From the IMG/VR virus record IMGVR_UViG_3300025887_000009: a stretch of DNA of 61,214 nt. The stretch is one strand, 5' to 3'. How positions within the stretch are numbered: the first letter of the stretch is position 1; each line of letters opens with the position of its first letter. The notes below the pieces were generated by a model. That model was not told the DNA's origin. It did no database searches and saw only the letters and a program-made list of their open reading frames with translations. Made by a program: the position numbers and the translations under genes. Source of the DNA: a virus. Lineage: Duplodnaviria; Heunggongvirae; Uroviricota; Caudoviricetes. Of this stretch, positions 1-61,214 are shown one piece after another.

Positions 1-1164
1 CGCCGTGCTGTTGCGTATTATTACGATAATAACAAACCAGCCGACATGCTGAAATTTTTGCATCAATGGATGAAAGAACAAAAATACAGCAAACCTGATA
101 TTGACGCAGTTAAAACACTGTCATCTACTCACATTAATATCAACACATGTATTATTGCAAAATGCTTGTTGACCGGAATGCCTGCAGAGAATCCGCGCTG
201 GACTGATTATTGGACTTCTTTGCCGGGTACAATGAACGAGCCGCGCGATGCTAACGATCTTGTACGAGAAAAGATTGAAAAGGTAATTGCAATCGGTCGT
301 GCTAATCTTAAGAAAAAGAAAAAGGATGACTCAACATCAGCAAAAGCATACGTACCTACTATTCAGGAACGCATTACAGAACAAGCACAAGAAGCGGCTG
401 CTGACATTGACGAATGGCTAGATGGTTTTGTAACCGATCGTAAAAACTTTGATCCTAACAGTTTTGACTTTAAAGGTCATTTTGCAAAGATGAATGTGTC
501 ACAAGCACATGCTCGTAAGATTAAGGCGTTTTTTGCAGGAGAACTTGAAGAAATGCAAGAAGTTGCACAGATTCCGTCACCTGCTAAGATTCGTGCAATC
601 AAAGACGACTATGCGCGAGATCAGATTGAACAACTAAAAGAAGGCTATGCATATCTTAAGAAAGCTGACATTGCTAAAATGATCAAAGCAATTGAAAGTT
701 TGATGGGCACACTTGATATGATCATCGAAGAGTCAAAAGCAAAGCGCAAAAGTCCAGTACGGAAACCAAAGAGTGCAGACAAAGTTGTTGCAAAAGTCAA
801 ATACAAAGTCAAGGATGAGAAATACCAACTAGTTAGCGTCAATCCTATTGACATTGTTGGTGCTAACGAGCTGTGGGTGTTTAATACAAAGACCAGGAAG
901 CTTGGCAAATATGTTGCAATTAACCAAGACCCCAAAGGCATGAAACGCGAAGGCACAGGGTTAAGTGTCAAAGGCACAACAATCATCGGCTTTAAAGAGG
1001 ATGAAAGTATCCAACGTACCTTGCGCAAGCCCGAAGAACAGTTAAAAGAATTTAAAGCTGCTGGCAAGGTTAAATTGCGCACATTTATGGACACCGTGAA
1101 AACAATTGAGACAAAAATGAACGGACGCATTAACGCTGATACGATTTTGTTAAAGGTATCTTAA
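1..1164 (+). CDS. Hypothetical phage protein, 5'-truncated by window edge
   Basis: Frame is open from base 1 through the ATG at 46 to TAA 1164; lysine-rich C-terminal domain; no recognised motif. Confidence 0.75.
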   Translation, partial: RRAVAYYYDNNKPADMLKFLHQWMKEQKYSKPDIDAVKTLSSTHININTCIIAKCLLTGMPAENPRWTDYWTSLPGTMNEPRDANDLVREKIEKVIAIGRANLKKKKKDDSTSAKAYVPTIQERITEQAQEAAADIDEWLDGFVTDRKNFDPNSFDFKGHFAKMNVSQAHARKIKAFFAGELEEMQEVAQIPSPAKIRAIKDDYARDQIEQLKEGYAYLKKADIAKMIKAIESLMGTLDMIIEESKAKRKSPVRKPKSADKVVAKVKYKVKDEKYQLVSVNPIDIVGANELWVFNTKTRKLGKYVAINQDPKGMKREGTGLSVKGTTIIGFKEDESIQRTLRKPEEQLKEFKAAGKVKLRTFMDTVKTIETKMNGRINADTILLKVS

Positions 1165-1175
1165 CGCTGATCAGA

Positions 1176-1181
1176 TAAATA
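1176..1181 (+). promoter_or_regulatory. T4-type late promoter core TAAATA (probable leaderless transcript)
   Basis: gaTAAATAtcagtATG; ATG 1187 lies 5 nt downstream with no SD. Confidence 0.65.
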
Positions 1182-1186
1182 TCAGT

Positions 1187-2539
1187 ATGACCCAGCAAAA
1201 TGAATTACAAAATGCATTAACTATTATCGGCGGCGCAATCGAAAATGCTGCCAAGACAGTTGATGTGAGCACAATAAAACAGCTTGTGAGCACCGGAATC
1301 ACCGACCTCACAAGCAAGAAGACATTGTTAATAAAGGATGATGGAATTTATTCCGATCATGCACACATAAAACTCTTACACGGCGATGTTGGCGTTTTAG
1401 GAGGACTTAGAGTTGCAGGAGACTTAACTGCTCCTCAAATTGACGAAATTAACAATAAGCTAACTGAATTAAAAGTCGATCTCGACGAAGTAAGCCGCCG
1501 TCCGATGGTTGTTCCGGAGATGCTAGATCGCAGCATAAGCGGAAATAAAATCAGTGGCGGACGCATTGTTAAATTCCAAAGTACGGGTATAGTCGACGAA
1601 GCAACAGATTTTGTACTTAATGTTAACAATCACGGCATTACAGTAAAAAATGTTCATGCAGAGAGCTGGGTAGGCGATGCTGAGTTTACAGCAAACGTTC
1701 GTGTTGCTGGAGAATTATATGTTAACTCATTGCACATCAACAAACTTACGTCAGATAACAGATTAGAACGTTCTTCAAGTCTTGATTTTGTATCCGACGA
1801 CAATTCGTCAATTATAGGCAAGGGCCTTCGTTGGAGAGAAAACGACGAACCAAGTAAACAATTTATATTCCGCAATAATGATTCGCGTCTCTGGAGTTCT
1901 GAAGATATTGATCTACAAAAAGATCGAGTGTTTAGAATCAACAATAGAGAAGTGTTGTCAGATTCTGCACTTGGTTCGGGTATTGTAAAATCAAACTTAA
2001 CACAAGTAGGTGCGCTCCAGGGATTAACTGTACACGGTAATATGACTGTAGACGAATTCATGTTTTGGAATTCCGATTCAGGAAGATTAGGTATTGGCAC
2101 AGAAGAACCAAATGCCATGTTAAGTCTTGCAAGCTACGAAGCAGAGTTTATAATTGATGTCGATCAAGAAGAGGTTCGATTTGGTACGTGGACAACAGAT
2201 GATCTACATATTGTAACAGATGATACTGCTCGCATAACAGTTTCAAAATCAGGCACAATTACATTAGGTACAAAAGATAGACCAACAAAAACAGTAGCGT
2301 ACGGTAACTTAAACGTAAACGTAACTAATTCATCAAACGACGTAGACATCGAGACAGCTGGACCGGTTAGGCTTAATGGCAAGAAATTTGAAGTTGGGTC
2401 AGCTGCGCCAAAAGCAGGTGCATATTCACTCGGAGATATTGTATGGAATGATGCACCAAAATCTACTAGTTATATCGGATGGGTCTGTACTCGAACTGGC
2501 ACACCCGGTATGTGGAAACCATTTGGGCAGATAGGATAA
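1187..2539 (+). CDS. Putative virion/tail-fibre-like protein
   Basis: 450 aa, beta-strand rich, RLGIGTEEP fibre-type motif, C-terminal GDIVWN...GWVC..GTPG.WK.FG module; follows late promoter. Confidence 0.55.
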   Translation: MTQQNELQNALTIIGGAIENAAKTVDVSTIKQLVSTGITDLTSKKTLLIKDDGIYSDHAHIKLLHGDVGVLGGLRVAGDLTAPQIDEINNKLTELKVDLDEVSRRPMVVPEMLDRSISGNKISGGRIVKFQSTGIVDEATDFVLNVNNHGITVKNVHAESWVGDAEFTANVRVAGELYVNSLHINKLTSDNRLERSSSLDFVSDDNSSIIGKGLRWRENDEPSKQFIFRNNDSRLWSSEDIDLQKDRVFRINNREVLSDSALGSGIVKSNLTQVGALQGLTVHGNMTVDEFMFWNSDSGRLGIGTEEPNAMLSLASYEAEFIIDVDQEEVRFGTWTTDDLHIVTDDTARITVSKSGTITLGTKDRPTKTVAYGNLNVNVTNSSNDVDIETAGPVRLNGKKFEVGSAAPKAGAYSLGDIVWNDAPKSTSYIGWVCTRTGTPGMWKPFGQIG

Positions 2540-2889
2540 TGCTCGCACTATTAAAAGATCCGCTTTTCTACGTAATTGCAATAAAATTCTTCATCGCAAT
2601 AATGTTCATTGTTGCATTTATTTGTATTTTTTATTATCCAATGTTAATGCACGAATGGATCATTGCATTACTAATCACAAGCGTAACAACTGTAGCCTTT
2701 ATTTTTTGGTGGTGGTTATATACTACTGTCAGAATGACATATGACAAATATGCTAGAATATCAGAAGAATTACAAACTGTGTTTCAATTATTAAAAGAGA
2801 CACAAGAACTTCTTAAATTAAGAGCAGAGGAAGTAACCCATGACCACCATAACGATCTTGGGAAACGGAGAGAGTCGACAACAGATTGA
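2539..2889 (+). CDS. Membrane protein with two TM helices and a coiled-coil tail
   Basis: ATG 2539 overlaps upstream TAA (TAATG); two hydrophobic segments. Confidence 0.6.
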   Translation: MLALLKDPLFYVIAIKFFIAIMFIVAFICIFYYPMLMHEWIIALLITSVTTVAFIFWWWLYTTVRMTYDKYARISEELQTVFQLLKETQELLKLRAEEVTHDHHNDLGKRRESTTD

Positions 2890-3436
2890 TCCTGCCAAAT
2901 TAACAGGAACAATTATCGGGTGTAATGCAATTGTGCGCGATCTTGCAGTCGATCATCTAATTTGCGTAGATCGGAAGATGGTAACAGAAGCATTGGGTTT
3001 TCGGCATCCTTGCATTTACACTAGGGCAGATTGGTCAAATTCTTTCAAAGGCGTAAAAACTGTTCCTAATTTACCTTATTTTGGCACAGAAAGATATGAT
3101 GATCCTTTTCATTGGGGGAGCGGACCATATGCTGTGCTCTTAGGCTGCATATTAGCAGGCACAGTGCACCTGGTCGGATTTGACTTATACAGTACCACCA
3201 AACACATCAACAACGCTTATAAGGGCACTAAAAATTATAACAAAGAAGATCACCGTGCAATAGATCCTAGATACTGGATTGCACAACTAGAACGATTGTT
3301 TACGCATTACAGCAATCACACATTTGTCATTCATCAGCCAGTAGGATGGAAACTCCCAGATAGCTGGAAGAAACCAAATGTTTCACTTGACAACTCGTTG
3401 TTTATTAAGTATAATGAGAGTATTAAGGAGACATAA
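2840..3436 (+). CDS. DUF115/Maf/MptE-like Rossmann-fold protein (possible sugar transferase)
   Basis: ILGNGESR, IGCNA, D.L..VD, SG..A, L.GFD motifs typical of this fold. Confidence 0.5.
   Translation: MTTITILGNGESRQQIDPAKLTGTIIGCNAIVRDLAVDHLICVDRKMVTEALGFRHPCIYTRADWSNSFKGVKTVPNLPYFGTERYDDPFHWGSGPYAVLLGCILAGTVHLVGFDLYSTTKHINNAYKGTKNYNKEDHRAIDPRYWIAQLERLFTHYSNHTFVIHQPVGWKLPDSWKKPNVSLDNSLFIKYNESIKET
3387..3415 (+). promoter_or_regulatory. Sigma70-type promoter for queD
   Basis: TTGACA-17 nt-TATAAT, perfect consensus; AAGGAG SD before ATG 3436. Confidence 0.8.
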
Positions 3437-3930
3437 TGGCAAAATATTATTCAACAAAAAAGTACGGCAATGATAGAGGTTTATCATGTTGCTTTCGTCA
3501 GTGGCGTGCAACACATTCGCATTGCAGTTTAGTTCATGGTTACTCAATCGGTATTGAGTTAGTATTTTCTAGCGAAACACTAGACGACAGAAACTGGGTT
3601 ATGGATTTCGGTGGCTTGAAACCATTTAAAGAATGGGCAGACAAGATGTTCGATCACACGTTGCTAATTGCAGCAGATGATCCTCAGCTAGAAGTGTTTA
3701 AGCAGCTAAACGCAATTTCAGGCGGACACAACGACATGGGTGTTTGCGATTTGCGCATTGTTGATCACATTGGTTGTGAAGCATTTTCTAAAATGGCTTA
3801 CGATAAGATGAATGAATTGCTGCAAGAATTTAAAAGCGGCGGCGGACGTTATCCTGCAGGACAAGGAGTTGAACTAGTTAGTGTACGTGTATTTGAGCAC
3901 GATGCCAATAGTGCTACATACGAAGGCTGA
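3436..3930 (+). CDS. queD: 6-carboxy-5,6,7,8-tetrahydropterin synthase (QueD/PTPS family)
   Basis: CSLVHGY (CxxxHG), WVMDFGGLK, FDHTLL, VRVFE motifs. Confidence 0.88.
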   Translation: MAKYYSTKKYGNDRGLSCCFRQWRATHSHCSLVHGYSIGIELVFSSETLDDRNWVMDFGGLKPFKEWADKMFDHTLLIAADDPQLEVFKQLNAISGGHNDMGVCDLRIVDHIGCEAFSKMAYDKMNELLQEFKSGGGRYPAGQGVELVSVRVFEHDANSATYEG

Positions 3931-3932
3931 TT

Positions 3933-4772
3933 ATGGTCAAGAAGTATTTCCCCAATGAGACAAAAGAACAACGCAGAAAACGAAAGCGTATCGAAAAAGA
4001 CAACCTCGTATCTGATTTCTCCCTCATAGAGGCTAAGCCTGATACTACAAATTTTTCGGGCTCTTCGCGGTATGTAGTTTGTCTCAAGCACGGAAACAAA
4101 TACGGTGCAGACTATGTAAATAATTTGCACCGTATGGTCAAACGCAATCTAACATTAGAATATACCTTTGTATGCTTTACAGAAGACGCGTCGGGCATCG
4201 ACGATGACATTACAATCATGCCGTTGCCAGTATTGCCTGTGCAAGGTTGGTGGTATAAGCCCATGTTTTTTGATCCAGATCTTGGATTAGAAGGCACTAT
4301 CTTGTTTATGGATCTAGACTTAATTGTATTTCGTAATATAGACAATTTGTTTACTTACGAACCTGATAAATTTTGCATCATACGCGACTTTAATCGGATG
4401 TCTGTTAAAAATTACAAAAAGATGAATTCCAGTGTATTTAGATTAAACACAGGCCAATGCAAGCATGTTTACACTGACTTTATAAAAGACCCAAAACTAA
4501 ATTCCAGAAGACATCATGGAGACCAGGAATGGATCTTTGCAAAATTAATGAACACTCCAGAGGTATACAAATATTGGCCGGACGAATGGATACAGAGTTA
4601 TAAATGGGAAATGAGAGGGAAACCTCAAATGACTCGAGACTCTCAAGGCAAACGAAACTTTGCTGTTGCAGGCAAACCTAAAGTCTTACCGCAAACTTCT
4701 ATCGCAGTGTTCCACGGTGATCCTAATCCCCATAACTGCATTGACGAATGGTGCAAACAGAATTGGAAATGA
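3933..4772 (+). CDS. GT-A fold glycosyltransferase (GT8-like)
   Basis: KYGADYV, FVCFTE, LFMDLD (DxD), NSSV, GDQ, VFHGDPNP motifs. Confidence 0.75.
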   Translation: MVKKYFPNETKEQRRKRKRIEKDNLVSDFSLIEAKPDTTNFSGSSRYVVCLKHGNKYGADYVNNLHRMVKRNLTLEYTFVCFTEDASGIDDDITIMPLPVLPVQGWWYKPMFFDPDLGLEGTILFMDLDLIVFRNIDNLFTYEPDKFCIIRDFNRMSVKNYKKMNSSVFRLNTGQCKHVYTDFIKDPKLNSRRHHGDQEWIFAKLMNTPEVYKYWPDEWIQSYKWEMRGKPQMTRDSQGKRNFAVAGKPKVLPQTSIAVFHGDPNPHNCIDEWCKQNWK

Positions 4773-4773
4773 T

Positions 4774-5064
4774 ATGATAAATCTTAATAAACATAAAGAC
4801 ATGTTTGCCCGCAGTCCTCGTAATAAAAATTCAGACATTGATCTTTTATCAACCAAAGTCAAAAAGCATAAGCGCATATATAGTCCTTTTGTGAGAGATT
4901 TCTTTTCAGGTAAGAGAATGTTTCTTAAAGAAGCCGTTGAAATACTTGTTGAATATAATGTATTAGTAGGCTGGGAGGATTACGATAACGAAAGATGGCA
5001 TGTACATTACCAAAGGGTCTTTGTAAATCCAACAAGATACACTTCTTTATTGCTTAATTCATAA
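4774..5064 (+). CDS. Hypothetical protein
   Basis: ATG 4774 immediately after upstream stop; fills the gap before the next late promoter. Confidence 0.5.
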   Translation: MINLNKHKDMFARSPRNKNSDIDLLSTKVKKHKRIYSPFVRDFFSGKRMFLKEAVEILVEYNVLVGWEDYDNERWHVHYQRVFVNPTRYTSLLLNS

Positions 5065-5071
5065 ATACTGT

Positions 5072-5365
5072 ATGAATTATTTAAACAGAATGTACGGACG
5101 TGGTACTCCGCCTCCTACTAAATCAGAAAAGAACCCTAACAGAGTTGCCGGTGGCATTAGAGGACAAGGCGGCGACGCTTTTGAAATTATTGCCGAAGAC
5201 GGTACAATGCAGAAGATCCCTACACAGAGATATGTACAAAGTCTAGAAGAACAGATTAAAGTACAACGTGGGGTAATAGCTGTATTAGAAAAGAAAATGA
5301 ACCGCATGACAAGATCAGTAGAAACCCTTGAAGGGCATATGTCTCGTTTAAGCGGAAGAGGATAA
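5072..5365 (+). CDS. Hypothetical protein with C-terminal coiled coil
   Basis: Preceded by TAAATA 5062-5067, 4 nt from ATG. Confidence 0.7.
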   Translation: MNYLNRMYGRGTPPPTKSEKNPNRVAGGIRGQGGDAFEIIAEDGTMQKIPTQRYVQSLEEQIKVQRGVIAVLEKKMNRMTRSVETLEGHMSRLSGRG

Positions 5366-5367
5366 TT

Positions 5368-5550
5368 ATGGATTACGTAACTAAAATTAAAGAATGGGCA
5401 ACAGCTCGTGCAAAAGAAATATCAACTCTAGACGGAAGTGTTCTTGTAGCAGTTGGAATTTGCGCCTTGGTGTTAAAACCTTTTATGGGCATTATCAGTA
5501 TTGGCGCTATTGCATACGGAGCATGGCGAATCTTTACAAAGGAAAGTTAA
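5368..5550 (+). CDS. Small membrane protein
   Basis: GAGG SD; 60 aa with two hydrophobic segments. Confidence 0.65.
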   Translation: MDYVTKIKEWATARAKEISTLDGSVLVAVGICALVLKPFMGIISIGAIAYGAWRIFTKES

Positions 5551-5834
5551 AGCTTTCCTATCGGCTTACTACTTGAGGCGCGGAGGTTCCATATTGATCT
5601 CTTCTCCGCGCCCCTTTTTTGCGCAAATCGTTTTGCGTCACAATTAGAACAAACATGAAAATAGTTGTTAGTAAGTCTTTTGGGATCCATTTTACGGCGA
5701 TTGCGTTCAAACACTTTGCTACAAGAATCGCAGCGTAATATCACCACAGTTGATTCACGAGTATAAGAATGCTCATGTCCGTTTTTACTCACACGGATGT
5801 GAGTGTTTTTTTCTATACGCTCGCCTAGGATCAT
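5547..5834 (-). CDS. Small zinc-ribbon protein
   Basis: CDSC and CSNC pairs; own minus-strand TAAATA at 5839-5844, 4 nt before ATG. Confidence 0.7.
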   Translation of the reverse strand: MILGERIEKNTHIRVSKNGHEHSYTRESTVVILRCDSCSKVFERNRRKMDPKRLTNNYFHVCSNCDAKRFAQKRGAEKRSIWNLRASSSKPIGKL

Positions 5835-5838
5835 ACTG

Positions 5839-5874
5839 TATTTACATTAAGCTTACAAACAATACATATAAATA
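5839..5874. promoter_or_regulatory. Back-to-back divergent late promoters
   Basis: TAAATA on minus strand (5839-5844) and TATAAATA on plus strand (5867-5874). Confidence 0.65.
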
Positions 5875-5893
5875 CAATAGAAGGAAATATACT

Positions 5894-6247
5894 ATGATTT
5901 TAAACCTCACCGAATCAGCAAATAAAAAAATCAACTCGCTATGCAGCGCCAAAGAATGCTTTGGAGTTACCCTTAACGTTAAGGGCGGCGGTTGTGCTGG
6001 GTTCGAATACGATTGGGGCTTCGTAACAGAAGATGAAGTAGAAAGCACAGACGAAGTGATTAACACCGGAACTGGCAACCTCGTTGTCGGCAAGGAAAGT
6101 GTTATGTTTTTACTCGGATCAACAGTAAACTATAAAGAAGAAATATTTGGTGCTATGTTTGATATTGTTAATCCAGCTGCATCAAGTGCATGTGGATGCG
6201 GTACCAGTTTTAACATGGATCCAAGCATATTAGCAAGTAAATTTTAA
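5894..6247 (+). CDS. iscA: IscA/HesB family Fe-S cluster carrier
   Basis: LTESA, KGGGCAGFEY and NP...CGCGTSF motifs; AAGGA SD before ATG 5894. Confidence 0.9.
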   Translation: MILNLTESANKKINSLCSAKECFGVTLNVKGGGCAGFEYDWGFVTEDEVESTDEVINTGTGNLVVGKESVMFLLGSTVNYKEEIFGAMFDIVNPAASSACGCGTSFNMDPSILASKF

Positions 6248-6258
6248 CGGAGTAATTA

Positions 6259-9200
6259 ATGGCTAAGCAGATAATCGATATTGGCGTAGAAGGCAATGAC
6301 GGAACAGGTGACGCACTGCGCGAATCATTCCGCAAAGCAAATGAAAATTTTACAGAGCTGTACGCAGCGTTCGGTGTCGAAGGACAACTTACGTTCGAAA
6401 ACCTAAGTGATACGCCTGAATCATTTATTGATAATGAGAATAAAGTTCCTGTTGTTAGCCCAACAAGTGATTCATTAGTATTTAGAGAATTTGTTTCTAA
6501 TGGTTTTCTTACTGATGACATTGCAGATGACACCGTACGCTTTGATTTCACAACAGATGGTAAGATTGTTGTAACAACACGTAACTCAGCAGTGATTGAT
6601 GACAAATCTCCTGCAATCGGCGGTCCTCTTAACAGTTCCAGTTTTGCAATAGGCAACGTAGGAACAACAGAAGAAGATCTGCAAAACTTTCTTACTAAGC
6701 ATAGCGGAACCTTTGAAGTACAAGATCTCGTTCCTGATATTAAGTATGTTGACGAAAACTTTTTAACTAGAGGCAGCCCTGGCGAACAAGCAAACGTAAG
6801 AAGCGAACCAGGTAACATAAGCGAATACACGCTTACAATTTCTGGCTTTAGCAGCAATGATGCTACAGTAGCCGATCACGGACTTACTACTGCAAGTACA
6901 GGCGCTGCATACACTTATTCAAGCACCGGTACTGATGCTACAAATTTAACATCTGATACTGTTTATTATGTTCGTCGTCAAGGAGCCAATGCTATCGGGC
7001 TATATCCCACAGCAGACGATGCCATTGCAGATACTAACCAGATTGTTGTATCCGGCGGCTCTGGCACACAGACATTGGTTAATAGCGAATACGATAGTGA
7101 ATTGTTTGGCAACTGGCTCGGTAACGAAGCACTACCGCGTGATAGCGTTGTTCGTCGCCAAGGTGATCAAATGGCTGGTGATTTTTATCTAAATGATCAC
7201 CCCGGTAGTCTTGCCGGCACAATAGGCGCAGGCGGTCTAGAAGATTACAAAGCTGCTACAAAATTTTATGTGGACCAAAACAGTTATTATTCGCCATCTA
7301 GTATCTATGTAAGCACCATCGGTGATGATACAATGGCCGGGGTCCCACTTCCGGACCATGGCAGATCGCAGCAATCTGCGTATGCTTCTATTAACAAAGC
7401 TTGCGAAAAAGCAGAAGAGATTATGCTAGCATCTCCAGCAGAGCCGGGTCCGTACATGCAATCCATTCGTTATAACGAATCTGCCGATGCATCATTTACT
7501 ACTTCGACTGGCATTAAGACTATAGTTCCAGGCAGACTTCCTATTAAGACATTAATCGACTTGAACAAAGAATTCATGATCGAAGAAGCCATTGCATACA
7601 CTTCTGTAACGTATCCAGATTTCATATACAACGAAGCTACATGGCGTGATAATATAGATTTTATGATCAAAGCTATTGTACTTGATACATTATCTGGTAC
7701 TAATGCAAACACCCTGAGTAGAACAGCAGGTCTACGTTATTATTCAAGCCCAGCAGCGCAACGTGCAATTAGCGAAGAATTGACTCAAACCATTGCTGTT
7801 ATTAACAAAGTTAAAGTATTAGCAAATGACGTAATACAAAATAACACAATCACATCTCTTCAAACAGGCGATGCATTAATTACGCAGACTATCGACCTAG
7901 GCGAAACTGTAGACGCAACTGGTATTTCATCTGTTGCTGCTAAATTTGAAATCATCAAAGATATCATTGCAGATGGGCCGCTTCTTGCTCCTGAAATCGT
8001 TGACGGCTCTGTATACGAAATTGAATTTAGCAACGGTGGCACAGGAAACGTAGACCAAGGCAAACCATCCAACACCGACTTACTGCCGGGTAAAGTTGTA
8101 CGCGGTAAAGCATCAGGTGCTCTTGGACGTATTGTGACTTACTCTCGTGATACTGACGTCGGGGTTGCAGACTCATTGGAACTAGTGTTGCTAGAACCTG
8201 TAGAATTTGAAGTAAATGAAGAATTAGAATTTGGTAACCTTGTTAACAATTCACAAGTAACGATATTAATCGAATCAGGAATTTATTACGAAGACCTGCC
8301 AATTAAAGTACCTGCTAACGTATCAATAAAAGGCAGCGAATTTAGACGCGTAATTATACGTCCTGCGGATCGTGCTTCGCAATCTCGCTGGGCAAACACT
8401 TATTTCTATCGTGATTTAGAATTCGACGGACTAACAGGCGGCGTAGATAGTATAACCGGCATCGGCGATCCCGGATTGCCTACTGCTGGTACAGCATATA
8501 CTAATCCAGTAACTAACGATGTTGATGGATATTTTGGTAGACATTATCTTTATGATCCAACTGCTGATGTTAATGTATCTAATTTCGGTGCAACTAACGT
8601 AGGTGAATATAATGATGCTGCCGAACTAATCAATCGTAACAGAGCATTTATCATCGAAGAAGTGTTTCAATATATCGAGGCAACTTATCCTACACTTACA
8701 TATAATTTTACAAAATGTCGTAGAGATGTCGGATTAATTCTTGATGCTATTATTTCTGACTTAATTAATGGCGGTCGTAAAAATACATTACGTGCCCAAG
8801 GTGCATATTTTTACCAAGGCACTGATTTAGTTCGAGGCGATCAAGCAGACGAAACTGAAGATTCGATTAATTATATTAAAACCATTGCAGCCGATGTATT
8901 AGCAAATACTGCATTTACTGCACTCGGAACAGTTGATCAGGTAATCGACACAGATTACACTATAAGTGGTAATGCAATTACTACGTTTAACTCGCTTGTG
9001 TCTCTTGTAACATATGCATTTGATCCTGCGTATAATCCACCAAGACATAACAGAGATCTCGATGTTTTCCTAATGAATGATGCCACTGTTTTAAGAAATG
9101 TAACAGTTCAAGGTCAAGGCGGATTCATGATGGTTCTTGACCCTGATGGTCAAATACTTACTAAAACACCGTATTGCCAAACCGGTTCGTCATTTTCCCA

Positions 9201-12200
9201 AAGTCTTAACAGACAAGCATTCCGTGGCGGCATGTTAGTTGACGCCTTTGCTTCTAATATTCCAATAACAGTTGACTCAAAAGCAGATGCATTCACATTA
9301 AATGTTAGCAGTCCTGCTGGAACAGGATTATTTGTTAGACGTCCACAAACACCGGCGCCATTTTACATAGACGGAATACGTTTCCAAGTTAATTCTATTA
9401 CTAATTATGATCAACAATCAGGAACATGTACTCTATTAATTAGTGATTCAACAAATGATAGTAACGGATTTACCGGAGTAACTAGCGTCTCTGCAACAGG
9501 AGTCGATTTAGATTCGTTGCCCGTTTCTATTACATTACAAACCGCAGGTAACAGATCTGCCTTAGCCAATAACTTTACGCAAATAAACGATCTCGGTTAT
9601 GGATTAATATGTACAAACGGCGGAACATCTGAGATTGTATCTCAGTTTACGTACTATTGCTGGTCATCGTCGTATTCTAAAAATGGTTCAGAAATTAGAT
9701 CTCTAAACAGTTCTAGTGCATACGGCGAATACGGCCTGATTGCCGAAGGTGCAGATCCAAACGAAATCCCAGACTCGGTTACATTACGTAACAACATGCT
9801 ACAGCCATTTAAGACATTTGAGTCAGAAGTTACACTAACACTAACCGGCGTTGTTTCTGTAGTAGCAGGCGAAACATTAACGCAGGCAGTAAGTGGCGCA
9901 ACCGGTGACGTAATTTTCGATACCGATGCTAACCAAGTGTATCTTACAAATACTTCGGGTACATTTGATACTTCTAATACTATCACAGGATCAACATCTG
10001 GCGCGCTAGGTGCAGCAAGTGTACCAACAATTGCGTCTGCAACAGCAGCAACTAATACGCTTAACGGACTTACGTTGTATGTTTATGATTTAGATTATAA
10101 ACCACAGAACCGTAGCGAAATAGACATGATACACGATAGCGGAACAATTGCACGTTACGAAGTATCAAATGTACAATTACAAACTGACATTATTGTCGGA
10201 GGCATAATTGATCCGACATACACAGGTGGCACAGGCACAGGCGCTGAATTTAACGTTAAGAAAACCGTTGATAACGGCTACATCGTGGACGTAGTAAATG
10301 GCGGCACTTCTTATCTAGTGTCGGATACAATAACAATAGACGGTGCAGACTTAGGCGGAATTACTTCAACAAACGATCTTGTAATAACTGTCACAACTGT
10401 TGATGCAGGTGCAATTACTGAGTACACTGTTGCAGGCACTGTTGCTACAAATACCGATACTCCTAACAAAGATGGTCAAGTTTACAAACTTAACTTTACT
10501 ACCGGTAGTGCAGGATTCTCTGAGGGCGGTCTTGTTGAAGCAACTGCATCTAACGTACCAGGTACATTAAGACAAAACGGGGTATTTGTTCTTAATGATG
10601 TATTTGATCAAAATACACTAATCAGCAATCCAGGTGCAGCTATTGTGCTCGATAGCACACCTACTACAACTTATCGTTCAATTGCATTTGCAGCAACAGA
10701 ATCCACCGGCGAAGACCTTGCAACAGATTCGGTATTAGCAACGTTTGACACAAATTACGACTACGTTCGATTAATTGTAGATAGCACCGAAGCAGCTAAT
10801 GCTGATCCACGTGGCGGTGGCGGTACAATGGGTAACAGTGTAGGCGATACTATTATTGCCGTTGAACCATTAGACGAAACTGCTATTGCTAGAATAAATG
10901 CAGGCGACTTAGTATTTGGCTGGGACGGGAAACTTCATCGCATAGCAACCTATACCGACCGTACAACATATGCTACTATTGAATTTACTGATGTCGACGG
11001 TAGTGATATTATTAATGCTGCATCTTCATCGAGCGGTCTTATTACATCTGCTGTGCAAGGCATTCAGACTATCACGCTAAGAGCGGGACTAGTTTCCGGG
11101 GCAGAAGCAGACATTACAGCCAATGTATCTACATGTCGTGCCACAGGTCACGACTTCCTTAATGTTGGCACAGGCGGATTTAACACTTCAAACTATCCTA
11201 ATGTCCTATTAGGCTTGCCACGCGATCCGGCACAAGCAAATGAAGTTAATGAACGTAACAAAGGACGTGTCTTCTACGTATCAACAGACCAAGATGGTTT
11301 CTTCCGCGTGGGTCGGTTCTTTACAGTTGATCAAGGCACTGGTACTGTTACATTTGCAGCATCTATTGCGCTGTCAAACCTAGACGGAATCGGTTTCAAA
11401 CGTGGTGTTGTTGTTGCTGAATTTAGTACAGACACTAGCATGGGTGCAAATGCAACAGATGTTGTTCCTGTCCAAAGTGCTGTTCGCGGATATGTTAATA
11501 GACGATTAGGATTTGATCATAACGGTGTTGCTGTTAATAATACTATCGGACCAGGTGTGGTCGCAGCAGATGGCGGCGAATTAGCAAGTGATCTTAATGC
11601 TGCTAGTTTTAAAATTACAAGTCTCGGAGCACCTAGCCAAGGCAGCGATGCAGCAACAAAGAATTACGTTGATCAAGGTTTTGTAAGAATTAGTGCATTT
11701 GGTGACATAAGAAACGTTTTCGAAGGCACGTGGACTGGTGATCAATTGTTAGTTGCTTCGGGATTAAAGAGAATCTTTGTTAACGAAGTAGCAAATGGAC
11801 CATTTGTTCCAGGTGATGTGTTTACTACAATAGGCGGAAAGCAAGGTACAGTTGTCGAAGTAGAAACAATATCAAATGACATCATCTACGGTGATGCTGT
11901 GACATTGTCATATGTTCCTGATTTAGGAGTAATTGCAGAAGAAGAAGAAATCACTTCCGGATCAAAAACCGCTAACGTATTAGCTGGACCGTTTGATGAA
12001 ATTACAAATGCTACCGTTGCCGGCGACATTGAAGCTAGTGTAACAAGATCGACCGGATCTACGTCAATCGACTTATCACTTGTAGCAAATACAATCATCA
12101 ATAATGACATTAATGCAAGTGCAGCAATTGCGCAAAGTAAGTTGGATCTAAACGCAGCAACCACAAGAGCAAATGCTACAGGTATTTCACAAAATGATTT

Positions 12201-14619
12201 AGGCGTAGCAAGTTTTGATAGTAGCACGTTTACTGCAACAGACGGATGGATTAAGATAACTGACGGTGCTGTAACACTTGCAAAACTTGCAAATCTTGCT
12301 AACAATAGAATGCTAGGTAACATTAGCGGAGTTGCTGCGGCACCATACGGTATTCCGACAACCTCGGGTTCAGGAGCAAGTAGTGTTCTACTTACGCAAG
12401 CAGATGGTTCAATTCGTGTCGAAAGTCTAAGACTAGGAGGCAACAACACATACGAAGTTATGAGCTTGTCAGGCACACAATTAAATATCAAAACACCAGG
12501 GCAAGGCGTTGTGCTTACTGCTAACGGAACTTCTAGACCAATAGTAAACATTCCGGGCAATCTGTCAATGGGCAGTGCAAGCACAACTGAATCTACATTC
12601 CAGGCAGCGTCAACACTTGCTGGAGAAAGCAACATTTCGTCTGACTGGTTATACACTTCATTCATCGAAGCAACTGGGGAACGAAACGCTACTTCAACAG
12701 GTATTGCACTCGGAGCAGGTACAGGCTTTACAGTTGCTGACGAAATTGGATTAATTGCAAATGGTAAGATGCCGTTTAAGATTACCGGAACCGGAGTTGT
12801 TCCTGATCTAACTGCAACATATAATATCGGTACATCTTCTGCTACCTACAATAATGTGTATACCGAAACCATTGCCAATGCTAGTGCTGTAGAGATTGCA
12901 ATTGGTGCTGCGGTGCCATTTATTGCAAATGCATCAGGATTTGTTCCAGACACTGACGCAGCGTATAATATCGGTTCGTCGTCATTTGGATACAATATTG
13001 TGTATACAGGAACTGTGTCTGATGCGTCAGAGGTAAAGATTGCAATCGGTGCAGCATCGCCATTTAAAGTTAGCGCAACAGGCATAATACCAGATGTTGA
13101 TTCGACTTATAATATCGGATCGGCGACGTTTAAATACGGTACTGTATACGCAGACACGTTAGTAGGCGACGGTAGCAATATAACAAACGTTCCGTCAGCT
13201 GGTACTTCTGAAGCAATTTCTACTGTACTAACTGGAACAAATGCTACACATTACCTAACATTTGTTAACAGCAACAACGGAAGTTTAACTTCTGAAACAT
13301 TATATACCGATGCAGGAATTACGTACAATCCAAGTACAAATGATTTAACTACAACTGGTGATATAGTAGCAGCTAGTTTCTCAGGTGATGGTAGTGCATT
13401 AACAAACGTTGCGGCGGCTAGTACCTCCAACGCAATTGCTACTATATCAACTGCAACAAATTCTGCTCACTACCTAACATTTGTTAACAGCAATAACGGA
13501 AGTTTAACTTCTGAATCCTTGTATACTGATGCAGGAATTACGTACAACCCAAGTACAAATGCGTTAACTACAACCGGTAGCATAGTAGCAGCCAGTTTCT
13601 CGGGCATCGGCAGTGCACTAACAAACGTTCCGGCAGTTGCTATTGATACTATAGCAACTGCAACAAATGCTGCACACTACGTAACATTTGTTAACAGCAA
13701 CAATGTCGGTGCAGCAAGCGAAACATTATATACTGATGCAGGAATTACGTACAATCCGAGTACAAATGATCTAACTACAACCGGTGGTATAGTAGCAGCT
13801 AGTTTCTCAGGCGACGGTAGCGGATTAACAAACGTTCCCGGTGCAGGTAGTTCTTCTACAATTGCTACTATTGCAACTGCAACAAACGCTACGCATTATC
13901 TAACATTTGTTAATAGCAATAACGTTACTTCGGCTGCCGAAACATTATATACAGATTCCGGAATTACGTATAATCCAAGCACTAACGCTTTAGTTGTATC
14001 TGGTAACGTAACACCGGATGCAGACAATACCAGATTCATCGGATCTGTGTCTAGAGGATATAATACAATATATACAGGAACTGTTGCAGATTCTACAGAA
14101 GTAGAAATTGCAATTGGCGCAGCTTCGCCGCTCACTGTTACTGCAACCGGTATTGTTCCAGACACAACAGCAACGTATGATATCGGATCAGCGTCATTTG
14201 CTTACAACGTAATTTACGGTACTGCTACATCAGCTAGATATGCTGACTTAGCAGAAAATTATGTTGCAGATGCAGAATACGAACCGGGCACAGTACTAGT
14301 ATTTGGCGGCGAACACGAAGTTACTATTGGTTCAACTAAAGGTGATACAAGAGTTGCCGGTGTTGTCTCAACTAATCCTGCACACCTAATGAACAGTGCA
14401 CAAGAAGGTGACTACGTAGTAGCACTTGCTCTACAAGGACGTGTTCCTACTAAAGTGCTTGGCAAAGTACAGAAAGGTGACTTGCTTGTTACTTCTCCAA
14501 TACCAGGATATGCTTGTGTAGATAACTCAGCTCGTTCAGGCACTGTGATAGGTAAAGCACTAGAAAACAAAACAACCGACGAACGCGGTGTTATTGAAGC
14601 AGTTATAGGAAAAGTATAA
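6259..14619 (+). CDS. Very large virion protein (baseplate/tail fibre) with gp9/gp10-like N-terminus, internal repeats and C-terminal intramolecular-chaperone-like domain
   Basis: 2786 aa; IDIGVEGNDGTGDALRESFRKANENFTELY N-terminus; DAATKNYVD; C-terminal ADLAENY...GTVL..GG...AGVVS.NP...ALQGRVP...GKALE. Confidence 0.75.
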   Translation: MAKQIIDIGVEGNDGTGDALRESFRKANENFTELYAAFGVEGQLTFENLSDTPESFIDNENKVPVVSPTSDSLVFREFVSNGFLTDDIADDTVRFDFTTDGKIVVTTRNSAVIDDKSPAIGGPLNSSSFAIGNVGTTEEDLQNFLTKHSGTFEVQDLVPDIKYVDENFLTRGSPGEQANVRSEPGNISEYTLTISGFSSNDATVADHGLTTASTGAAYTYSSTGTDATNLTSDTVYYVRRQGANAIGLYPTADDAIADTNQIVVSGGSGTQTLVNSEYDSELFGNWLGNEALPRDSVVRRQGDQMAGDFYLNDHPGSLAGTIGAGGLEDYKAATKFYVDQNSYYSPSSIYVSTIGDDTMAGVPLPDHGRSQQSAYASINKACEKAEEIMLASPAEPGPYMQSIRYNESADASFTTSTGIKTIVPGRLPIKTLIDLNKEFMIEEAIAYTSVTYPDFIYNEATWRDNIDFMIKAIVLDTLSGTNANTLSRTAGLRYYSSPAAQRAISEELTQTIAVINKVKVLANDVIQNNTITSLQTGDALITQTIDLGETVDATGISSVAAKFEIIKDIIADGPLLAPEIVDGSVYEIEFSNGGTGNVDQGKPSNTDLLPGKVVRGKASGALGRIVTYSRDTDVGVADSLELVLLEPVEFEVNEELEFGNLVNNSQVTILIESGIYYEDLPIKVPANVSIKGSEFRRVIIRPADRASQSRWANTYFYRDLEFDGLTGGVDSITGIGDPGLPTAGTAYTNPVTNDVDGYFGRHYLYDPTADVNVSNFGATNVGEYNDAAELINRNRAFIIEEVFQYIEATYPTLTYNFTKCRRDVGLILDAIISDLINGGRKNTLRAQGAYFYQGTDLVRGDQADETEDSINYIKTIAADVLANTAFTALGTVDQVIDTDYTISGNAITTFNSLVSLVTYAFDPAYNPPRHNRDLDVFLMNDATVLRNVTVQGQGGFMMVLDPDGQILTKTPYCQTGSSFSQSLNRQAFRGGMLVDAFASNIPITVDSKADAFTLNVSSPAGTGLFVRRPQTPAPFYIDGIRFQVNSITNYDQQSGTCTLLISDSTNDSNGFTGVTSVSATGVDLDSLPVSITLQTAGNRSALANNFTQINDLGYGLICTNGGTSEIVSQFTYYCWSSSYSKNGSEIRSLNSSSAYGEYGLIAEGADPNEIPDSVTLRNNMLQPFKTFESEVTLTLTGVVSVVAGETLTQAVSGATGDVIFDTDANQVYLTNTSGTFDTSNTITGSTSGALGAASVPTIASATAATNTLNGLTLYVYDLDYKPQNRSEIDMIHDSGTIARYEVSNVQLQTDIIVGGIIDPTYTGGTGTGAEFNVKKTVDNGYIVDVVNGGTSYLVSDTITIDGADLGGITSTNDLVITVTTVDAGAITEYTVAGTVATNTDTPNKDGQVYKLNFTTGSAGFSEGGLVEATASNVPGTLRQNGVFVLNDVFDQNTLISNPGAAIVLDSTPTTTYRSIAFAATESTGEDLATDSVLATFDTNYDYVRLIVDSTEAANADPRGGGGTMGNSVGDTIIAVEPLDETAIARINAGDLVFGWDGKLHRIATYTDRTTYATIEFTDVDGSDIINAASSSSGLITSAVQGIQTITLRAGLVSGAEADITANVSTCRATGHDFLNVGTGGFNTSNYPNVLLGLPRDPAQANEVNERNKGRVFYVSTDQDGFFRVGRFFTVDQGTGTVTFAASIALSNLDGIGFKRGVVVAEFSTDTSMGANATDVVPVQSAVRGYVNRRLGFDHNGVAVNNTIGPGVVAADGGELASDLNAASFKITSLGAPSQGSDAATKNYVDQGFVRISAFGDIRNVFEGTWTGDQLLVASGLKRIFVNEVANGPFVPGDVFTTIGGKQGTVVEVETISNDIIYGDAVTLSYVPDLGVIAEEEEITSGSKTANVLAGPFDEITNATVAGDIEASVTRSTGSTSIDLSLVANTIINNDINASAAIAQSKLDLNAATTRANATGISQNDLGVASFDSSTFTATDGWIKITDGAVTLAKLANLANNRMLGNISGVAAAPYGIPTTSGSGASSVLLTQADGSIRVESLRLGGNNTYEVMSLSGTQLNIKTPGQGVVLTANGTSRPIVNIPGNLSMGSASTTESTFQAASTLAGESNISSDWLYTSFIEATGERNATSTGIALGAGTGFTVADEIGLIANGKMPFKITGTGVVPDLTATYNIGTSSATYNNVYTETIANASAVEIAIGAAVPFIANASGFVPDTDAAYNIGSSSFGYNIVYTGTVSDASEVKIAIGAASPFKVSATGIIPDVDSTYNIGSATFKYGTVYADTLVGDGSNITNVPSAGTSEAISTVLTGTNATHYLTFVNSNNGSLTSETLYTDAGITYNPSTNDLTTTGDIVAASFSGDGSALTNVAAASTSNAIATISTATNSAHYLTFVNSNNGSLTSESLYTDAGITYNPSTNALTTTGSIVAASFSGIGSALTNVPAVAIDTIATATNAAHYVTFVNSNNVGAASETLYTDAGITYNPSTNDLTTTGGIVAASFSGDGSGLTNVPGAGSSSTIATIATATNATHYLTFVNSNNVTSAAETLYTDSGITYNPSTNALVVSGNVTPDADNTRFIGSVSRGYNTIYTGTVADSTEVEIAIGAASPLTVTATGIVPDTTATYDIGSASFAYNVIYGTATSARYADLAENYVADAEYEPGTVLVFGGEHEVTIGSTKGDTRVAGVVSTNPAHLMNSAQEGDYVVALALQGRVPTKVLGKVQKGDLLVTSPIPGYACVDNSARSGTVIGKALENKTTDERGVIEAVIGKV
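13165..13990 (+). repeat. Four tandem intragenic repeats of about 69-73 codons
   Basis: HY(L/V)TFVNSNN...E(T/S)LYTD(A/S)GITYNPSTN occurs four times with high nucleotide identity (near 13250, 13470, 13675, 13895). Confidence 0.9.
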
Positions 14620-14933
14620 TGACTAAATTAACCATCAACACAGGAAGTAGTGCAAACAAAGGCGACGGCGATCCAACTCGCACAGCCTGGACCAAAGCTA
14701 ATAGCAATTTCGACGAACTCTATGAGCGCGTTGAAACATTAGAAGACGGTCCGGGCAGCGGCACTACCGTTACTCAAGATATTATAGGTAGTGTGTTTGC
14801 AGACGATAGCACCCTACTAGTTGACGCTGTTAATGGAACAATACCTGGGTACATTAGCTTGGATGAGTTAAAAACTGTAGTCGCAGCATCATCTGACTTC
14901 AGTGACTTCCAGACTAGAATAGCTGCGCTATAA
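14619..14933 (+). CDS. Small structural protein with gp9/gp10-like N-terminus
   Basis: INTGSSANKGDGDPTRTAWTKANSNFDELY; GSVFADDST motif. Confidence 0.7.
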   Translation: MTKLTINTGSSANKGDGDPTRTAWTKANSNFDELYERVETLEDGPGSGTTVTQDIIGSVFADDSTLLVDAVNGTIPGYISLDELKTVVAASSDFSDFQTRIAAL

Positions 14934-14958
14934 TAAATACAATAACAGGAGAATTAAC

Positions 14959-15654
14959 ATGGCAGTAAGCTTAGTAGATATTGGCAGAATAGCAAATGAC
15001 GGGACCGGCGATGATTTGCGCGAAGCCTTTATTAAAGTAAATCAAAACTTTGAAGAACTTGATTTACGTCAACCAGAAGCAACTACTGCTAGCAATCGTG
15101 GTGGTGTCGGCGAAGGAGTGTTCGCCGCAAAGGTAATAGATGATCTACAATTTAAAAAGATTGTAGCTGGTACCAACGTTACTCTTTCTTCTACAGATAA
15201 TGCAATTACAGTAAACGCATTAGGTGGATTGCAAAGCTTGCTTATCTCATCAGATGGCGGTAGCAAGATATTAGCAGACGGTGATCAACTTAGCATACTA
15301 GGCGGATCCAAAGTCACAACTAGTATTGCAGGCAGCACATTAACTATCAATAGTTCAGCAATAAGTGACCTAGTCGAAGATACTTCGCCACAACTTGGTG
15401 CTGATTTAGACGGATTGTCACAAAGTATTAACAACGTTAATGTAGTTCGTGCTAACGATTTCCAAGGTAACTTGGAAGGATTAGTGTACGGCGTCGACAT
15501 TCGAGAGCTTAATGGATTTGTCGACGGCTTTGATTTTGGCGAAATAACAACTAATATCACTAGTGCAATTGAACTCATTCTGCTAAACACAGCCGTTGAT
15601 TTTGGTGCAATTACTTCGCCGGCTGATTTGCCCGTAGACCTAGGACTTATATAA
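14959..15654 (+). CDS. Structural protein with gp9/gp10-like N-terminus
   Basis: DIGRIANDGTGDDLREAFIKVNQNFEEL; TAAATA 14934-14939 and AGGAG SD upstream. Confidence 0.75.
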   Translation: MAVSLVDIGRIANDGTGDDLREAFIKVNQNFEELDLRQPEATTASNRGGVGEGVFAAKVIDDLQFKKIVAGTNVTLSSTDNAITVNALGGLQSLLISSDGGSKILADGDQLSILGGSKVTTSIAGSTLTINSSAISDLVEDTSPQLGADLDGLSQSINNVNVVRANDFQGNLEGLVYGVDIRELNGFVDGFDFGEITTNITSAIELILLNTAVDFGAITSPADLPVDLGLI

Positions 15655-15688
15655 TTCCCCAGATAAATATACTACACAAGGGGAATTA
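15652..15688 (+). promoter_or_regulatory. Late promoter inside an RBS-sequestering hairpin
   Basis: TAATTCCCC (15652-15660) and GGGGAATTA (15680-15688) form a perfect 9-bp inverted repeat; TAAATA 15664-15669 is in the loop. Confidence 0.7.
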
Positions 15689-15690
15689 GA

Positions 15691-18600
15691 ATGACAACAA
15701 TTTGGAGTGAACCAAATAACTCGTTACTGGAAACATTACTAGAACGCGAAACAGCAGTAGTGCAACTTCCATTAGTTGGTGGTTTAGGCGATGTAACTAT
15801 TCAAAAGATAAGTGGAAGTCTTCCTCGCGGAATGAGATTAAGCGGTACTGTAATTGACGGTACTCCGTTCCAAGTGGCAAGAGATATTACTAGCACCTTT
15901 GTACTTAGAGCAACACTTGAATCTGGAGAATTTCAAGACAGAACCTATAACATAATTGTTGCTGGACCAGACTCGCCGATTTGGTTAACAAATGAAGATT
16001 TGCTTCCTATTGGCAACAATGGATTATTCTTTATACTTGACAGTTCTCCTGTAGATTTTCAATTGTCAGCAATAGATGAAGATATTCCTGCTGGAGACGA
16101 ACTAGAATTTTATATCGCAAATAAGGACGGAGAACTTCCTCCTGGATTATCTTTATCACGTAGTGGTAGAATATCAGGCATTGTTGATCCAATTCTTGCA
16201 TTAGACAAAGCAGCAAGCAACGGAAATTTTGATACAAACAATTACGACGGGTACCCATACGACTTTGCTGCATTGTCTGCTAGCGGATATGATTCATTCT
16301 TTTATGATTCGGGATTTTATGACGACGCACTGCCAACTCTATCTCCAAGAAAGCTGAACAGGTTTTACGAATTTGCAGTTACCGTAAGCGACGGCGATAC
16401 TATATCAAGACGAATATTTAGAATCTATGTAGTAGGAGATGATTTCCTTCGCGCTGATAACACAATTCAAAAAGTAGGAACTGGGGTATTTACAGCAGAT
16501 AATACTTACGTTCGTACGCCGGTCTGGTTAACACCTTCGGATCTTGGCTTCAAACGAGCAAACAATTATGTAACTGTATTTTTAGATACACTTGACACTA
16601 GTACATCGCAAGGCGTAATTCGTTATCAGCTTGTTCCAAAGAACGACGATGACTCAATTAGTACATTGCCACCTGGTCTGGCGTTGTCGTCAACTTCGGG
16701 CGAACTATACGGACGTGTTCCTTATCAGCCAGCAGTTACCCGCGATTATAAATTTACTATTAGAGCAACGCGATTTACAGGCGATCTTACTAGAGTAGAA
16801 ATTAATGTTAAGGCCTACGAAGATACTTTGTCCGGTAAGCGATTCTTAAAGATTGTAAAGCTTTCTCGTAGCCTCGAAGACGGCATTGACGACTTAGCGT
16901 CATTAGTTAATCAAACTGTACAATTTGGAAATGATACATATCAAATTCTTACCGTAGATGGCACCCCAGACGAGTATGACATAATAGAACTAGGCGATGC
17001 ACTCAAGTCTACTTTTCCGATTATTGTTAACAGTGCAGCAAGCATTTCTCAATCATACATTTTTGTTAACAAGCTTTCAGAAGCAAACAAGACACAGTTG
17101 CAAGGAAGTACCATCCGTTTTAGTGACAGCGAAGCATATGCAGTTGATGATATCATTCCGTATACTACATGGAACATTAGATACAGCAACAACACAGCAC
17201 TCGAAATTGATCCAACTAATATAGGCCTTGACGAAGTACCTGGTGAAACATTTGCAGAAGCAATTGAACGAGCGTTTCCGGAATCTTTTTATACTATCGA
17301 CCAAGATAATTTACTTGAATTAAAAGTACCGTCTACTACTCTTAATAGAAATTATTCACGAATAGCCGATTTGTTTGCACCGTCTGATGATAACGTAACT
17401 GTAGAATCATCACTTGTTGCATTTTATACAAGACTTAATCTCAATGTCGGATTGCAACGTTCGTTAATTCCAAATGATGACATTGGTATCGGGGTGTTCA
17501 AAGACGAGCTTTATGTTGCAGAACAAACAATAACCAACACCGACGATACAACACGTCCGTACAAAGATAAAACTTTTACGCTTAGTCTCCTAGGCGAAGT
17601 TGACAGCACAATTACATGGTTAACAGATGCAGATCTTGGCACAATTAATGCTAACTTTTTAAGTACTTTTGCTGTTAAGGCAGAAACGACTGTACCTAAC
17701 GCAAAGTTATTATATCGATTAACTTCTGGATCCTTGCCAAATGGATTAGAACTTGCGTTCGACGGCGAAATTATAGGTAAAGTAAAACAATTCTGGGATC
17801 CAGGATCGCCGGGATTAACTATCTTCGACGGCGGCGCTTGCACGTTTGATGGGGCAGAAACTTCGTTTGATAGAGAATACACCTTCACTGTAGAAGCAAG
17901 AGATAGGTTTAATTTTTCTGCCACATCTAGAACATTTACAATTAATGTAATCGATCCTAATGATTTGCTATACAGCAACCTTTATTTAAAACCATTGCTA
18001 CCAAGTGCGCAACGAAGCGCATTTACTCTCCTTGTGTCTAATCCGAATATATTTCCGCCGTCACTTGTGTATCGTCCTAACGATCCCGAATTTGGATTAC
18101 AAAAAGATATTCGTATGTTAGCATACGCCGGAATTGAGACTAAAACAATTGACGAGTACGTTGCAGCAGTTGCTAAGAATCACAAAAGAAAAACATTTAA
18201 GTTTGGCGAGATAAAAACCGCTGTAGCTAAAAATCCAGGTAATAATGATATAATCTACGAAATAGTATATGTCGAAGTAATCGATCCGTCCGAACCGACT
18301 ACTGGTGCTGCTAGAGATAGTTTTGTTACAAAGAATAAGCAGAAGATTACAGTTGATAGCATGAAGTACGATACCCAAAAGGATATCTTTCAACTTAACA
18401 CAGGCTTGCCTGAGATGTACATCAACGGCAAGAGAGTAACAACTGAGCAGCTATATCACAGTGTCATTGGTCCTGATAACATCATTACAATAGGCGATAC
18501 TAACTTAGTCGACGTTGAAGGCAATCCGGTAACAGTGACAGCGTTTACCGACAGCGAACCGTTTAAATATCGACCATCAACTGAAACAATAACCGTAGAT

Positions 18601-18948
18601 AACAGTGCAGTACGCGTCGGAAACAAAGGCGACATGACACGATATATATCAAATGCTACTAACATGCGAAATAGAATTGCAGAGATAGGCGACACAGAAC
18701 GTAACTTCTTACCGTTATGGATGAGAACACCGCAGGCAGGAAGCATACAGGAAATTGGATACACGTTAGCAGTGCCATTATGTTACTGTGTAGCAGGAGG
18801 CGCAGAACGAGTAAAATTAAATCTTGATGTTAACGGTTTTGATTTCAAGCAAATTAATTTCGAAGTTGATCGATATATTATCGACAGCACAGCCGGTAAT
18901 TCAAGTGAACAATATATATTGTTCGCAAATTATCAGTATAACGTCTAA
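15691..18948 (+). CDS. Virion protein with putative Ig-like (He_PIG-type) domains
   Basis: Repeated G.LP.GL.L...G.I.G...Y.FT..A motifs; 1085 aa. Confidence 0.7.
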   Translation: MTTIWSEPNNSLLETLLERETAVVQLPLVGGLGDVTIQKISGSLPRGMRLSGTVIDGTPFQVARDITSTFVLRATLESGEFQDRTYNIIVAGPDSPIWLTNEDLLPIGNNGLFFILDSSPVDFQLSAIDEDIPAGDELEFYIANKDGELPPGLSLSRSGRISGIVDPILALDKAASNGNFDTNNYDGYPYDFAALSASGYDSFFYDSGFYDDALPTLSPRKLNRFYEFAVTVSDGDTISRRIFRIYVVGDDFLRADNTIQKVGTGVFTADNTYVRTPVWLTPSDLGFKRANNYVTVFLDTLDTSTSQGVIRYQLVPKNDDDSISTLPPGLALSSTSGELYGRVPYQPAVTRDYKFTIRATRFTGDLTRVEINVKAYEDTLSGKRFLKIVKLSRSLEDGIDDLASLVNQTVQFGNDTYQILTVDGTPDEYDIIELGDALKSTFPIIVNSAASISQSYIFVNKLSEANKTQLQGSTIRFSDSEAYAVDDIIPYTTWNIRYSNNTALEIDPTNIGLDEVPGETFAEAIERAFPESFYTIDQDNLLELKVPSTTLNRNYSRIADLFAPSDDNVTVESSLVAFYTRLNLNVGLQRSLIPNDDIGIGVFKDELYVAEQTITNTDDTTRPYKDKTFTLSLLGEVDSTITWLTDADLGTINANFLSTFAVKAETTVPNAKLLYRLTSGSLPNGLELAFDGEIIGKVKQFWDPGSPGLTIFDGGACTFDGAETSFDREYTFTVEARDRFNFSATSRTFTINVIDPNDLLYSNLYLKPLLPSAQRSAFTLLVSNPNIFPPSLVYRPNDPEFGLQKDIRMLAYAGIETKTIDEYVAAVAKNHKRKTFKFGEIKTAVAKNPGNNDIIYEIVYVEVIDPSEPTTGAARDSFVTKNKQKITVDSMKYDTQKDIFQLNTGLPEMYINGKRVTTEQLYHSVIGPDNIITIGDTNLVDVEGNPVTVTAFTDSEPFKYRPSTETITVDNSAVRVGNKGDMTRYISNATNMRNRIAEIGDTERNFLPLWMRTPQAGSIQEIGYTLAVPLCYCVAGGAERVKLNLDVNGFDFKQINFEVDRYIIDSTAGNSSEQYILFANYQYNV

Positions 18949-18981
18949 TGGTAGATAAATATAAAAAAGAGGACGACATAA

Positions 18982-19542
18982 ATGGCAAGTAACATTGTAA
19001 GCGCAACTATTGACGCAGAATATCCTATTGCAGGACAAGACAACGACACACAGGGGTTTCGTGATAATTTTACAACTATCAAAGATAGTCTTGAAGCAGC
19101 TAGACTAGAAATAAATACACTACAAGAAGATACTGCAAAACTAGACGAAGGCAATGACTTTTCCGGGAATGAATTAGCCGATGCTAACTTCTCAGCAGTT
19201 ACTGAAGAGTTTATTGATTACAGTACAGTTCTTGCAAATGCAAACATTAGTTTTATAACCGGCCATTACCAAAAGTTCACAGTTGGGGCTGATATTTCAC
19301 TTAATTTTACAGACTGGCCTGCTGCCGGAAGACTTGCAAAAATACGTGTCGAAATTGTAGCAAATGATGCTACGATGCGAACACTTGCATTCACATCAGA
19401 CGGCGGTGGAACTATATATTACGATGGTGATTTTCCTAGTCCGTTTACTGCGCAAACAATAGCCAATCATTACATAATTGATGCATGGACATACAATGGC
19501 GGCAATACTGTATTTCTAAAATATGCAGGTGTGTTTAGTTAA
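18982..19542 (+). CDS. Putative structural protein
   Basis: YPIAGQDNDTQGFRDNF N-terminus; TAAATA 18956-18961 upstream. Confidence 0.6.
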   Translation: MASNIVSATIDAEYPIAGQDNDTQGFRDNFTTIKDSLEAARLEINTLQEDTAKLDEGNDFSGNELADANFSAVTEEFIDYSTVLANANISFITGHYQKFTVGADISLNFTDWPAAGRLAKIRVEIVANDATMRTLAFTSDGGGTIYYDGDFPSPFTAQTIANHYIIDAWTYNGGNTVFLKYAGVFS

Positions 19543-19775
19543 TGTACAATCCTTTAGTTGGTAGTCTGAAGAAAATAACCGACACGGTATTGAATGAAAA
19601 GATTCAAGACCTGCGTAAAAAGTATTATCAGACTACCAATCCTGCAATGCAACAACAAATTGCAGCAACCCTTAACAACTATCAAGAAGAGTCCGACCGT
19701 CGTCAAGCAGAAATGTTTAAAAAATCCAAAGAAAATGACGATGAAGATCTTGACGGATTAATAAATATCAGTTAA
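19542..19775 (+). CDS. Hypothetical protein
   Basis: TAATG overlap with upstream gene; helical 77 aa. Confidence 0.65.
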   Translation: MYNPLVGSLKKITDTVLNEKIQDLRKKYYQTTNPAMQQQIAATLNNYQEESDRRQAEMFKKSKENDDEDLDGLINIS

Positions 19776-19778
19776 ACT
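19750..19778 (+). promoter_or_regulatory. Sigma70-type promoter with TAAATA in its spacer
   Basis: TTGACG-17 nt-TAAACT; ATG 19785 only 6 nt downstream. Confidence 0.55.
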
Positions 19779-19784
19779 GTACAT

Positions 19785-20297
19785 ATGAAAATAGATAATC
19801 TAGGCAGGCCGTACTTCACGGCCAATGACATGATGGAGTTCTTGTATCAGGATAAAGCTGATAAGATAAAAGACATGTCTTTCGAGCAGTGCTCCGAGAT
19901 CGAAGATTATAACAAGCTTGCTAGAAAGATGTACTTGCCAGAGCTTGCTATACACAAAGAACTAAACACAGATCAATCTACATATGACAAAAGTATGCAA
20001 CGCAATTGGTTTGTGCCCGAAGAGAATTCAGTAGACGTCGAAGAATGGCTACTAGAACGGTGCAATACCGATGAAGAACGACTGCGAGTCAAGGAAGAAT
20101 TAAACGAGTTTATCAAACACGATATGGTAAAGTTGTTGGAATTTTTAATATACCTTGTTGGATTTATGCGCGAACATAAAATTGTTTGGGGAGTAGGTAG
20201 AGGCAGCAGTGTTGCTAGCTACGTGTTATATCTCATAGGAGTGCATAAAGTTAATTCAATCCAATATGGCCTAGACTGGCGGGAGTTCCTTAGATAA
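19785..20297 (+). CDS. Short DNA polymerase III alpha-subunit (DnaE)-like fragment protein
   Basis: R..EEL..F...FL.YLV.FMREHKIVWGVGRGSSVASYVLYLIGV matches the DnaE G.GRGS..GS segment; only 170 aa. Confidence 0.75.
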   Translation: MKIDNLGRPYFTANDMMEFLYQDKADKIKDMSFEQCSEIEDYNKLARKMYLPELAIHKELNTDQSTYDKSMQRNWFVPEENSVDVEEWLLERCNTDEERLRVKEELNEFIKHDMVKLLEFLIYLVGFMREHKIVWGVGRGSSVASYVLYLIGVHKVNSIQYGLDWREFLR

Positions 20298-20321
20298 GTA
20301 TACATATATAGGAGAACTATC

Positions 20322-20723
20322 ATGGCTATGAAAAAAGGTCCAACTAAAACATACAGAACTGCAAACGGCAAACAAATTGATCTTGATTTGTTGCGCAAAA
20401 GAAACGAACTTACTCCGGCAGTAGGTAATTTCAAAGTAAACGCACGGGGCGATCAATTAGGCACCGGCGGAAAGATTGTGCGCAAACGCGAAGATTTGAT
20501 TCGTGAACATTACGAATCGCAGGAGAACACTGTACCAGATGAGGTAATTCCTCGTAACAAAGTACAAGCAGACGAACTACCAACAGAAAAAGTAGAAGAT
20601 ACTAAGTCAACTACTTCTCGTCGTAAAAAAGTAACAGAGCCTGTACCTGCTGAAGAACCATCTGCAAGCGAAATGGCAGAGTGGGACGAAGACGACGATG
20701 GAAACTTTGTAAGGAAGAAATAA
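20322..20723 (+). CDS. Hypothetical protein
   Basis: AVGNFKVNARGDQLG motif, acidic tail; AGGAG SD; TAAGTA late-like box upstream. Confidence 0.7.
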   Translation: MAMKKGPTKTYRTANGKQIDLDLLRKRNELTPAVGNFKVNARGDQLGTGGKIVRKREDLIREHYESQENTVPDEVIPRNKVQADELPTEKVEDTKSTTSRRKKVTEPVPAEEPSASEMAEWDEDDDGNFVRKK

Positions 20724-20724
20724 T

Positions 20725-21078
20725 ATGGGATTTGATCCGCTTAAGAATAAAACTGTCACTCCGATCCACGATAGAGTGCTTGTAAAGAATATGAATTTTG
20801 AGATGCGCACTACAAAGAACGGAATAATTCTTCGTTCCGACGACGGTGTATCTACAGGTGTGCGTCCGCGTTGGGGACAAGTGTATGCTAAAGGTCCAGA
20901 GAACGTAGAAGCATACAGCCCCGGTGACTGGATTCTTGTAGAGCACGGGCGGTGGACACGCGGTATCAATTTCGAACACGACGAAGAAGGCGAATACACA
21001 CTGCGCATGGTAGAGGCAGAATCTGTCATGCTATGGAGCGAAGAAGAACCAAACGACATGACTATTAACAAAGGATAA
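20725..21078 (+). CDS. groES: GroES-like co-chaperonin
   Basis: PIHDRVLV...TKNGIIL...G.V.AKGP...GDWILV. Confidence 0.8.
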   Translation: MGFDPLKNKTVTPIHDRVLVKNMNFEMRTTKNGIILRSDDGVSTGVRPRWGQVYAKGPENVEAYSPGDWILVEHGRWTRGINFEHDEEGEYTLRMVEAESVMLWSEEEPNDMTINKG

Positions 21079-21089
21079 AGATAGTAAGA

Positions 21090-21494
21090 ATGACACAAGT
21101 AGATCTAAACAAATACAAAGACTTCGTGAAAGAAGTTACTTCCGAAGAATCAAATAATCTAGATGCCTTAATTAACAGGTTGACAGAACTTGAAAAAACT
21201 GTTAATATATCGTTATTGATGACAGGCGCAACAGGGCTTGCTAGTGAAGGAGGCGAATTTGCAGAGATTGTTAAGAAATGTGTATTCCAAGGCAAGCCGT
21301 TGGATGCTGATACAATCTTTCATGCTAAACGAGAACTCGGCGACATCATTTGGTATTGGACTAATAGCTGTAGAGCATTGGGAATTGATCCTAACGATGT
21401 TATCAAAGAGAACGTACATAAACTCGAGTCTAGATACCCAGGCGGATCCTTCGACGTACATTATTCAGAAAACAGAAAAGAAGGCGATTTGTAA
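21090..21494 (+). CDS. MazG-like NTP pyrophosphohydrolase
   Basis: GLASEGGEF.E..KK, RELGDIIWY, N..KL..RYP motifs. Confidence 0.85.
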   Translation: MTQVDLNKYKDFVKEVTSEESNNLDALINRLTELEKTVNISLLMTGATGLASEGGEFAEIVKKCVFQGKPLDADTIFHAKRELGDIIWYWTNSCRALGIDPNDVIKENVHKLESRYPGGSFDVHYSENRKEGDL

Positions 21495-21515
21495 CTTCTT
21501 TTCAAAAGGAGTTAT

Positions 21516-21689
21516 ATGAAATTACCTAAAACTATGCCCTCAAGCATTGGCACAGCCGGTGCAACAGGCATTGCACTAATGACACTACACATTACCGGAT
21601 TTCTTACAGGATGGGCTTGGCCCATCTTGTACGTCTTCTTGATTATAGCCGGTGTAGGGCTAGAAACACGAGGATCTAAAAATGACTAA
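21516..21689 (+). CDS. Small membrane protein (57 aa, absent from the ORF track)
   Basis: AAGGAG SD, ATG 21516, MKLPKTMPSSIGTAGATGIALMTLHITGFLTGWAWPILYVFLIIAGVGLETRGSKND*; fills the intergenic gap. Confidence 0.65.
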   Translation: MKLPKTMPSSIGTAGATGIALMTLHITGFLTGWAWPILYVFLIIAGVGLETRGSKND

Positions 21690-22218
21690 CCATGCAATGA
21701 TCGACTTGGAAACACTTAATACAACTCCTGATGCTGTTGTACTAACACTCGGTGCTGTTAAGTTTAATCCATTCAACCTGAGCGAACCAACAGACGAATT
21801 GTATCTTAAAATTAACATCGACGAGCAAGATGCACTAGGACGCACTACATCCGACGACACTATTGCTTGGTGGGCAAAACAGGATCAAAAGATTCAAGAC
21901 GAAGCATTCTCCGAAGAAGGACGTGTTGGTGTAAATGAAGCGCTAGACATTCTTACAAAATGGGTTTGGGGCAGTAAAACTATTTGGGGACAAGGATACG
22001 GCTTTGACATGACAATCCTTGAAAATATGTATCGCGGTAGCAGCAAGCCCATTCCGTGGAACTTTTGGCAAGTAATGGATAGTCGTACATTGTTTAGTGT
22101 ACTACCAAAGGATCCGCGCAAGGCTATGCAATCCGATCTTCACAATGCGTTAGCCGACGCTTACTATCAAGCAAAAGCTGTACAACTTGCATATAAAGAA
22201 TTAGGAATCGGTCGATGA
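21682..22218 (+). CDS. DEDDh 3'-5' exonuclease
   Basis: MIDLETL, FDM.IL, D.RT, HNALADA motifs. Confidence 0.85.
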   Translation: MTNHAMIDLETLNTTPDAVVLTLGAVKFNPFNLSEPTDELYLKINIDEQDALGRTTSDDTIAWWAKQDQKIQDEAFSEEGRVGVNEALDILTKWVWGSKTIWGQGYGFDMTILENMYRGSSKPIPWNFWQVMDSRTLFSVLPKDPRKAMQSDLHNALADAYYQAKAVQLAYKELGIGR

Positions 22219-23129
22219 AAGAACTTTGGGTAGAAAAATACCGTCCGAATACAGTTGAAGGATATGTGTTTCGTGACGAAGCACAAAAGAAGCAGATTAA
22301 GACTTGGATCAAAGACGGTAGCATTCCGCATTTGTTACTAAGTGGCAATGCAGGCATTGGCAAGACAACACTTGCAAAGCTATTGTTCAACGAATTAGAT
22401 ATTAATCCGTTTGATATCTTAGAGATCAACGCATCGCGTACTAACTCAGTAGACGATGTTCGCGATAAGATTGTGAATTTCGTACAAATGATTCCATTTG
22501 GTGAATTTAAAGTAGTATTGCTCGACGAGGCAGATTATTTGTCACCTAACGCACAAGCTGCTTTGCGTGGAGTAATGGAAGAATACCACAGCACTGCTAG
22601 ATTTGTGCTAACCTGCAACTATCCTAACAAAATTATTCCAGCAATTCATTCTCGGTGTCAAGGTTTTCATATTGCTAAAGTAGATCAAACTGAGTTCACA
22701 GCACGAGTGGCAGAGATTCTTATAACCGAAGGTGTTAAACTCGAGCTTGATGTTCTTGATACATACGTTAGAGCAACATATCCAGACTTGCGCAAATGTA
22801 TCAACATGGTACAAATGAATTCAGTTGACGGTAATCTTGTTGCGCCAGGAGAAGGTGACAACGGTGACCAAGACTGGATGCTTGCTATGGTTGAATTATT
22901 TAAGGATAGAAAGATTAAAGAAGCCCGTAAGTTGCTATGTGGCAAAGTGCGTCCAGAAGAAATGGAAACAGTTTATCGCTGGCTGTATGATAATATTGAA
23001 ATTTTCGGCGATGATGATAATCAAGATAAAGCTGTGCTTGCTATCAAGCAAGGCATGGTCGATCACACACTTGTAGTCGATCCAGAAATCAATCTTGCAG
23101 CAGTATTAATCAAACTAGGGAGATTATAA
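22215..23129 (+). CDS. Clamp loader AAA+ subunit (RFC small subunit/T4 gp44-like)
   Basis: LWVEKYRP, G.AGIGKTT, INAS, LLDEAD, SRC motifs. Confidence 0.92.
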   Translation: MKELWVEKYRPNTVEGYVFRDEAQKKQIKTWIKDGSIPHLLLSGNAGIGKTTLAKLLFNELDINPFDILEINASRTNSVDDVRDKIVNFVQMIPFGEFKVVLLDEADYLSPNAQAALRGVMEEYHSTARFVLTCNYPNKIIPAIHSRCQGFHIAKVDQTEFTARVAEILITEGVKLELDVLDTYVRATYPDLRKCINMVQMNSVDGNLVAPGEGDNGDQDWMLAMVELFKDRKIKEARKLLCGKVRPEEMETVYRWLYDNIEIFGDDDNQDKAVLAIKQGMVDHTLVVDPEINLAAVLIKLGRL

Positions 23130-23404
23130 TGAGTAGAGTTTGGAAAAAGTTTTTAACGAGTGTATTTAAAACAATAGGCAAGGGTCTATTAATATTTGTA
23201 GTATACGCAGTTATTTGCACAGCGCTTGGTTTTGTGTTGCATCTTCTCGGAATGCCAATGGAACCGATCATTACAATTAGCACTCTGGCTCCTTTGATTT
23301 TAGTATTTATAGGGTATCTACTGTACGAAACATATCAGAGTGCCAAGAGTGAAGTAGAATACGAAAATCAAAAATTAATTCGTAATATAAAAACAGGATA
23401 TTAA
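23129..23404 (+). CDS. Small two-TM membrane protein
   Basis: Hydrophobic segments; resembles next ORF. Confidence 0.65.
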   Translation: MSRVWKKFLTSVFKTIGKGLLIFVVYAVICTALGFVLHLLGMPMEPIITISTLAPLILVFIGYLLYETYQSAKSEVEYENQKLIRNIKTGY

Positions 23405-23405
23405 A

Positions 23406-23729
23406 ATGCGTACCCGAATCTGGAAACGAGTTATGACAATAGCGTGGAATGAGGTAAAGACGCCTCTTCTAACAACACTAAGGACAGGATTTATATTCCT
23501 GTATTATATAGCGTTAGTTGCATTACAAATATACTTTTTTGATAAAGTGATAGATATACGTCAATATCATGATGTATTTTTGCTTGCGGCTATTGTATTC
23601 ATTCTTTCTAGTCCCGTAGTGTTAGCTTTTGTTGCTATAGAGATTAGGGAATGGTACAAACAAGCTGTAAAAGAAATCAAAGAAGAAAACAAAATACTTT
23701 CCGATCAATTAACAAAGGATTATAAATGA
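23406..23729 (+). CDS. Small two-TM membrane protein
   Basis: Hydrophobic segments; R.WK N-terminus and Y..A..E...EN C-terminus shared with previous ORF. Confidence 0.65.
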   Translation: MRTRIWKRVMTIAWNEVKTPLLTTLRTGFIFLYYIALVALQIYFFDKVIDIRQYHDVFLLAAIVFILSSPVVLAFVAIEIREWYKQAVKEIKEENKILSDQLTKDYK

Positions 23730-24223
23730 TTCGAGCAATACTAGCATGTGACGAACATTGGGGCATAGGCAAAGATAACACTTTGCCGTGGCCGCATAAT
23801 CCTGCAGATTTAAAATGGTTTAAAGAATCCACCGACAACAGTGTTGTTATAATGGGCCGGCACACTTGGGAAAGCTTGCCAAAGAGACCGTTGCCTAATC
23901 GCATCAACTATGTGATTGCGTCTAATCCTGATATTTCTCCAGGATATTATGGGAGATTCTCCGTAGCAAATCCGAACAAACTCGGAAAAGCAATTACAGC
24001 TATAATACAAGATCGACATATTACACAGTCGGACATATGGATTATTGGTGGATCACAGCTGGTTAATAGTTGCCTTAGTATAATCGACGAGATTTGGCTT
24101 AGTCGAATCTCAGGCACATACAGTTGCGACACGTTCCTTCCTCGCACTGCAATCGAACTAACTTTTAGATTAGACAGCACCGAAGACATAAATGGATTGT
24201 GTATAGAAAAATGGAAAAAATAG
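23726..24223 (+). CDS. folA: Dihydrofolate reductase
   Basis: GIGKDNTLPW, DLKWFK, VIMGRHTWESL, PLPNR, IIGG, CDTF. Confidence 0.95.
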   Translation: MIRAILACDEHWGIGKDNTLPWPHNPADLKWFKESTDNSVVIMGRHTWESLPKRPLPNRINYVIASNPDISPGYYGRFSVANPNKLGKAITAIIQDRHITQSDIWIIGGSQLVNSCLSIIDEIWLSRISGTYSCDTFLPRTAIELTFRLDSTEDINGLCIEKWKK

Positions 24224-24450
24224 ATTATATTAAACGATTTGCGTACTTACCGACGCGGTTAGATTCCGGTTGGATATGGCTCAAAACTTATTGGATTAAA
24301 GCAATACATTTTGACCCGCCATTACGGATGCACAATCCGGTTGGATATTCTTATTATGTCGGAGGAAGATACTACCGGCTATCTCAATACGAAAGAGAAA
24401 AAGACGAAACAATATATCTACTAACTAATCAAATAGACAAGAAGAATTAA
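24211..24450 (+). CDS. Accessory hypothetical protein (slot allele A)
   Basis: ATG 24211 overlaps DHFR end; KRFAYLP...IWLKTYW. Confidence 0.6.
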   Translation: MEKIDYIKRFAYLPTRLDSGWIWLKTYWIKAIHFDPPLRMHNPVGYSYYVGGRYYRLSQYEREKDETIYLLTNQIDKKN

Positions 24451-24512
24451 TAAAAGAATATTTAAACGCACTAGAATATATTAAAGAAAACGGACTTCAT
24501 ATAGAAAAATGG
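24450..24512 (+). repeat. Chimeric junction: copy of thyA 5' end fused to a DHFR-like 3' end
   Basis: 24453-24478 identical to 24787-24812 (thyA, ATG replaced by ATA); TATAGAAAAATGG at 24500-24512 identical to 24202-24214 of the DHFR gene. Confidence 0.85.
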
Positions 24513-24787
24513 CCAAGGATACAATAGTTATTAAAAAGTTTTCATTGGAAAAGAACAATGGCTGGTTTCGTGAAACCATTGCTCAAAAAAAATATGCTTG
24601 GCTGCCACGGATTATTTCTAATAAACGTATATGGAGAGAATACTATTTTAAAGTAACTTCGTCGTTTGAACCAATTAATCTTAGCGAGCCCGGAATGGTT
24701 CACAACGAATATGAATTTTATACTGAAAAAGAGTTTACACTATATTTATTAAGAGAGCAAGCAGGAATTAAAAAGGACCCACTATGA
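24509..24787 (+). CDS. Accessory hypothetical protein (slot allele B, distant paralogue of 24211 ORF)
   Basis: KKYAWLP...IWREYY and LYLL motifs resemble the 24211 ORF; ATGA overlap with thyA. Confidence 0.6.
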   Translation: MAKDTIVIKKFSLEKNNGWFRETIAQKKYAWLPRIISNKRIWREYYFKVTSSFEPINLSEPGMVHNEYEFYTEKEFTLYLLREQAGIKKDPL

Positions 24788-25650
24788 AAGAATATTTAAA
24801 CGCACTAGAATACATTCTAGAAAACGGCAAGGATCGCGGAGACAGGACCGGCGTAGGAACGCGCGGAGTGTTCGGTTACCAGATGCGATTTAATTTGCGC
24901 AAAGAATTCCCCGCAGTAACTACAAAGAAGCTAGCATGGAAATCTGTTGTTAGCGAACTATTGTGGATGCTCGAAGGGTCAACCGACGAACGCAGACTAG
25001 CTGAAATACATTACGGCAAGCCTCGTGAAGAACTCATAGGCAAGACTACAATATGGACTGCAAACGCAGACAACCAAGGCGCTGCACTCGGACACACTAA
25101 CACAGACATAGAAAAAGATCTCGGACCAGTATACGGTGGTCAATGGCGTTCTTGGGATGCAAAGTTAGGTTATGTAGATCAAATTTCACAAGTACTTGAA
25201 AGCTTGCATTACGATCCCGAAGGACGCAGGCATGTTGTAAGTGCATGGAATGCAGATGTTATTAACATTATGGCGTTACCGCCGTGTCACTGTTTGTTTC
25301 AATTTCATGTACAAGACGGTGAATTAAGCTGCCAGTTGTACCAGCGCTCAGCAGATATGTTTCTCGGCGTGCCATTTAATATTGCATCATATAGCCTACT
25401 TACACACATGATTGCACAGTTGCTTGAACTTAAAGTAGGTGACTTTATTTGGACAGGTGGGGATTGTCACATCTATCAGAATCACATGGATCAAGTTAAG
25501 GAACAAATTACTCGCACGCCTATGCCAGGTCCGCATTTGCTTATGCCTGCATTTAATAATCTAAAAGAGATTGCAAAGACTGTACCAAGTGATTATAAAT
25601 TAATCAACTATGATCCAATGGATAGTATTAAAGCACCGATGGCAGTGTGA
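24784..25650 (+). CDS. thyA: Thymidylate synthase
   Basis: DRTGVGT, TTKK, ELLW, LGPVYG.QWR, MALPPCH, YQRSAD.FLGVPFN, GDCHIY.NH. Confidence 0.97.
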   Translation: MKEYLNALEYILENGKDRGDRTGVGTRGVFGYQMRFNLRKEFPAVTTKKLAWKSVVSELLWMLEGSTDERRLAEIHYGKPREELIGKTTIWTANADNQGAALGHTNTDIEKDLGPVYGGQWRSWDAKLGYVDQISQVLESLHYDPEGRRHVVSAWNADVINIMALPPCHCLFQFHVQDGELSCQLYQRSADMFLGVPFNIASYSLLTHMIAQLLELKVGDFIWTGGDCHIYQNHMDQVKEQITRTPMPGPHLLMPAFNNLKEIAKTVPSDYKLINYDPMDSIKAPMAV

Positions 25651-25669
25651 GGGGAATTGACCCCTCACA
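25646..25669. terminator. Hairpin between convergent thyA and phoH
   Basis: TGTGAGGGG-aattga-CCCCTCACA perfect 9-bp stem. Confidence 0.7.
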
Positions 25670-25676
25670 ATAATAG

Positions 25677-26408
25677 TTAGTCACCGTAAAGTTCTAGGAC
25701 TTCTTTTACAGCTTCGTGACGTTCAATGTCACAGCCTTGGAACTGCACTACAGTAATACGATTAGATGGCTTGTTATTGATTTTCTTAATGAAATCTAAC
25801 AAGCCATTATCACTTTGCCTGTCCGCTTGTGCAAGGTCGCCTGTTACTGCCATCTCGGAACCTTGTCCGATTCTAGTTAGCAACATCTTCATTTGACTAG
25901 GCGTAGCGTTTTGCATCTCGTCTGCAATAATGTAAGAATCTTTAAAAGTGCGTCCGCGCATATAAGCTAATGGCGCAATTTCGAGAACTCCTTCTGCTAA
26001 CATACCTTCTAGCTCTCTTGCTGTAAAGTATTCGCGTAGAACATCAAAGATCGGACGCGTCCACGGAGCCATTTTTTCTTCCAGTGTTCCTGGTAAAAAT
26101 CCTAGGTCCTCGTCTACACTGCAAGCTGGTCGTGTTACAATGATCTTATCAACGTCGCCGTCTTTGAACTTCTTGATAGCCACTAGTACAGCTAACATGG
26201 TTTTACCCGTGCCTGCTGGTCCTATTCCAAATGTAATGTTGGTTTGTGGATCAAGGAGTTGAAATACATAATTTTCTTGATTAACTCCTCTTGGGATAAT
26301 TTTGACTTCTTTTTTCTTTTTTTCGAAGTCTATATTTACTACGTTTAGGTACCTTTCGTTTTTGTTACTGTTGTTGTTTCCGCGATTGGTTTTCCTTTTA
26401 GCACCCAT
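25677..26408 (-). CDS. phoH: PhoH-like ATPase
   Basis: GPAGTGKT, LGFLPG, PLAYMRGRTF, DEMQN, LTRIG, GDLAQ.D, RH motifs; AAGGAGG SD. Confidence 0.95.
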   Translation of the reverse strand: MGAKRKTNRGNNNSNKNERYLNVVNIDFEKKKKEVKIIPRGVNQENYVFQLLDPQTNITFGIGPAGTGKTMLAVLVAIKKFKDGDVDKIIVTRPACSVDEDLGFLPGTLEEKMAPWTRPIFDVLREYFTARELEGMLAEGVLEIAPLAYMRGRTFKDSYIIADEMQNATPSQMKMLLTRIGQGSEMAVTGDLAQADRQSDNGLLDFIKKINNKPSNRITVVQFQGCDIERHEAVKEVLELYGD

Positions 26409-26455
26409 AAAATCCTCCTTAATGGATTGCGTAGGAATGTTTTCTTCCTACATGA

Positions 26456-26514
26456 TATTTACCGAATCAAAAAAAGATAAAAGCGCAACTATAAAAATTT
26501 CATTACGCTAAATA
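26456..26514. promoter_or_regulatory. Divergent late promoters for phoH and the 26540 operon
   Basis: TAAATA on minus strand 26456-26461 and on plus strand 26509-26514. Confidence 0.6.
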
Positions 26515-26539
26515 AGTGTATAGCCACGAAGGACAAATT

Positions 26540-27091
26540 ATGTACGATATGTTAGACATCCTAAAAAATATTGAGAACATCACTGAGACTCCGAACTCAT
26601 TTGAAATTCTCAAAGACTTTGAAAGGGTAATCGATGAACTAGACTTATACGTCTACGAAAACTGGGAAGACGGTGAGCTTGTTATGGGTCCTCGTGTAGA
26701 ACGCTATTGGGTAACTTGCGCATTTATGTGGCCACGTGATAAGATGCCTGATCCAATGGGCGGCAAGCGTTTGTTAGATTATGACTGCACAGTTAAGTAT
26801 AAAAAGGATTATGTAGTTGTTCCTAGGCCAATCGTCGAGCCAGACGATGTACGTCCGGGTACACAAAAAGGCAAACTAGATCAAAAGCCAGTGTGGTTTG
26901 TTGAGATCAAAATGCCAAAGAAATTAATCAAAGATATTTACGGCGGTCATAGAGATTATCTTGATCAAGAAATCGAAAAGCAAGAGATCGCGCCGCAAGA
27001 AGATCAAGACGCGGATTTGATGGCAGAACCAGAAATGGAACCAGAATTAGGCGGTGACGAACCTGCAGGCGAAGAAGGGGTTACACTATAA
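26540..27091 (+). CDS. Hypothetical protein, acidic C-terminus
   Basis: AAGGA SD before ATG 26540; MPDPMGG.RL motif. Confidence 0.7.
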   Translation: MYDMLDILKNIENITETPNSFEILKDFERVIDELDLYVYENWEDGELVMGPRVERYWVTCAFMWPRDKMPDPMGGKRLLDYDCTVKYKKDYVVVPRPIVEPDDVRPGTQKGKLDQKPVWFVEIKMPKKLIKDIYGGHRDYLDQEIEKQEIAPQEDQDADLMAEPEMEPELGGDEPAGEEGVTL

Positions 27092-27804
27092 TGGGATTAC
27101 TCAAAGGCGATCTTAATAACCTTGTACATCATGTATTTGAGATTGACGAATACAAATCAAAGATGGGCGAAGACGCAGATATTATTACCTTAAGCTTTGT
27201 AGTACACGACAAAGAACCTGCAGACGATTTTGTTAAATTTGTCGAAGCAGGTTATGAGTTTGTACTAGACGCTGATGCAACAGCAGGCGAGCAAGATGAC
27301 GGCAAGTATCGTGTGTTTATTGAGATTGAACGGAACCGAGATGCGATTGATTGCATACTTAACATCGTCGACGGTGTCGGAAAACTTGCTAACTTAGATG
27401 ACATACGTTTTAGATATCGTAAGAATTTTCGCAGTCATCCTGCAACAAGAGAAGAACTCGAAGGCGAAGTTCCGACTGATCCTGATGCATATGACTTGCG
27501 TGTTACTGAATCGGTTATTGACAATTACAAAGATTTCTTTAGCAGAAGTTTTGTAGAAGAAGTCAAACTCGACGACGAGTTGCTTACTATTAAAAAAATG
27601 TATGCAGAAGCAGTATACTTTAAAGTATTAGATTTTGGCGACAGCACAGACATTAGAGAATCAATCACCGAAACTATAAACTTTAATGATTGGGCAGAGA
27701 TTATATACCTAACCAAATACATCGGCGATTACAACATAACAAAATATGGTAAGAAAATTACCATAGAAAATAAAGAAAAGACGTTAGTGCTAGAACGTCT
27801 TTAA
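27091..27804 (+). CDS. Hypothetical protein
   Basis: 237 aa ORF coupled by TAATG overlap. Confidence 0.7.
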   Translation: MGLLKGDLNNLVHHVFEIDEYKSKMGEDADIITLSFVVHDKEPADDFVKFVEAGYEFVLDADATAGEQDDGKYRVFIEIERNRDAIDCILNIVDGVGKLANLDDIRFRYRKNFRSHPATREELEGEVPTDPDAYDLRVTESVIDNYKDFFSRSFVEEVKLDDELLTIKKMYAEAVYFKVLDFGDSTDIRESITETINFNDWAEIIYLTKYIGDYNITKYGKKITIENKEKTLVLERL

Positions 27805-27813
27805 GGAGCGATA

Positions 27814-28668
27814 ATGAACTTTAAGTTTAACTTTACTGAAAATCAAGTTCGAGAATTATTACCAAGAAATAAAGAACCCAGGGAATGGTTTAGAGCAATG
27901 AACGAAATACTTCCATTGTGGGATATTAACACTACGCTAAGAGTGGCGGGATTTATTGCACAAACTGCATACGAAAGCAGTGACTATCAAATGTTAAATG
28001 AGAACCTTAACTATTCTGCAACTCGACTAAATCAGGTATTTCCTAAATATTTTAGACGCGCCGGACGAGACGCAACGCAGTATCACCGGCAGCCGGAAAA
28101 GATTGCAAACATAGTATATGCAAACCGTATGGATAATGGCAATATTGCGTCAGGCGACGGATGGCGATATCGTGGCAGAGGGATCATTCAACTTACTGGC
28201 AAATACAATTACACACAGTTTGCTAAAGCAATGGAAATGGACCTCGACGAAGCAGTTGAATACGTCGGTACAAAGAAGGGCGCATTAGATTCAGCTTGCT
28301 GGTTTTGGGATTCAAGAAAATTAAATGATGTTGCAGACCGGGGCGATATTGACAGAATGACAAAATTAATCAATGGCGGCGATCACGGCAAGCTAGAACG
28401 TGCTGCACTTTACAGACGAGCATTGCGTGTATTCAAAACTGTGACTGGATCTACTAGTTATGATCCGAGAACCAAGGCATCGTATTCAACAGTAAAGATC
28501 GGATCGCAAGGCGACACTGTTACAGCCATCCAACGTGCATTACGAACAGACGTTGATGGTATATTCGGGCACGGGACTGCAAATGCATTAAAGAATTGGC
28601 AAGCTGCTAACGGTTTAGTGCCCGACGGCGTTGCCGGACCAAACACATTAAAGAAGTTGCTAGGCTGA
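27814..28668 (+). CDS. Endolysin: GH19-like catalytic domain plus peptidoglycan-binding domain
   Basis: F.AQ..YES, ENLNYS, GDGWRYRGRGIIQLTGKYNY, INGG; C-terminal DGIFG..T...WQ...GL.PDG.AGP.T. Confidence 0.9.
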   Translation: MNFKFNFTENQVRELLPRNKEPREWFRAMNEILPLWDINTTLRVAGFIAQTAYESSDYQMLNENLNYSATRLNQVFPKYFRRAGRDATQYHRQPEKIANIVYANRMDNGNIASGDGWRYRGRGIIQLTGKYNYTQFAKAMEMDLDEAVEYVGTKKGALDSACWFWDSRKLNDVADRGDIDRMTKLINGGDHGKLERAALYRRALRVFKTVTGSTSYDPRTKASYSTVKIGSQGDTVTAIQRALRTDVDGIFGHGTANALKNWQAANGLVPDGVAGPNTLKKLLG

Positions 28669-29132
28669 TGTTTGGAGGGATTGGATTCAAAATTGCCGGA
28701 GTGTTTATGGCAATTATCGCTGTGCTTCTGGTTGGTTTTTATTTTTATTACACTAGCTCACAAGCAACCATTGCGACATTAAATCAAAACAACGCAAAGT
28801 TAGAAACAGCAATAGAATTAAACGAAGAAACTATTAATACACTACAGGAAGACTATGCCAAAGTTACGATAGAACTAACGCAAGTGAATACTGAATTTCA
28901 AGCTGCTAGAGATCAAAATGCAGAATTGCAGGACCGCCTGAGCAAAAATGACATAGGTGTACTTGCTAACGGTAAACCAAAGTTAGTAGAACGTGTGATA
29001 AACAATGCAAGCGAAAAGGCAGCAAGATGCTTCGAATTGTTAAGTGGAGCAAGACTAACCGACAAGGAAAGAAACGCTACTTCAGCAAGAGACTTTAACT
29101 CTGAATGTCCGTGGCTATGGAAAAGACAATGA
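28668..29132 (+). CDS. i-spanin (Rz-like)
   Basis: N-terminal TM anchor, long coiled coil, C-terminal cysteines; directly after endolysin. Confidence 0.7.
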   Translation: MFGGIGFKIAGVFMAIIAVLLVGFYFYYTSSQATIATLNQNNAKLETAIELNEETINTLQEDYAKVTIELTQVNTEFQAARDQNAELQDRLSKNDIGVLANGKPKLVERVINNASEKAARCFELLSGARLTDKERNATSARDFNSECPWLWKRQ

Positions 29133-29590
29133 ACGTATTATTAAAGACATTAATTGTTGTAAGTGTGCTATTTGTAGCATCTTGCGGCGACAAAGTAAAT
29201 CCAATTGAGATTTCAACTAGTCCTGTAGAAAAGCCACAATTAACTCTGCCTGCCGCAGACACTCTTAAACTAAGAGAAATAAAATGGATTATTGTAACAG
29301 AAGATAATGCGCAATCAGCATTTGATCAACTTAAAGCAGACGGTAAAGATCCTGTATTGTTTGGATTGTCAGACGAAGGGTACGAGGCGTTGTCTCTTAA
29401 TCTTGCAGACGTTAGACGATACATTCAGCAGCAAAAAACTATTATTGCTTCTTATGGGCGCTACTATTTAAACGCCGAAGAAAAATTAGAAGCAGCACAA
29501 CGGCAGCTTGCTACTATCGAACAACAAATAGCCGAAGAAAATAACAGACGCTCTAGTTCCAGTACTTCTATATTCAGCCGTAACAACTAA
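29129..29590 (+). CDS. o-spanin-like lipoprotein
   Basis: Signal peptide with lipobox VAS-C (MNVLLKTLIVVSVLFVASCG); ATGA overlap with i-spanin. Confidence 0.7.
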   Translation: MNVLLKTLIVVSVLFVASCGDKVNPIEISTSPVEKPQLTLPAADTLKLREIKWIIVTEDNAQSAFDQLKADGKDPVLFGLSDEGYEALSLNLADVRRYIQQQKTIIASYGRYYLNAEEKLEAAQRQLATIEQQIAEENNRRSSSSTSIFSRNN

Positions 29591-29628
29591 GCACCTTCTT
29601 ATAAATACGTATAGAATATAGGGAGGGC
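29591..29628 (+). promoter_or_regulatory. Late promoter TATAAATA within a hairpin that masks the SD of the next gene
   Basis: GCaCCTTCTTATA can pair with TATAGGGAGGGC (G:U allowed, one bulge); TATAAATA 29600-29607. Confidence 0.6.
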
Positions 29629-29634
29629 AACCCC

Positions 29635-30063
29635 ATGCCAAGAAGGCACCCGGATGATTACGATAGTCACGATGACTATAATGAACCAGCATACGAAGAA
29701 ACAAAGACATACAGAGGTAATAACGCGCCGGACGATAACTCGCATGATATTATAATTGAAAATGGCGAAAATGGAGTAACTCGAAAAATTAAGCTAGATC
29801 TCGAAGTCGATGCTACTGCAAGAGATCTAGGACCCAATCCATTTAGTAAATGGATTCATTTAGCTAGAGCAATTGATAGCTGGCGTCCGTTTCCGCGGCT
29901 GTTTATTTCAATCTACATATACATTCTTTATAGAGTCGTCGAATGGTACATAATGTTACCAGACCCTACTATGGAACAAAGTGGACTCATAAGCGTTGTC
30001 GTTGGTGCCGGTGCTGCTTGGTTTGGCTTGTATGTTGGATCAGGACGAGGTCCTAGAGAGTAA
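29635..30063 (+). CDS. Putative holin-like membrane protein
   Basis: Two C-terminal TM helices (WRPFPRLFI...; GLISVVVGAGAAWFGLY); next to endolysin and spanins. Confidence 0.5.
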   Translation: MPRRHPDDYDSHDDYNEPAYEETKTYRGNNAPDDNSHDIIIENGENGVTRKIKLDLEVDATARDLGPNPFSKWIHLARAIDSWRPFPRLFISIYIYILYRVVEWYIMLPDPTMEQSGLISVVVGAGAAWFGLYVGSGRGPRE

Positions 30064-30082
30064 GTATTACGTAAATACTTAT

Positions 30083-30919
30083 ATGAATGATTATTATAAA
30101 ATTCTCGGTGTCGATAAATCGGCATCAGCTGCTGATATTAAAAGTGCTTTTAAAAAACTTGCTAAGAAGAAACATCCAGATGCAGGCGGCGACCCGTTAG
30201 AATTTCAACAATTAAACGAAGCGTACGACATATTAAAGGATCCAGGACGCAGAGCTGCATACGACGAGCCTCCTGTTCAAAATCCGTTTAAACACTCCGG
30301 CGGCTTCGGCGGCTCACGACACGGCAATGAAATTAACCTTGATGAAATATTCGGGCAAGCATTTAGGCAACACCGAACACCAACACGAGGTAGAGATATT
30401 AGTATCAAAGCATCTATCTTCCTCAAAGATGTGCTACTAGGCAAGAGTATTATTGCTTCCTATTCGTTGCTAAATGGAGAGAAAGAATCAGTCGAAGTAG
30501 AAATTCCAAAAGGTGTGCGTGAAGGTATGAAGATACGATATGCAGGCTTAGGAGATATTGGTCCGCTTAATGTTCCACGCGGCGACTTATATGTTATAAT
30601 AACAATACAGTACGAAGACGGATGGGCAAGAGACAACAATGATTTAATAACAGAGATAGAAGTAGATGCTCTTGATATGATATTAGGAACAACCACTAAT
30701 GTAACTATGCTAGACGGACGACAAATAAAGCTTCGTGTATTAACAGGTTCAAAGAATGGTGCTGTGTTTAGTATACCAGAACACGGATTAACAGATATCA
30801 ACACTAACAAACCAGGCAGGTTATTAATTAGAGTAACAGCAACAATTCCAAAAATAACATCAGACGAAGCTAGAGCAAAACTTCAAGAAGCTCAAAAACT
30901 TATCCATAGTAATCGTTGA
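30083..30919 (+). CDS. dnaJ: DnaJ/CbpA-type co-chaperone (no zinc finger)
   Basis: DYYKILGV, HPD, FQQLNEAYDIL, G/F linker, GDLYV, G.L.I; TAAATA 30072-30077 five nt before ATG. Confidence 0.9.
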   Translation: MNDYYKILGVDKSASAADIKSAFKKLAKKKHPDAGGDPLEFQQLNEAYDILKDPGRRAAYDEPPVQNPFKHSGGFGGSRHGNEINLDEIFGQAFRQHRTPTRGRDISIKASIFLKDVLLGKSIIASYSLLNGEKESVEVEIPKGVREGMKIRYAGLGDIGPLNVPRGDLYVIITIQYEDGWARDNNDLITEIEVDALDMILGTTTNVTMLDGRQIKLRVLTGSKNGAVFSIPEHGLTDINTNKPGRLLIRVTATIPKITSDEARAKLQEAQKLIHSNR

Positions 30920-30962
30920 CTTACTTGTTATTTGTAGTAATATAAGATATAGGAGAATATAC

Positions 30963-33212
30963 ATGGTAGAACCGTCAGAAGAACTAAAGAAATCGTTTGA
31001 TCGCGCAATTGCAAAAGCAAAGAAACATCGACATGAATACGTGACATTGGAACACTTGCTTTACTCAATGCTAGACGACAAACAGTTTGTCTCAATTCTA
31101 AATGAATATGGGGCAGACGTTAAGTACATCAAATCAAATCTCAACAATATGATCAAGAATAAAATGGATGAGTTACTAATGCCCGCCGATTGCGGGCAAT
31201 ACAAGCCATTAAAAACACAAACTGTAGAACGTGTTCTCAATCGTGCATTTACACAAGTATTATTTGCGGGCGGCAGAGACATTTTATTAACAGATGTTGT
31301 GTCTAGTATCCTTAGTGAAAAAAAGAGTGCAGCATGTTATTACCTTGAAGAAGGAAATGTCAATAAGGCAGATTTTGCTAACTATGTTAAGAGCGTGGTC
31401 GAAGAACAGTACGAAGCAGAAGAAGCATCAGCTGCCGAAGAACAAGCACTTAAATCGTTCACTGTTGATTTGAACGCAAAAGCAAAGCGTAACAAGATTG
31501 ATCCTGTTATTGCTCGAGAAGCAGAACTAGATCGAATTGCATTAGCATTAGGTCGTCGTAACAAAAATAATGTTATTCTTGTCGGCGATCCGGGCGTAGG
31601 TAAAACAGCAATTGTTGAAGGTCTTGCTGTTAAAATCCTTGCCGGCACTGTTCCAGAATTTCTAAAAGACTACACTGTGTACAACCTTGACATTAGTGCA
31701 ATGCTTGCCGGATCAAAATATCGCGGTGACTTCGAAGAAAGATTGAAGCTAGTGCTAGGTGCACTTGTTAAAAAAGGCAAGTGTGTCATGTTCATCGACG
31801 AAGCACATATGATTAGTGGTGCAGGTGCAGGAAATAGCAGTAGCGCTAATGATCTCGCTAATATGCTTAAACCGGCATTAGGCAAAGGTGATGTTAAAAT
31901 TGTTGCCTCAACTACGTGGGAAGAATATCGTAAGTTCTTTGAAAAAGACCGGGCATTAATGCGTCGTTTTCAACGTGTTACCGTAGACGAACCTAGTCCA
32001 GCTGAATCAATTGAGATTCTTACAGCTATCAAGCAGTACTACGAAGAATTCCATGGTGCAACTATTACAGATGCAGCAATCGAAGAAGCTGTTAAGTTGA
32101 GTATAAAATATCAGCCAGATAAGAAACTACCTGATAAAGCTATTGACTTGATTGATGTTGCGTGTTCACGCTTTAAACTTAATGATCAAATTGAAAATAA
32201 GCTTGTAGACAAAGAAAACATTCAGTTTGAAATGTCTATTATGGTAGACATGAATGCGGATCGTATTGCAGAACGCGAAGGCGAAGGCATGAAAGATCTC
32301 GAAAAGAATATTAAATCAATTGTGTTCGGGCAAGAAGACGCCATTGAGAAGATTGTCGACAAAGTACTAATGTCACAAGCTGGTTTGCAAGATGATGACA
32401 AACCTGTGGGTTCGTTTGTATTCATGGGCCCAACAGGTGTTGGCAAAACTGAGGTTGCTAAAGCACTTGCTGCTAACCTCGGAGTAAAACTTGTACGGTT
32501 TGACATGAGCGAATACATGGAGAAACATAGTGTATCTAAATTGCTAGGTTCACCTCCTGGATACGTCGGCTTTGAAGAGAACGCAGGCATGTTGATTACA
32601 CAGCTTCAAGAATATCCAAATTGTGTATTGTTGCTCGACGAGATCGAAAAGGCTCATCCTGACATAAGTCAATTGTTGCTACAAATCATGGATAACGGTA
32701 AGATTACAGGGTCAAATGGCAAAACTGCCGATGCTCGTAATATTACACTGATCCTAACAACTAACCTTGGTGCAAAAAGTGCCGAGAAGAATAACATCGG
32801 ATTCAATACTGAGTTAGCTAGAGAACACGATTCAACCGATCTTAATAAATTCTTTTCGCCAGAATTGCGTAATAGACTAGACGGTATTGTTACTTTTAAG
32901 AAACTTTCAAAGGAAGTTATGCTTAAAGTTGTTGGTAAGTTTATGTTAGAACTTAAAGAGAAGATTGCAGACAAGAACATTAAAATCAACGCAACCGACG
33001 AAGCGTTTGATTATCTCGTAGACAAAGGATTCGATCCGTTGATGGGGGCGCGTCCGCTAAAACGTGTTATTGATCACGACATAAAACGCCCTATGTCAAA
33101 AGAGATCTTGTTCGGGGAACTTAAAACAGGCGGCACTGTTAACGTTACTGTAACCGACGGCAAACTAGAGTTAGAATTTATTAAGGCAGAGGTTTATGCT
33201 AAAGAAGACTGA
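30963..33212 (+). CDS. clpA: ClpA-like AAA+ unfoldase
   Basis: HEYVTLEHLL N-domain; GDPGVGKT/FIDEAH; GPTGVGKT/LLDEIEKAH; RFDMSEY; IGF loop; GARPL; no ClpB-type middle domain. Confidence 0.93.
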   Translation: MVEPSEELKKSFDRAIAKAKKHRHEYVTLEHLLYSMLDDKQFVSILNEYGADVKYIKSNLNNMIKNKMDELLMPADCGQYKPLKTQTVERVLNRAFTQVLFAGGRDILLTDVVSSILSEKKSAACYYLEEGNVNKADFANYVKSVVEEQYEAEEASAAEEQALKSFTVDLNAKAKRNKIDPVIAREAELDRIALALGRRNKNNVILVGDPGVGKTAIVEGLAVKILAGTVPEFLKDYTVYNLDISAMLAGSKYRGDFEERLKLVLGALVKKGKCVMFIDEAHMISGAGAGNSSSANDLANMLKPALGKGDVKIVASTTWEEYRKFFEKDRALMRRFQRVTVDEPSPAESIEILTAIKQYYEEFHGATITDAAIEEAVKLSIKYQPDKKLPDKAIDLIDVACSRFKLNDQIENKLVDKENIQFEMSIMVDMNADRIAEREGEGMKDLEKNIKSIVFGQEDAIEKIVDKVLMSQAGLQDDDKPVGSFVFMGPTGVGKTEVAKALAANLGVKLVRFDMSEYMEKHSVSKLLGSPPGYVGFEENAGMLITQLQEYPNCVLLLDEIEKAHPDISQLLLQIMDNGKITGSNGKTADARNITLILTTNLGAKSAEKNNIGFNTELAREHDSTDLNKFFSPELRNRLDGIVTFKKLSKEVMLKVVGKFMLELKEKIADKNIKINATDEAFDYLVDKGFDPLMGARPLKRVIDHDIKRPMSKEILFGELKTGGTVNVTVTDGKLELEFIKAEVYAKED

Positions 33213-33873
33213 AACAACCAAGCTATTTTATAACAAATACACCCATCGTGTGAAAATAAGTCTGAATCTTTCGTTTCTACTTCGTCCAACTTCTCGAAAG
33301 AAAAATGAAAAAGTGCTTACCAAACTTGAAGAAGCAATTAAGAATGACCGCCGTGCAAGCAAAGACAGAATTTACGAAACAGGCGAGTGGTCATGGCGCC
33401 CTGTGCATGTTACCGAAACAGATGTAAAAGAAGCAAGGATGGTTCAATCCATCCTTGCTGATTCCGAAGATGTAAAAATTCGAATCGAGAGCAGGACTAT
33501 ACTTTTATATTTTAATGATAGGTCAGCTATTAGCAAAATTGAAGATAAAGTTGGCCATTTAATAACAGAGTTAACCGAACCTAACATGAAGTTTATTGAT
33601 AGCATAAAAGAAGGCAAGGAGGTTGTATCTAGCAAATTTAGAAATTATCAATACAAAGTTTTCTTTAATTTTATCCGGGATCAATCTTTGCCAGATTGGC
33701 TTGCTAAAAACAGCGATGCATACGAAATTTCGCATTTTGCCGAATATGAGCTTAAACGCAATCATCCAACCGGTCGTATGCAAGTATACGTTAAAGATAC
33801 TAAAGCGTTAACAATGTTACAAATGCGGATGCCAAGCAATATCGTGCGTATGCACGAATTAGTTCACAAGTGA
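33196..33873 (+). CDS. Hypothetical protein
   Basis: GAGG SD; T.KLFYNKY N-terminus; 225 aa. Confidence 0.65.
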   Translation: MLKKTETTKLFYNKYTHRVKISLNLSFLLRPTSRKKNEKVLTKLEEAIKNDRRASKDRIYETGEWSWRPVHVTETDVKEARMVQSILADSEDVKIRIESRTILLYFNDRSAISKIEDKVGHLITELTEPNMKFIDSIKEGKEVVSSKFRNYQYKVFFNFIRDQSLPDWLAKNSDAYEISHFAEYELKRNHPTGRMQVYVKDTKALTMLQMRMPSNIVRMHELVHK

Positions 33874-33892
33874 TATTTTGATAAATAGCTGT

Positions 33893-34258
33893 ATGACAGC
33901 TAACAGTGAAACAATTTTAACAAACCAAGATCACCCCGGGGACAGTAGTACAGAAACTGTAGTCGGGGCGGTCTTTAAGGGCGACGGCTATTACGGTCGC
34001 AGTGACGGTTTTCATACCGTGCAGTACAGTCTGGAAGGCTTTATTGGTACAATAAATATCCAAGCAGCATTAGCCGTAGATCCAACAGAAGATGATTGGT
34101 TCTCACTTGCAGAAGCTGCACATGTAAGTGATAGCGCCGAGGGCGTTAATTCAACAGGCGGATTTATATACAATTTCACAGGTAACTATGTATGGTTACG
34201 TGCAAATATATCAAACTGGACTGATGGCAATATCACTCAAATATTACTCAATCATTAA
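33893..34258 (+). CDS. Putative virion protein (late, leaderless)
   Basis: TAAATA 33882-33887 then ATG 33893; KGDGYYG..DG.HTVQY, NFTGNYVW.RA. Confidence 0.65.
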   Translation: MTANSETILTNQDHPGDSSTETVVGAVFKGDGYYGRSDGFHTVQYSLEGFIGTINIQAALAVDPTEDDWFSLAEAAHVSDSAEGVNSTGGFIYNFTGNYVWLRANISNWTDGNITQILLNH

Positions 34259-34266
34259 AGGTTACC

Positions 34267-34542
34267 ATGGAACATTTTATCAGCGTAGTTATACCTAAGA
34301 AAAAAATAGATGAAGAAAGCGTAGTGAGCATGATGGAGAATTCTATTTCTTCGTCGCTTATGGAGAACGAATCATTAATCGAAACTGGATTAACTGAAGA
34401 CAACAGCACTATTATACAATATCAAGTTGCAAGAGAATTAACTAACGAAGAAGCAGACAAAGCAGTAAACACACTTGCTAACAAGATGTTTAAAGCTGGG
34501 TACGACGATTTTGATATCTACGTGTCAGGAGATGCACAGTGA
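34267..34542 (+). CDS. Hypothetical acidic protein
   Basis: AAGG SD; 91 aa. Confidence 0.65.
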   Translation: MEHFISVVIPKKKIDEESVVSMMENSISSSLMENESLIETGLTEDNSTIIQYQVARELTNEEADKAVNTLANKMFKAGYDDFDIYVSGDAQ

Positions 34543-34877
34543 GATTAACAGAAATGGGGATGCCTGATCCGGGGGAGTCGGATATGGGCTACGACTTAGT
34601 AGACGATGTCGTTGTGTTTATGCGCAATGATCAAGACTTCTATCGTCGTCAATATTATCCTGCAATGTCCAAAATATCTAGAAATTACAAGAAGACAAAA
34701 AAGATCGATCGCAGTATGGCAAAGGACATGATCGAAAAAGCTGTACCTGCATACTGTAAGAAATTTAATATTAAAAAAGCCCCAAGTAAGCTCTTTACAA
34801 AGGATGACATGGATGCTATATTAGACATGTTATTCGACGAAGAATCAGATGAAATACGCAATGGGGAATATCTATGA
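34539..34877 (+). CDS. Putative internal head protein
   Basis: GTG start, MRLTEM N-terminal motif. Confidence 0.6.
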   Translation: MRLTEMGMPDPGESDMGYDLVDDVVVFMRNDQDFYRRQYYPAMSKISRNYKKTKKIDRSMAKDMIEKAVPAYCKKFNIKKAPSKLFTKDDMDAILDMLFDEESDEIRNGEYL

Positions 34878-35977
34878 GATTTCACGAGTTCAGTGTTCTG
34901 CAAGAAGCAGCCACAGAGGCAAGAAAGAAACTAGGACGAGATCTTAATCATCTCGAAGACTACGTTTTCTTTTATGGCTCCGAGGGCGCTAATGAGGCAC
35001 TGGACATTCTGCAACAACTAGGCAGTGACGCAAGCGATGTTACTATCAAGTGGGATGGACAAACAGCCATCTATTGGGGCAGAGAAGCTGATGGCAAATT
35101 TATCATGGTTGGTAAGAATGGCTGGGGCAGAAATAAGTCTTACTCAAGCGACGAGTTGAGCAATTTTATTAAGAAAAGCGGACGTGGAGAAGACTGGAGA
35201 GAACAGTTCGGTAACGAAATGGCAGAGATGTTTGACATCCTTGAACGCTCTACTCCGAGGTCATTCAGAGGTTTTGTGTTTGGCGACGTGCTTTATCATC
35301 CAGGCAAGCCTGTCGAGCGCAGCAAGCACGGTTTAGAATTTACTCCTAACCAAGTAAAGTACACTGTAGATCCTAACAGCGATTTAGGCAAGAAGATTAA
35401 AAACAGCAAGATGGGTGTAGCAGTGCATGGAATTTATCCAGAGTTCGGCAGTAAAGACAGCAAGCATATCACAGACGTTGAAGAACTTAATTCCGATGAA
35501 GCAGTTGTACTAGGTCAAACTTATGTTACACATCAGCCTAAAGTTAACACAAAAGAAATCGATGCTATTAGAAAATACGTCAATACATCAGCTAGTACTA
35601 TTGATAGGTTTTTAAAGCCTGTACCGGGTCTTGCTGATATGAAGAATATCATTTACACATATGTTAACCAGACGTCAAGGTCACGCAACTTACATGCATT
35701 AGAAGACGGATTTATCGACTGGATTGAAAATTCAAAAGTAAGTGCAAACAAGCAAACCAAGATCAAAGCAATGAATGAAAATAATCCAAAAGCGCTACCT
35801 GCGATTTTCAAACTTGTACTAAAGATCATGGCAGCTAAAGATCACATAATTGATCAACTCGACAACGCACCTGCAGACGTACAAGCATCAACAAACGGCG
35901 AACAAGGCGGCGAAGGCTACGTTGCACACAATAGCAAAACAAAACTCGTTCCAAGAACAAGGTGGATACCGGCGTGA
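34874..35977 (+). CDS. Ligase-superfamily nucleotidyltransferase-like protein (DUF6267-like)
   Basis: HLED, TIKWDG (KxDG), GD.LY, FTPN, GEGYV and terminal K.V.R motifs; MRFHEF N-terminus. Confidence 0.65.
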   Translation: MRFHEFSVLQEAATEARKKLGRDLNHLEDYVFFYGSEGANEALDILQQLGSDASDVTIKWDGQTAIYWGREADGKFIMVGKNGWGRNKSYSSDELSNFIKKSGRGEDWREQFGNEMAEMFDILERSTPRSFRGFVFGDVLYHPGKPVERSKHGLEFTPNQVKYTVDPNSDLGKKIKNSKMGVAVHGIYPEFGSKDSKHITDVEELNSDEAVVLGQTYVTHQPKVNTKEIDAIRKYVNTSASTIDRFLKPVPGLADMKNIIYTYVNQTSRSRNLHALEDGFIDWIENSKVSANKQTKIKAMNENNPKALPAIFKLVLKIMAAKDHIIDQLDNAPADVQASTNGEQGGEGYVAHNSKTKLVPRTRWIPA

Positions 35978-36537
35978 TTCTAAGAGAGTTATACGAAGCA
36001 CCAAAGACCGCAGTTATGGCGTTTGGGAGAATGAATCCTCCCACTATTGGTCACAAGAAGTTAGTCGACAAACTAACAAAACTGCCAGGTGACCCGTATG
36101 TCTTTTTAAGTCACACCCAAACACCAAAGACAGACCCGATGGACTTTGCCACAAAGTCTAAATTTGCAAAAGCGTTCTTTCCTAACGTAACAATAGGCGA
36201 TGCTAACATTCGTACAATTATACAAGCATTGCAAGCTGTAGAAAAGAAGGGCTATGCCAATCTTATATTTGTTGCAGGAAGTGATCGCGTTAACGAATTT
36301 AAAGAACTACTAAATAAGTACAATGGAAAAGAATACAATTTCTCATCTATACAAGTGGTTAGTGCAGGCGAACGCGACCCCGACGCAGAAGGCGCGGCTG
36401 GCATGAGTGCTAGCAAGATGAGAGCAGCGGCAGCTAGTGGCAACTTAGAAGCATTTACACACGGTGTACCTAAGCCTCAGTTAGCAAAGCAGATGTACAA
36501 TCTAGTAAGAGCAGGCATGGGTGTAAAAGATGAATGA
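35974..36537 (+). CDS. HIGH-superfamily (cytidylyl)transferase
   Basis: FGRMNPPTIGH, VAGSDR, SAGERDPD, MSASKMR; GTG start overlapping upstream TGA gives MILRELYE. Confidence 0.85.
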   Translation: MILRELYEAPKTAVMAFGRMNPPTIGHKKLVDKLTKLPGDPYVFLSHTQTPKTDPMDFATKSKFAKAFFPNVTIGDANIRTIIQALQAVEKKGYANLIFVAGSDRVNEFKELLNKYNGKEYNFSSIQVVSAGERDPDAEGAAGMSASKMRAAAASGNLEAFTHGVPKPQLAKQMYNLVRAGMGVKDE

Positions 36538-36739
36538 TATAGAGCGTCTTAAAAAGCTGGCCGGTGTCAACGAATTCAAAGGTTTCACTCCTTACACAAT
36601 CGAAAACATGAGCGCAACTGCTACAGATTTAAAGCAGAAAGAGCGAGATCTAGGATTAAAGCCCGGAGACGACGAGTGGTTTAAACTTTGGTTTAGTACT
36701 CCTATGACTGCTGGATTTAGGGGACGAACAAAGAAATGA
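36530..36739 (+). CDS. Small hypothetical protein
   Basis: IERLKKLAGV N-terminus; KPGDDEWFKLWF. Confidence 0.65.
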   Translation: MNDIERLKKLAGVNEFKGFTPYTIENMSATATDLKQKERDLGLKPGDDEWFKLWFSTPMTAGFRGRTKK

Positions 36740-36981
36740 AACTACGAGAATTATTCATAGCAGAAAGCTCAAAGCTAGACGTTAAGACACTTTCGGCAAA
36801 GTCACTTGCAGAATTGCACAATGTTCCTGAAGAACAAATTGTTGCACAAATAGCAAAAGGCACTAAGGTAGAGCTAGAGCACACCTCAGATAAAAATGTA
36901 GCAAAAGAGATTGCAATGGATCACATCAAAGAGATGCCCGATTATTACACCAAGCTACAGAAAATGGAAAAAGATCAATGA
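36736..36981 (+). CDS. DUF5661-like small protein, putative internal head protein
   Basis: G.KVELEHT....A.EIAMDH..E.PDYYTKL; MKLRELFIAE N-terminus. Confidence 0.7.
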   Translation: MKLRELFIAESSKLDVKTLSAKSLAELHNVPEEQIVAQIAKGTKVELEHTSDKNVAKEIAMDHIKEMPDYYTKLQKMEKDQ

Positions 36982-37751
36982 AAATCTCAGAGATAGTTGA
37001 ATCAGCAAATCGCAATGACATTCACAATAAGATCAAACAAAAACAAAAGAGCAGGATGCTTGATAAAGTATTGCAATACATACACAAGAAGGCAAAAGAA
37101 GAGCCAGGTAACAGCATCAATAATATTGCTTTCCAGATAAGCAGAGAAATGAATCTCAGCAATCTTGATATGACTGCAAAAGATCTTGCACAAACATACA
37201 AAGACTTTGCTGGCATTAAAGAAGAAGGCGACGAACCAGTTGCCCAGCCGCCGCCAATTACTCCACAAATGCTCAAACAACTTGAATTTCATATCGATAA
37301 GATGTTTGCTGCACTGGGCATGGACGTTGAATTTACTCGTCATTTCATAGACAGAGTAAACGATCCAAGAAATCAACAACAAATTACTGTACAAGAATTA
37401 GCTAGGTTATTCAAAGAAACCTATCGCAAATGGGGCAAGAAGATTGCACAGATGGGACCGGATGCACAAGCTGTTATCAAAGACATGCAAACTGACATTA
37501 ATTTACCGTTTGTACTAAACTGGGACGAACAAAACAAAGAACTTGATTTAGTTGCAAAAACTATCATGCGCAAGAAGAATTTCTCAACTCCTAATCAGCA
37601 ACTTCCTTTAGAAGGAACTGCTAACGAGAAAGCCCCGCCGGGCAGAGAAAAGCAAGTCAAAAAGCTTAAAGGTAAATTTGACGATCCAGGAGCACCATAT
37701 GCAATAGCATGGGCACAGCATAACAAAAGCGGAAAGCCTAAGAAAAAATGA
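36978..37751 (+). CDS. Multi-module putative internal head protein
   Basis: MKISEIVE N-terminus; VEFTRHFIDRVNDPRN domain; EKAPPGRE...YAIAW C-terminal module. Confidence 0.65.
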   Translation: MKISEIVESANRNDIHNKIKQKQKSRMLDKVLQYIHKKAKEEPGNSINNIAFQISREMNLSNLDMTAKDLAQTYKDFAGIKEEGDEPVAQPPPITPQMLKQLEFHIDKMFAALGMDVEFTRHFIDRVNDPRNQQQITVQELARLFKETYRKWGKKIAQMGPDAQAVIKDMQTDINLPFVLNWDEQNKELDLVAKTIMRKKNFSTPNQQLPLEGTANEKAPPGREKQVKKLKGKFDDPGAPYAIAWAQHNKSGKPKKK

Positions 37752-37927
37752 AGATTTATGAAATTATGACAGAAACATCGTCTGCAGGCGGTACCAGTGC
37801 CGGAGCGGTAGCTGCTGTAGCAAATCCAGGCAGTAAGCCCAAGACACAAAAGAAAAACAAAAACGGCACAGTAAAGAATGCTCTTGACGGTGATAGTTTA
37901 ATGGGTGGTGTTGTCGCTAAGAGATAA
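37748..37927 (+). CDS. Small putative internal head protein (59 aa, absent from the ORF track)
   Basis: ATGA overlap; MKIYEIMTETSSAGGTSAGAVAAVANPGSKPKTQKKNKNGTVKNALDGDSLMGGVVAKR*. Confidence 0.7.
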   Translation: MKIYEIMTETSSAGGTSAGAVAAVANPGSKPKTQKKNKNGTVKNALDGDSLMGGVVAKR

Positions 37928-37954
37928 ATACTAAAAATGCTCGGAGAGATATAA

Positions 37955-38308
37955 ATGGTTAAGAAAACAAACGAAGGTCTAGGAGATATGGCACATCTTG
38001 CTGAAAAGGACCATGAAGTACAAATGGCCCGTGCCGAGTTGTATAAAATTGCAAAATATGCAATCAAATTGCATGAGATAATGAGTAGCATTGATCCGAA
38101 CACTGATTTAGAATCGTGGGTACAATCTAAGATTACAAAAAGCGCAGATTATATTGATAGCGTTTATCATCACCTAGATTATCAAACACTTGCGGCTGCA
38201 GAAAAGGTACAAGCTGTTGAATCTGTTCGTCGTGCTAGACAAGCAGGTGGCGATGCATACAAAGATGCCATGAAAGCAAAGCTAGGCGAAGCAGCTAAAA
38301 AGAAGTAA
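37955..38308 (+). CDS. Hypothetical late protein
   Basis: TAAATA 37925-37930, GGAG SD; DHEVQMAR..L, LESWVQSKITK.ADY. Confidence 0.7.
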   Translation: MVKKTNEGLGDMAHLAEKDHEVQMARAELYKIAKYAIKLHEIMSSIDPNTDLESWVQSKITKSADYIDSVYHHLDYQTLAAAEKVQAVESVRRARQAGGDAYKDAMKAKLGEAAKKK

Positions 38309-38314
38309 TAGTGA

Positions 38315-39061
38315 ATGGCCAATTCACTAAAACATATTCAAGTTGTAGCCGGACAACGTTCCGGCTCGACTTATTTCACTGAAATACTTTTAAAGTATAA
38401 TCAAAACCACAAAGGGTTATACAGTCCATTTCAATTAACACATATTCCAAATAATAAAATATACAAATATTCTAAAAAATTATCTGCAAATTTAAATGCG
38501 CTAGATCAAAAATATGTTATTAAGACTCATTACCGCGACTTGCCTTTATTAAACAGTTTTGTAAAGGACCGTGGACTAAAAATAGATAATTTTTATAATT
38601 TCTATTTAATCAGATGCAATTTATTAGAATCAATTTTAAGTCTAGCTTTAGCAAGAGTAACTAACCAATGGGGCTGGGGCGAATACAAATACACCAATGA
38701 TATATCTCTATCTAACGAAAATTTATTATATTGTATTCGTAAACAATTAACTGATACAGAACTTTCATTAAAAAATACATTTAAAATACAATATAATGAA
38801 TTAGTGGAATACGAAAGTTTGTCTTCTAATCCAGGTAACGCATATAGTTCTTTAAAAATATCAAAAACCCAACGGCATCACGTCATCTACCAGTTAGATG
38901 ATTTCACAACTAAAATATCTCCACAAAAGGATACAGTGATAAAGAATTTCGATCAATCAAAACTCTTTGTATTAAATTACCTTAGCAACATTAAAACAAA
39001 CAATATAACCGTAGAAGACGGAATTATTACATCCTTTAACCTTGAAAATCAAACACTATGA
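38315..39061 (+). CDS. Sulfotransferase-like P-loop protein (AT-rich accessory gene)
   Basis: GQRSGSTYF (5'-PSB-like), IKTH, L.R.N......S (3'-PB-like), YE.L. Confidence 0.55.
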   Translation: MANSLKHIQVVAGQRSGSTYFTEILLKYNQNHKGLYSPFQLTHIPNNKIYKYSKKLSANLNALDQKYVIKTHYRDLPLLNSFVKDRGLKIDNFYNFYLIRCNLLESILSLALARVTNQWGWGEYKYTNDISLSNENLLYCIRKQLTDTELSLKNTFKIQYNELVEYESLSSNPGNAYSSLKISKTQRHHVIYQLDDFTTKISPQKDTVIKNFDQSKLFVLNYLSNIKTNNITVEDGIITSFNLENQTL

Positions 39062-39657
39062 CACACGATAGTATAGAAGATTTAGTATGGCAAACAGTTA
39101 ATCCCGATGACATCTGGGCTATGGACAAATTAATACTTTCTCGCAAACTAGGATACAACTGCGGGCCAGTTGGACAAGATGTTACTACACCCGGATGGTA
39201 TATTGTTCGTCCTTGCGTTAATATGATAGGATTAGGCTTAGGTGCACAAAAGGTTTGGTTAGACGAAAGCACGATGCATTTACCGATAGGATATTTTTGG
39301 TCCGAATGGTTTGATGGTGATCACCTTAGCATAGACTATTACAACAAAAATCAAATGCTATGTGTAGTAGGCAAAAAGCCCGATGACACATTTACAAAAT
39401 GGACAAGCTGGCGCAGAGCCGAAATCCGTAAACCTTTTCCTAAAATACTAGAACAGCTTGTGCACCAAAAATGGGTAAACTGTGAATTTATAGATGACAA
39501 GCTCATCGAAGTACATTTGCGTCGTAACGAAGACTTCGACGGGAACATCAATCATTTTATACCGGTTTGGGAGGATGAAGATACAACACCGCCTGTTGGA
39601 TATCGATATATAGAATATCCTGATGTACACGGACGAATTGGTGCATTCATTAAATAA
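39058..39657 (+). CDS. ATP-grasp-like protein
   Basis: YIVRP...G.G.GA, EWFDG.H.SID, VNCEF...LIEVHLR resemble ATP-grasp elements. Confidence 0.45.
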   Translation: MTHDSIEDLVWQTVNPDDIWAMDKLILSRKLGYNCGPVGQDVTTPGWYIVRPCVNMIGLGLGAQKVWLDESTMHLPIGYFWSEWFDGDHLSIDYYNKNQMLCVVGKKPDDTFTKWTSWRRAEIRKPFPKILEQLVHQKWVNCEFIDDKLIEVHLRRNEDFDGNINHFIPVWEDEDTTPPVGYRYIEYPDVHGRIGAFIK

Positions 39658-39661
39658 TATC

Positions 39662-39690
39662 TTGACAAATTGTCAATGTTATCATATACT
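39662..39690 (+). promoter_or_regulatory. Sigma70-type promoter with palindrome over the -35 box
   Basis: TTGACA-17 nt-TATACT; TTGACA-aat-TGTCAA inverted repeat. Confidence 0.75.
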
Positions 39691-39712
39691 TAACAGATAT
39701 AAGGAGAAATAC

Positions 39713-39973
39713 ATGGCTAGTAGAACATACGGTGCTGAGGAAAAAGCAAAACTAGAGCGGCTTATTAACGAAGCTGTAACAGTTAAACAAGAAATCGAGG
39801 ACCTGAACGAAGGCCTTAAAGAAACAGTTAAAGCAGTAGCAGAAGAACTAGAGATCAAAGCATCTCTGATTAATAAAGCAATCTCTATTGCACATAAGCG
39901 CGACTGGGATAAACACGCAGAAGCATTTGATGATCTAGAAACGTTAGTAGTTACAGTAGGTAAAGATACTTAA
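39713..39973 (+). CDS. Small helical DNA-binding protein (T4 DsbA/GapR-like)
   Basis: AAGGAG SD; KL..LI.E......IEDL...LKE..K.VAEEL.I....INKAI pattern. Confidence 0.55.
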   Translation: MASRTYGAEEKAKLERLINEAVTVKQEIEDLNEGLKETVKAVAEELEIKASLINKAISIAHKRDWDKHAEAFDDLETLVVTVGKDT

Positions 39974-39977
39974 AGTA

Positions 39978-40229
39978 ATGTCTGTTGAGATTCCGATTCA
40001 TAAAGATAGACTAGGACGTGTATTAAACATAGGGGACGCGGTAGCAATTCCGCGTTCTGCTACTACTATCGACATCGGAGAAGTGCATAAACTAAATCCT
40101 AAACTAGTTGGAGTAAAGGTGTTTAGCAGCAATCATAACGGGTATCAAAGAAGATATAACAAGCGACCGGAAGAAATGATTAAGCTTAACGAGAAGCATG
40201 TTACTCAATGGTTATTGACAAGGAAATAA
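39978..40229 (+). CDS. Hypothetical SH3-like small protein
   Basis: DRLGRVLNIGD.V motif. Confidence 0.6.
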   Translation: MSVEIPIHKDRLGRVLNIGDAVAIPRSATTIDIGEVHKLNPKLVGVKVFSSNHNGYQRRYNKRPEEMIKLNEKHVTQWLLTRK

Positions 40230-40263
40230 CAAGTTCGCCGCTTCAAGGCAAGTATTAAGGTTA

Positions 40264-40286
40264 AGTTGGCCAGAAACAACTAGGAG
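40264..40286 (+). promoter_or_regulatory. Hairpin abutting the polymerase SD (candidate translational operator)
   Basis: AGTTG-GCCAGAAA-CAACT directly followed by AGGAG and a TTG start. Confidence 0.45.
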
Positions 40287-40292
40287 AAATAT

Positions 40293-42959
40293 TTGTACGT
40301 AGATGCAATTTTTAACAGAGATTCTGATCTTATTCAGATTGTAGAACGAAAAGAAGGCAAACGTGTTTACATCGAACACCCTGTAAAATATACTTTTTAC
40401 CATGGGGATCCAAAAGGAAAACACAAAACAGTTTACGGGGATCCCGTATCACGCATTGTATGCAAGAATACAAAAGACTTCAGAAAAGAAGTAGCAATTA
40501 ACAAACACAAAAAGTTATTCGAATCAGACATTAATCCAATCTTTCAGTGCTTGAGTGAAAACTATCTTAATGTAGATTCGCCAAATCTAAACATTGCGTT
40601 TTTTGACATCGAGACAGATTTTGATCCAGAACGCGGCTTTGCTGATCCTAGTGATCCGTTTATGCCCATTACAGCTATCTCGGTTCATTTGCAATGGCTT
40701 AACACACTAGTTACGCTTGCAATCCCTCCTAAAGGACTGTCAATGGAAGATGCAAAGGCAGAGGTTGAAGAATTTCCAAACACGTATTTGTTTGAAAAAG
40801 AAAGCGAAATGCTAAATGCATTTCTTGACTTAATTGAAGATTCGGATATCTTAACAGGATGGAACAGCGAAGGCTACGATATTCCGTATACCGTAAACCG
40901 TGTCGCCCGTGTACTAAGCAAAAATGATACACGTAGATTTTGCTTGTGGGATCAATATCCAAAGAAACGCGAATACGAGCGCTTTGGTAAGAAAGCTGAA
41001 ACTTTTGATCTTGTCGGACGTGTCCACCTTGACAGCTTGCAACTTTATAAGAAATACAACTACGAAGAACGCCACAGTTATCGACTAGATGCTATTGGCG
41101 AAATCGAAGTAGGCGAGAACAAAGTTGTTTACGAAGGAACTCTTGATGACTTGTACAACAATGACTTTAAAAAGTTTATCGAATACAACAGGCAAGATAC
41201 TGCACTGTTAGACAAGCTTGATCAGAAGTTGCAATTTATTAGCTTGAGTAATGAACTTGCTCACTCTAATACTGTTCTTCTACAGACTACAATGGGCGCT
41301 GTTGCGCTTACTGAGCAAGGTATCATCAACGAGGCTCATCATAGAGGATTAGTTGTCCCTAATCGCAGAGAGGTTGACAGAGAAAACTCTAACGCTGCCG
41401 GTGCGTATGTTGCGTATCCAAAAAAGGGTTTCCACGAATGGGTTGGATCAATGGACTTGAACTCACTGTATCCCAGTGTTATTAGAGCACTAAACATGGC
41501 ACCCGAAGCTGTTATCGGGCAATTACGTCCGATAGAAACTGATTCGTTTATACAAGAACAGATGCTAATGAAGAAGAAATCGTTTGCTGCTTCTTGGGAA
41601 GGAATGTTCGGTTCAATCGAATACGAATATGTTATGGAACAACGTCGTGATGTAGATGTTACCCTCGATTGGGAAAATGGCGAAACTACTGTATTAAGTG
41701 CTGCGCAAGTTTACAAGCTGATATTCGACAGTAACAATCCGTGGATGCTAAGTGCTAACGGCACTATCTTTACTTACGAATTCGAAGCCGTTATTCCAGG
41801 CTTGCTAAAGCGGTGGTATTCAGAGCGTAAAGAATTGCAAGCTAAGATGCGCAAAGCAATTGCCGCTGGCAATAAAGTAGAAATTGCGTTTTGGGATAAA
41901 CGACAACTTGTTAAGAAGATTAACTTGAACAGCTTGTACGGTGCTATTCTTAATCCCGGCTGTAGATTCTTTGACAAGCGTATTGGACAATCGACTACGT
42001 TGACTGGTAGAGCGATTGTTAAACATATGAGTGCAGAAGTTAATCAAACCATTACTGGTGAATATAATCATATCGGCGAAAGTGTTATATATGGTGACAC
42101 TGACTCTGTTTATTTTAGTGCATACTCTACGCTCAAGACAGACATTGATGCTGGAAACATTCCCTGGACAAAGGAAACAGTTATCAGTCTGTATGATCAA
42201 GTAGCAGATCAAGTTAACGGAACGTTCCCTAAATTTATGCTTAATGCATTTCATTGCCCAAAGACACGAAGTGATGTTATTGCTGCTGGTAGAGAGATTG
42301 TTGCAAAATCTAGTTTGTTTACAACAAAGAAAAGATATGCTGCACTAGTTATCGATGAAGAAGGCAATCGCAAGGACGTCAATGGTTCTAATGGTAAAAT
42401 TAAAGCCATGGGACTTGATTTACGACGTTCGGATACTCCAGTGTATATGCAGGATTTCCTTAAAGACATTCTCGGTATGGTTCTAAACGGCGGCAAAGAA
42501 GCTGATATCATTGAAGCAATTCAAGAATTCAGAAAGCTGTTTAAAGATCGTCCAGGATGGGAAAAGGGTTCACCTAAGGCTGTGAATAAACTAAATCATT
42601 ACAGAATGCTAGAGGAAAAGGCAGGTAGAGCAAATATGCCAGGTCACGTCCGTGCTGCACTTAATTGGAATACATTAAAGCGCATGAATGGCGACAAGTA
42701 CAGTAGAGATGTTGTAGACGGTATGAAAACCATTGTTTGTAAATTAAAACAGAATCCAATGGGCTTCACCAGCGTTAGTTACCCTACAGATGAATTGCGT
42801 TTGCCAGAATGGTTTAAAGAATTACCATTTGACGATGCAGCCATGGAAGGTGCAATCATAGACAAGAAGGTAGGCAATCTAATCGGAGTGCTTAATTACG
42901 ATCTTGAATCTACTAAACAAGATACTACATTCGGAAACCTCTTTGACTTTGGTGATTAA
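40293..42959 (+). CDS. Family B DNA polymerase (T4 gp43-like) with 3'-5' exonuclease
   Basis: FDIET, GWNSEGYD, YNRQD, DLNSLYPS, KINLNSLYG, YGDTDS, KKRYA; TTG start. Confidence 0.97.
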   Translation: MYVDAIFNRDSDLIQIVERKEGKRVYIEHPVKYTFYHGDPKGKHKTVYGDPVSRIVCKNTKDFRKEVAINKHKKLFESDINPIFQCLSENYLNVDSPNLNIAFFDIETDFDPERGFADPSDPFMPITAISVHLQWLNTLVTLAIPPKGLSMEDAKAEVEEFPNTYLFEKESEMLNAFLDLIEDSDILTGWNSEGYDIPYTVNRVARVLSKNDTRRFCLWDQYPKKREYERFGKKAETFDLVGRVHLDSLQLYKKYNYEERHSYRLDAIGEIEVGENKVVYEGTLDDLYNNDFKKFIEYNRQDTALLDKLDQKLQFISLSNELAHSNTVLLQTTMGAVALTEQGIINEAHHRGLVVPNRREVDRENSNAAGAYVAYPKKGFHEWVGSMDLNSLYPSVIRALNMAPEAVIGQLRPIETDSFIQEQMLMKKKSFAASWEGMFGSIEYEYVMEQRRDVDVTLDWENGETTVLSAAQVYKLIFDSNNPWMLSANGTIFTYEFEAVIPGLLKRWYSERKELQAKMRKAIAAGNKVEIAFWDKRQLVKKINLNSLYGAILNPGCRFFDKRIGQSTTLTGRAIVKHMSAEVNQTITGEYNHIGESVIYGDTDSVYFSAYSTLKTDIDAGNIPWTKETVISLYDQVADQVNGTFPKFMLNAFHCPKTRSDVIAAGREIVAKSSLFTTKKRYAALVIDEEGNRKDVNGSNGKIKAMGLDLRRSDTPVYMQDFLKDILGMVLNGGKEADIIEAIQEFRKLFKDRPGWEKGSPKAVNKLNHYRMLEEKAGRANMPGHVRAALNWNTLKRMNGDKYSRDVVDGMKTIVCKLKQNPMGFTSVSYPTDELRLPEWFKELPFDDAAMEGAIIDKKVGNLIGVLNYDLESTKQDTTFGNLFDFGD

Positions 42960-42999
42960 GTTAACCAAAACCTAAATACTATACAATTAAAAATAATAC

Positions 43000-43028
43000 T
43001 TGACGGAACCAATAAAATCAAGTATAAT
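43000..43028 (+). promoter_or_regulatory. Sigma70-type promoter with an upstream TAAATA (42973)
   Basis: TTGACG-17 nt-TATAAT; AGGAG SD before ATG 43052. Confidence 0.75.
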
Positions 43029-43051
43029 CAACATATTAGGAGATAATTTAT

Positions 43052-43780
43052 ATGCAAGACATCCTTAAGGATATTGTGGCACATACTCACGCGCTTGGGT
43101 TTTTGCCATTAGTTAAAGTAACAAATGACGACAGTACAACAATCGAATCAATGGCAGAAGATCGAACCGTTGTTCTTAAAGCTACTACAAATGCAAAAGT
43201 TGACGAATTCAAAGGCACATTCGGTATGCCTAACCTCGACAAGCTTTCGTTGCACTTGAAGAATCCAGAGTATCAAAAAGATGCAAAGATTGAAGTAATC
43301 GAAGGCGAGCGCAACGGAGAGACAATTCCGACTCATATTCACTTTGCAAACCAAGCAGGCGATTTCGAAAACGATTACCGTTTTATGAATAAAGCAAGCA
43401 TTGACGAAAAACTAAAAACAGTTACGTTTAAAGGTGCAACATGGGATGTAGAAATTGATCCTACTTCAGAAGCAATTGCGCGTATGAAATTGCAAGCCGC
43501 TGCGTTATCAGAAGAGACAGTGTTTAACGTAAAGACAGAAGACAACAATCTTATTGTTAGCTTTGGCGATGCGTCGAGTCACACTGGCAAGTTTACGTTC
43601 ATGCAGAACGTAACAGGCAATCTAAAGCATCAATGGTCTTGGCCTATTGCTGCTGTAATATCAATTCTGTCACTTAATGGACATATTACAATGAAGCTAT
43701 CTGATCAAGGTGCTATGATGATCAGTGTTGCTAGCGGACTTGCAACTTATGAGTACATCTTACCTGCGCAGGCAAAATAA
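43052..43780 (+). CDS. Sliding clamp (T4 gp45/PCNA-like)
   Basis: 242 aa, follows polB; alternating beta/alpha pattern ending in YEYILPA like clamp proteins; clamp loader present in window. Confidence 0.65.
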   Translation: MQDILKDIVAHTHALGFLPLVKVTNDDSTTIESMAEDRTVVLKATTNAKVDEFKGTFGMPNLDKLSLHLKNPEYQKDAKIEVIEGERNGETIPTHIHFANQAGDFENDYRFMNKASIDEKLKTVTFKGATWDVEIDPTSEAIARMKLQAAALSEETVFNVKTEDNNLIVSFGDASSHTGKFTFMQNVTGNLKHQWSWPIAAVISILSLNGHITMKLSDQGAMMISVASGLATYEYILPAQAK

Positions 43781-45393
43781 TGAATACAGACTTAACCGCA
43801 GCACAAAAAGATTATGCGCTGTTCTTGCCGGCGTTGAGTGGTTTTTATGCCACTTACGTCGGTAAACAGCGGTATGATCAATATGTAGATCCAGCGCGTA
43901 TTCCCAAAAATCTTACCCACGGCATGGAAAGTCTAAACTATCTTAACAAAAAAGAAGGACAGTTTCATTTCATTGGACTTCATTGGACTCTATACTCTGC
44001 AGGACACGCAGAACTAGATACTGCAAAGCATTCACCTAAAGAAGATATGATTCGTAATAGAGATCGTAAAAATTCTTGGATGCTAGGCGACAGTGGTGGC
44101 TTCCAGATCGGTAAGGGTGTTTGGGAAGGCAACTGGGGCGATCCTAGTTGTAGCAAAGCAATGAAGAAACGAACCGATGTTCTAAAATGGATGGACGCTT
44201 ACGCAGATTACGGAATGATTCTTGATATTCCGGCATGGGTTTCTCGTTCTCCTGCAGGCGCAAAAGCAACTGGTATTACGTCATACCAAGGAGCAGTTGA
44301 CGCTACACGGATCAACAATGACTATTTTATCAAACACAGAAATGGTAATTGTAAATTCCTAAACGTATTGCAAGGCGAAACATTCCAACAAGCAGACGAT
44401 TGGTATATGCAGATGCGCGACTTCTGTGATCCTAAGAAATATCCTAATGAACACTTTAACGGGTGGTCAATGGGTGGTCAAAATATGTGCGATGTTCACC
44501 TTGTATTAAAACGATTAATTGCATTGCGCTTTGACGGTTATCTCGAAAAAGGCATTCACGACTTTATGCACTTCTTGGGTACATCAAAACTCGAGTGGGC
44601 CTGTCTTTTAACTGAAGTGCAACGTGCTATACGCAAACATCACAACGAAAACTATACAGTAACATTCGACTGTGCTTCTCCTTTCCTTGCTACTGCTAAC
44701 GGACAGATTTATATCCAAACAGAAACAGTGCCCGACGGCAAATGGACTTATAGAATGCTTCCGTCTGTAGACGATAAAAAATATGCAAATGATCCCCGAG
44801 GGTTCAGAGACGCAGTACTGCAAGACGGGATTTTCAATAAGAAAGACTCGCAAGGCAACGTTACGTTGATTCGAGATTTTGTTGACTCGCCTATTAGCAA
44901 AGGCATGGGCATAAAAGATGTGTGTATCTATGCGCCGGGTGATTTGAACAAGATCGGTAAAGAAGGCAAGACCAGCTGGGATAGCTTTTCTTATGCACTA
45001 CAGATGGGTCACAATGTGTGGAGTCACATCAACGCTGTACAAGAAGCTAATAGGCAATGCGACGCAGGTGTATATCCGCATATGTTGATTGCATCTAAAC
45101 TTCATGGTAAAAAACTTAGAATGTACGATATGGATTTTTTCAAAGATATTGTAGATGCTATATTTGCTACCGATGATAGAGAAAAGGCAGAAGCGCTTGT
45201 TGAAGAATATCGCGCTTACTGGATGGACATTCCAGGAACGCGCGGCGCTATTGGTAAAAAGACTGTAAACTCTACTACGTATTTTAATAATCTTTTTGAA
45301 GAAGAGACTGTTGCTGTAGAAGAACCAGAAGCCGAAGACACCCTGTCTGAAGATAAATTAGAAGAACTCGAACACACACAGGATGATACATGA
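43780..45393 (+). CDS. dpdA: TGT-fold transglycosylase (DpdA-like 7-deazaguanine DNA insertase)
   Basis: MLGDSGGFQ, ILD.P, NVLQG, GWSMGG, HFLG, TFDCASP, HN motifs of the TGT family; folE/queD/queE in window. Confidence 0.75.
   Translation: MNTDLTAAQKDYALFLPALSGFYATYVGKQRYDQYVDPARIPKNLTHGMESLNYLNKKEGQFHFIGLHWTLYSAGHAELDTAKHSPKEDMIRNRDRKNSWMLGDSGGFQIGKGVWEGNWGDPSCSKAMKKRTDVLKWMDAYADYGMILDIPAWVSRSPAGAKATGITSYQGAVDATRINNDYFIKHRNGNCKFLNVLQGETFQQADDWYMQMRDFCDPKKYPNEHFNGWSMGGQNMCDVHLVLKRLIALRFDGYLEKGIHDFMHFLGTSKLEWACLLTEVQRAIRKHHNENYTVTFDCASPFLATANGQIYIQTETVPDGKWTYRMLPSVDDKKYANDPRGFRDAVLQDGIFNKKDSQGNVTLIRDFVDSPISKGMGIKDVCIYAPGDLNKIGKEGKTSWDSFSYALQMGHNVWSHINAVQEANRQCDAGVYPHMLIASKLHGKKLRMYDMDFFKDIVDAIFATDDREKAEALVEEYRAYWMDIPGTRGAIGKKTVNSTTYFNNLFEEETVAVEEPEAEDTLSEDKLEELEHTQDDT
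43969..43988 (+). repeat. 10-bp tandem duplication within the DpdA-like gene
   Basis: TTCATTGGAC TTCATTGGAC. Confidence 0.9.
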
Positions 45394-45914
45394 ACAGAGA
45401 ATACGACGGCGGAGAAAGTAACACCGTTACATTCTTCACAGGCATAGAAGTAGAACATACCCCTGCTTACGGATTAAAGACATTGTTCGTAGTAGGGGTA
45501 CAGGATTTTGAGGAGGTATTTGAACACTATCATGGACAAAGTTGTGAGCACATTTTCTTTGGTGCAAATCATTCCTTTATCCCAACGTTAGGCGATTACG
45601 AAAGTTGGAAGCAATGGGAAGACATGATTATGCCTCTATTAAACGACGACATGCTTTGTAGCTTAGACATTCCATTAAGTCATGTTGAAGAATTTAATGA
45701 TTCCGGGTTTAATCAATACAACAATTTCATACCACAAATTCGCGTTCCTATTCCGTACACAAAATCATGGAATTATAATACTATGATTAAAATCGATGAC
45801 ATAGACTTCAAAAGTACCAATCCAGGCGTTTGGTCCCACAGCTTGCATGATTTAATGAATCGAGACAAGTTTACAGATTGGTCAAGATACAAACAAGATA
45901 AGGTGATAAAATAA
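45390..45914 (+). CDS. Hypothetical protein of the deazaguanine cluster
   Basis: ATGA-coupled to dpdA; FFTGIEVEHTPAYG..TLFV, HIFFGANHSF, KIDD.DF..TNPGVW. Confidence 0.7.
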   Translation: MNREYDGGESNTVTFFTGIEVEHTPAYGLKTLFVVGVQDFEEVFEHYHGQSCEHIFFGANHSFIPTLGDYESWKQWEDMIMPLLNDDMLCSLDIPLSHVEEFNDSGFNQYNNFIPQIRVPIPYTKSWNYNTMIKIDDIDFKSTNPGVWSHSLHDLMNRDKFTDWSRYKQDKVIK

Positions 45915-46330
45915 TGTTTAGTAAAAAGAAAGAAACTAACGAAGTTAGCCGCAGTATTTGGGTTACTTTTCAAAAGGAAGGTATTCATTGCTATCCTGCA
46001 GCATTAACAGATCCCGCTCTTGCAACAGGCGGATGGGACGACGTGTCTTATCTAGGTTATCCACACAGACATACTTTTTATTTTAAAGTAAGAATTGAAG
46101 TATTTCATGATGACAGAGAGATTGAATTTATTCAATTTAAACGTTGGCTCGAACGATTGTATAACTTAGACAATGCTGCATTAGAGCTGGATCACAAATC
46201 TTGCGAAATGATTGCAGATGAACTATATACTGAGATTACTACAAAATACCCAAATCGCTTTATAGAAATTAATGTAAGCGAAGATAACGAAAATGGTTGC
46301 GTTATCTATTACCCCAAAAAGGAAAACTAA
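45914..46330 (+). CDS. dpdL: QueD-paralogue T-fold protein (DpdL-like CDG decarboxylase)
   Basis: EGIH, LGYPHRHTF (LxxxHRHxF), IEFIQFK, SCE.IA, VSEDNENG. Confidence 0.65.
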   Translation: MFSKKKETNEVSRSIWVTFQKEGIHCYPAALTDPALATGGWDDVSYLGYPHRHTFYFKVRIEVFHDDREIEFIQFKRWLERLYNLDNAALELDHKSCEMIADELYTEITTKYPNRFIEINVSEDNENGCVIYYPKKEN

Positions 46331-46528
46331 ATGTATAAAAACATTCCTGATATTAACACCATATTTGACGACTTAGACAAGTTTAGAGATTACTGTCGAT
46401 TTAACGGCAAAGTCTTTAACGAAAAAGACTTGTACAAAAATTCGTCAGACAGTTGGCGTGCTTACAAAGCTTATCTTAACAGCAAGAATAGAAAAAGTTC
46501 AAGCTATTCGAGAAAAAATAGTCGTTAA
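46331..46528 (+). CDS. Small hypothetical protein
   Basis: IFDDLDKFRDYCRF.G..FNEKDLY; AAGGA SD. Confidence 0.65.
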   Translation: MYKNIPDINTIFDDLDKFRDYCRFNGKVFNEKDLYKNSSDSWRAYKAYLNSKNRKSSSYSRKNSR

Positions 46529-46549
46529 CAATTTTAGTATCAAAACTAT

Positions 46550-46573
46550 AAAGGGGCACATTGCCCCTTTTTT
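46550..46573 (+). terminator. Rho-independent terminator
   Basis: AAAGGGGCA-cat-TGCCCCTTT followed by a T run. Confidence 0.85.
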
Positions 46574-46585
46574 CACATAAAGATA

Positions 46586-46614
46586 TTGACTTATGCATTG
46601 TTGCATGTTATAAT
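46586..46614 (+). promoter_or_regulatory. Sigma70-type promoter
   Basis: TTGACT-17 nt-TATAAT; ATGCA/TGCAT palindrome in spacer. Confidence 0.8.
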
Positions 46615-46636
46615 CTATATTACACAAGGAGTTACA

Positions 46637-47728
46637 ATGACGATTTATATTGTAGATATCGAAGCTGTTGACACACGCTACACAAAGCAGTGGAAAGAAC
46701 ACCTTCCTGCGCAACTTAAAAGATGCACAAACAAAGAAGTAGAAGTAATTAGCGGCGGAGACACTCCTCAAGCAACAACGCCCGGAGCATTTCTAAACTT
46801 CGGCGGCACAAACGTATACAAGTCAAAACAGCTAGAAATTATCGGTGAAAAGTTTTGCAATGGCGAAATTAAAGATAACGATTATTTCTTATACACAGAT
46901 GCATGGAACCCTACAGTTATTCAATTAAAATATATGAGCGAACTGTTAGGCGTAAAAATACGCATCGGTGGTATGTGGCATGCCGGTTCGTACGATCCTC
47001 AAGATTTCCTAGGAAGACTGATAGGCGACGAACCTTGGGTGCGTTCGGCGGAACATTCGATGTTTAGTTGCTATGACGATAATTTCTTTGCAACACAGTT
47101 TCACATTAACATGTTTGCAAATGAAACGTTTAACTGGAACAACGGCAAAGGATGGGATTGTAGCTTGCCTCAACAAGCTAACAAGTCTATTAAGCTAGCA
47201 GGCTGGCCAATGGAATACCTTGAGAATTCGCTCAACGAGTACAAAGGCATGCCTAAAGAAGACATTATTTTGTTCCCGCATCGAATTGCGCCCGAAAAGC
47301 AATTAGATATTTTTAAGGACCTTGCAAAGCAGTTGCCCGAGTATCAATTTATTGTATGCCAGGAGCAAGAGCTCACCAAAGACGAATACCATAAGTTGCT
47401 AGGACGTGCAAAGATTGTATTCAGTGCTAATTTGCAAGAAACACTAGGCATTAGCTGGTATGAAGGTTTGATGCTAAACTGTATTCCTATGGTTCCTAAT
47501 CGTCTTTCGTATCGCGAAATGGCTAGTAACCAATTCAAGTATCCTAGCTATCTTACAAAAGATTTTAAAACATACGAAGCAAACAGAGCACGAATGGCAG
47601 ATTACGTAAAGTATTATATGAACAACTATGATAAATTTGTTCCAACTTTTGCAGCCGAATCGAGCAAACTAAGCCGCAACTATTTTAGCGGCAATAAATT
47701 GTATGAGGTTATAAATGGCGAATACTAA
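46637..47728 (+). CDS. GT-B fold glycosyltransferase (candidate DNA glycosyltransferase)
   Basis: FPHRIAPEKQ, FSANLQETLGISWYEG (ExxGxxxxE), P.VP..LSY.EM; AAGGAG SD. Confidence 0.75.
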   Translation: MTIYIVDIEAVDTRYTKQWKEHLPAQLKRCTNKEVEVISGGDTPQATTPGAFLNFGGTNVYKSKQLEIIGEKFCNGEIKDNDYFLYTDAWNPTVIQLKYMSELLGVKIRIGGMWHAGSYDPQDFLGRLIGDEPWVRSAEHSMFSCYDDNFFATQFHINMFANETFNWNNGKGWDCSLPQQANKSIKLAGWPMEYLENSLNEYKGMPKEDIILFPHRIAPEKQLDIFKDLAKQLPEYQFIVCQEQELTKDEYHKLLGRAKIVFSANLQETLGISWYEGLMLNCIPMVPNRLSYREMASNQFKYPSYLTKDFKTYEANRARMADYVKYYMNNYDKFVPTFAAESSKLSRNYFSGNKLYEVINGEY

Positions 47729-48122
47729 TTTCAATAAACGTCACTTAGATAATATTATTAGAGAAGGAAAAATAACGCCATCAATAGGAGAAATTTCTTA
47801 CTCTGCTAAAGATATGAAAACTACAATATGGAATGGGTCTAGCTGGATGGAACCTCTTGATAATTATAATTATACTGCATCAACAACCATGCACGACAAT
47901 AATATTACGTATACTACTACAAGTGGCAGCACCGTACACATTAGCGACCTTCAATGGGGTACAGAACCCTATGGCAAAGTTCTTGAAGATTATTTTCCTG
48001 ATATGACCGAGCTAGATGAAATGCGAGAATTGTACCCAACGCTCGACAATGCTTGGGAGAAATTTAAATCTGTTTATCGATTAACAATAGACGATTATAA
48101 GGACAAGAAAGAAGATGAATAA
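47715..48122 (+). CDS. Hypothetical protein
   Basis: GAGG SD; YPTL..AWEKFKSVY C-terminus. Confidence 0.6.
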   Translation: MANTNFNKRHLDNIIREGKITPSIGEISYSAKDMKTTIWNGSSWMEPLDNYNYTASTTMHDNNITYTTTSGSTVHISDLQWGTEPYGKVLEDYFPDMTELDEMRELYPTLDNAWEKFKSVYRLTIDDYKDKKEDE

Positions 48123-48321
48123 CAAGAAGTATGCAGTACAGGTTCCGTTTGCCGAAGATGATTGGTTATATGTTACAATAGATCATCCAAATGGTATTCC
48201 TGGTGATAGACTAGTAGTAACATACGACACACAAGAAGAAGCAACCGAAGCCGGCAAGGCATGGAACAAATATCGCGTTGTAATGTTTGAAGAAGACACA
48301 GATAAAACAAAGGAAGTGTAA
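48115..48321 (+). CDS. Small hypothetical protein
   Basis: 68 aa coupled ORF; DWLYVT. Confidence 0.6.
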   Translation: MNNKKYAVQVPFAEDDWLYVTIDHPNGIPGDRLVVTYDTQEEATEAGKAWNKYRVVMFEEDTDKTKEV

Positions 48322-48323
48322 GA

Positions 48324-48635
48324 ATGAAAGAATATTTTAATTTTAACGGTGTTGCAAAGCGCCAGGAGTATTGGGCAGTAATGTTGCTATCCATTTTCGC
48401 AATTATTATAGCAATGATTGCAATGCTTGACCCGATCGGTATGATAATTGCAGTGGCTCTTCTAATAGCTACTGTTTGGATTGGATTAGCAACTACTGTT
48501 CGTAGGTTGCGAGATGCAGGACTTAACACTTGGTGGATTTTGGCAATCTTTGTTCCGTATGTAGGGATTATTGCAACGATTGTATTTGGGGTTGTTGCAA
48601 CTGCTACCGAACCTACGGTTCCCAATGTTAGCTGA
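48324..48635 (+). CDS. DUF805 (YhaH-like) inner-membrane protein
   Basis: FNFNG.A.RQEYW and VRRLRDAG...WW motifs. Confidence 0.8.
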   Translation: MKEYFNFNGVAKRQEYWAVMLLSIFAIIIAMIAMLDPIGMIIAVALLIATVWIGLATTVRRLRDAGLNTWWILAIFVPYVGIIATIVFGVVATATEPTVPNVS

Positions 48636-49008
48636 TGCACAAAAAGAGGGCAGGGCACCTTGGACAGAGTTAGTTGTTGAAACACAACACTACAATGTCT
48701 ACAAGGATATCTATCCTGTTACCAAAGGACACCTGTTGTTTATTCCTAAAGAAGAAACATGGGACTGTCTTGCTTGGTGTTACAAAGCTGCATACAATTG
48801 GGGATACGGGTGGGTTAAAGAAGAATACTGTGATGCATTTAACGTCGGACAGAATGTAGGCGAAGCAGCCGGACAGACTGTAATGTATCCACATGTACAC
48901 CTTATCCCAAGACGCACCGGAGACATGGACGATCCAAGAGGTGGCGTACGACATGTTATTCCCGAAAAGGGAAATTACAAGAAAGATTCAAATGCCGAGA
49001 TTGGTTAA
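48625..49008 (+). CDS. HIT family nucleotide hydrolase
   Basis: D.YPVTKGHLLFIPK, N.G.N.GEAAGQTV.YPHVHLIPRR.GD. Confidence 0.9.
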   Translation: MLADAQKEGRAPWTELVVETQHYNVYKDIYPVTKGHLLFIPKEETWDCLAWCYKAAYNWGYGWVKEEYCDAFNVGQNVGEAAGQTVMYPHVHLIPRRTGDMDDPRGGVRHVIPEKGNYKKDSNAEIG

Positions 49009-49429
49009 TTTAAGCAATAATAATTTTTCTATTTTTGAATTCTTTCCAGATGCCTACTGGGATCATAATCGTAGAACCTGGAATTTTACAATAACGGATG
49101 AGTATCCTTACACTGCATACGTATTTGATTCAACAGACAATCAACATATGTTAAAAAATATACGGATCCATGCAGAACGATGCGGAGCAGACGATATACT
49201 GTATCTCAAAAAAAACATAACCTACAGCTATTGTTATAACAAAGGCAACGTATCAGAATATGCAGAGGACTGGCAGCGAATACATTGCAGCTGGTGGGTA
49301 TTTCATTTTGCTTCTGAAATAGACCGAACTGCACTGCTACTAAAATACAACAACAAATTATACACAGAGATGACCGAGTTTCATCCAGAATATACCTGGC
49401 ATACTAAAGAAAACACAAGAAATTGGTAA
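48992..49429 (+). CDS. Hypothetical protein
   Basis: ATG 48992 overlapping HIT end; fills gap. Confidence 0.55.
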   Translation: MPRLVNLSNNNFSIFEFFPDAYWDHNRRTWNFTITDEYPYTAYVFDSTDNQHMLKNIRIHAERCGADDILYLKKNITYSYCYNKGNVSEYAEDWQRIHCSWWVFHFASEIDRTALLLKYNNKLYTEMTEFHPEYTWHTKENTRNW

Positions 49430-49442
49430 AGGAGAAATACTA

Positions 49443-49643
49443 ATGAGAGAAGAGATTATAAAAGTGGCAGCAGCCCACGCGCAGGCACATGTCAGCAAGC
49501 ATAGGATGAACGTAGAAGTTTATCTTAAGAATCCTGCAGGTATCGGAGAGCATTCTGATATTATGGAGGCTATCGAAGTTGAGTTAGAACAGATGGCAAA
49601 GTATCATGATCATCTTGAAATGCTTGACAAATATTTTAAGTAA
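49443..49643 (+). CDS. Small conserved-looking phage protein
   Basis: NVEVYL.NPAGIGEHSD; AAGGAG SD. Confidence 0.7.
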   Translation: MREEIIKVAAAHAQAHVSKHRMNVEVYLKNPAGIGEHSDIMEAIEVELEQMAKYHDHLEMLDKYFK

Positions 49644-49646
49644 TGC

Positions 49647-49675
49647 TTGACAAAAACCTAAATACATGGTATAAT
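49647..49675 (+). promoter_or_regulatory. Sigma70 promoter for folE with nested TAAATA
   Basis: TTGACA-17 nt-TATAAT; TAAATA 49659-49664 in spacer. Confidence 0.8.
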
Positions 49676-49728
49676 AGTTTTAAGGACTATTATACCTAGT
49701 CATCCACGACAATAACTCGGAGAAATTA

Positions 49729-50415
49729 ATGGATACAAGTAAAACAATAAAAGACAGGATCGAAGCAGCAGGCGCGAGATATTGGGCCGGTGACAACATT
49801 TCTGAATTTATTCAAGAAGGTGAGAAGCAAAAGCTCATCGACGAACTTACAACAAAATTCGAAGACGTATTAGATTCGCTTGTAATTGACAGGCACAATG
49901 ATCCTAATTCAATAGACACTGGTAGACGTCTTGCTAAAATGTATATCAAAGAAATTATGAGCGGACGTTATGACAAGATTCCTAACGCAACTGCATTTCC
50001 AAATGATCCTAAAGACGGCTACGACGGTATGTTAGTAGTTCGCTCTGAACTTAAATCTATGTGCTCACATCATCACCAGCCTGTATCGGGCGTAGCTTAC
50101 ATTGGCATTATTGCTGCCAGCAAGCTGATTGGTTTAAGTAAGTACACCCGTATTGCACAGTGGTGTGCAAGACGCGGCACATTACAGGAAGAACTTGCTG
50201 TAGACATTGCCAGAGAAATCGAAAAGGCTACTGATTCGAAAAATATCGGTGTGTACATACAAGCTACACACGGTTGTTGCGAAAATCGTGGCATTATGGC
50301 ACATTCAAGTCTTACACAGACTACCGTGTTAAAAGGTGCGTTTAACGACGATCCTGCCACAAAGCAAGAATTCTTTGAAAATATTAAACTACAACAGGAG
50401 TTTGCACCGCGATGA
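49729..50415 (+). CDS. folE: GTP cyclohydrolase I
   Basis: T..RLAKMY, SMCSHH, IGLSKY.R, RR..LQE, HGC...RG. Confidence 0.95.
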   Translation: MDTSKTIKDRIEAAGARYWAGDNISEFIQEGEKQKLIDELTTKFEDVLDSLVIDRHNDPNSIDTGRRLAKMYIKEIMSGRYDKIPNATAFPNDPKDGYDGMLVVRSELKSMCSHHHQPVSGVAYIGIIAASKLIGLSKYTRIAQWCARRGTLQEELAVDIAREIEKATDSKNIGVYIQATHGCCENRGIMAHSSLTQTTVLKGAFNDDPATKQEFFENIKLQQEFAPR

Positions 50416-50705
50416 AATGGCTTAAAAGAAAAGCAAGACGAATGATAGAACAACTGTTGTACGACGTTGACGAAACTGATTCGAAAAAGTCGCACTCTTT
50501 AAACAGCGGCGTTGAAGGGAAGTACTTACATGCAGACCCTGTACTAAATTTTAAGATTTACAAAGCAAACAACGGACAGATATTAGAATTTAGAAGTTAC
50601 GATTCGCATAATGACAGGACAGATTCTGCTACGTATATAATCAACACAGACGAAGACGTTGCAGAAAAAGTAGCAAAATGTCTTACTAGGGAACTAATGA
50701 GATGA
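50412..50705 (+). CDS. Hypothetical protein
   Basis: ATGA-coupled to folE; F.IYKANNG.I.E. Confidence 0.7.
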   Translation: MKWLKRKARRMIEQLLYDVDETDSKKSHSLNSGVEGKYLHADPVLNFKIYKANNGQILEFRSYDSHNDRTDSATYIINTDEDVAEKVAKCLTRELMR

Positions 50706-51313
50706 AAAAGAGATTAGTTGCATTTGGTTGCGGAAATACATACGGCCACGGATTGGTTGACTGCATTACTGAGGACTGGAGGGCCGGACCGGTTCCTAGT
50801 AAGAATGCATGGCCTTCATTATTAGCATCTAAGCTAGATTTAATTTGCGTAAATGCCGGAATACCCGGTGCAAGTGTTAAAGAAATTTGGCATAAGATAA
50901 TCTATTTTGATTTTGAAGAAGACGATACTGTTATTATAATGTGGCCAGATAGAAGTAGATGGTGTATTTTTAAAGATAACAATGAAATATTTCAAATCAG
51001 TAATCAGTTATCTAACAAGGTATCTAAAACGTTTTATAGCTATTTAAATAATCCAAATGATCGATTAATTGAACTAAACTTATATATGTCGCATGTTCAT
51101 TTACTGTTAACGCAGAAGAATGTTAAGAACTATCATTTAAACTTTAGTTTTTTTAATTTTGTACAAGAGAGTTATAATGATTCAGAAGTTATCAAACTAT
51201 CGATAGAAGAACTTAAAAATCAATATCCGCTAGCAAAAGATAAAATACACCCCGGTGCCCTAGCACATGAAGCATTTGCTACTCAATTACACATTATACT
51301 GGATACAAAATGA
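50702..51313 (+). CDS. SGNH/GDSL hydrolase-like protein (block I Ser replaced by Gly)
   Basis: LVAFGCGNTYG, WP.LLA, N.GIPG.S, DKIHPG..AH. Confidence 0.6.
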   Translation: MKKRLVAFGCGNTYGHGLVDCITEDWRAGPVPSKNAWPSLLASKLDLICVNAGIPGASVKEIWHKIIYFDFEEDDTVIIMWPDRSRWCIFKDNNEIFQISNQLSNKVSKTFYSYLNNPNDRLIELNLYMSHVHLLLTQKNVKNYHLNFSFFNFVQESYNDSEVIKLSIEELKNQYPLAKDKIHPGALAHEAFATQLHIILDTK

Positions 51314-51699
51314 AAAATTTATTATCATATTCTGAATGGAAAGAAATCCATTCAGAAAACACTAAGTTTGAAGAAATAGAAGCAACAATTAAAAAATTAA
51401 ATTTCAAAGGTTATACAAGTTCGCTTGCGTGGAAAGATAAAACCGGCAAAGAATTGCTAGTAGAAACAAAGGTAATTGATCAACTATCTGACTTGCATAC
51501 TTATGATTTTTCTAATTGCTATCTTTATGCGCTCAATTTCATAGAATATACATATTATCATACACCTGAGGGCACTAATGCTTGGGATTATGATTTTATC
51601 GAATTGTCTAAATTTAATAAAGATATTCGTTACTCATATCGAATAAGATTTGCCGGATTAGAAAAGAAAAGGAACAAGTATGAAACTGCGTTACAGTGA
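51310..51699 (+). CDS. AT-rich hypothetical protein
   Basis: ATGA-coupled; 129 aa. Confidence 0.55.
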   Translation: MKNLLSYSEWKEIHSENTKFEEIEATIKKLNFKGYTSSLAWKDKTGKELLVETKVIDQLSDLHTYDFSNCYLYALNFIEYTYYHTPEGTNAWDYDFIELSKFNKDIRYSYRIRFAGLEKKRNKYETALQ

Positions 51700-51775
51700 A
51701 GCGTTTTACAGCGCACAAGGCGAAGACGTTGCAGAAAAAGTAGCAAAATGTCTTACTAGGGAATTAATGAGATGA
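51680..51775 (+). other. Chimeric 31-codon mini-ORF: QueE N-terminus fused in frame to the C-terminus of ORF 50412
   Basis: MKLRYSEAFYSAQGE-DVAEKVAKCLTRELMR*; 51667-51725 matches 52338-52396 (4 mismatches); 51721-51775 matches 50651-50705 (1 mismatch). Confidence 0.9.
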
Positions 51776-52332
51776 TCATAAGCAGAGTGTCGCCTAAGAT
51801 CATTAATACTTTTGCAAAACCGAAAAATTCAGATAGCAATGGAAAGTACGGAAATGCAATACAGAATTTATACGATTCTGCAGGGATCACAACTAGTCAA
51901 GGTTCTGGCAATGACATACCAGAGTTGCATTTAGAGATCAAATCTAGAGATCCTGTAAAAAATTGCCATATCAGCGTAGGATCATATAAACTTATCGATG
52001 TCGTTAATTCTAATGGAAAGTGCATGTTAAAGAAGATGCAGAAATGGAATTTACACAATCACACCGGCGGTGTAGTTACTAGCACTATCTATATAGATTT
52101 TACCACAATTCATAATGAACTTATAGTAGAGTTTGACGATCTAGCTAACCAACTGCGCAATGATCCATTAACAAAATGGACGTTAGCAAAGACTAATAAT
52201 TTCATAATCGAACGAGCTTCAGATGACGATGATGAATTAATAAAGCTAAGAATTAAATCATCTAAATTAAATGGATTAATACATCGATCCAAAACTGTAA
52301 ATCAGTTCAACAATTTATTTACGGAATGCTAA
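51772..52332 (+). CDS. Putative PD-(D/E)xK nuclease-like accessory protein
   Basis: G..G..I...Y and NDIPELHLEIKSR (D...ExK) pattern; AT-rich. Confidence 0.4.
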   Translation: MIISRVSPKIINTFAKPKNSDSNGKYGNAIQNLYDSAGITTSQGSGNDIPELHLEIKSRDPVKNCHISVGSYKLIDVVNSNGKCMLKKMQKWNLHNHTGGVVTSTIYIDFTTIHNELIVEFDDLANQLRNDPLTKWTLAKTNNFIIERASDDDDELIKLRIKSSKLNGLIHRSKTVNQFNNLFTEC

Positions 52333-52350
52333 AATGAAAAAGGAACAAGT

Positions 52351-53223
52351 ATGAAACTGCGTTATAGCGAAGCGTTTTACAGCGTACAGGGCGAAGGACA
52401 ATATGTAGGAGTACCTAGTGTATTCCTACGCACTTTTGGTTGCAACTTCCGCTGCATGAACTTTGGGTTGCCACGGGGTACTCCAAAAGATAAATACAAT
52501 CCAGAAGTCAAAGAACTAATTGACCAGGGGGTACATAAGAATACCCAAAATTTTAACGACTTGCCAATTATTCATACAGGTTGCGATACATACGCAAGTA
52601 TCTATCCTGAATTTAAAAGCCTTATGATGACTAAGACAGCTGACGAAGTTGCCGATCATCTACTAAGTATGACTCCAGAAGGCAAGTGGACTATGGATAA
52701 CGGACAAGACATCCACCTTATCCTAACTGGCGGCGAACCTTTGCTAGGATGGCAAAAGTTTTATATAGAGCTATTCGAGCATCCACGTATGCAGGATTTG
52801 AAAAATGTTACCATTGAAACTAATACTACACAGTTTCTACAGCAAGAATTTAGAGATTACCTTAAAGATCGGGCAGGATTTAAGGTTACGTTTTCGTGTA
52901 GTCCTAAACTTTCTGTTTCCGGTGAAGATTGGAGCGAAGCTATTAAGCCTACTGTTGCTGCCGATTATGCCAGCATACTTGATGCTGATATGTATCTCAA
53001 GTTTGTGGTTGCTGACGAAACAGATGTGGACGAAGTTGGGCAAGCTGTTGCTGCATACAGAGAACTCGGAGTTCAATGTCCTGTCTATCTCATGCCGCTC
53101 GGTGGGCGCTCCGAGGGTTATGCGCTTACAGAACAAAAAGTTGCAGAACTTGCAATGCAACAAGGATGGAGATTCTCCCCAAGAATGCATATCGGATTGT
53201 TCGGAAATGCCTGGGGAACTTAA
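52351..53223 (+). CDS. queE: 7-carboxy-7-deazaguanine synthase (radical SAM QueE)
   Basis: FYSVQGEG...G.PSVFLR.FGCNFRC...CDT (long insertion before third Cys), LTGGEP, IETN, SPKL, LKFVV, SPR.H. Confidence 0.9.
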   Translation: MKLRYSEAFYSVQGEGQYVGVPSVFLRTFGCNFRCMNFGLPRGTPKDKYNPEVKELIDQGVHKNTQNFNDLPIIHTGCDTYASIYPEFKSLMMTKTADEVADHLLSMTPEGKWTMDNGQDIHLILTGGEPLLGWQKFYIELFEHPRMQDLKNVTIETNTTQFLQQEFRDYLKDRAGFKVTFSCSPKLSVSGEDWSEAIKPTVAADYASILDADMYLKFVVADETDVDEVGQAVAAYRELGVQCPVYLMPLGGRSEGYALTEQKVAELAMQQGWRFSPRMHIGLFGNAWGT

Positions 53224-53246
53224 GAAATGAAAGTGAAATATAACTA

Positions 53247-53636
53247 ATGAAATGGATTAAAAGAGTTTTCGGCAGTGAAGAAGTAAAGACTGCTCCAGAA
53301 GACGATTACGTTACAACCGAAGACAAACGCAGAGCTGTCCTCCAGAAAGAAAAGGATGAAGCAACTGCCAAAGGCGAAGCTTGGGTATCTGTAATTGACA
53401 CCCAAGTTAATCCTAAGGATATTAAAAACGGTTTCTTTGAACTTGACTGGAATAACGAATTTATTGAGCAATTACTTGATGCAGGTTATTCTGGCGAAAC
53501 GAATGAAGATATCATCAATGCTTGGTTTACTACCATTGTTTATCAAATGCTCGATGAAGAAGAGGTTGACACAAAGCCTGATGTCGGGTATATTAAAGTA
53601 GTACCGGGTGCAAAAGGCAAAAGTGAGGTTTCATGA
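53247..53636 (+). CDS. Hypothetical protein
   Basis: GFFELDWNNEFI..L..AGY motif; 129 aa. Confidence 0.7.
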   Translation: MKWIKRVFGSEEVKTAPEDDYVTTEDKRRAVLQKEKDEATAKGEAWVSVIDTQVNPKDIKNGFFELDWNNEFIEQLLDAGYSGETNEDIINAWFTTIVYQMLDEEEVDTKPDVGYIKVVPGAKGKSEVS

Positions 53637-54613
53637 CTTATATTATAGTCGACACGGCTAATTTATTTTTTAGAGCAAGGCACGTTATACGCGGTGATCT
53701 TGATACAAAAGTAGGCATGTGCCTACTAATCACGTTCAATGCTGTTCGAAAAGCATGGCGAGATTTTAACGGATCGCATGTAGTGTTCTGCTTAGAAGGT
53801 CGCAGCTGGCGTAAAGACTTTTACGAACCGTATAAACGTAATCGCAAAGAATCGCGCGATGCTATGTCTCCGCGCGAACAAGAAGAAGATGAATTGTTTT
53901 GGGAAGTGTTTGACGAGTTTAAAAACTTTATTACCGAAAAGACAAACTGTACAGTCTTGCAACATAAGCAACTTGAAGCAGATGATTTGATTGCAGGATG
54001 GGTACAGAATCACCCAGATGATGATCATATCATTTTGTCAACAGATGGCGATTTTGCGCAATTAATTGCTCCTAATGTAAAGCAGTATAACGGAGTATCA
54101 AACACACTTATTACAGTAGATGGTTATTTTGACGATAACAACAAACCTGTTATTGAAAAGAAGACCGGCAAAGTAAAGCCTGCTCCTGATCCTAAATGGA
54201 TGCTATTTGAAAAATGTGTGCGCGGTGATACAAGTGACAACGTGTTTAGTGCATATCCAGGTGCACGTAAGAAAGGCACTAAGAACAAGATCGGCATGAC
54301 AGAGGCGTTCGAAGACAAAGGCAATAAAGGTTACAACTGGAATAACTTTATGCTACAGCGATGGACTGATCATGAAGGCGTAGAACATCGTGTACTCAAT
54401 GACTACGAACGCAATGTTACATTGTGTGACTTAACTGCACAACCGCCCGAGATTAAAGAGATTATCAATCAGGAGATTGCAAACGTTGAGCCTAAAAATA
54501 TCGGCCAAGTTGGCATACGTCTTATGAAGTTTTGTGCTAAGTGGGATATCAATCGAGTAGCAGAACAAGTTCAAAGCTATTCAGATCAATACAGCACAGG
54601 GTACAACAAATGA
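53633..54613 (+). CDS. RNase H/5'-3' exonuclease (T4 rnh/FEN-like)
   Basis: IVD..N, WRK..Y..YK.NR, EADDLIA, STDGDF.QL, GDTSDNV. Confidence 0.9.
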   Translation: MTYIIVDTANLFFRARHVIRGDLDTKVGMCLLITFNAVRKAWRDFNGSHVVFCLEGRSWRKDFYEPYKRNRKESRDAMSPREQEEDELFWEVFDEFKNFITEKTNCTVLQHKQLEADDLIAGWVQNHPDDDHIILSTDGDFAQLIAPNVKQYNGVSNTLITVDGYFDDNNKPVIEKKTGKVKPAPDPKWMLFEKCVRGDTSDNVFSAYPGARKKGTKNKIGMTEAFEDKGNKGYNWNNFMLQRWTDHEGVEHRVLNDYERNVTLCDLTAQPPEIKEIINQEIANVEPKNIGQVGIRLMKFCAKWDINRVAEQVQSYSDQYSTGYNK

Positions 54614-55086
54614 CTATCAAAGCAAAATCAATCCTAGAAGACAAATTTTGGATCATCGAAGACAACAACAAACGTGTAGGTACACTATCACGTAATGAAG
54701 ATAGATATTTTTATCAACGTGGTGATAAAACAGAAGTTTTTAACACAGAAAAACAGATGAAGAAGTATCTAGGCAAGATTACATGGACTTCAAAAGAAGT
54801 TGAAGAAACTAAAGAAGAAGTTGATATGGAGATTTACGGATTTCCAACTAGTGCGCCTGCTGCTACATCACTGTTTGATATTAAACGCAAACTACCATTG
54901 TTTACTAAGAGCATAAAATCAACCAGTCTTTATTGTGCAGGATATTACATTATCAGATTTGAGAAAGGCTGGCTTAAAAGTTTCTCTCCGAAGATAATGA
55001 CGCTCGAATCTTATGATTACCAAGGACCGTTTAAGACATCCGTTGAAATGAAGGAAGCATTAAAAATTGCCAATAGAACCACTTAA
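54610..55086 (+). CDS. Hypothetical protein
   Basis: ATGA overlap; LPLFTKS.KS...YCAGYY..F. Confidence 0.7.
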   Translation: MTIKAKSILEDKFWIIEDNNKRVGTLSRNEDRYFYQRGDKTEVFNTEKQMKKYLGKITWTSKEVEETKEEVDMEIYGFPTSAPAATSLFDIKRKLPLFTKSIKSTSLYCAGYYIIRFEKGWLKSFSPKIMTLESYDYQGPFKTSVEMKEALKIANRTT

Positions 55087-55306
55087 CACAATACCAGTAC
55101 AACAGTTCATGCAGCGGGTAAAAACTGCCGATAAAGCTAAAGCTAAAGAAGTAAAGCTTTCCTTAGACGAAGCAAAAACACTTGCCCTTACACTAGGGCA
55201 AGTGATGGCAAGGTTAGAAGGCGATCTAGAACGTTTTGTATACGAGGCAGGACAGGGCAATGACGAAGTTATCTCTGTTGAGATCGGCAATAAACCTGGT
55301 TGGTAA
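55067..55306 (+). CDS. Hypothetical protein
   Basis: TTG start with AAGGA SD; helical 79 aa. Confidence 0.6.
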   Translation: MPIEPLNTIPVQQFMQRVKTADKAKAKEVKLSLDEAKTLALTLGQVMARLEGDLERFVYEAGQGNDEVISVEIGNKPGW

Positions 55307-55311
55307 AGAGA

Positions 55312-55344
55312 TAAATATGCGTAGATAAAGAAGGACTACGCATA
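55312..55344 (+). promoter_or_regulatory. Late promoter overlapping a hairpin that encloses the SD
   Basis: TAAATA 55312-55317; TATGCGTAG (55316-55324) and CTACGCATA (55336-55344) perfect 9-bp stem with AAGGA in the loop. Confidence 0.65.
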
Positions 55345-55346
55345 CC

Positions 55347-55634
55347 ATGTCGAGACCAAAACCAAAAGTTTTGTTAGAACATACTAACAGAGAAACTTAC
55401 AAAGTAGAACAAGTACTTGAAGCTGATGCTATATGGGCAGTGTTCTACAAAGGAAAACCGTTTAACTTAAAAAGTTCAAACATGCTTACGAGCTATCCGG
55501 GACCTAAATACAAGAAAGTTAGCTTTTCTAATCCCGGACATGCTCGTAATCTTGCAAAGAAGCTCAACGACATGTTTGAAACACACGACTTTCAAGTCTT
55601 TCATATGATCGACGGGCTACCTGTTCGTTCATGA
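55347..55634 (+). CDS. Hypothetical protein
   Basis: MSRPKP, PGPKYKKVSFSNPGHA motifs. Confidence 0.75.
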   Translation: MSRPKPKVLLEHTNRETYKVEQVLEADAIWAVFYKGKPFNLKSSNMLTSYPGPKYKKVSFSNPGHARNLAKKLNDMFETHDFQVFHMIDGLPVRS

Positions 55635-56029
55635 ACATTGAATTTTACACTAAGATTTTTTTAAAAGCTGCGGATCTTCCTGTTGACGATGTGTTGATAC
55701 GAGAACATATACACCTTTGGTGGAAGAACACACGGAACAAAGAAGGCGAAGGATTGCGACTAACTAAAGAAGGATTCGAGATGCTCGAAGAGATAGACCT
55801 TAAGCTATACGAAATTCCTTTCCACGATAAACTAAAATTTACTACACAGATTCTTATCTTCTTAGATCAGTTCATTGATTGCCCTTACTATATAACACCT
55901 AAGTGTATATACGTTACAAACGAGAAGAAAGCGGTCGAACTAACGATGCTATCCGGAGACATAAGAAAGTACGGGCTCGCAAAGGCAGCAACTAGGCTTA
56001 AAGAAAAATCCGTAAATATCAAAAAATAA
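55631..56029 (+). CDS. Hypothetical protein
   Basis: WWKN.R...GLRLT.EG; ATGA overlap. Confidence 0.7.
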   Translation: MNIEFYTKIFLKAADLPVDDVLIREHIHLWWKNTRNKEGEGLRLTKEGFEMLEEIDLKLYEIPFHDKLKFTTQILIFLDQFIDCPYYITPKCIYVTNEKKAVELTMLSGDIRKYGLAKAATRLKEKSVNIKK

Positions 56030-56031
56030 TG

Positions 56032-56060
56032 TTGACAGCCTAGAATCTAGGTGCTATTGT
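56032..56060 (+). promoter_or_regulatory. Sigma70-type promoter with palindromic spacer
   Basis: TTGACA-17 nt-TATTGT; CCTAGA-a-TCTAGG in spacer. Confidence 0.65.
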
Positions 56061-56114
56061 GTAAGCATAGTAACACACTATGACACACTTAAATGTATCT
56101 AAAAGGATTACACA

Positions 56115-57227
56115 ATGGCTAAAACTACAAGTGGCGACATTACGCGCACAGTAACACCAAAAACTGCAAAGCGCGGCTTGCTACGTGCAATGAAGAAGAA
56201 TCGTCCAATCTTCCTTTGGGGCCCTCCGGGCATTGGTAAGTCGGACATTGTTGCCCAGATGGGTGCAGATCTTAACGCACATGTTATTGACGTGCGTTTG
56301 GCACTTTGGGAACCTACAGACATTAAGGGCATTCCATATTTTGACAGCAACACGGGCACAATGGTGTGGGCGCCACCAGTAGAACTTCCTAACCAAGAAT
56401 TTGCAGATCAACATGATCAGATCATTTTGTTCTTGGACGAAATGAACTCTGCTGCGCCAGCAGTACAAGCCGCAGCGTATCAGCTTATTCTTAACCGCAA
56501 GGTTGGTACTTACGAGTTGCCAGACAATGTGTTTATTGTTGCTGCTGGTAACCGAGAAGGCGATCGCGGCGTAACATATCGTATGCCGGCTCCGTTGACT
56601 AACCGTTTTGTACACCTTGAGATGGTTCATAGCTACGATGACTGGTTCGAATGGGCTGTGCACCACGACATTCACCCAGACGTTATTGGCTTTGTTACTT
56701 TTGCTAAAGAATCACTTTACCAATTTGATCCAAAGTCAAGCACACGAGCATTTGCAACTCCGCGTTCATGGACCTTTGTTAGCGAATTGCTGCATGACGG
56801 TGTTAACGCAGGCGAAGAAGATACTACAATGGATCTTGTTTGTGGGTCAATTGGCGAAGGCCTGGCTTATAAGTTCATGGCACACCGACGCCATGCAGCA
56901 GACATGCCTAATCCAGCAGACATCCTGTCAGGTAAAGTAGAAACGCTCAAGACAAAAGAAGTTAGCGCTATGTACTCCCTTACAATTTCATTGTGCTACG
57001 AACTTAAAGACTCGCAGGAAAAAGACAACGAAGACGTCTTTACTGCTAAGTTCGATCGCTTTATGAAGTTTTCAATGGAGAACTTTGACACTGAAATGGT
57101 TGTTATGGGAGTGCGCGTTGCAATGACACAATACGACTTGTCCGTAGACCTTGATAAGTCGAAGGAATTTGACAAGTTCCACCAGAAGTATTCAAAGTTT
57201 ATTACTGCTGCCGCTGGCGGACGTTAA
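56115..57227 (+). CDS. MoxR-like AAA+ ATPase
   Basis: LWGPPGIGKS, LFLDEMN, AAGN, L.NRF, ATPRSW. Confidence 0.9.
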   Translation: MAKTTSGDITRTVTPKTAKRGLLRAMKKNRPIFLWGPPGIGKSDIVAQMGADLNAHVIDVRLALWEPTDIKGIPYFDSNTGTMVWAPPVELPNQEFADQHDQIILFLDEMNSAAPAVQAAAYQLILNRKVGTYELPDNVFIVAAGNREGDRGVTYRMPAPLTNRFVHLEMVHSYDDWFEWAVHHDIHPDVIGFVTFAKESLYQFDPKSSTRAFATPRSWTFVSELLHDGVNAGEEDTTMDLVCGSIGEGLAYKFMAHRRHAADMPNPADILSGKVETLKTKEVSAMYSLTISLCYELKDSQEKDNEDVFTAKFDRFMKFSMENFDTEMVVMGVRVAMTQYDLSVDLDKSKEFDKFHQKYSKFITAAAGGR

Positions 57228-57235
57228 AAAACAAC

Positions 57236-57261
57236 AAAGCGGGGATTTATTCCCCGCTTTT
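57236..57261 (+). terminator. Rho-independent terminator
   Basis: AAAGCGGGGA-tttat-TCCCCGCTTT(T). Confidence 0.85.
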
Positions 57262-57263
57262 AC

Positions 57264-57292
57264 TTGACACAGTTGAATAATTAGCGTATAGT
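57264..57292 (+). promoter_or_regulatory. Sigma70-type promoter
   Basis: TTGACA-17 nt-TATAGT. Confidence 0.75.
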
Positions 57293-57324
57293 ATGTATAT
57301 GTTAAACTTAATGGAGTTAAATAA

Positions 57325-58602
57325 ATGAGCAACTACAAAACTAATGCATGGGCACCGGATCCAACCATTACTGACGAAGCACTAGAAGTAATGCGCAAAG
57401 ATGTGCTAGAAAAAATTGTTACAGCACGTATTGGACTTTTGCTACGACAGCCGTTCTTCGGTAATCTCGGTATGCGTCTTAAGATTGTATGCGGCGATGG
57501 ATTTATTCCTACCGCAGCAACAGACGGTCGTAATATGTATTACAATACGCAATTCTTTAATGCATTGTCTATTCGTGAGATTGAGTTTGTTGTTGCGCAT
57601 GAGATTTATCACTGCGTATATGATCATCTTGGACGGCGCGAAGAACGCGATGCAAAACTGTATAACATTGCAGCCGACTATGTTGTTAATGGCTTGCTTG
57701 ATCGAGATCGCATTGGCGAACCTGTTAAATTGATTCAAATTTACATGGATCACAAATACGACGGATGGACTTCAGAAGAAGTATATGCAGAATTGCTTGA
57801 GAAGCACGGCTCAAGCGAGGATGACCTTCTTAAACAGTTAGGTCAAATGCTTGACGAACACCTTGACTGGGAATCAGGCGACGGCGAGGATGACGGCGAA
57901 GGCAACAAGAGTGCTACCGGCAAGCCGAGCTATTCTAAAGAAACACTCCGTCGTATCCGTGACGAAATGCGCGAAGCAATGATTTCTGCAGCTCAAGCAG
58001 CAGGTGCTGGCAAAACACCAGAAGGTGTACAGCGTATGATTAAAGAGCTTACTGAATCTAAGATGAACTGGCGCGAACTTATTCGTCAGCAAGTTCAGAG
58101 CACTATGAAGCACGATTTTACTTTTGCTCGTCCAAGCCGCAAGGGTCAGCAATCAGGCGCTATTCTTCCTGGTATGAACTTTATGGATCGTGTTGACATT
58201 GCAATCGGCATCGACATGTCGGGCTCGATTGGTACTGCACAAGCAACAGACTTTATGAGCGAGATTAAAGGCATTGTTGACGAATTCCAAGACTACGCAA
58301 TCCATGTTTGGTGCTTTGATACTGCTGTATACAATGATGAGAAGTTTAGTTCAGAAGAAGGGCGTGATATCACTGAATACGATATCAAAGGCGGTGGCGG
58401 AACAGACTTTGACGCTAACTGGGAGTTTATGAAAGAGAACGATATTACTCCTAAGAAGTTCATTATGTTCACAGATGGATATCCTTACAGCTCATGGGGT
58501 GACGAAGACTATTGTGACACGTTGTTTATTATCCACGGACATCATGACAAGAATCTCGAAGCGCCGTTTGGTATGACAGCGCATTATGATGAGAATGCAT
58601 AA
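57325..58602 (+). CDS. Metallopeptidase-like (HExxH) plus VWA domain protein (DUF2201-like), MoxR partner
   Basis: TAATDG, HEIYH, NIAADY; MIDAS DMSGS, GGGGTDF, FTDGY. Confidence 0.88.
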   Translation: MSNYKTNAWAPDPTITDEALEVMRKDVLEKIVTARIGLLLRQPFFGNLGMRLKIVCGDGFIPTAATDGRNMYYNTQFFNALSIREIEFVVAHEIYHCVYDHLGRREERDAKLYNIAADYVVNGLLDRDRIGEPVKLIQIYMDHKYDGWTSEEVYAELLEKHGSSEDDLLKQLGQMLDEHLDWESGDGEDDGEGNKSATGKPSYSKETLRRIRDEMREAMISAAQAAGAGKTPEGVQRMIKELTESKMNWRELIRQQVQSTMKHDFTFARPSRKGQQSGAILPGMNFMDRVDIAIGIDMSGSIGTAQATDFMSEIKGIVDEFQDYAIHVWCFDTAVYNDEKFSSEEGRDITEYDIKGGGGTDFDANWEFMKENDITPKKFIMFTDGYPYSSWGDEDYCDTLFIIHGHHDKNLEAPFGMTAHYDENA

Positions 58603-58877
58603 TGCTAAAGAAAAAAGTTAATCCATTGGATCAACTAGATGCGAGGCGGTTAGAAACAGCCGCCTCGCATCTGTCTTATATCTATTACCCACATCATAGT
58701 TGGATATCACTTACTCGTTACGAACAATGGATTATTGATAATCTACGCGGTCGGTACTTTAGAGGCAACATATCCAGTCTAGACGAAAACAACAAGATTG
58801 TCATTCGTTCTTGCATCGGTTTTGAAAATCCTAGTGATAAAACTCTGTTCATGATTGGTTGTCCAGAGGCCGTATAG
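58602..58877 (+). CDS. Hypothetical protein
   Basis: WI.DNLRGRYF, IGFENP. Confidence 0.65.
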   Translation: MLKKKVNPLDQLDARRLETAASHLSYIYYPHHSWISLTRYEQWIIDNLRGRYFRGNISSLDENNKIVIRSCIGFENPSDKTLFMIGCPEAV

Positions 58878-58922
58878 GTATAAATATGTGCGTATATAAG
58901 TAACGTACATAGGAGATACTAT

Positions 58923-59168
58923 ATGACTGATACAAAACAAAAAACAGAAGCACCTGCAACTACGGCTCCAGCAGATGCAACGCAGCCAAATGAAACAAGT
59001 GCTGCACCCGATTTAACAGTACAAGACCTTGCTACTATTCGTAACATCATTGACGTTGCGTCAACAAGGGGCGCATTTAAAGCAGGCGAAATGGAATCTG
59101 TAGGGAAGATCTACAACAAATTAGATTTGTTCCTTAATTCGTTAGCAGATCAAAAAGGTCCTGCATAA
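58923..59168 (+). CDS. Hypothetical late protein
   Basis: TATAAATA 58879-58886, AGGAG SD; LTVQDL..IRNIIDVASTRGAFKA.E. Confidence 0.75.
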   Translation: MTDTKQKTEAPATTAPADATQPNETSAAPDLTVQDLATIRNIIDVASTRGAFKAGEMESVGKIYNKLDLFLNSLADQKGPA

Positions 59169-59821
59169 TGAAACATGTTGGTAGATTTAAAAATAACCGT
59201 CGTAAGCTAGTAGTAGCTTATAGAGTGATCCCAGGTGATGCTGATCACTGCCTTGTAGTCCAAACAGAAAGTTTGAATGCAGAATATCATGACTCCATGA
59301 TAAGAACGCTTGAATCAAACTCTGGACAAAATGTTTACGAATTTGCAGAAGCAATGAGCAGAGCTACATTGCCAGATGGGCGTAATATGTTAGCAGCCTT
59401 TCACCGAGAAGGCAAATTAACAAAGATTCCAACTGCATCAGTTGAAATGACTCCAAACATGCAAACCTCTATTGCACTCAATGAACTGAACGCTATCATT
59501 GCAGAACAAAAAGGTGTGTCAATTGCAGACCTTGCACTAGGTGCTGATCAGGTAAAGAAGACTCCTGAGAATTCTGGTCCAAAGTTAGATGCAGCAGACG
59601 CAGCGACGCAATACACTGATGCAAAAGCAGCAAGTGTCGAAGCTGTAGCAAGCATGAACACAGTAGACGATGCAATTGTTACCGAAGAGAAGCCGTTATC
59701 TAACGAAGATCTTGCAAGGCAAATGCGTTCACAAGCAGATGCATTGTCAAAAGAAGCACAAGCATTGCGGAAGTCTGCTAAGGAACTAACGTTAAAAAAA
59801 GCTGAAAAGCAAACTAATTGA
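59168..59821 (+). CDS. Hypothetical protein
   Basis: MKHVGR N-terminus; C-terminal coiled coil. Confidence 0.75.
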   Translation: MKHVGRFKNNRRKLVVAYRVIPGDADHCLVVQTESLNAEYHDSMIRTLESNSGQNVYEFAEAMSRATLPDGRNMLAAFHREGKLTKIPTASVEMTPNMQTSIALNELNAIIAEQKGVSIADLALGADQVKKTPENSGPKLDAADAATQYTDAKAASVEAVASMNTVDDAIVTEEKPLSNEDLARQMRSQADALSKEAQALRKSAKELTLKKAEKQTN

Positions 59822-60144
59822 TGACTTTAGATAAGTTGCCAGATGACCCTGTCGACGAATGGCCTGAGATACTCAATGATGTTGATATTGAAACAATACC
59901 AATTGAGTATCTCCACGCCATCTTTATTACATTCGAAGACGGCAATGTCTGGGAAATAGAAATCAATAATAGAGACTTTAACGAGGATACTGATGAAGCA
60001 GCTCGATTAGTCGAAGACGAAATAGGCGAACTATTTGAAGAATTTGCAGATGTTATAGATCGCATTGATTTTAGGCTAGATACCGAACGCCTTAAAAATG
60101 ACATAACTAAGCGCACCCGTACCTTCATGAAGAAACGCAAATAA
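59821..60144 (+). CDS. Hypothetical acidic protein
   Basis: WPEIL.DV...IPIEYL. Confidence 0.7.
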   Translation: MTLDKLPDDPVDEWPEILNDVDIETIPIEYLHAIFITFEDGNVWEIEINNRDFNEDTDEAARLVEDEIGELFEEFADVIDRIDFRLDTERLKNDITKRTRTFMKKRK

Positions 60145-60183
60145 CATAAATACAGTAACAAATATTCTTGAAGGAGTTCATAC

Positions 60184-61214
60184 ATGGCATTACGCTTGAG
60201 AAGAGGCACCGATAGTGAGAGACTTGGGATTACTCCTCTCGCTGGTGAACTTATATACACTACAGACACAAAAAAAGTGTATGTTGGCGACGGATTAACT
60301 GTTGGTGGTACAGCAATTGACTCTAACGCAGGCATTGGTATTGATAGCTTATCAGACGTCGACACAACCACTTTAGCACCGACTATCGGTTGGGTGCTAA
60401 AGTGGAACGGCACTAACTGGATCCCAGCAGAAGAAGCAGCAATAACAGGTGCAGTAGTCGAAGGCGCCAATTATAGAATTAACGTAATCGGCGATGATAG
60501 CACTGTAATGGTAAACAGTGCTACAAATACATTTACAGGCAGTTTACAAGGTACCGTAGAAGGCGAATTAGTAGGTAGCGTATTTTCAGACGACTCATCT
60601 GTTATAATCGACGGCATCGATGATTCTCTTACAGTATCAACTATCAAAACTAGAACTAATCAATTAGTTGTTAATTCATCCGTTACAGGAAGAACAGATG
60701 TTAGACTAGAAGCATACGACGGCAACACTGTATTAAAGTTTGTAAAAAACACCGACACAGATCTTTCAAGCGATACTACTAATCCTTATGGCGGAATATA
60801 TTTTGAAAGAGACGACATTAGCGGACCTCTAACTACTTCACTTATTCTCGGCGGTACTGACTTTATTACTCTCGGCAACGATCCGAGTGGTAATTTTACT
60901 AGTCCGTTTCTTGTTACAATACGTAACGGAAGTCTCGGTGTCGGAATAACCGAGCCGGCTGAAAAATTAGATGTTGTAGGCAATGTTAATGTATCAGGGA
61001 CATTAATAGCAGCCGATACTAATATAACAGGGACAATGGTTGCAGCTAGCGGCAACGTAACAGGGACAATGGTTGCAGGTTCGTTACAAGGCACACTGAC
61101 CTTAGATGATTCTACAGTAGTCATAGACGGTATTAATGGTAGCATTGTTGCACCAAGTTACGTGCAATTCGGCAGCTTTACTACTGCCGAACGAGATGCT
61201 CTAACTGCCGGAAA
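60184..61214 (+). CDS. Tail-fibre-like protein, 3'-truncated by window edge
   Basis: TAAATA 60147-60152, AAGGAG SD; MALRLRRGT..ER....GELIYTTDTKKVYVGDG (Mtd/hyaluronidase-type N-terminus); L.DV and LKWNGTNW fibre motifs; no stop seen. Confidence 0.75.
   Translation, partial: MALRLRRGTDSERLGITPLAGELIYTTDTKKVYVGDGLTVGGTAIDSNAGIGIDSLSDVDTTTLAPTIGWVLKWNGTNWIPAEEAAITGAVVEGANYRINVIGDDSTVMVNSATNTFTGSLQGTVEGELVGSVFSDDSSVIIDGIDDSLTVSTIKTRTNQLVVNSSVTGRTDVRLEAYDGNTVLKFVKNTDTDLSSDTTNPYGGIYFERDDISGPLTTSLILGGTDFITLGNDPSGNFTSPFLVTIRNGSLGVGITEPAEKLDVVGNVNVSGTLIAADTNITGTMVAASGNVTGTMVAGSLQGTLTLDDSTVVIDGINGSIVAPSYVQFGSFTTAERDALTAG

What the first reader, a model, noticed from the sequence alone, without database searches (positions are those of the whole stretch)
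24191..24830. Second junction with the same architecture between DHFR and thyA
Seen: the layout is [DHFR end]-ORF A (24211-24450)-[thyA start fused to DHFR-like end]-ORF B (24509-24787)-[thyA]. The spacer reads in one frame as (I)KEYLNALEYIKENG-LHIEKW. That is the ThyA N-terminus (MKEYLNALEYILENG; 26 bp identical, ATG changed to ATA) joined at the NG codons to a DHFR-like C-terminus (NGLCIEKW; TATAGAAAAATGG identical, and it supplies the ATG of ORF B just as the real DHFR end supplies that of ORF A). ORFs A and B are highly diverged paralogues (KRFAYLP..IWLKTYW versus KKYAWLP..IWREYY) while the flanking copies remain close. Inference: this is an older event of the same kind as at queE. Two cases in 61 kb suggest a recurring mechanism, and both fusions being in frame suggests selection for translational continuity.
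Basis: partly seen in the sequence, partly recalled or inferred. Interest (0 to 1): 0.8.

Follow-up and report, generated by a model that had tools for sequence, protein, structure and literature searches.

The report
Two gene alleles stacked by recombination
In this uncultured jumbo phage, two small genes that are alternative occupants of one slot in a related phage population sit side by side with a 60-base scar made of the neighbours' ends between them, likely because a mis-aimed crossover between relatives joined both versions; it is a clean, traceable case of ordinary phage gene gain.

Summary
The spacer is a copy of the thyA start joined at a 5-6 base match to a DHFR end. It is not an assembly error: contigs from two other studies span it. 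In a related seawater population the slot is a clean bubble, DHFR-A-thyA (depth 9.6) or DHFR-B-thyA (25.5), with no scar. At queE, two runs hold X-E-queE without C-D. So A and B are alternative alleles and the window carries both. The likely cause is one illegitimate join plus one homologous crossover between relatives, as in homology-facilitated illegitimate recombination. The scar halves differ from the real genes mostly at silent sites (7 of 11 counted), so they diverged as alleles, and 'older event' does not follow. Selection for in-frame fusion is unproven: 42-60% of microhomologies between neighbouring gene ends are in frame anyway, and this scar has lost its ATG. Scars are rare in relatives: one probable and one one-sided case in 2.7 Mb. 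The scan reported allele stacking once before on other DNA (e1-185640). Verdict: new member of a known kind.

The parts
23726..24223 (+). Dihydrofolate reductase; upstream flank gene and likely homologous anchor. Its last codons supply the ATG of ORF A.
   Evidence: Pfam PF00186 E 1.4e-32; sequence
24190..24214 (+). Real DHFR 3' end, the counterpart of the scar's right half
   Evidence: 25-nt repeat, 80%; 13-nt core occurs twice in the window
24211..24450 (+). ORF A (79 aa), one allele of the slot; small FAWxP..IWL..Y family of unknown function
   Evidence: DHFR-A-thyA unitig in X14, depth 9.6; family profile; 89% variant P0001 on 3 contigs
24450..24493 (+). Scar, left half: the thyA start that belonged to the A allele; ATG now ATA
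   Evidence: 91% to 24784-24827; codon comparison
24488..24493 (+). Join at a 5-6 nt microhomology (N-G codons of both genes)
   Evidence: three-way comparison; the L040 DHFR end matches 23 of 24 nt across it
24488..24524 (+). Scar, right half: the DHFR end that belonged to the B allele, with its stop codon and the start region of B
   Evidence: joint 24215 to 24514 in X14 places a DHFR end in the same register before B
24509..24787 (+). ORF B (92 aa), the other allele; same family as A; predicted beta-meander plus C-terminal helix
   Evidence: DHFR-B-thyA unitig in X14, depth 25.5; variant P0004 on 62 contigs; model pLDDT 75.9; no clear fold match
24784..25650 (+). Thymidylate synthase thyA; downstream flank gene
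   Evidence: Pfam PF00303 E 6e-99
50412..50705 (+). ORF X, upstream flank of the second slot
   Evidence: abuts queE in several relatives
50702..51699 (+). ORFs C and D, upstream occupant of the queE slot
   Evidence: absent from the X-E-queE contigs of X14 and X17; covered in X8
51667..51775 (+). Second scar: queE start joined to X end at a 5-nt match (7 of 8); 31-codon mini-ORF with intact ATG, stop overlapping the start of E
51772..52332 (+). ORF E (186 aa), downstream occupant; predicted MutH/Sau3AI-like endonuclease fold
   Evidence: single-occupant form in X14 and X17; Atlas features 0.93, TM 0.69-0.72; no Pfam or PHROG family
   Evidence: conserved after folE in relatives

Best explanation
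The spacer is the scar of allele stacking: A and B are alternative single occupants of the DHFR-thyA slot in a related population, and the window's genome likely arose when a DHFR-A-thyA genome and a DHFR-B-thyA genome recombined once out of register and once normally. Shown: the scar's anatomy, its presence in other samples, and the two single forms. Inferred: during co-infection a DNA end lying about 44 nt into thyA, paired through the shared DHFR gene, annealed at a 5-6 nt match about 25 nt before the end of the other genome's DHFR, and replication or an ordinary crossover downstream completed the product. Ends deeper in thyA would pair normally and simply swap alleles, which would explain why the left half is short. 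Joins near the end of the anchor keep the stop codon and start region of the resident gene, which would explain the right half. Short, already diverged repeats would collapse slowly, so the stack persists. The queE scar is the same accident at another slot; there the predicted nuclease E may have made the break (speculative). The frame is probably a by-product of codon-matched microhomology.
For: Bubble in X14: a unitig ends at 24176 (depth 31.1), then either 24147-24479 (A, 9.59) or 24147-24215 joined to 24514-24812 (B, 25.5), then thyA from 24784 (38.1). All overlaps are 30 nt and the depths add up. The B unitig is unbroken, so no scar path enters it. The bubble opens at 24177, upstream of the part of DHFR held in the scar, so the B form has its own DHFR haplotype (inferred from record ends). 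X-E-queE is a single contig in X14 and X17, skipping 1070 nt. Silent-site excess: 7 of 11 counted codon changes against about 19% expected, P 0.001-0.02. The scar's DHFR half is 23 of 24 nt identical to the DHFR end of relative L040. A probable third case is L104, whose scar half resembles the alleles of L108 and L122, where the slot is empty. 4 of 5 related records encode a RecA-family protein. One-sided repair at microhomologies is described for T4 (PMC2988022, passages).
Against: No parent close enough to be the true donor was found: X14 is about 90-95% identical, and its X end differs from the queE scar at 6 or more listed sites, while the window's own X differs at 2. Only one run (X14) shows the thyA bubble, from contigs and not reads, and its letters were not seen. 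The C-D-only form was not demonstrated: X8 stops at 51712. A circle route or duplication followed by replacement gives the same sequence. Classical HFIR deletes resident DNA, and in E. coli 56 of 60 such clones were duplications from circles (PMC3240628, passages). Two scars in 61 kb against about 1 in 2.7 Mb of relatives (P about 0.004 before allowing for selection of the window) is more than a uniform accident rate predicts.
Confidence: 0.62

Rival explanations
1. A small circle (DHFR end - gene - thyA start, about 330 nt), closed at the microhomology in one phage, integrated by a single crossover into a relative that carried the other allele.
For: It gives the same final sequence. In E. coli, ligated circles plus single crossover gave duplications about ten times more often than HFIR (PMC3240628, passages). 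Mini-circles are proposed for T4-type PeSL cassettes (PMC2839356, passages).
Against: It needs homologous integration through arms of only 25-58 nt. No 'goes back' joint is among the joints listed for the eight run-layings (2 joints were not shown, and contigs drop rare forms). L104 looks like an insertion into an empty slot with a foreign left half.
Confidence: 0.14
2. A microhomology tandem duplication of one unit (A-A or B-B) came first, and one copy was then replaced by the other allele through ordinary recombination.
For: At queE the scar's X half is closer to the window's own X (97%) than to the relative's X.
Against: It needs two steps and replacement through a 25-nt arm. An identical duplicate of 300 nt should collapse quickly (inference). 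The thyA scar halves look like alleles, not copies.
Confidence: 0.1
3. A dedicated or selected process: joins are made or kept because an in-frame mini-ORF relays ribosomes from one gene to the next.
For: In 4 of 4 cases seen (thyA, queE, L104, L337) the frame opened at the copied start ends at or just past the next gene's start, and 3 of 4 keep the ATG. In the queE scar 4 of 5 changes are silent. There are two scars in one 61-kb window.
Against: The in-frame null is 0.46-0.60, so 3 of 3 assessable joins give p of about 0.1. The thyA scar has lost its ATG and no other start precedes B. The two scars share no motif. Silent-site excess is expected from allele divergence alone.
Confidence: 0.09
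4. Simple tandem duplication followed by decay and divergence in place, with single forms elsewhere arising only by collapse of the stack.
For: A and B are homologous, and collapse through either repeat would give exactly the two single forms.
Against: 27% protein identity between A and B cannot coexist with 80-91% non-coding flanks. C-D and E show no similarity. The X14 bubble opens outside the repeated part.
Confidence: 0.04
5. Assembly chimera of two strain alleles.
For: The two alleles form a bubble in a related population.
Against: The scar copies differ from the real genes and join at a 5-6 nt match, far below a 31-mer. Contigs of X8 (study P6) and X6 (P4) span the join.
Confidence: 0.01

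Closest known systems
Homology-facilitated illegitimate recombination (PMC3240628, passages; de Vries and Wackernagel 2002 and Prudhomme 2002 seen only as citations)
   Same: Homologous recombination on one side and an illegitimate join on the other bring in a non-homologous gene.
   Different: Described for bacterial DNA uptake, and usually with deletion of resident DNA. Here nothing resident is lost, 25-58 nt are duplicated, and the partners are phage genomes.
[quoted passage not shown] 1999 seen only as a citation)
   Same: Phage recombination with homology on one side only, and junctions at microhomology.
   Different: No intron here. B is not a nuclease, and the source of the break is unknown.
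Vibrio T6SS effector-immunity arrays built by sequential displacement (PMC5361080, passages)
   Same: Alternative modules of one locus end up stacked, with remnants of gene ends; HFIR is the proposed cause, and plain replacement is more common.
   Different: There the stack has a clear benefit (orphan immunity). Here both occupants stay whole and their function is unknown.
PeSL cassettes of T4-type phages (PMC2839356, passages)
   Same: Small ORFans are gained and lost at fixed slots through short homologies of about 50 nt.
   Different: PeSLs are reusable promoter-stem-loop repeats. Here the repeats are the coding ends of core genes and differ at each slot.
Merodiploids by unequal crossing-over in Streptococcus pneumoniae (PMC3784515, abstract only)
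   Same: Unequal crossover keeps two alleles of a locus in tandem.
   Different: It uses IS repeats and spans 100-900 kb; here a 5-6 nt match and about 300 nt.

Membership tests
Homology-facilitated illegitimate recombination | Homologous anchor on one side | tested here: met
   Both single forms share DHFR upstream and thyA downstream
Homology-facilitated illegitimate recombination | Other junction without extended homology (short match or none) | tested here: met
   5-6 nt at thyA, 5 nt (7 of 8) at queE
Homology-facilitated illegitimate recombination | Resident DNA deleted at the illegitimate join | tested here: not met
   Flank ends are duplicated and the resident gene is kept. It works like HFIR but is not filed as the classical product.
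Homology-facilitated illegitimate recombination | Linear donor end and dependence on a RecA-type recombinase | not testable with these tools
   4 of 5 related records encode a RecA-family protein; the rest of the window's genome is not held
Tandem stacking by unequal crossover between alleles | Two different occupants, each between a copy of the same left and right flank | tested here: met
Tandem stacking by unequal crossover between alleles | Each occupant also exists alone in the slot | tested here: met
   A and B in X14; E in X14 and X17; C-D alone not shown
PeSL-type regulatory cassettes | Reusable intergenic promoter and stem-loop repeat flanking each ORFan | tested here: not met
   The repeats are coding gene ends, unrelated between the two slots. 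Promoter-like sites 12 against 9.5 +/- 3.3 by chance, and no terminator-like site in the scar.
Integron or other site-specific cassette system | Shared recombination site at every cassette boundary | tested here: not met
   No sequence shared between the two scars in the self-comparison
Integron or other site-specific cassette system | Cognate integrase | not tested
   Only part of the window's ORFs were scanned against families
Free-standing homing endonuclease insertion | Inserted gene encodes an endonuclease (thyA slot: A, B) | tested here: inconclusive
   No Pfam family, only PHROGs of unknown function; best fold Z 5.8, no nuclease among the top rows. At 79-92 aa a nuclease is unlikely.
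Free-standing homing endonuclease insertion | Inserted gene encodes an endonuclease (queE slot: E) | tested here: inconclusive
   MutH/Sau3AI-like by features and predicted structure; no HMM family; cleavage untested

The most novel reading that the evidence does not exclude
Jumbo phages grow operons by stacking slot alleles, and the scars that survive are those whose chimeric mini-ORF relays ribosomes into the displaced gene. This lineage does it at a raised rate, possibly driven by slot-borne MutH-like nucleases that cut rival alleles in the first codons of the next core gene.
Probability: 0.15. Interest if true: 0.65.

Novelty: new member of a known kind. Interest (0 to 1): 0.34.

Why it matters
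Illegitimate recombination is the usual explanation for phage mosaic gene gain, but the junction and both parental forms are rarely seen together. Here the scar, the two single alleles in a natural population and the stacked product are all traceable, twice in one genome segment. The start::end scar is a searchable signature. It would allow counting how often large phages add rather than swap accessory genes, and testing with a proper null whether translational coupling filters the survivors. The mechanism itself is not new.

Tried and rejected
Looking for the same scar or close parents in public collections gave nothing: exact pattern in viral contigs 0; A, B and E variants in viral contigs none; B in GTDB genomes none; the DHFR scan of metagenomes reached at most 59% identity. 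The protein search for A returned 1 hit among 1 candidate. The Atlas gave no usable hit for A. The fold search of B gave no match at E below 0.001; its best Z was 5.8, with Pur-alpha/PC4-like rows at 5.0-5.5, which is only a common arrangement and a weak lead. The profile search of the A/B family was still queued and gave no result. The first recall test was faulty, because equal spacer lengths were excluded by my own filter; it was repeated. Candidate L271 was rejected: an 11-nt half and doubtful ORF calls, not examined further. The missing cover of E in X8 is not used, because the queE start is uncovered too. Run X13 held only short unrelated matches. Promoter and terminator scans were at chance level. 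The 5'-copy insertions in L034 and the thyA 3' remnant in L040 are endonuclease-type insertions of another architecture and were not counted. Eight paper searches listed no paper describing start::end scars with both parental alleles in a phage. The library lacks most subscription papers and no supplements were read, so this is weak evidence of novelty.

Full report
Setting. The window is part of an uncultured jumbo phage. Its clamp loader is 54% identical to that of PA5oct/MIJ3/Paride-type phages and 47% to Atu_ph07. The three related IMG/VR records rated at least 90% complete are 330-382 kb long, and the window's own proteins occur on a contig of up to 208,784 nt. The best-holding runs are freshwater metagenomes, plus one marine run. 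No whole genome is held.

Observation. The layout is as described. The thyA-start copy is 44 nt at 91%, and the DHFR-end copy is 25 nt at 80%. The 26-nt and 13-nt cores occur twice each, against 0.00 in 100 shuffles. The spacer frame runs 25 codons from ATA to a TAG inside the start of B. A and B are 27% identical. The queE scar has halves of 59 nt (93%) and 58 nt (97%). Outside the repeats of one long protein, these were the only close repeats in the window. It is not an assembly error: X8, from another study, spans 23291-25405 in one contig with 44 differences, and X6 spans the join with none. X1 spans it too but may be the source of the window.

What the relatives show. Of 80 thyA loci, 76 also hold DHFR; in 54 of the 76 the two genes abut, and 22 hold other genes between them. 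The loci are redundant, so these are not independent counts. The A/B family (37 distinct proteins) occurs in 44 of the 80 loci, in all 44 downstream of thyA and never upstream. In the window the thyA-phoH gap is 26 nt and empty, so this lineage has the family on the other side of thyA; how it moved is not explained. The key result is run X14, a population 90-95% identical to the window. Its contigs form a bubble with exact 30-nt overlaps: DHFR (depth 31.1), then A (9.59) or B (25.5), then thyA (38.1). The B path is one unbroken unitig, so no scar path joins it. At the second slot, X14 and X17 each hold one contig X-E-queE that skips 1070 nt, that is C, D and the scar. These two runs are of the same year and habitat and may be one campaign. 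Protein clusters agree: the B and E variants lie on 62 and 56 contigs, the A variant on 3. A C-D-only form was not shown.

Direction. Collapse of a stack through either repeat would also give single forms, so the bubble alone does not give the order of events. Three points favour single alleles first. A join of a downstream gene's start to an upstream gene's end needs two copies of the unit, and A and B are far more diverged than the non-coding scar. The X14 bubble opens at 24177, upstream of the DHFR part held in the scar. The record ends imply that the working thyA of X14 has the scar's letter at codon 10. The last two points are inferred from coordinates; I did not see the letters.

Scar halves are alleles. 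Codon by codon the raw count is 8 silent and 7 replacement changes. I dropped the junction codon (1 silent) and the three DHFR-tail codons that overlap the N-termini of A and B (3 replacements), which leaves 7 of 11 silent. About 15-22% is expected for random changes, giving P 0.0014-0.022 for assumed rates of 0.19-0.30. The scar's DHFR half matches the DHFR end of L040 at 23 of 24 nt, better than it matches the window's own DHFR. The only clearly post-event change is ATG to ATA. The lower identity at this scar therefore does not show that it is older than the queE scar. Against a distant donor: the X half of the queE scar is closer to the window's own X than to that of X14, so the true parents were closer relatives than X14.

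Frame. Over 1,043 neighbouring gene pairs from the window and nine related records, exact matches between a gene's first 120 nt and its upstream neighbour's last 120 nt are in frame in 42% (4 nt or more), 46% (5), 50% (6), 57% (7) and 60% (8) of cases. Two of two in frame then has p of about 0.2-0.25. This scar has no start codon left. In L104 the frame is fused to the X-end copy, but the identity of its left half is uncertain. In L337 a 14-codon copy of an epimerase-like gene's start lies between two 41% identical paralogues. Three of three assessable joins give p of about 0.1, which is suggestive only. Any join upstream of the resident gene's stop-start region keeps that region whatever the frame, and this may be the real filter (inference).

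How common. A detector that finds both window scars recovered planted scars in 73 of 80 trials (45+25 nt arms, 10% change), 39 of 80 (20%), 80 of 80 (58+58 nt, 5%) and 16 of 80 (45+45 nt, 30%). In 1,943,373 nt from nine related records it gave one candidate (L271), which I rejected. In 762,800 nt from ten more records it gave L104 again, from a record chosen because it holds L104, and the one-sided L337. The records were scanned in 20-kb pieces, so scars across piece borders are missed, and some record ends were not fetched. Two scars in 61 kb is high against this background (P about 0.004 with a generous rate), but the window was picked for the pattern out of a very large scan. A lineage-specific rate, or one hybridisation episode that made both scars, stays open.

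Mechanism. Shown: anatomy, reality and the single forms. Inferred: one illegitimate join guided by the homologous upstream gene, plus one ordinary crossover, between co-infecting relatives. One-sided repair with junctions at microhomology is described for T4 (PMC2988022, passages), and T4 recombination is said to need only patches under 50 bp (PMC2839356, passage citing Singer 1982). Mosaic blocks with one homeologous and one illegitimate border are discussed for lambdoid phages (PMC2327257, passages). HFIR was proposed for stacked T6SS modules (PMC5361080, passages). 4 of 5 related records encode a RecA-family protein. The circle route cannot be excluded, and it was the commoner source of duplications in an E. 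coli assay (PMC3240628, passages). ORF E is predicted to have a MutH/Sau3AI-like nuclease fold and could have cut the rival queE allele; this is speculation. B has no such sign.

Function of A and B. They belong to a small phage family without a Pfam match; 27 of 35 aligned members hit phrog_7749, of unknown function. The model of B is a beta-meander with a C-terminal helix, with no clear fold relative. My best guess, at low confidence, is an accessory protein tied to the thyA neighbourhood that binds nucleic acid or a host partner and is under diversifying pressure. Both alleles persist in freshwater and seawater lineages at 89-90% protein identity, which fits long-term balancing, but this is untested.

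Verdict. My reading was written down before I consulted the scan's notes. Interest 0.34.

Noticed in passing
window 51772-52332: ORF E is predicted to be a MutH/Sau3AI-like PD-(D/E)xK endonuclease of a phage-only cluster, sitting as a slot allele before queE.
   Followed up: partly
L104:2046-2111 (G011): Probable third scar: an 89-aa gene inserted after gene X, followed by a mini-ORF ending in a 52-nt copy of the X end; L108, L122 and L133 have the slot empty.
   Followed up: partly
L337, minus strand, 1767-1807 counted on the reverse complement (G016): A 41-nt copy of an epimerase-like gene's start forms a 14-codon mini-ORF between two 41% identical paralogues and stops at the second one's start.
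   Followed up: partly
L034:483-1241 and 2130-3086: Two insertions absent from L033 and L050, each a truncated copy of the next gene's start followed by a 223-aa or 257-aa gene (the second matches PHROG endonucleases) and a new copy of the start; the ferredoxin-like gene after the second looks broken.
   Followed up: partly
L040:4867-5773: A free-standing GIY-YIG gene follows thyA, whose 3' end appears replaced, with an old thyA 3' remnant left behind it, before an A orthologue.
   Followed up: partly
window 24211-24787 and 25650-25677: The A/B family lies downstream of thyA in 44 of 44 related loci that have it, but upstream in this lineage, where the downstream slot is empty. Unexplained.
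   Followed up: partly
window 23129-23729: Two tandem, weakly paralogous membrane-protein-like ORFs precede DHFR (23% identity). Run X14 skips 222 nt (23429-23650) of the second in frame.
   Followed up: no
window 12780-14210: Two families of internal repeats (about 73 and 48 codons) in the 2786-aa protein.
   Followed up: no
window 48628-48978: A HIT-family-like reading frame (51% to L104's gene; family name from my recall) that my ORF list missed; it may be interrupted or overlap its neighbours.
   Followed up: no

Follow-up and report, generated by a model that had tools for sequence, protein, structure and literature searches.

Upstream of queE in a tailed-phage DNA of 61,214 nucleotides (IMG/VR record IMGVR_UViG_3300025887_000009, here called the window), a copy of the queE start is joined in frame to a copy of the 3' end of another gene, X, and this chimera stands between two accessory cassettes, A and B. 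The joint is real, as the first-pass annotation had described it. Its best reading is one-sided break repair between two co-infecting phages, which would have used homology on one side and microhomology on the other. On balance, we lean towards an out-of-step recombination of two related phages, likely after B, a predicted nuclease, had cut near the queE start.

Anatomy of the joint and of its slot

As annotated, the left arm copies the queE ribosome-binding site and 15 codons with four mismatches (51694, 51697, 51714 and 51718; 55 of 59 nt identical), and the right arm copies the end of X with one synonymous mismatch at 51764 (54 of 55 nt). Self-BLAST E-values for the two repeats were 3e-20 and 4e-18, and all five mismatches are transitions. 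The switch from one arm to the other at CGAAG was also recovered; this microhomology is perfect over 5 nt, and extends to 7 of 8 nt if the CAA codon of the left-arm copy itself is included. There is thus one joint at a microhomology between non-allelic sequences, as in the products of one-sided repair or homology-facilitated illegitimate recombination (HFIR). No second joint was seen at the X-queE locus; a scar-free joint on the homology side was seen in L114 compared with L113. The right arm provides the ribosome-binding site and start of B, and the proposed intact 31-codon ORF, with its stop over the next ATG, was found as such (Table 1).

Table 1. Features of the window that are discussed in the text.
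Feature	Position	Strand	Remark
Older junction: copy of thyA start joined in frame to copy of dfrA end	24450-24512	+	
Sigma-70-type promoter match ahead of folE	49647-49675	+	perfect, 12/12
folE, GTP cyclohydrolase I	49729-50415	+	
Gene X, 97 aa	50412-50705	+	last 55 nt (50651-50705) are the right-arm original
Cassette A, gene A1, SGNH/GDSL-like protein (weak library match)	50702-51313	+	
Cassette A, gene A2	51310-51699	+	tail overlaps the queE-start copy and holds a purine-rich ribosome-binding stretch
Left arm: copy of queE ribosome-binding site and codons 1-15	51667-51725	+	4 mismatches
Chimeric ORF, 31 codons	51680-51775	+	stop overlaps B start (ATGA)
Right arm: copy of X 3' end	51721-51775	+	1 mismatch
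Microhomology CGAAG at the switch point, common to both arms	51721-51725	+	
Cassette B, predicted MutH/Sau3AI-fold PD-(D/E)XK nuclease	51772-52332	+	predicted triad D48, E55, K57
6-codon ORF coupling into queE	52334-52354	+	reads as first 9 nt of A1 joined to A2 tail
Intact queE	52351-53223	+	52338-52396 is the left-arm original

A chimera of two strains created during assembly is hardly credible as the source of the joint. Although the junction is known from assembled contigs, an assembler working at usual k-mer sizes could not form a graph edge from an overlap of only 5 nt unless reads spanned the joint. Moreover, A2, which ends within the left arm, occurs on 7 contigs, and 8 carry B; their sources are JGI/IMG, Logan, ENA and MetaClust. 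The chimeric ORF was also called on a separate contig of 4,209 nt. These contigs may derive from repeated assembly of one set of samples.

Two other origins were rejected. According to the available text of the source, repeated promoter/stem-loop elements let optional genes be gained or lost in T4-type phages (PeSL shuffling, PMC2839356). Short repeats would likewise allow gain and loss here, but they are coding gene ends, and no promoter or terminator site was found in the X-end and queE-start copies (51667-51775). Integration of the att type was set aside as unlikely: the duplication concerns the ends of two different genes and not a single core, and no integrase was detected among the 36 window proteins scanned.

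The slot in which the joint lies appears to be read from a single promoter. The perfect match ahead of folE has no comparable counterpart inside the slot in our promoter scan; other promoter-like sites of the region score 9-10/12 and their total is at the level of shuffled sequence. Of the 14 distinct relatives with both X and queE, 7 have them within 70 nt of each other, indicating that an empty slot is a common state. Cassette A had been annotated as a single cassette at 50702-51699; its extent stands, but it consists of two genes, A1 and A2. A1 has a glycine where all four aligned homologues carry the usual catalytic serine. A2 terminates within the queE copy in a different frame, and an Atlas search with it gave no useful match. 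The 13 nt preceding both queE starts are identical and form part of the A2 coding tail; the ends of A2 homologues are in the same register. X, A2 and B received no name from Pfam, PHROGs, NCBIfam, PADLOC or PDB sequence searches. The GC content of A1 (33%), A2 and B is 30-34%, versus 42-43% for folE and queE. The 6-codon ORF ahead of the intact queE, judged from its composition, is possibly a deletion scar of an older cassette A. From this it could weakly be argued that the ancestor of the B parent carried A, which was subsequently lost.

The window seems to come from a jumbo phage: its proteins occur on contigs of up to 208,784 nt, and relatives reach 382 kb. No cultured close relative was found, the best QueE identity being 43%. 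A TGT/DpdA-like reading of the gene at 43780-45393 received no support from library searches.

A scan for further chimeras of a downstream start and an upstream end, as the first-pass annotation had proposed, was run on the window. The repetitive fibre gene aside, it returned this joint and a second, older one between dfrA and thyA, while 10 locally shuffled windows gave none. At the second junction, the thyA-start copy is identical at 40 of 44 nt and its ATG has decayed to ATA. The two small genes flanking it (24208-24450 and 24509-24787) are about 27% alike, and the arm is 91% identical. The anatomy is the same as at X-queE, with no nuclease. The thyA and dfrA ends of relatives are too variable for the changes at this junction to be assigned to a donor.

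Cassette B as a predicted nuclease

Sequence searches with gene B against Pfam, PHROGs, NCBIfam and the PDB returned nothing, and an Atlas search pointed to MutH/Sau3AI clusters. D48, E55 and K57 are invariant in all 20 aligned B-family sequences, three of which match the Pfam MutH family weakly (best E 2e-4). In the structure model of B (pLDDT 88, pTM 0.83), the best structural match was MutH (Z 12.4, rmsd 3.5, 171 residues), followed by Sau3AI (Z 10.2 and 9.5) and BcnI (Z 8.1). Foldseek agreed on the MutH/Sau3AI fold (E 2.7e-4). B is thus predicted to be a nuclease of this fold with intact catalytic residues. The annotation of B as an accessory cassette stands; given the fold and the triad, however, it is a predicted nuclease and not a passive passenger. 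B shares with MutH and Sau3AI the predicted fold and catalytic triad, but sequence identity is only about 10%, and the window shows no shortage of GATC (570 sites observed versus 539 expected).

The homologues found with B queries all lie within the cluster running from DNA polymerase/clamp to queE, in at least five different slots. Close relatives have no B homologue at those slots, so that the family is intergenic and patchily distributed. No B homologue was matched in genomes G001, G002, G003 and G005 or in the 230 kb of G004 that were read. A flank duplicate was present in one of the six B-family groups with testable flanks, the window's own group not counted, in a test that is partly circular as seeds were picked from remnant cases. 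The B-family loci L330-L336 had no flank duplicate. In the window, the queE start is found on both sides of B, as expected of a WHO-like element with flanking duplicates.

Related loci and the parentage of the copies

The folE-queE slot was surveyed in relatives. Among 80 distinct intervals, a remnant was present in none of the 68 short ones and in three of the 12 longer than 400 nt. All three remnant carriers hold a homing-type nuclease; the nine other long intervals were checked for nucleases in part, and one of them, L023, has a GIY-YIG-like ORF without a remnant. In L351/L352, X precedes 29 codons of queE, then a gene resembling a GIY-YIG-type nuclease (41% over 93 residues) and a diverged queE; this queE-start remnant occupies the same slot as the window's junction. 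In L358 and L360, an HNH-type gene precedes a new start that continues in frame into a folE end, which overlaps the queE start.

A further parallel was found at another locus, between genes U and V. In L326, L327 and L186, the order is U, a B homologue, an in-frame fusion of a partial V (V') to a U end, two other genes and a full V. The two single types also exist there, L321 having the B-only order and L234 the other. Per 100 nt, the U copy of L326 has 10 differences from L234 and 15 from its own U. Its V' resembles the V of L321 (59%) more than its own full V (46%); the latter is 82% like that of L234. The arms sort to the expected parents, and these loci provide direct evidence, at the level of sequence, for two-parent stacking. 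The driver is ambiguous because a B homologue lies to the left of the joint and a GIY-YIG gene 2.6 kb to its right.

Single-cassette relatives had been proposed as a check on stacking. Both single types were found at this L326-type locus (L321 and L234), but they cannot give the direction of change because direct repeats let a stack collapse to either state. For the window itself, a sister strain on 56-81 contigs carries B (94%), QueE (98%) and neighbours. In searches for its A1 and A2, no match exceeded 40% and 55%, respectively, and its X was not found either. B without close A1 and A2 fits a B-only sister strain; given the missing X, their absence is not proof. Sister DNA was not found in viral contigs with X and B, in genome contigs with B, or among metagenome contigs containing part of queE, for which 38 of 64 parts were scanned.

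A stretch of about 1.0 kb is 100% identical between L325 and L326, whose backgrounds are 74% alike. The shared tract consists of a foreign gene tail, a GIY-YIG gene and a queD start; a single conserved queD motif marks both of its ends, and the site is empty in L321. The GIY-YIG/queD unit thus occupies the same site in different backgrounds, as a WHO-like element does, and the tract is as would be expected of homing with the remnant serving as a homology arm.

Further remnants accompany nucleases in L114 (ferredoxin), L087, L275, L105 and L241; two of these, L275 and L241, belong to genomes of the G001-G005 set. A hand-curated list, which mixes scans of unequal recall, some of them aimed at nucleases, and does not give a rate, comprises 16 events including the two of the window. 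Eleven adjoin a nuclease with library, fold or pairwise support, one is unconfirmed (L114, clamp-loader start), and four have no nuclease in the slot (the dfrA-thyA junction, L024, L181 and L017). Among 281 random genes, a flank repeat was found in six, and the only one at protein level belonged to the GIY-YIG nuclease of L105. The recall of the automated remnant scans varied, and tRNAs, promoters and fibre repeats dominated their output; since, in addition, an opposite-geometry control gave a similar raw count, we claim no genome-wide rate of remnants. Eight remnants are of gene 3' ends. Six contain an in-frame ATG, and five of these overlap the next start at their end. This suggests selection for translational coupling; codon periodicity also favours in-frame joints.

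The mostly synonymous mismatches of the arms had been taken to mean that the copy came from a diverged relative. The pattern is there, but what can be drawn from it is little. Under duplication in place, with a neutral remnant and intact genes that accept silent changes, at least four silent changes among five mismatches have P = 0.04-0.19, depending on transition bias. The replacement V12A looks like decay because it was seen in none of the 46 distinct relative queE starts; judged from these sequences, it probably arose by decay in place. At the upper end of this range, four synonymous changes in five are not rare even for a tandem duplication within one genome at CGAAG, with the cargo of one copy later replaced or deleted and the mismatches acquired afterwards. 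Such a history could also account for the 13-nt stretch shared upstream of both queE starts and for the resemblance of the 6-codon ORF after B to a deleted cassette A, and in the available text of PMC13096335 SegB drives tandem amplification at microhomologies, as shown in T6. We nevertheless regard it as improbable. Two or three events would have to take place with the arms still 93-98% identical; the two copies in L326, L114 and L087 are clearly from different alleles; and the dfrA-thyA cargo genes have diverged far more than the arm beside them.

Origin of the joint and its relation to known systems

Stacking of two phages out of register at a microhomology, as put forward in the first-pass annotation, remains the best reading and is supported by L326; what had been missed is the predicted nuclease role of B. 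The anatomy of the joint and the parallel loci can be read directly and the fold of B is predicted; as to the parents, the break and the part played by B, we infer the following course. An A-carrying and a B-carrying phage would co-infect one cell, and a break, likely made by B, would open the A genome near queE codon 15. The left end of the A genome would then join the X end of the B genome at the 5-nt microhomology seen in the anatomy, while the right side would rejoin by ordinary homology in queE, so that B is added and not swapped for A. The in-frame joint, with its stop over the B start, may keep ribosomes passing through the one-promoter operon. From L325/L326, the remnant may subsequently act as a built-in homology arm, or A or B may drop out by recombination between the repeats.

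Three points speak against a break started by B: most B-family insertions are clean, i.e. without remnants; the MutH/Sau3AI fold usually reads short sites, unlike classic homing enzymes; and the dfrA-thyA joint has no nuclease beside it. It is possible, though we hold it on the unlikely side, that the same two-parent stacking followed a break made by chance or by another enzyme (plain HFIR), with B a passenger, perhaps a short-site nuclease beside queE/folE that cuts unmodified DNA. The nuclease-free joints of L024 and L181 favour such an origin as well, as does the spread of B homologues, mostly without remnants, over the slots of the clamp-to-queE cluster. HFIR itself has been described (PMC3240628) and proposed for the building of arrays (PMC5361080), in the available text of both. 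Weighing against it are the slot survey, in which every remnant adjoins a nuclease, and the random genes, whose few flank repeats include a single protein-level case, itself a GIY-YIG gene.

Array building free of integrases, as had been suggested, fits the data, but the route is not new, since homology on one side with microhomology on the other is that of HFIR or illegitimate homing. The scar itself is ordinary, its route being already known from HFIR, illegitimate homing, HEG-island remnants and yeast WHO elements. The comparisons that follow rest on the available parts of the cited texts. HFIR and the HFIR-built Vibrio immunity arrays share with the window an integrase-free, additive gain and a displaced remnant, but are described for bacterial chromosomes in transformation or conjugation. 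T4 shows one-sided homing with microhomology joints, and has free-standing seg/mob endonucleases (Edgell et al. 2010, PMC2988022). The window resembles it in having homology on one side, a microhomology joint on the other, and an intergenic, patchily distributed nuclease near core nucleotide-metabolism genes. The T4 enzymes, however, are GIY-YIG or HNH, whereas B has a predicted MutH/Sau3AI fold. The locus would work like one-sided homing, with B as a candidate homing endonuclease.

In HEG-islands, fragments of essential genes lie beside phage nucleases and are proposed substrates for later homing; a PD-(D/E)XK HEG is noted among them (Barth et al. 2023, PMC10055350). The window likewise has pieces of essential genes next to a phage nuclease, but there is a single nuclease in place of two bracketing ones, and the piece is itself an in-frame fusion of two genes that would couple translation. 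In yeast, WHO elements employ a duplicated stretch of a gene as their second homology (Coughlan et al. 2020, PMC7282813). They have in common with the window a nuclease with a duplicated piece of its neighbour and an additive insertion that displaces older content. They differ in duplicating the FBA1 3' end, in being intein-related and in that allele-specific cutting was shown there, whereas cutting by B is only predicted. The available text of PMC3784515 and PMC12619734 holds nothing specific to this locus. Among the entries listed by literature searches were two general papers and none on a MutH-fold phage homing enzyme.

A bolder proposal, which we consider doubtful, is that the B family are free-standing homing endonucleases of MutH/Sau3AI fold in jumbo phages, and that the X tail, B and the queE start form a WHO-like unit homing at queE codon 15, which adds itself without removing residents. 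The in-frame mini-ORFs would then be selected parts that keep coupling. What appears new at this locus is a mobile family of predicted MutH-fold nucleases tied to the queE/folE cluster, together with recurrent in-frame coupling ORFs.

Altogether, these results point to how phage accessory slots grow: nuclease-started one-sided repair may add genes and not swap them. They also flag an unannotated family of predicted MutH-fold nucleases, confined to the queE/folE cluster in the loci seen. The joint gives an exact candidate cut site for B, and if B homes, it would represent a new fold among phage homing enzymes.

Sequence changes at the two-armed junctions of the window

In the main junction, where a copy of the queE start is joined to a copy of the end of X (the 97-aa gene preceding cassette A), two of the changes that are synonymous for queE alter the overlapping frame of A2, the second gene of cassette A (window 51680-51699). 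The first abolishes a stop and the next one creates a stop. The sole replacement change (window 51714), at a distance of 7 nt from the joint, yields a 4-nt match to X, with the register off by one base. It could have been templated or have arisen by chance.

The thyA/dfrA junction is flanked by two small genes that are distantly related to each other. The start codon of its thyA-start copy has decayed, and its dfrA-end copy contains the start of the second small gene.

A1 (window 50702-51313), the first gene of cassette A, carries Gly at the SGNH catalytic Ser position, which is Ser in 4/4 aligned homologues; A1 may be inactive. The 6-codon ORF looks like the scar of a cassette A deletion at a 5-nt repeat.

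Features of the window
Feature	Window	Description
Second two-armed junction	24450-24512	thyA start joined in frame to dfrA end
6-codon ORF	52334-52354	putative deletion scar
Tandem repeats, ~144-219 nt	12780-14210	inside gene for 2,786-aa fibre-like protein
Conserved 537-aa gene	43780-45393	adjoins clamp

Displaced gene ends and nuclease cassettes in related phages

Two contigs of related phages whose backgrounds are 74% alike share an identical 1-kb GIY-YIG cassette (L325:6126-7589 and L326:8341-9783). It includes a queD-start remnant, and is a strong candidate for a WHO-like phage element (WHO elements, known from yeast, combine a nuclease with a duplicated neighbour-gene piece). Compared with empty relatives 99% identical, L114:4483-7384 contains two insertions with a gene-start remnant at each; the incoming ferredoxin copy has a 6-nt insertion holding an in-frame stop. 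HNH cassettes at L358:4430-4549 and L360:7927-8073 have their own start fused to a displaced folE end, and this combination preserves the overlap with queE. At L358:4430-4549, promoter-like sequence was also observed at the fusion. Separately, an exact 72-nt tandem duplication lies 3' of queE in L033 as assembled (853-996).

Depleted motifs, the 537-aa gene and homologues of B

GGCC is strongly depleted in window 1-61214 (80 observed vs 177 expected), as is CTTA/TAAG. The 537-aa gene, which may have a TGT/DpdA-like role, had no match in the protein libraries searched. Homologues of B, the predicted MutH/Sau3AI-fold nuclease, occupy differing slots in L006, L041, L179, L216 and L321-L336, all within the polymerase/clamp-to-queE cluster. 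It is possible that they are functionally tied to a base-modification pathway.
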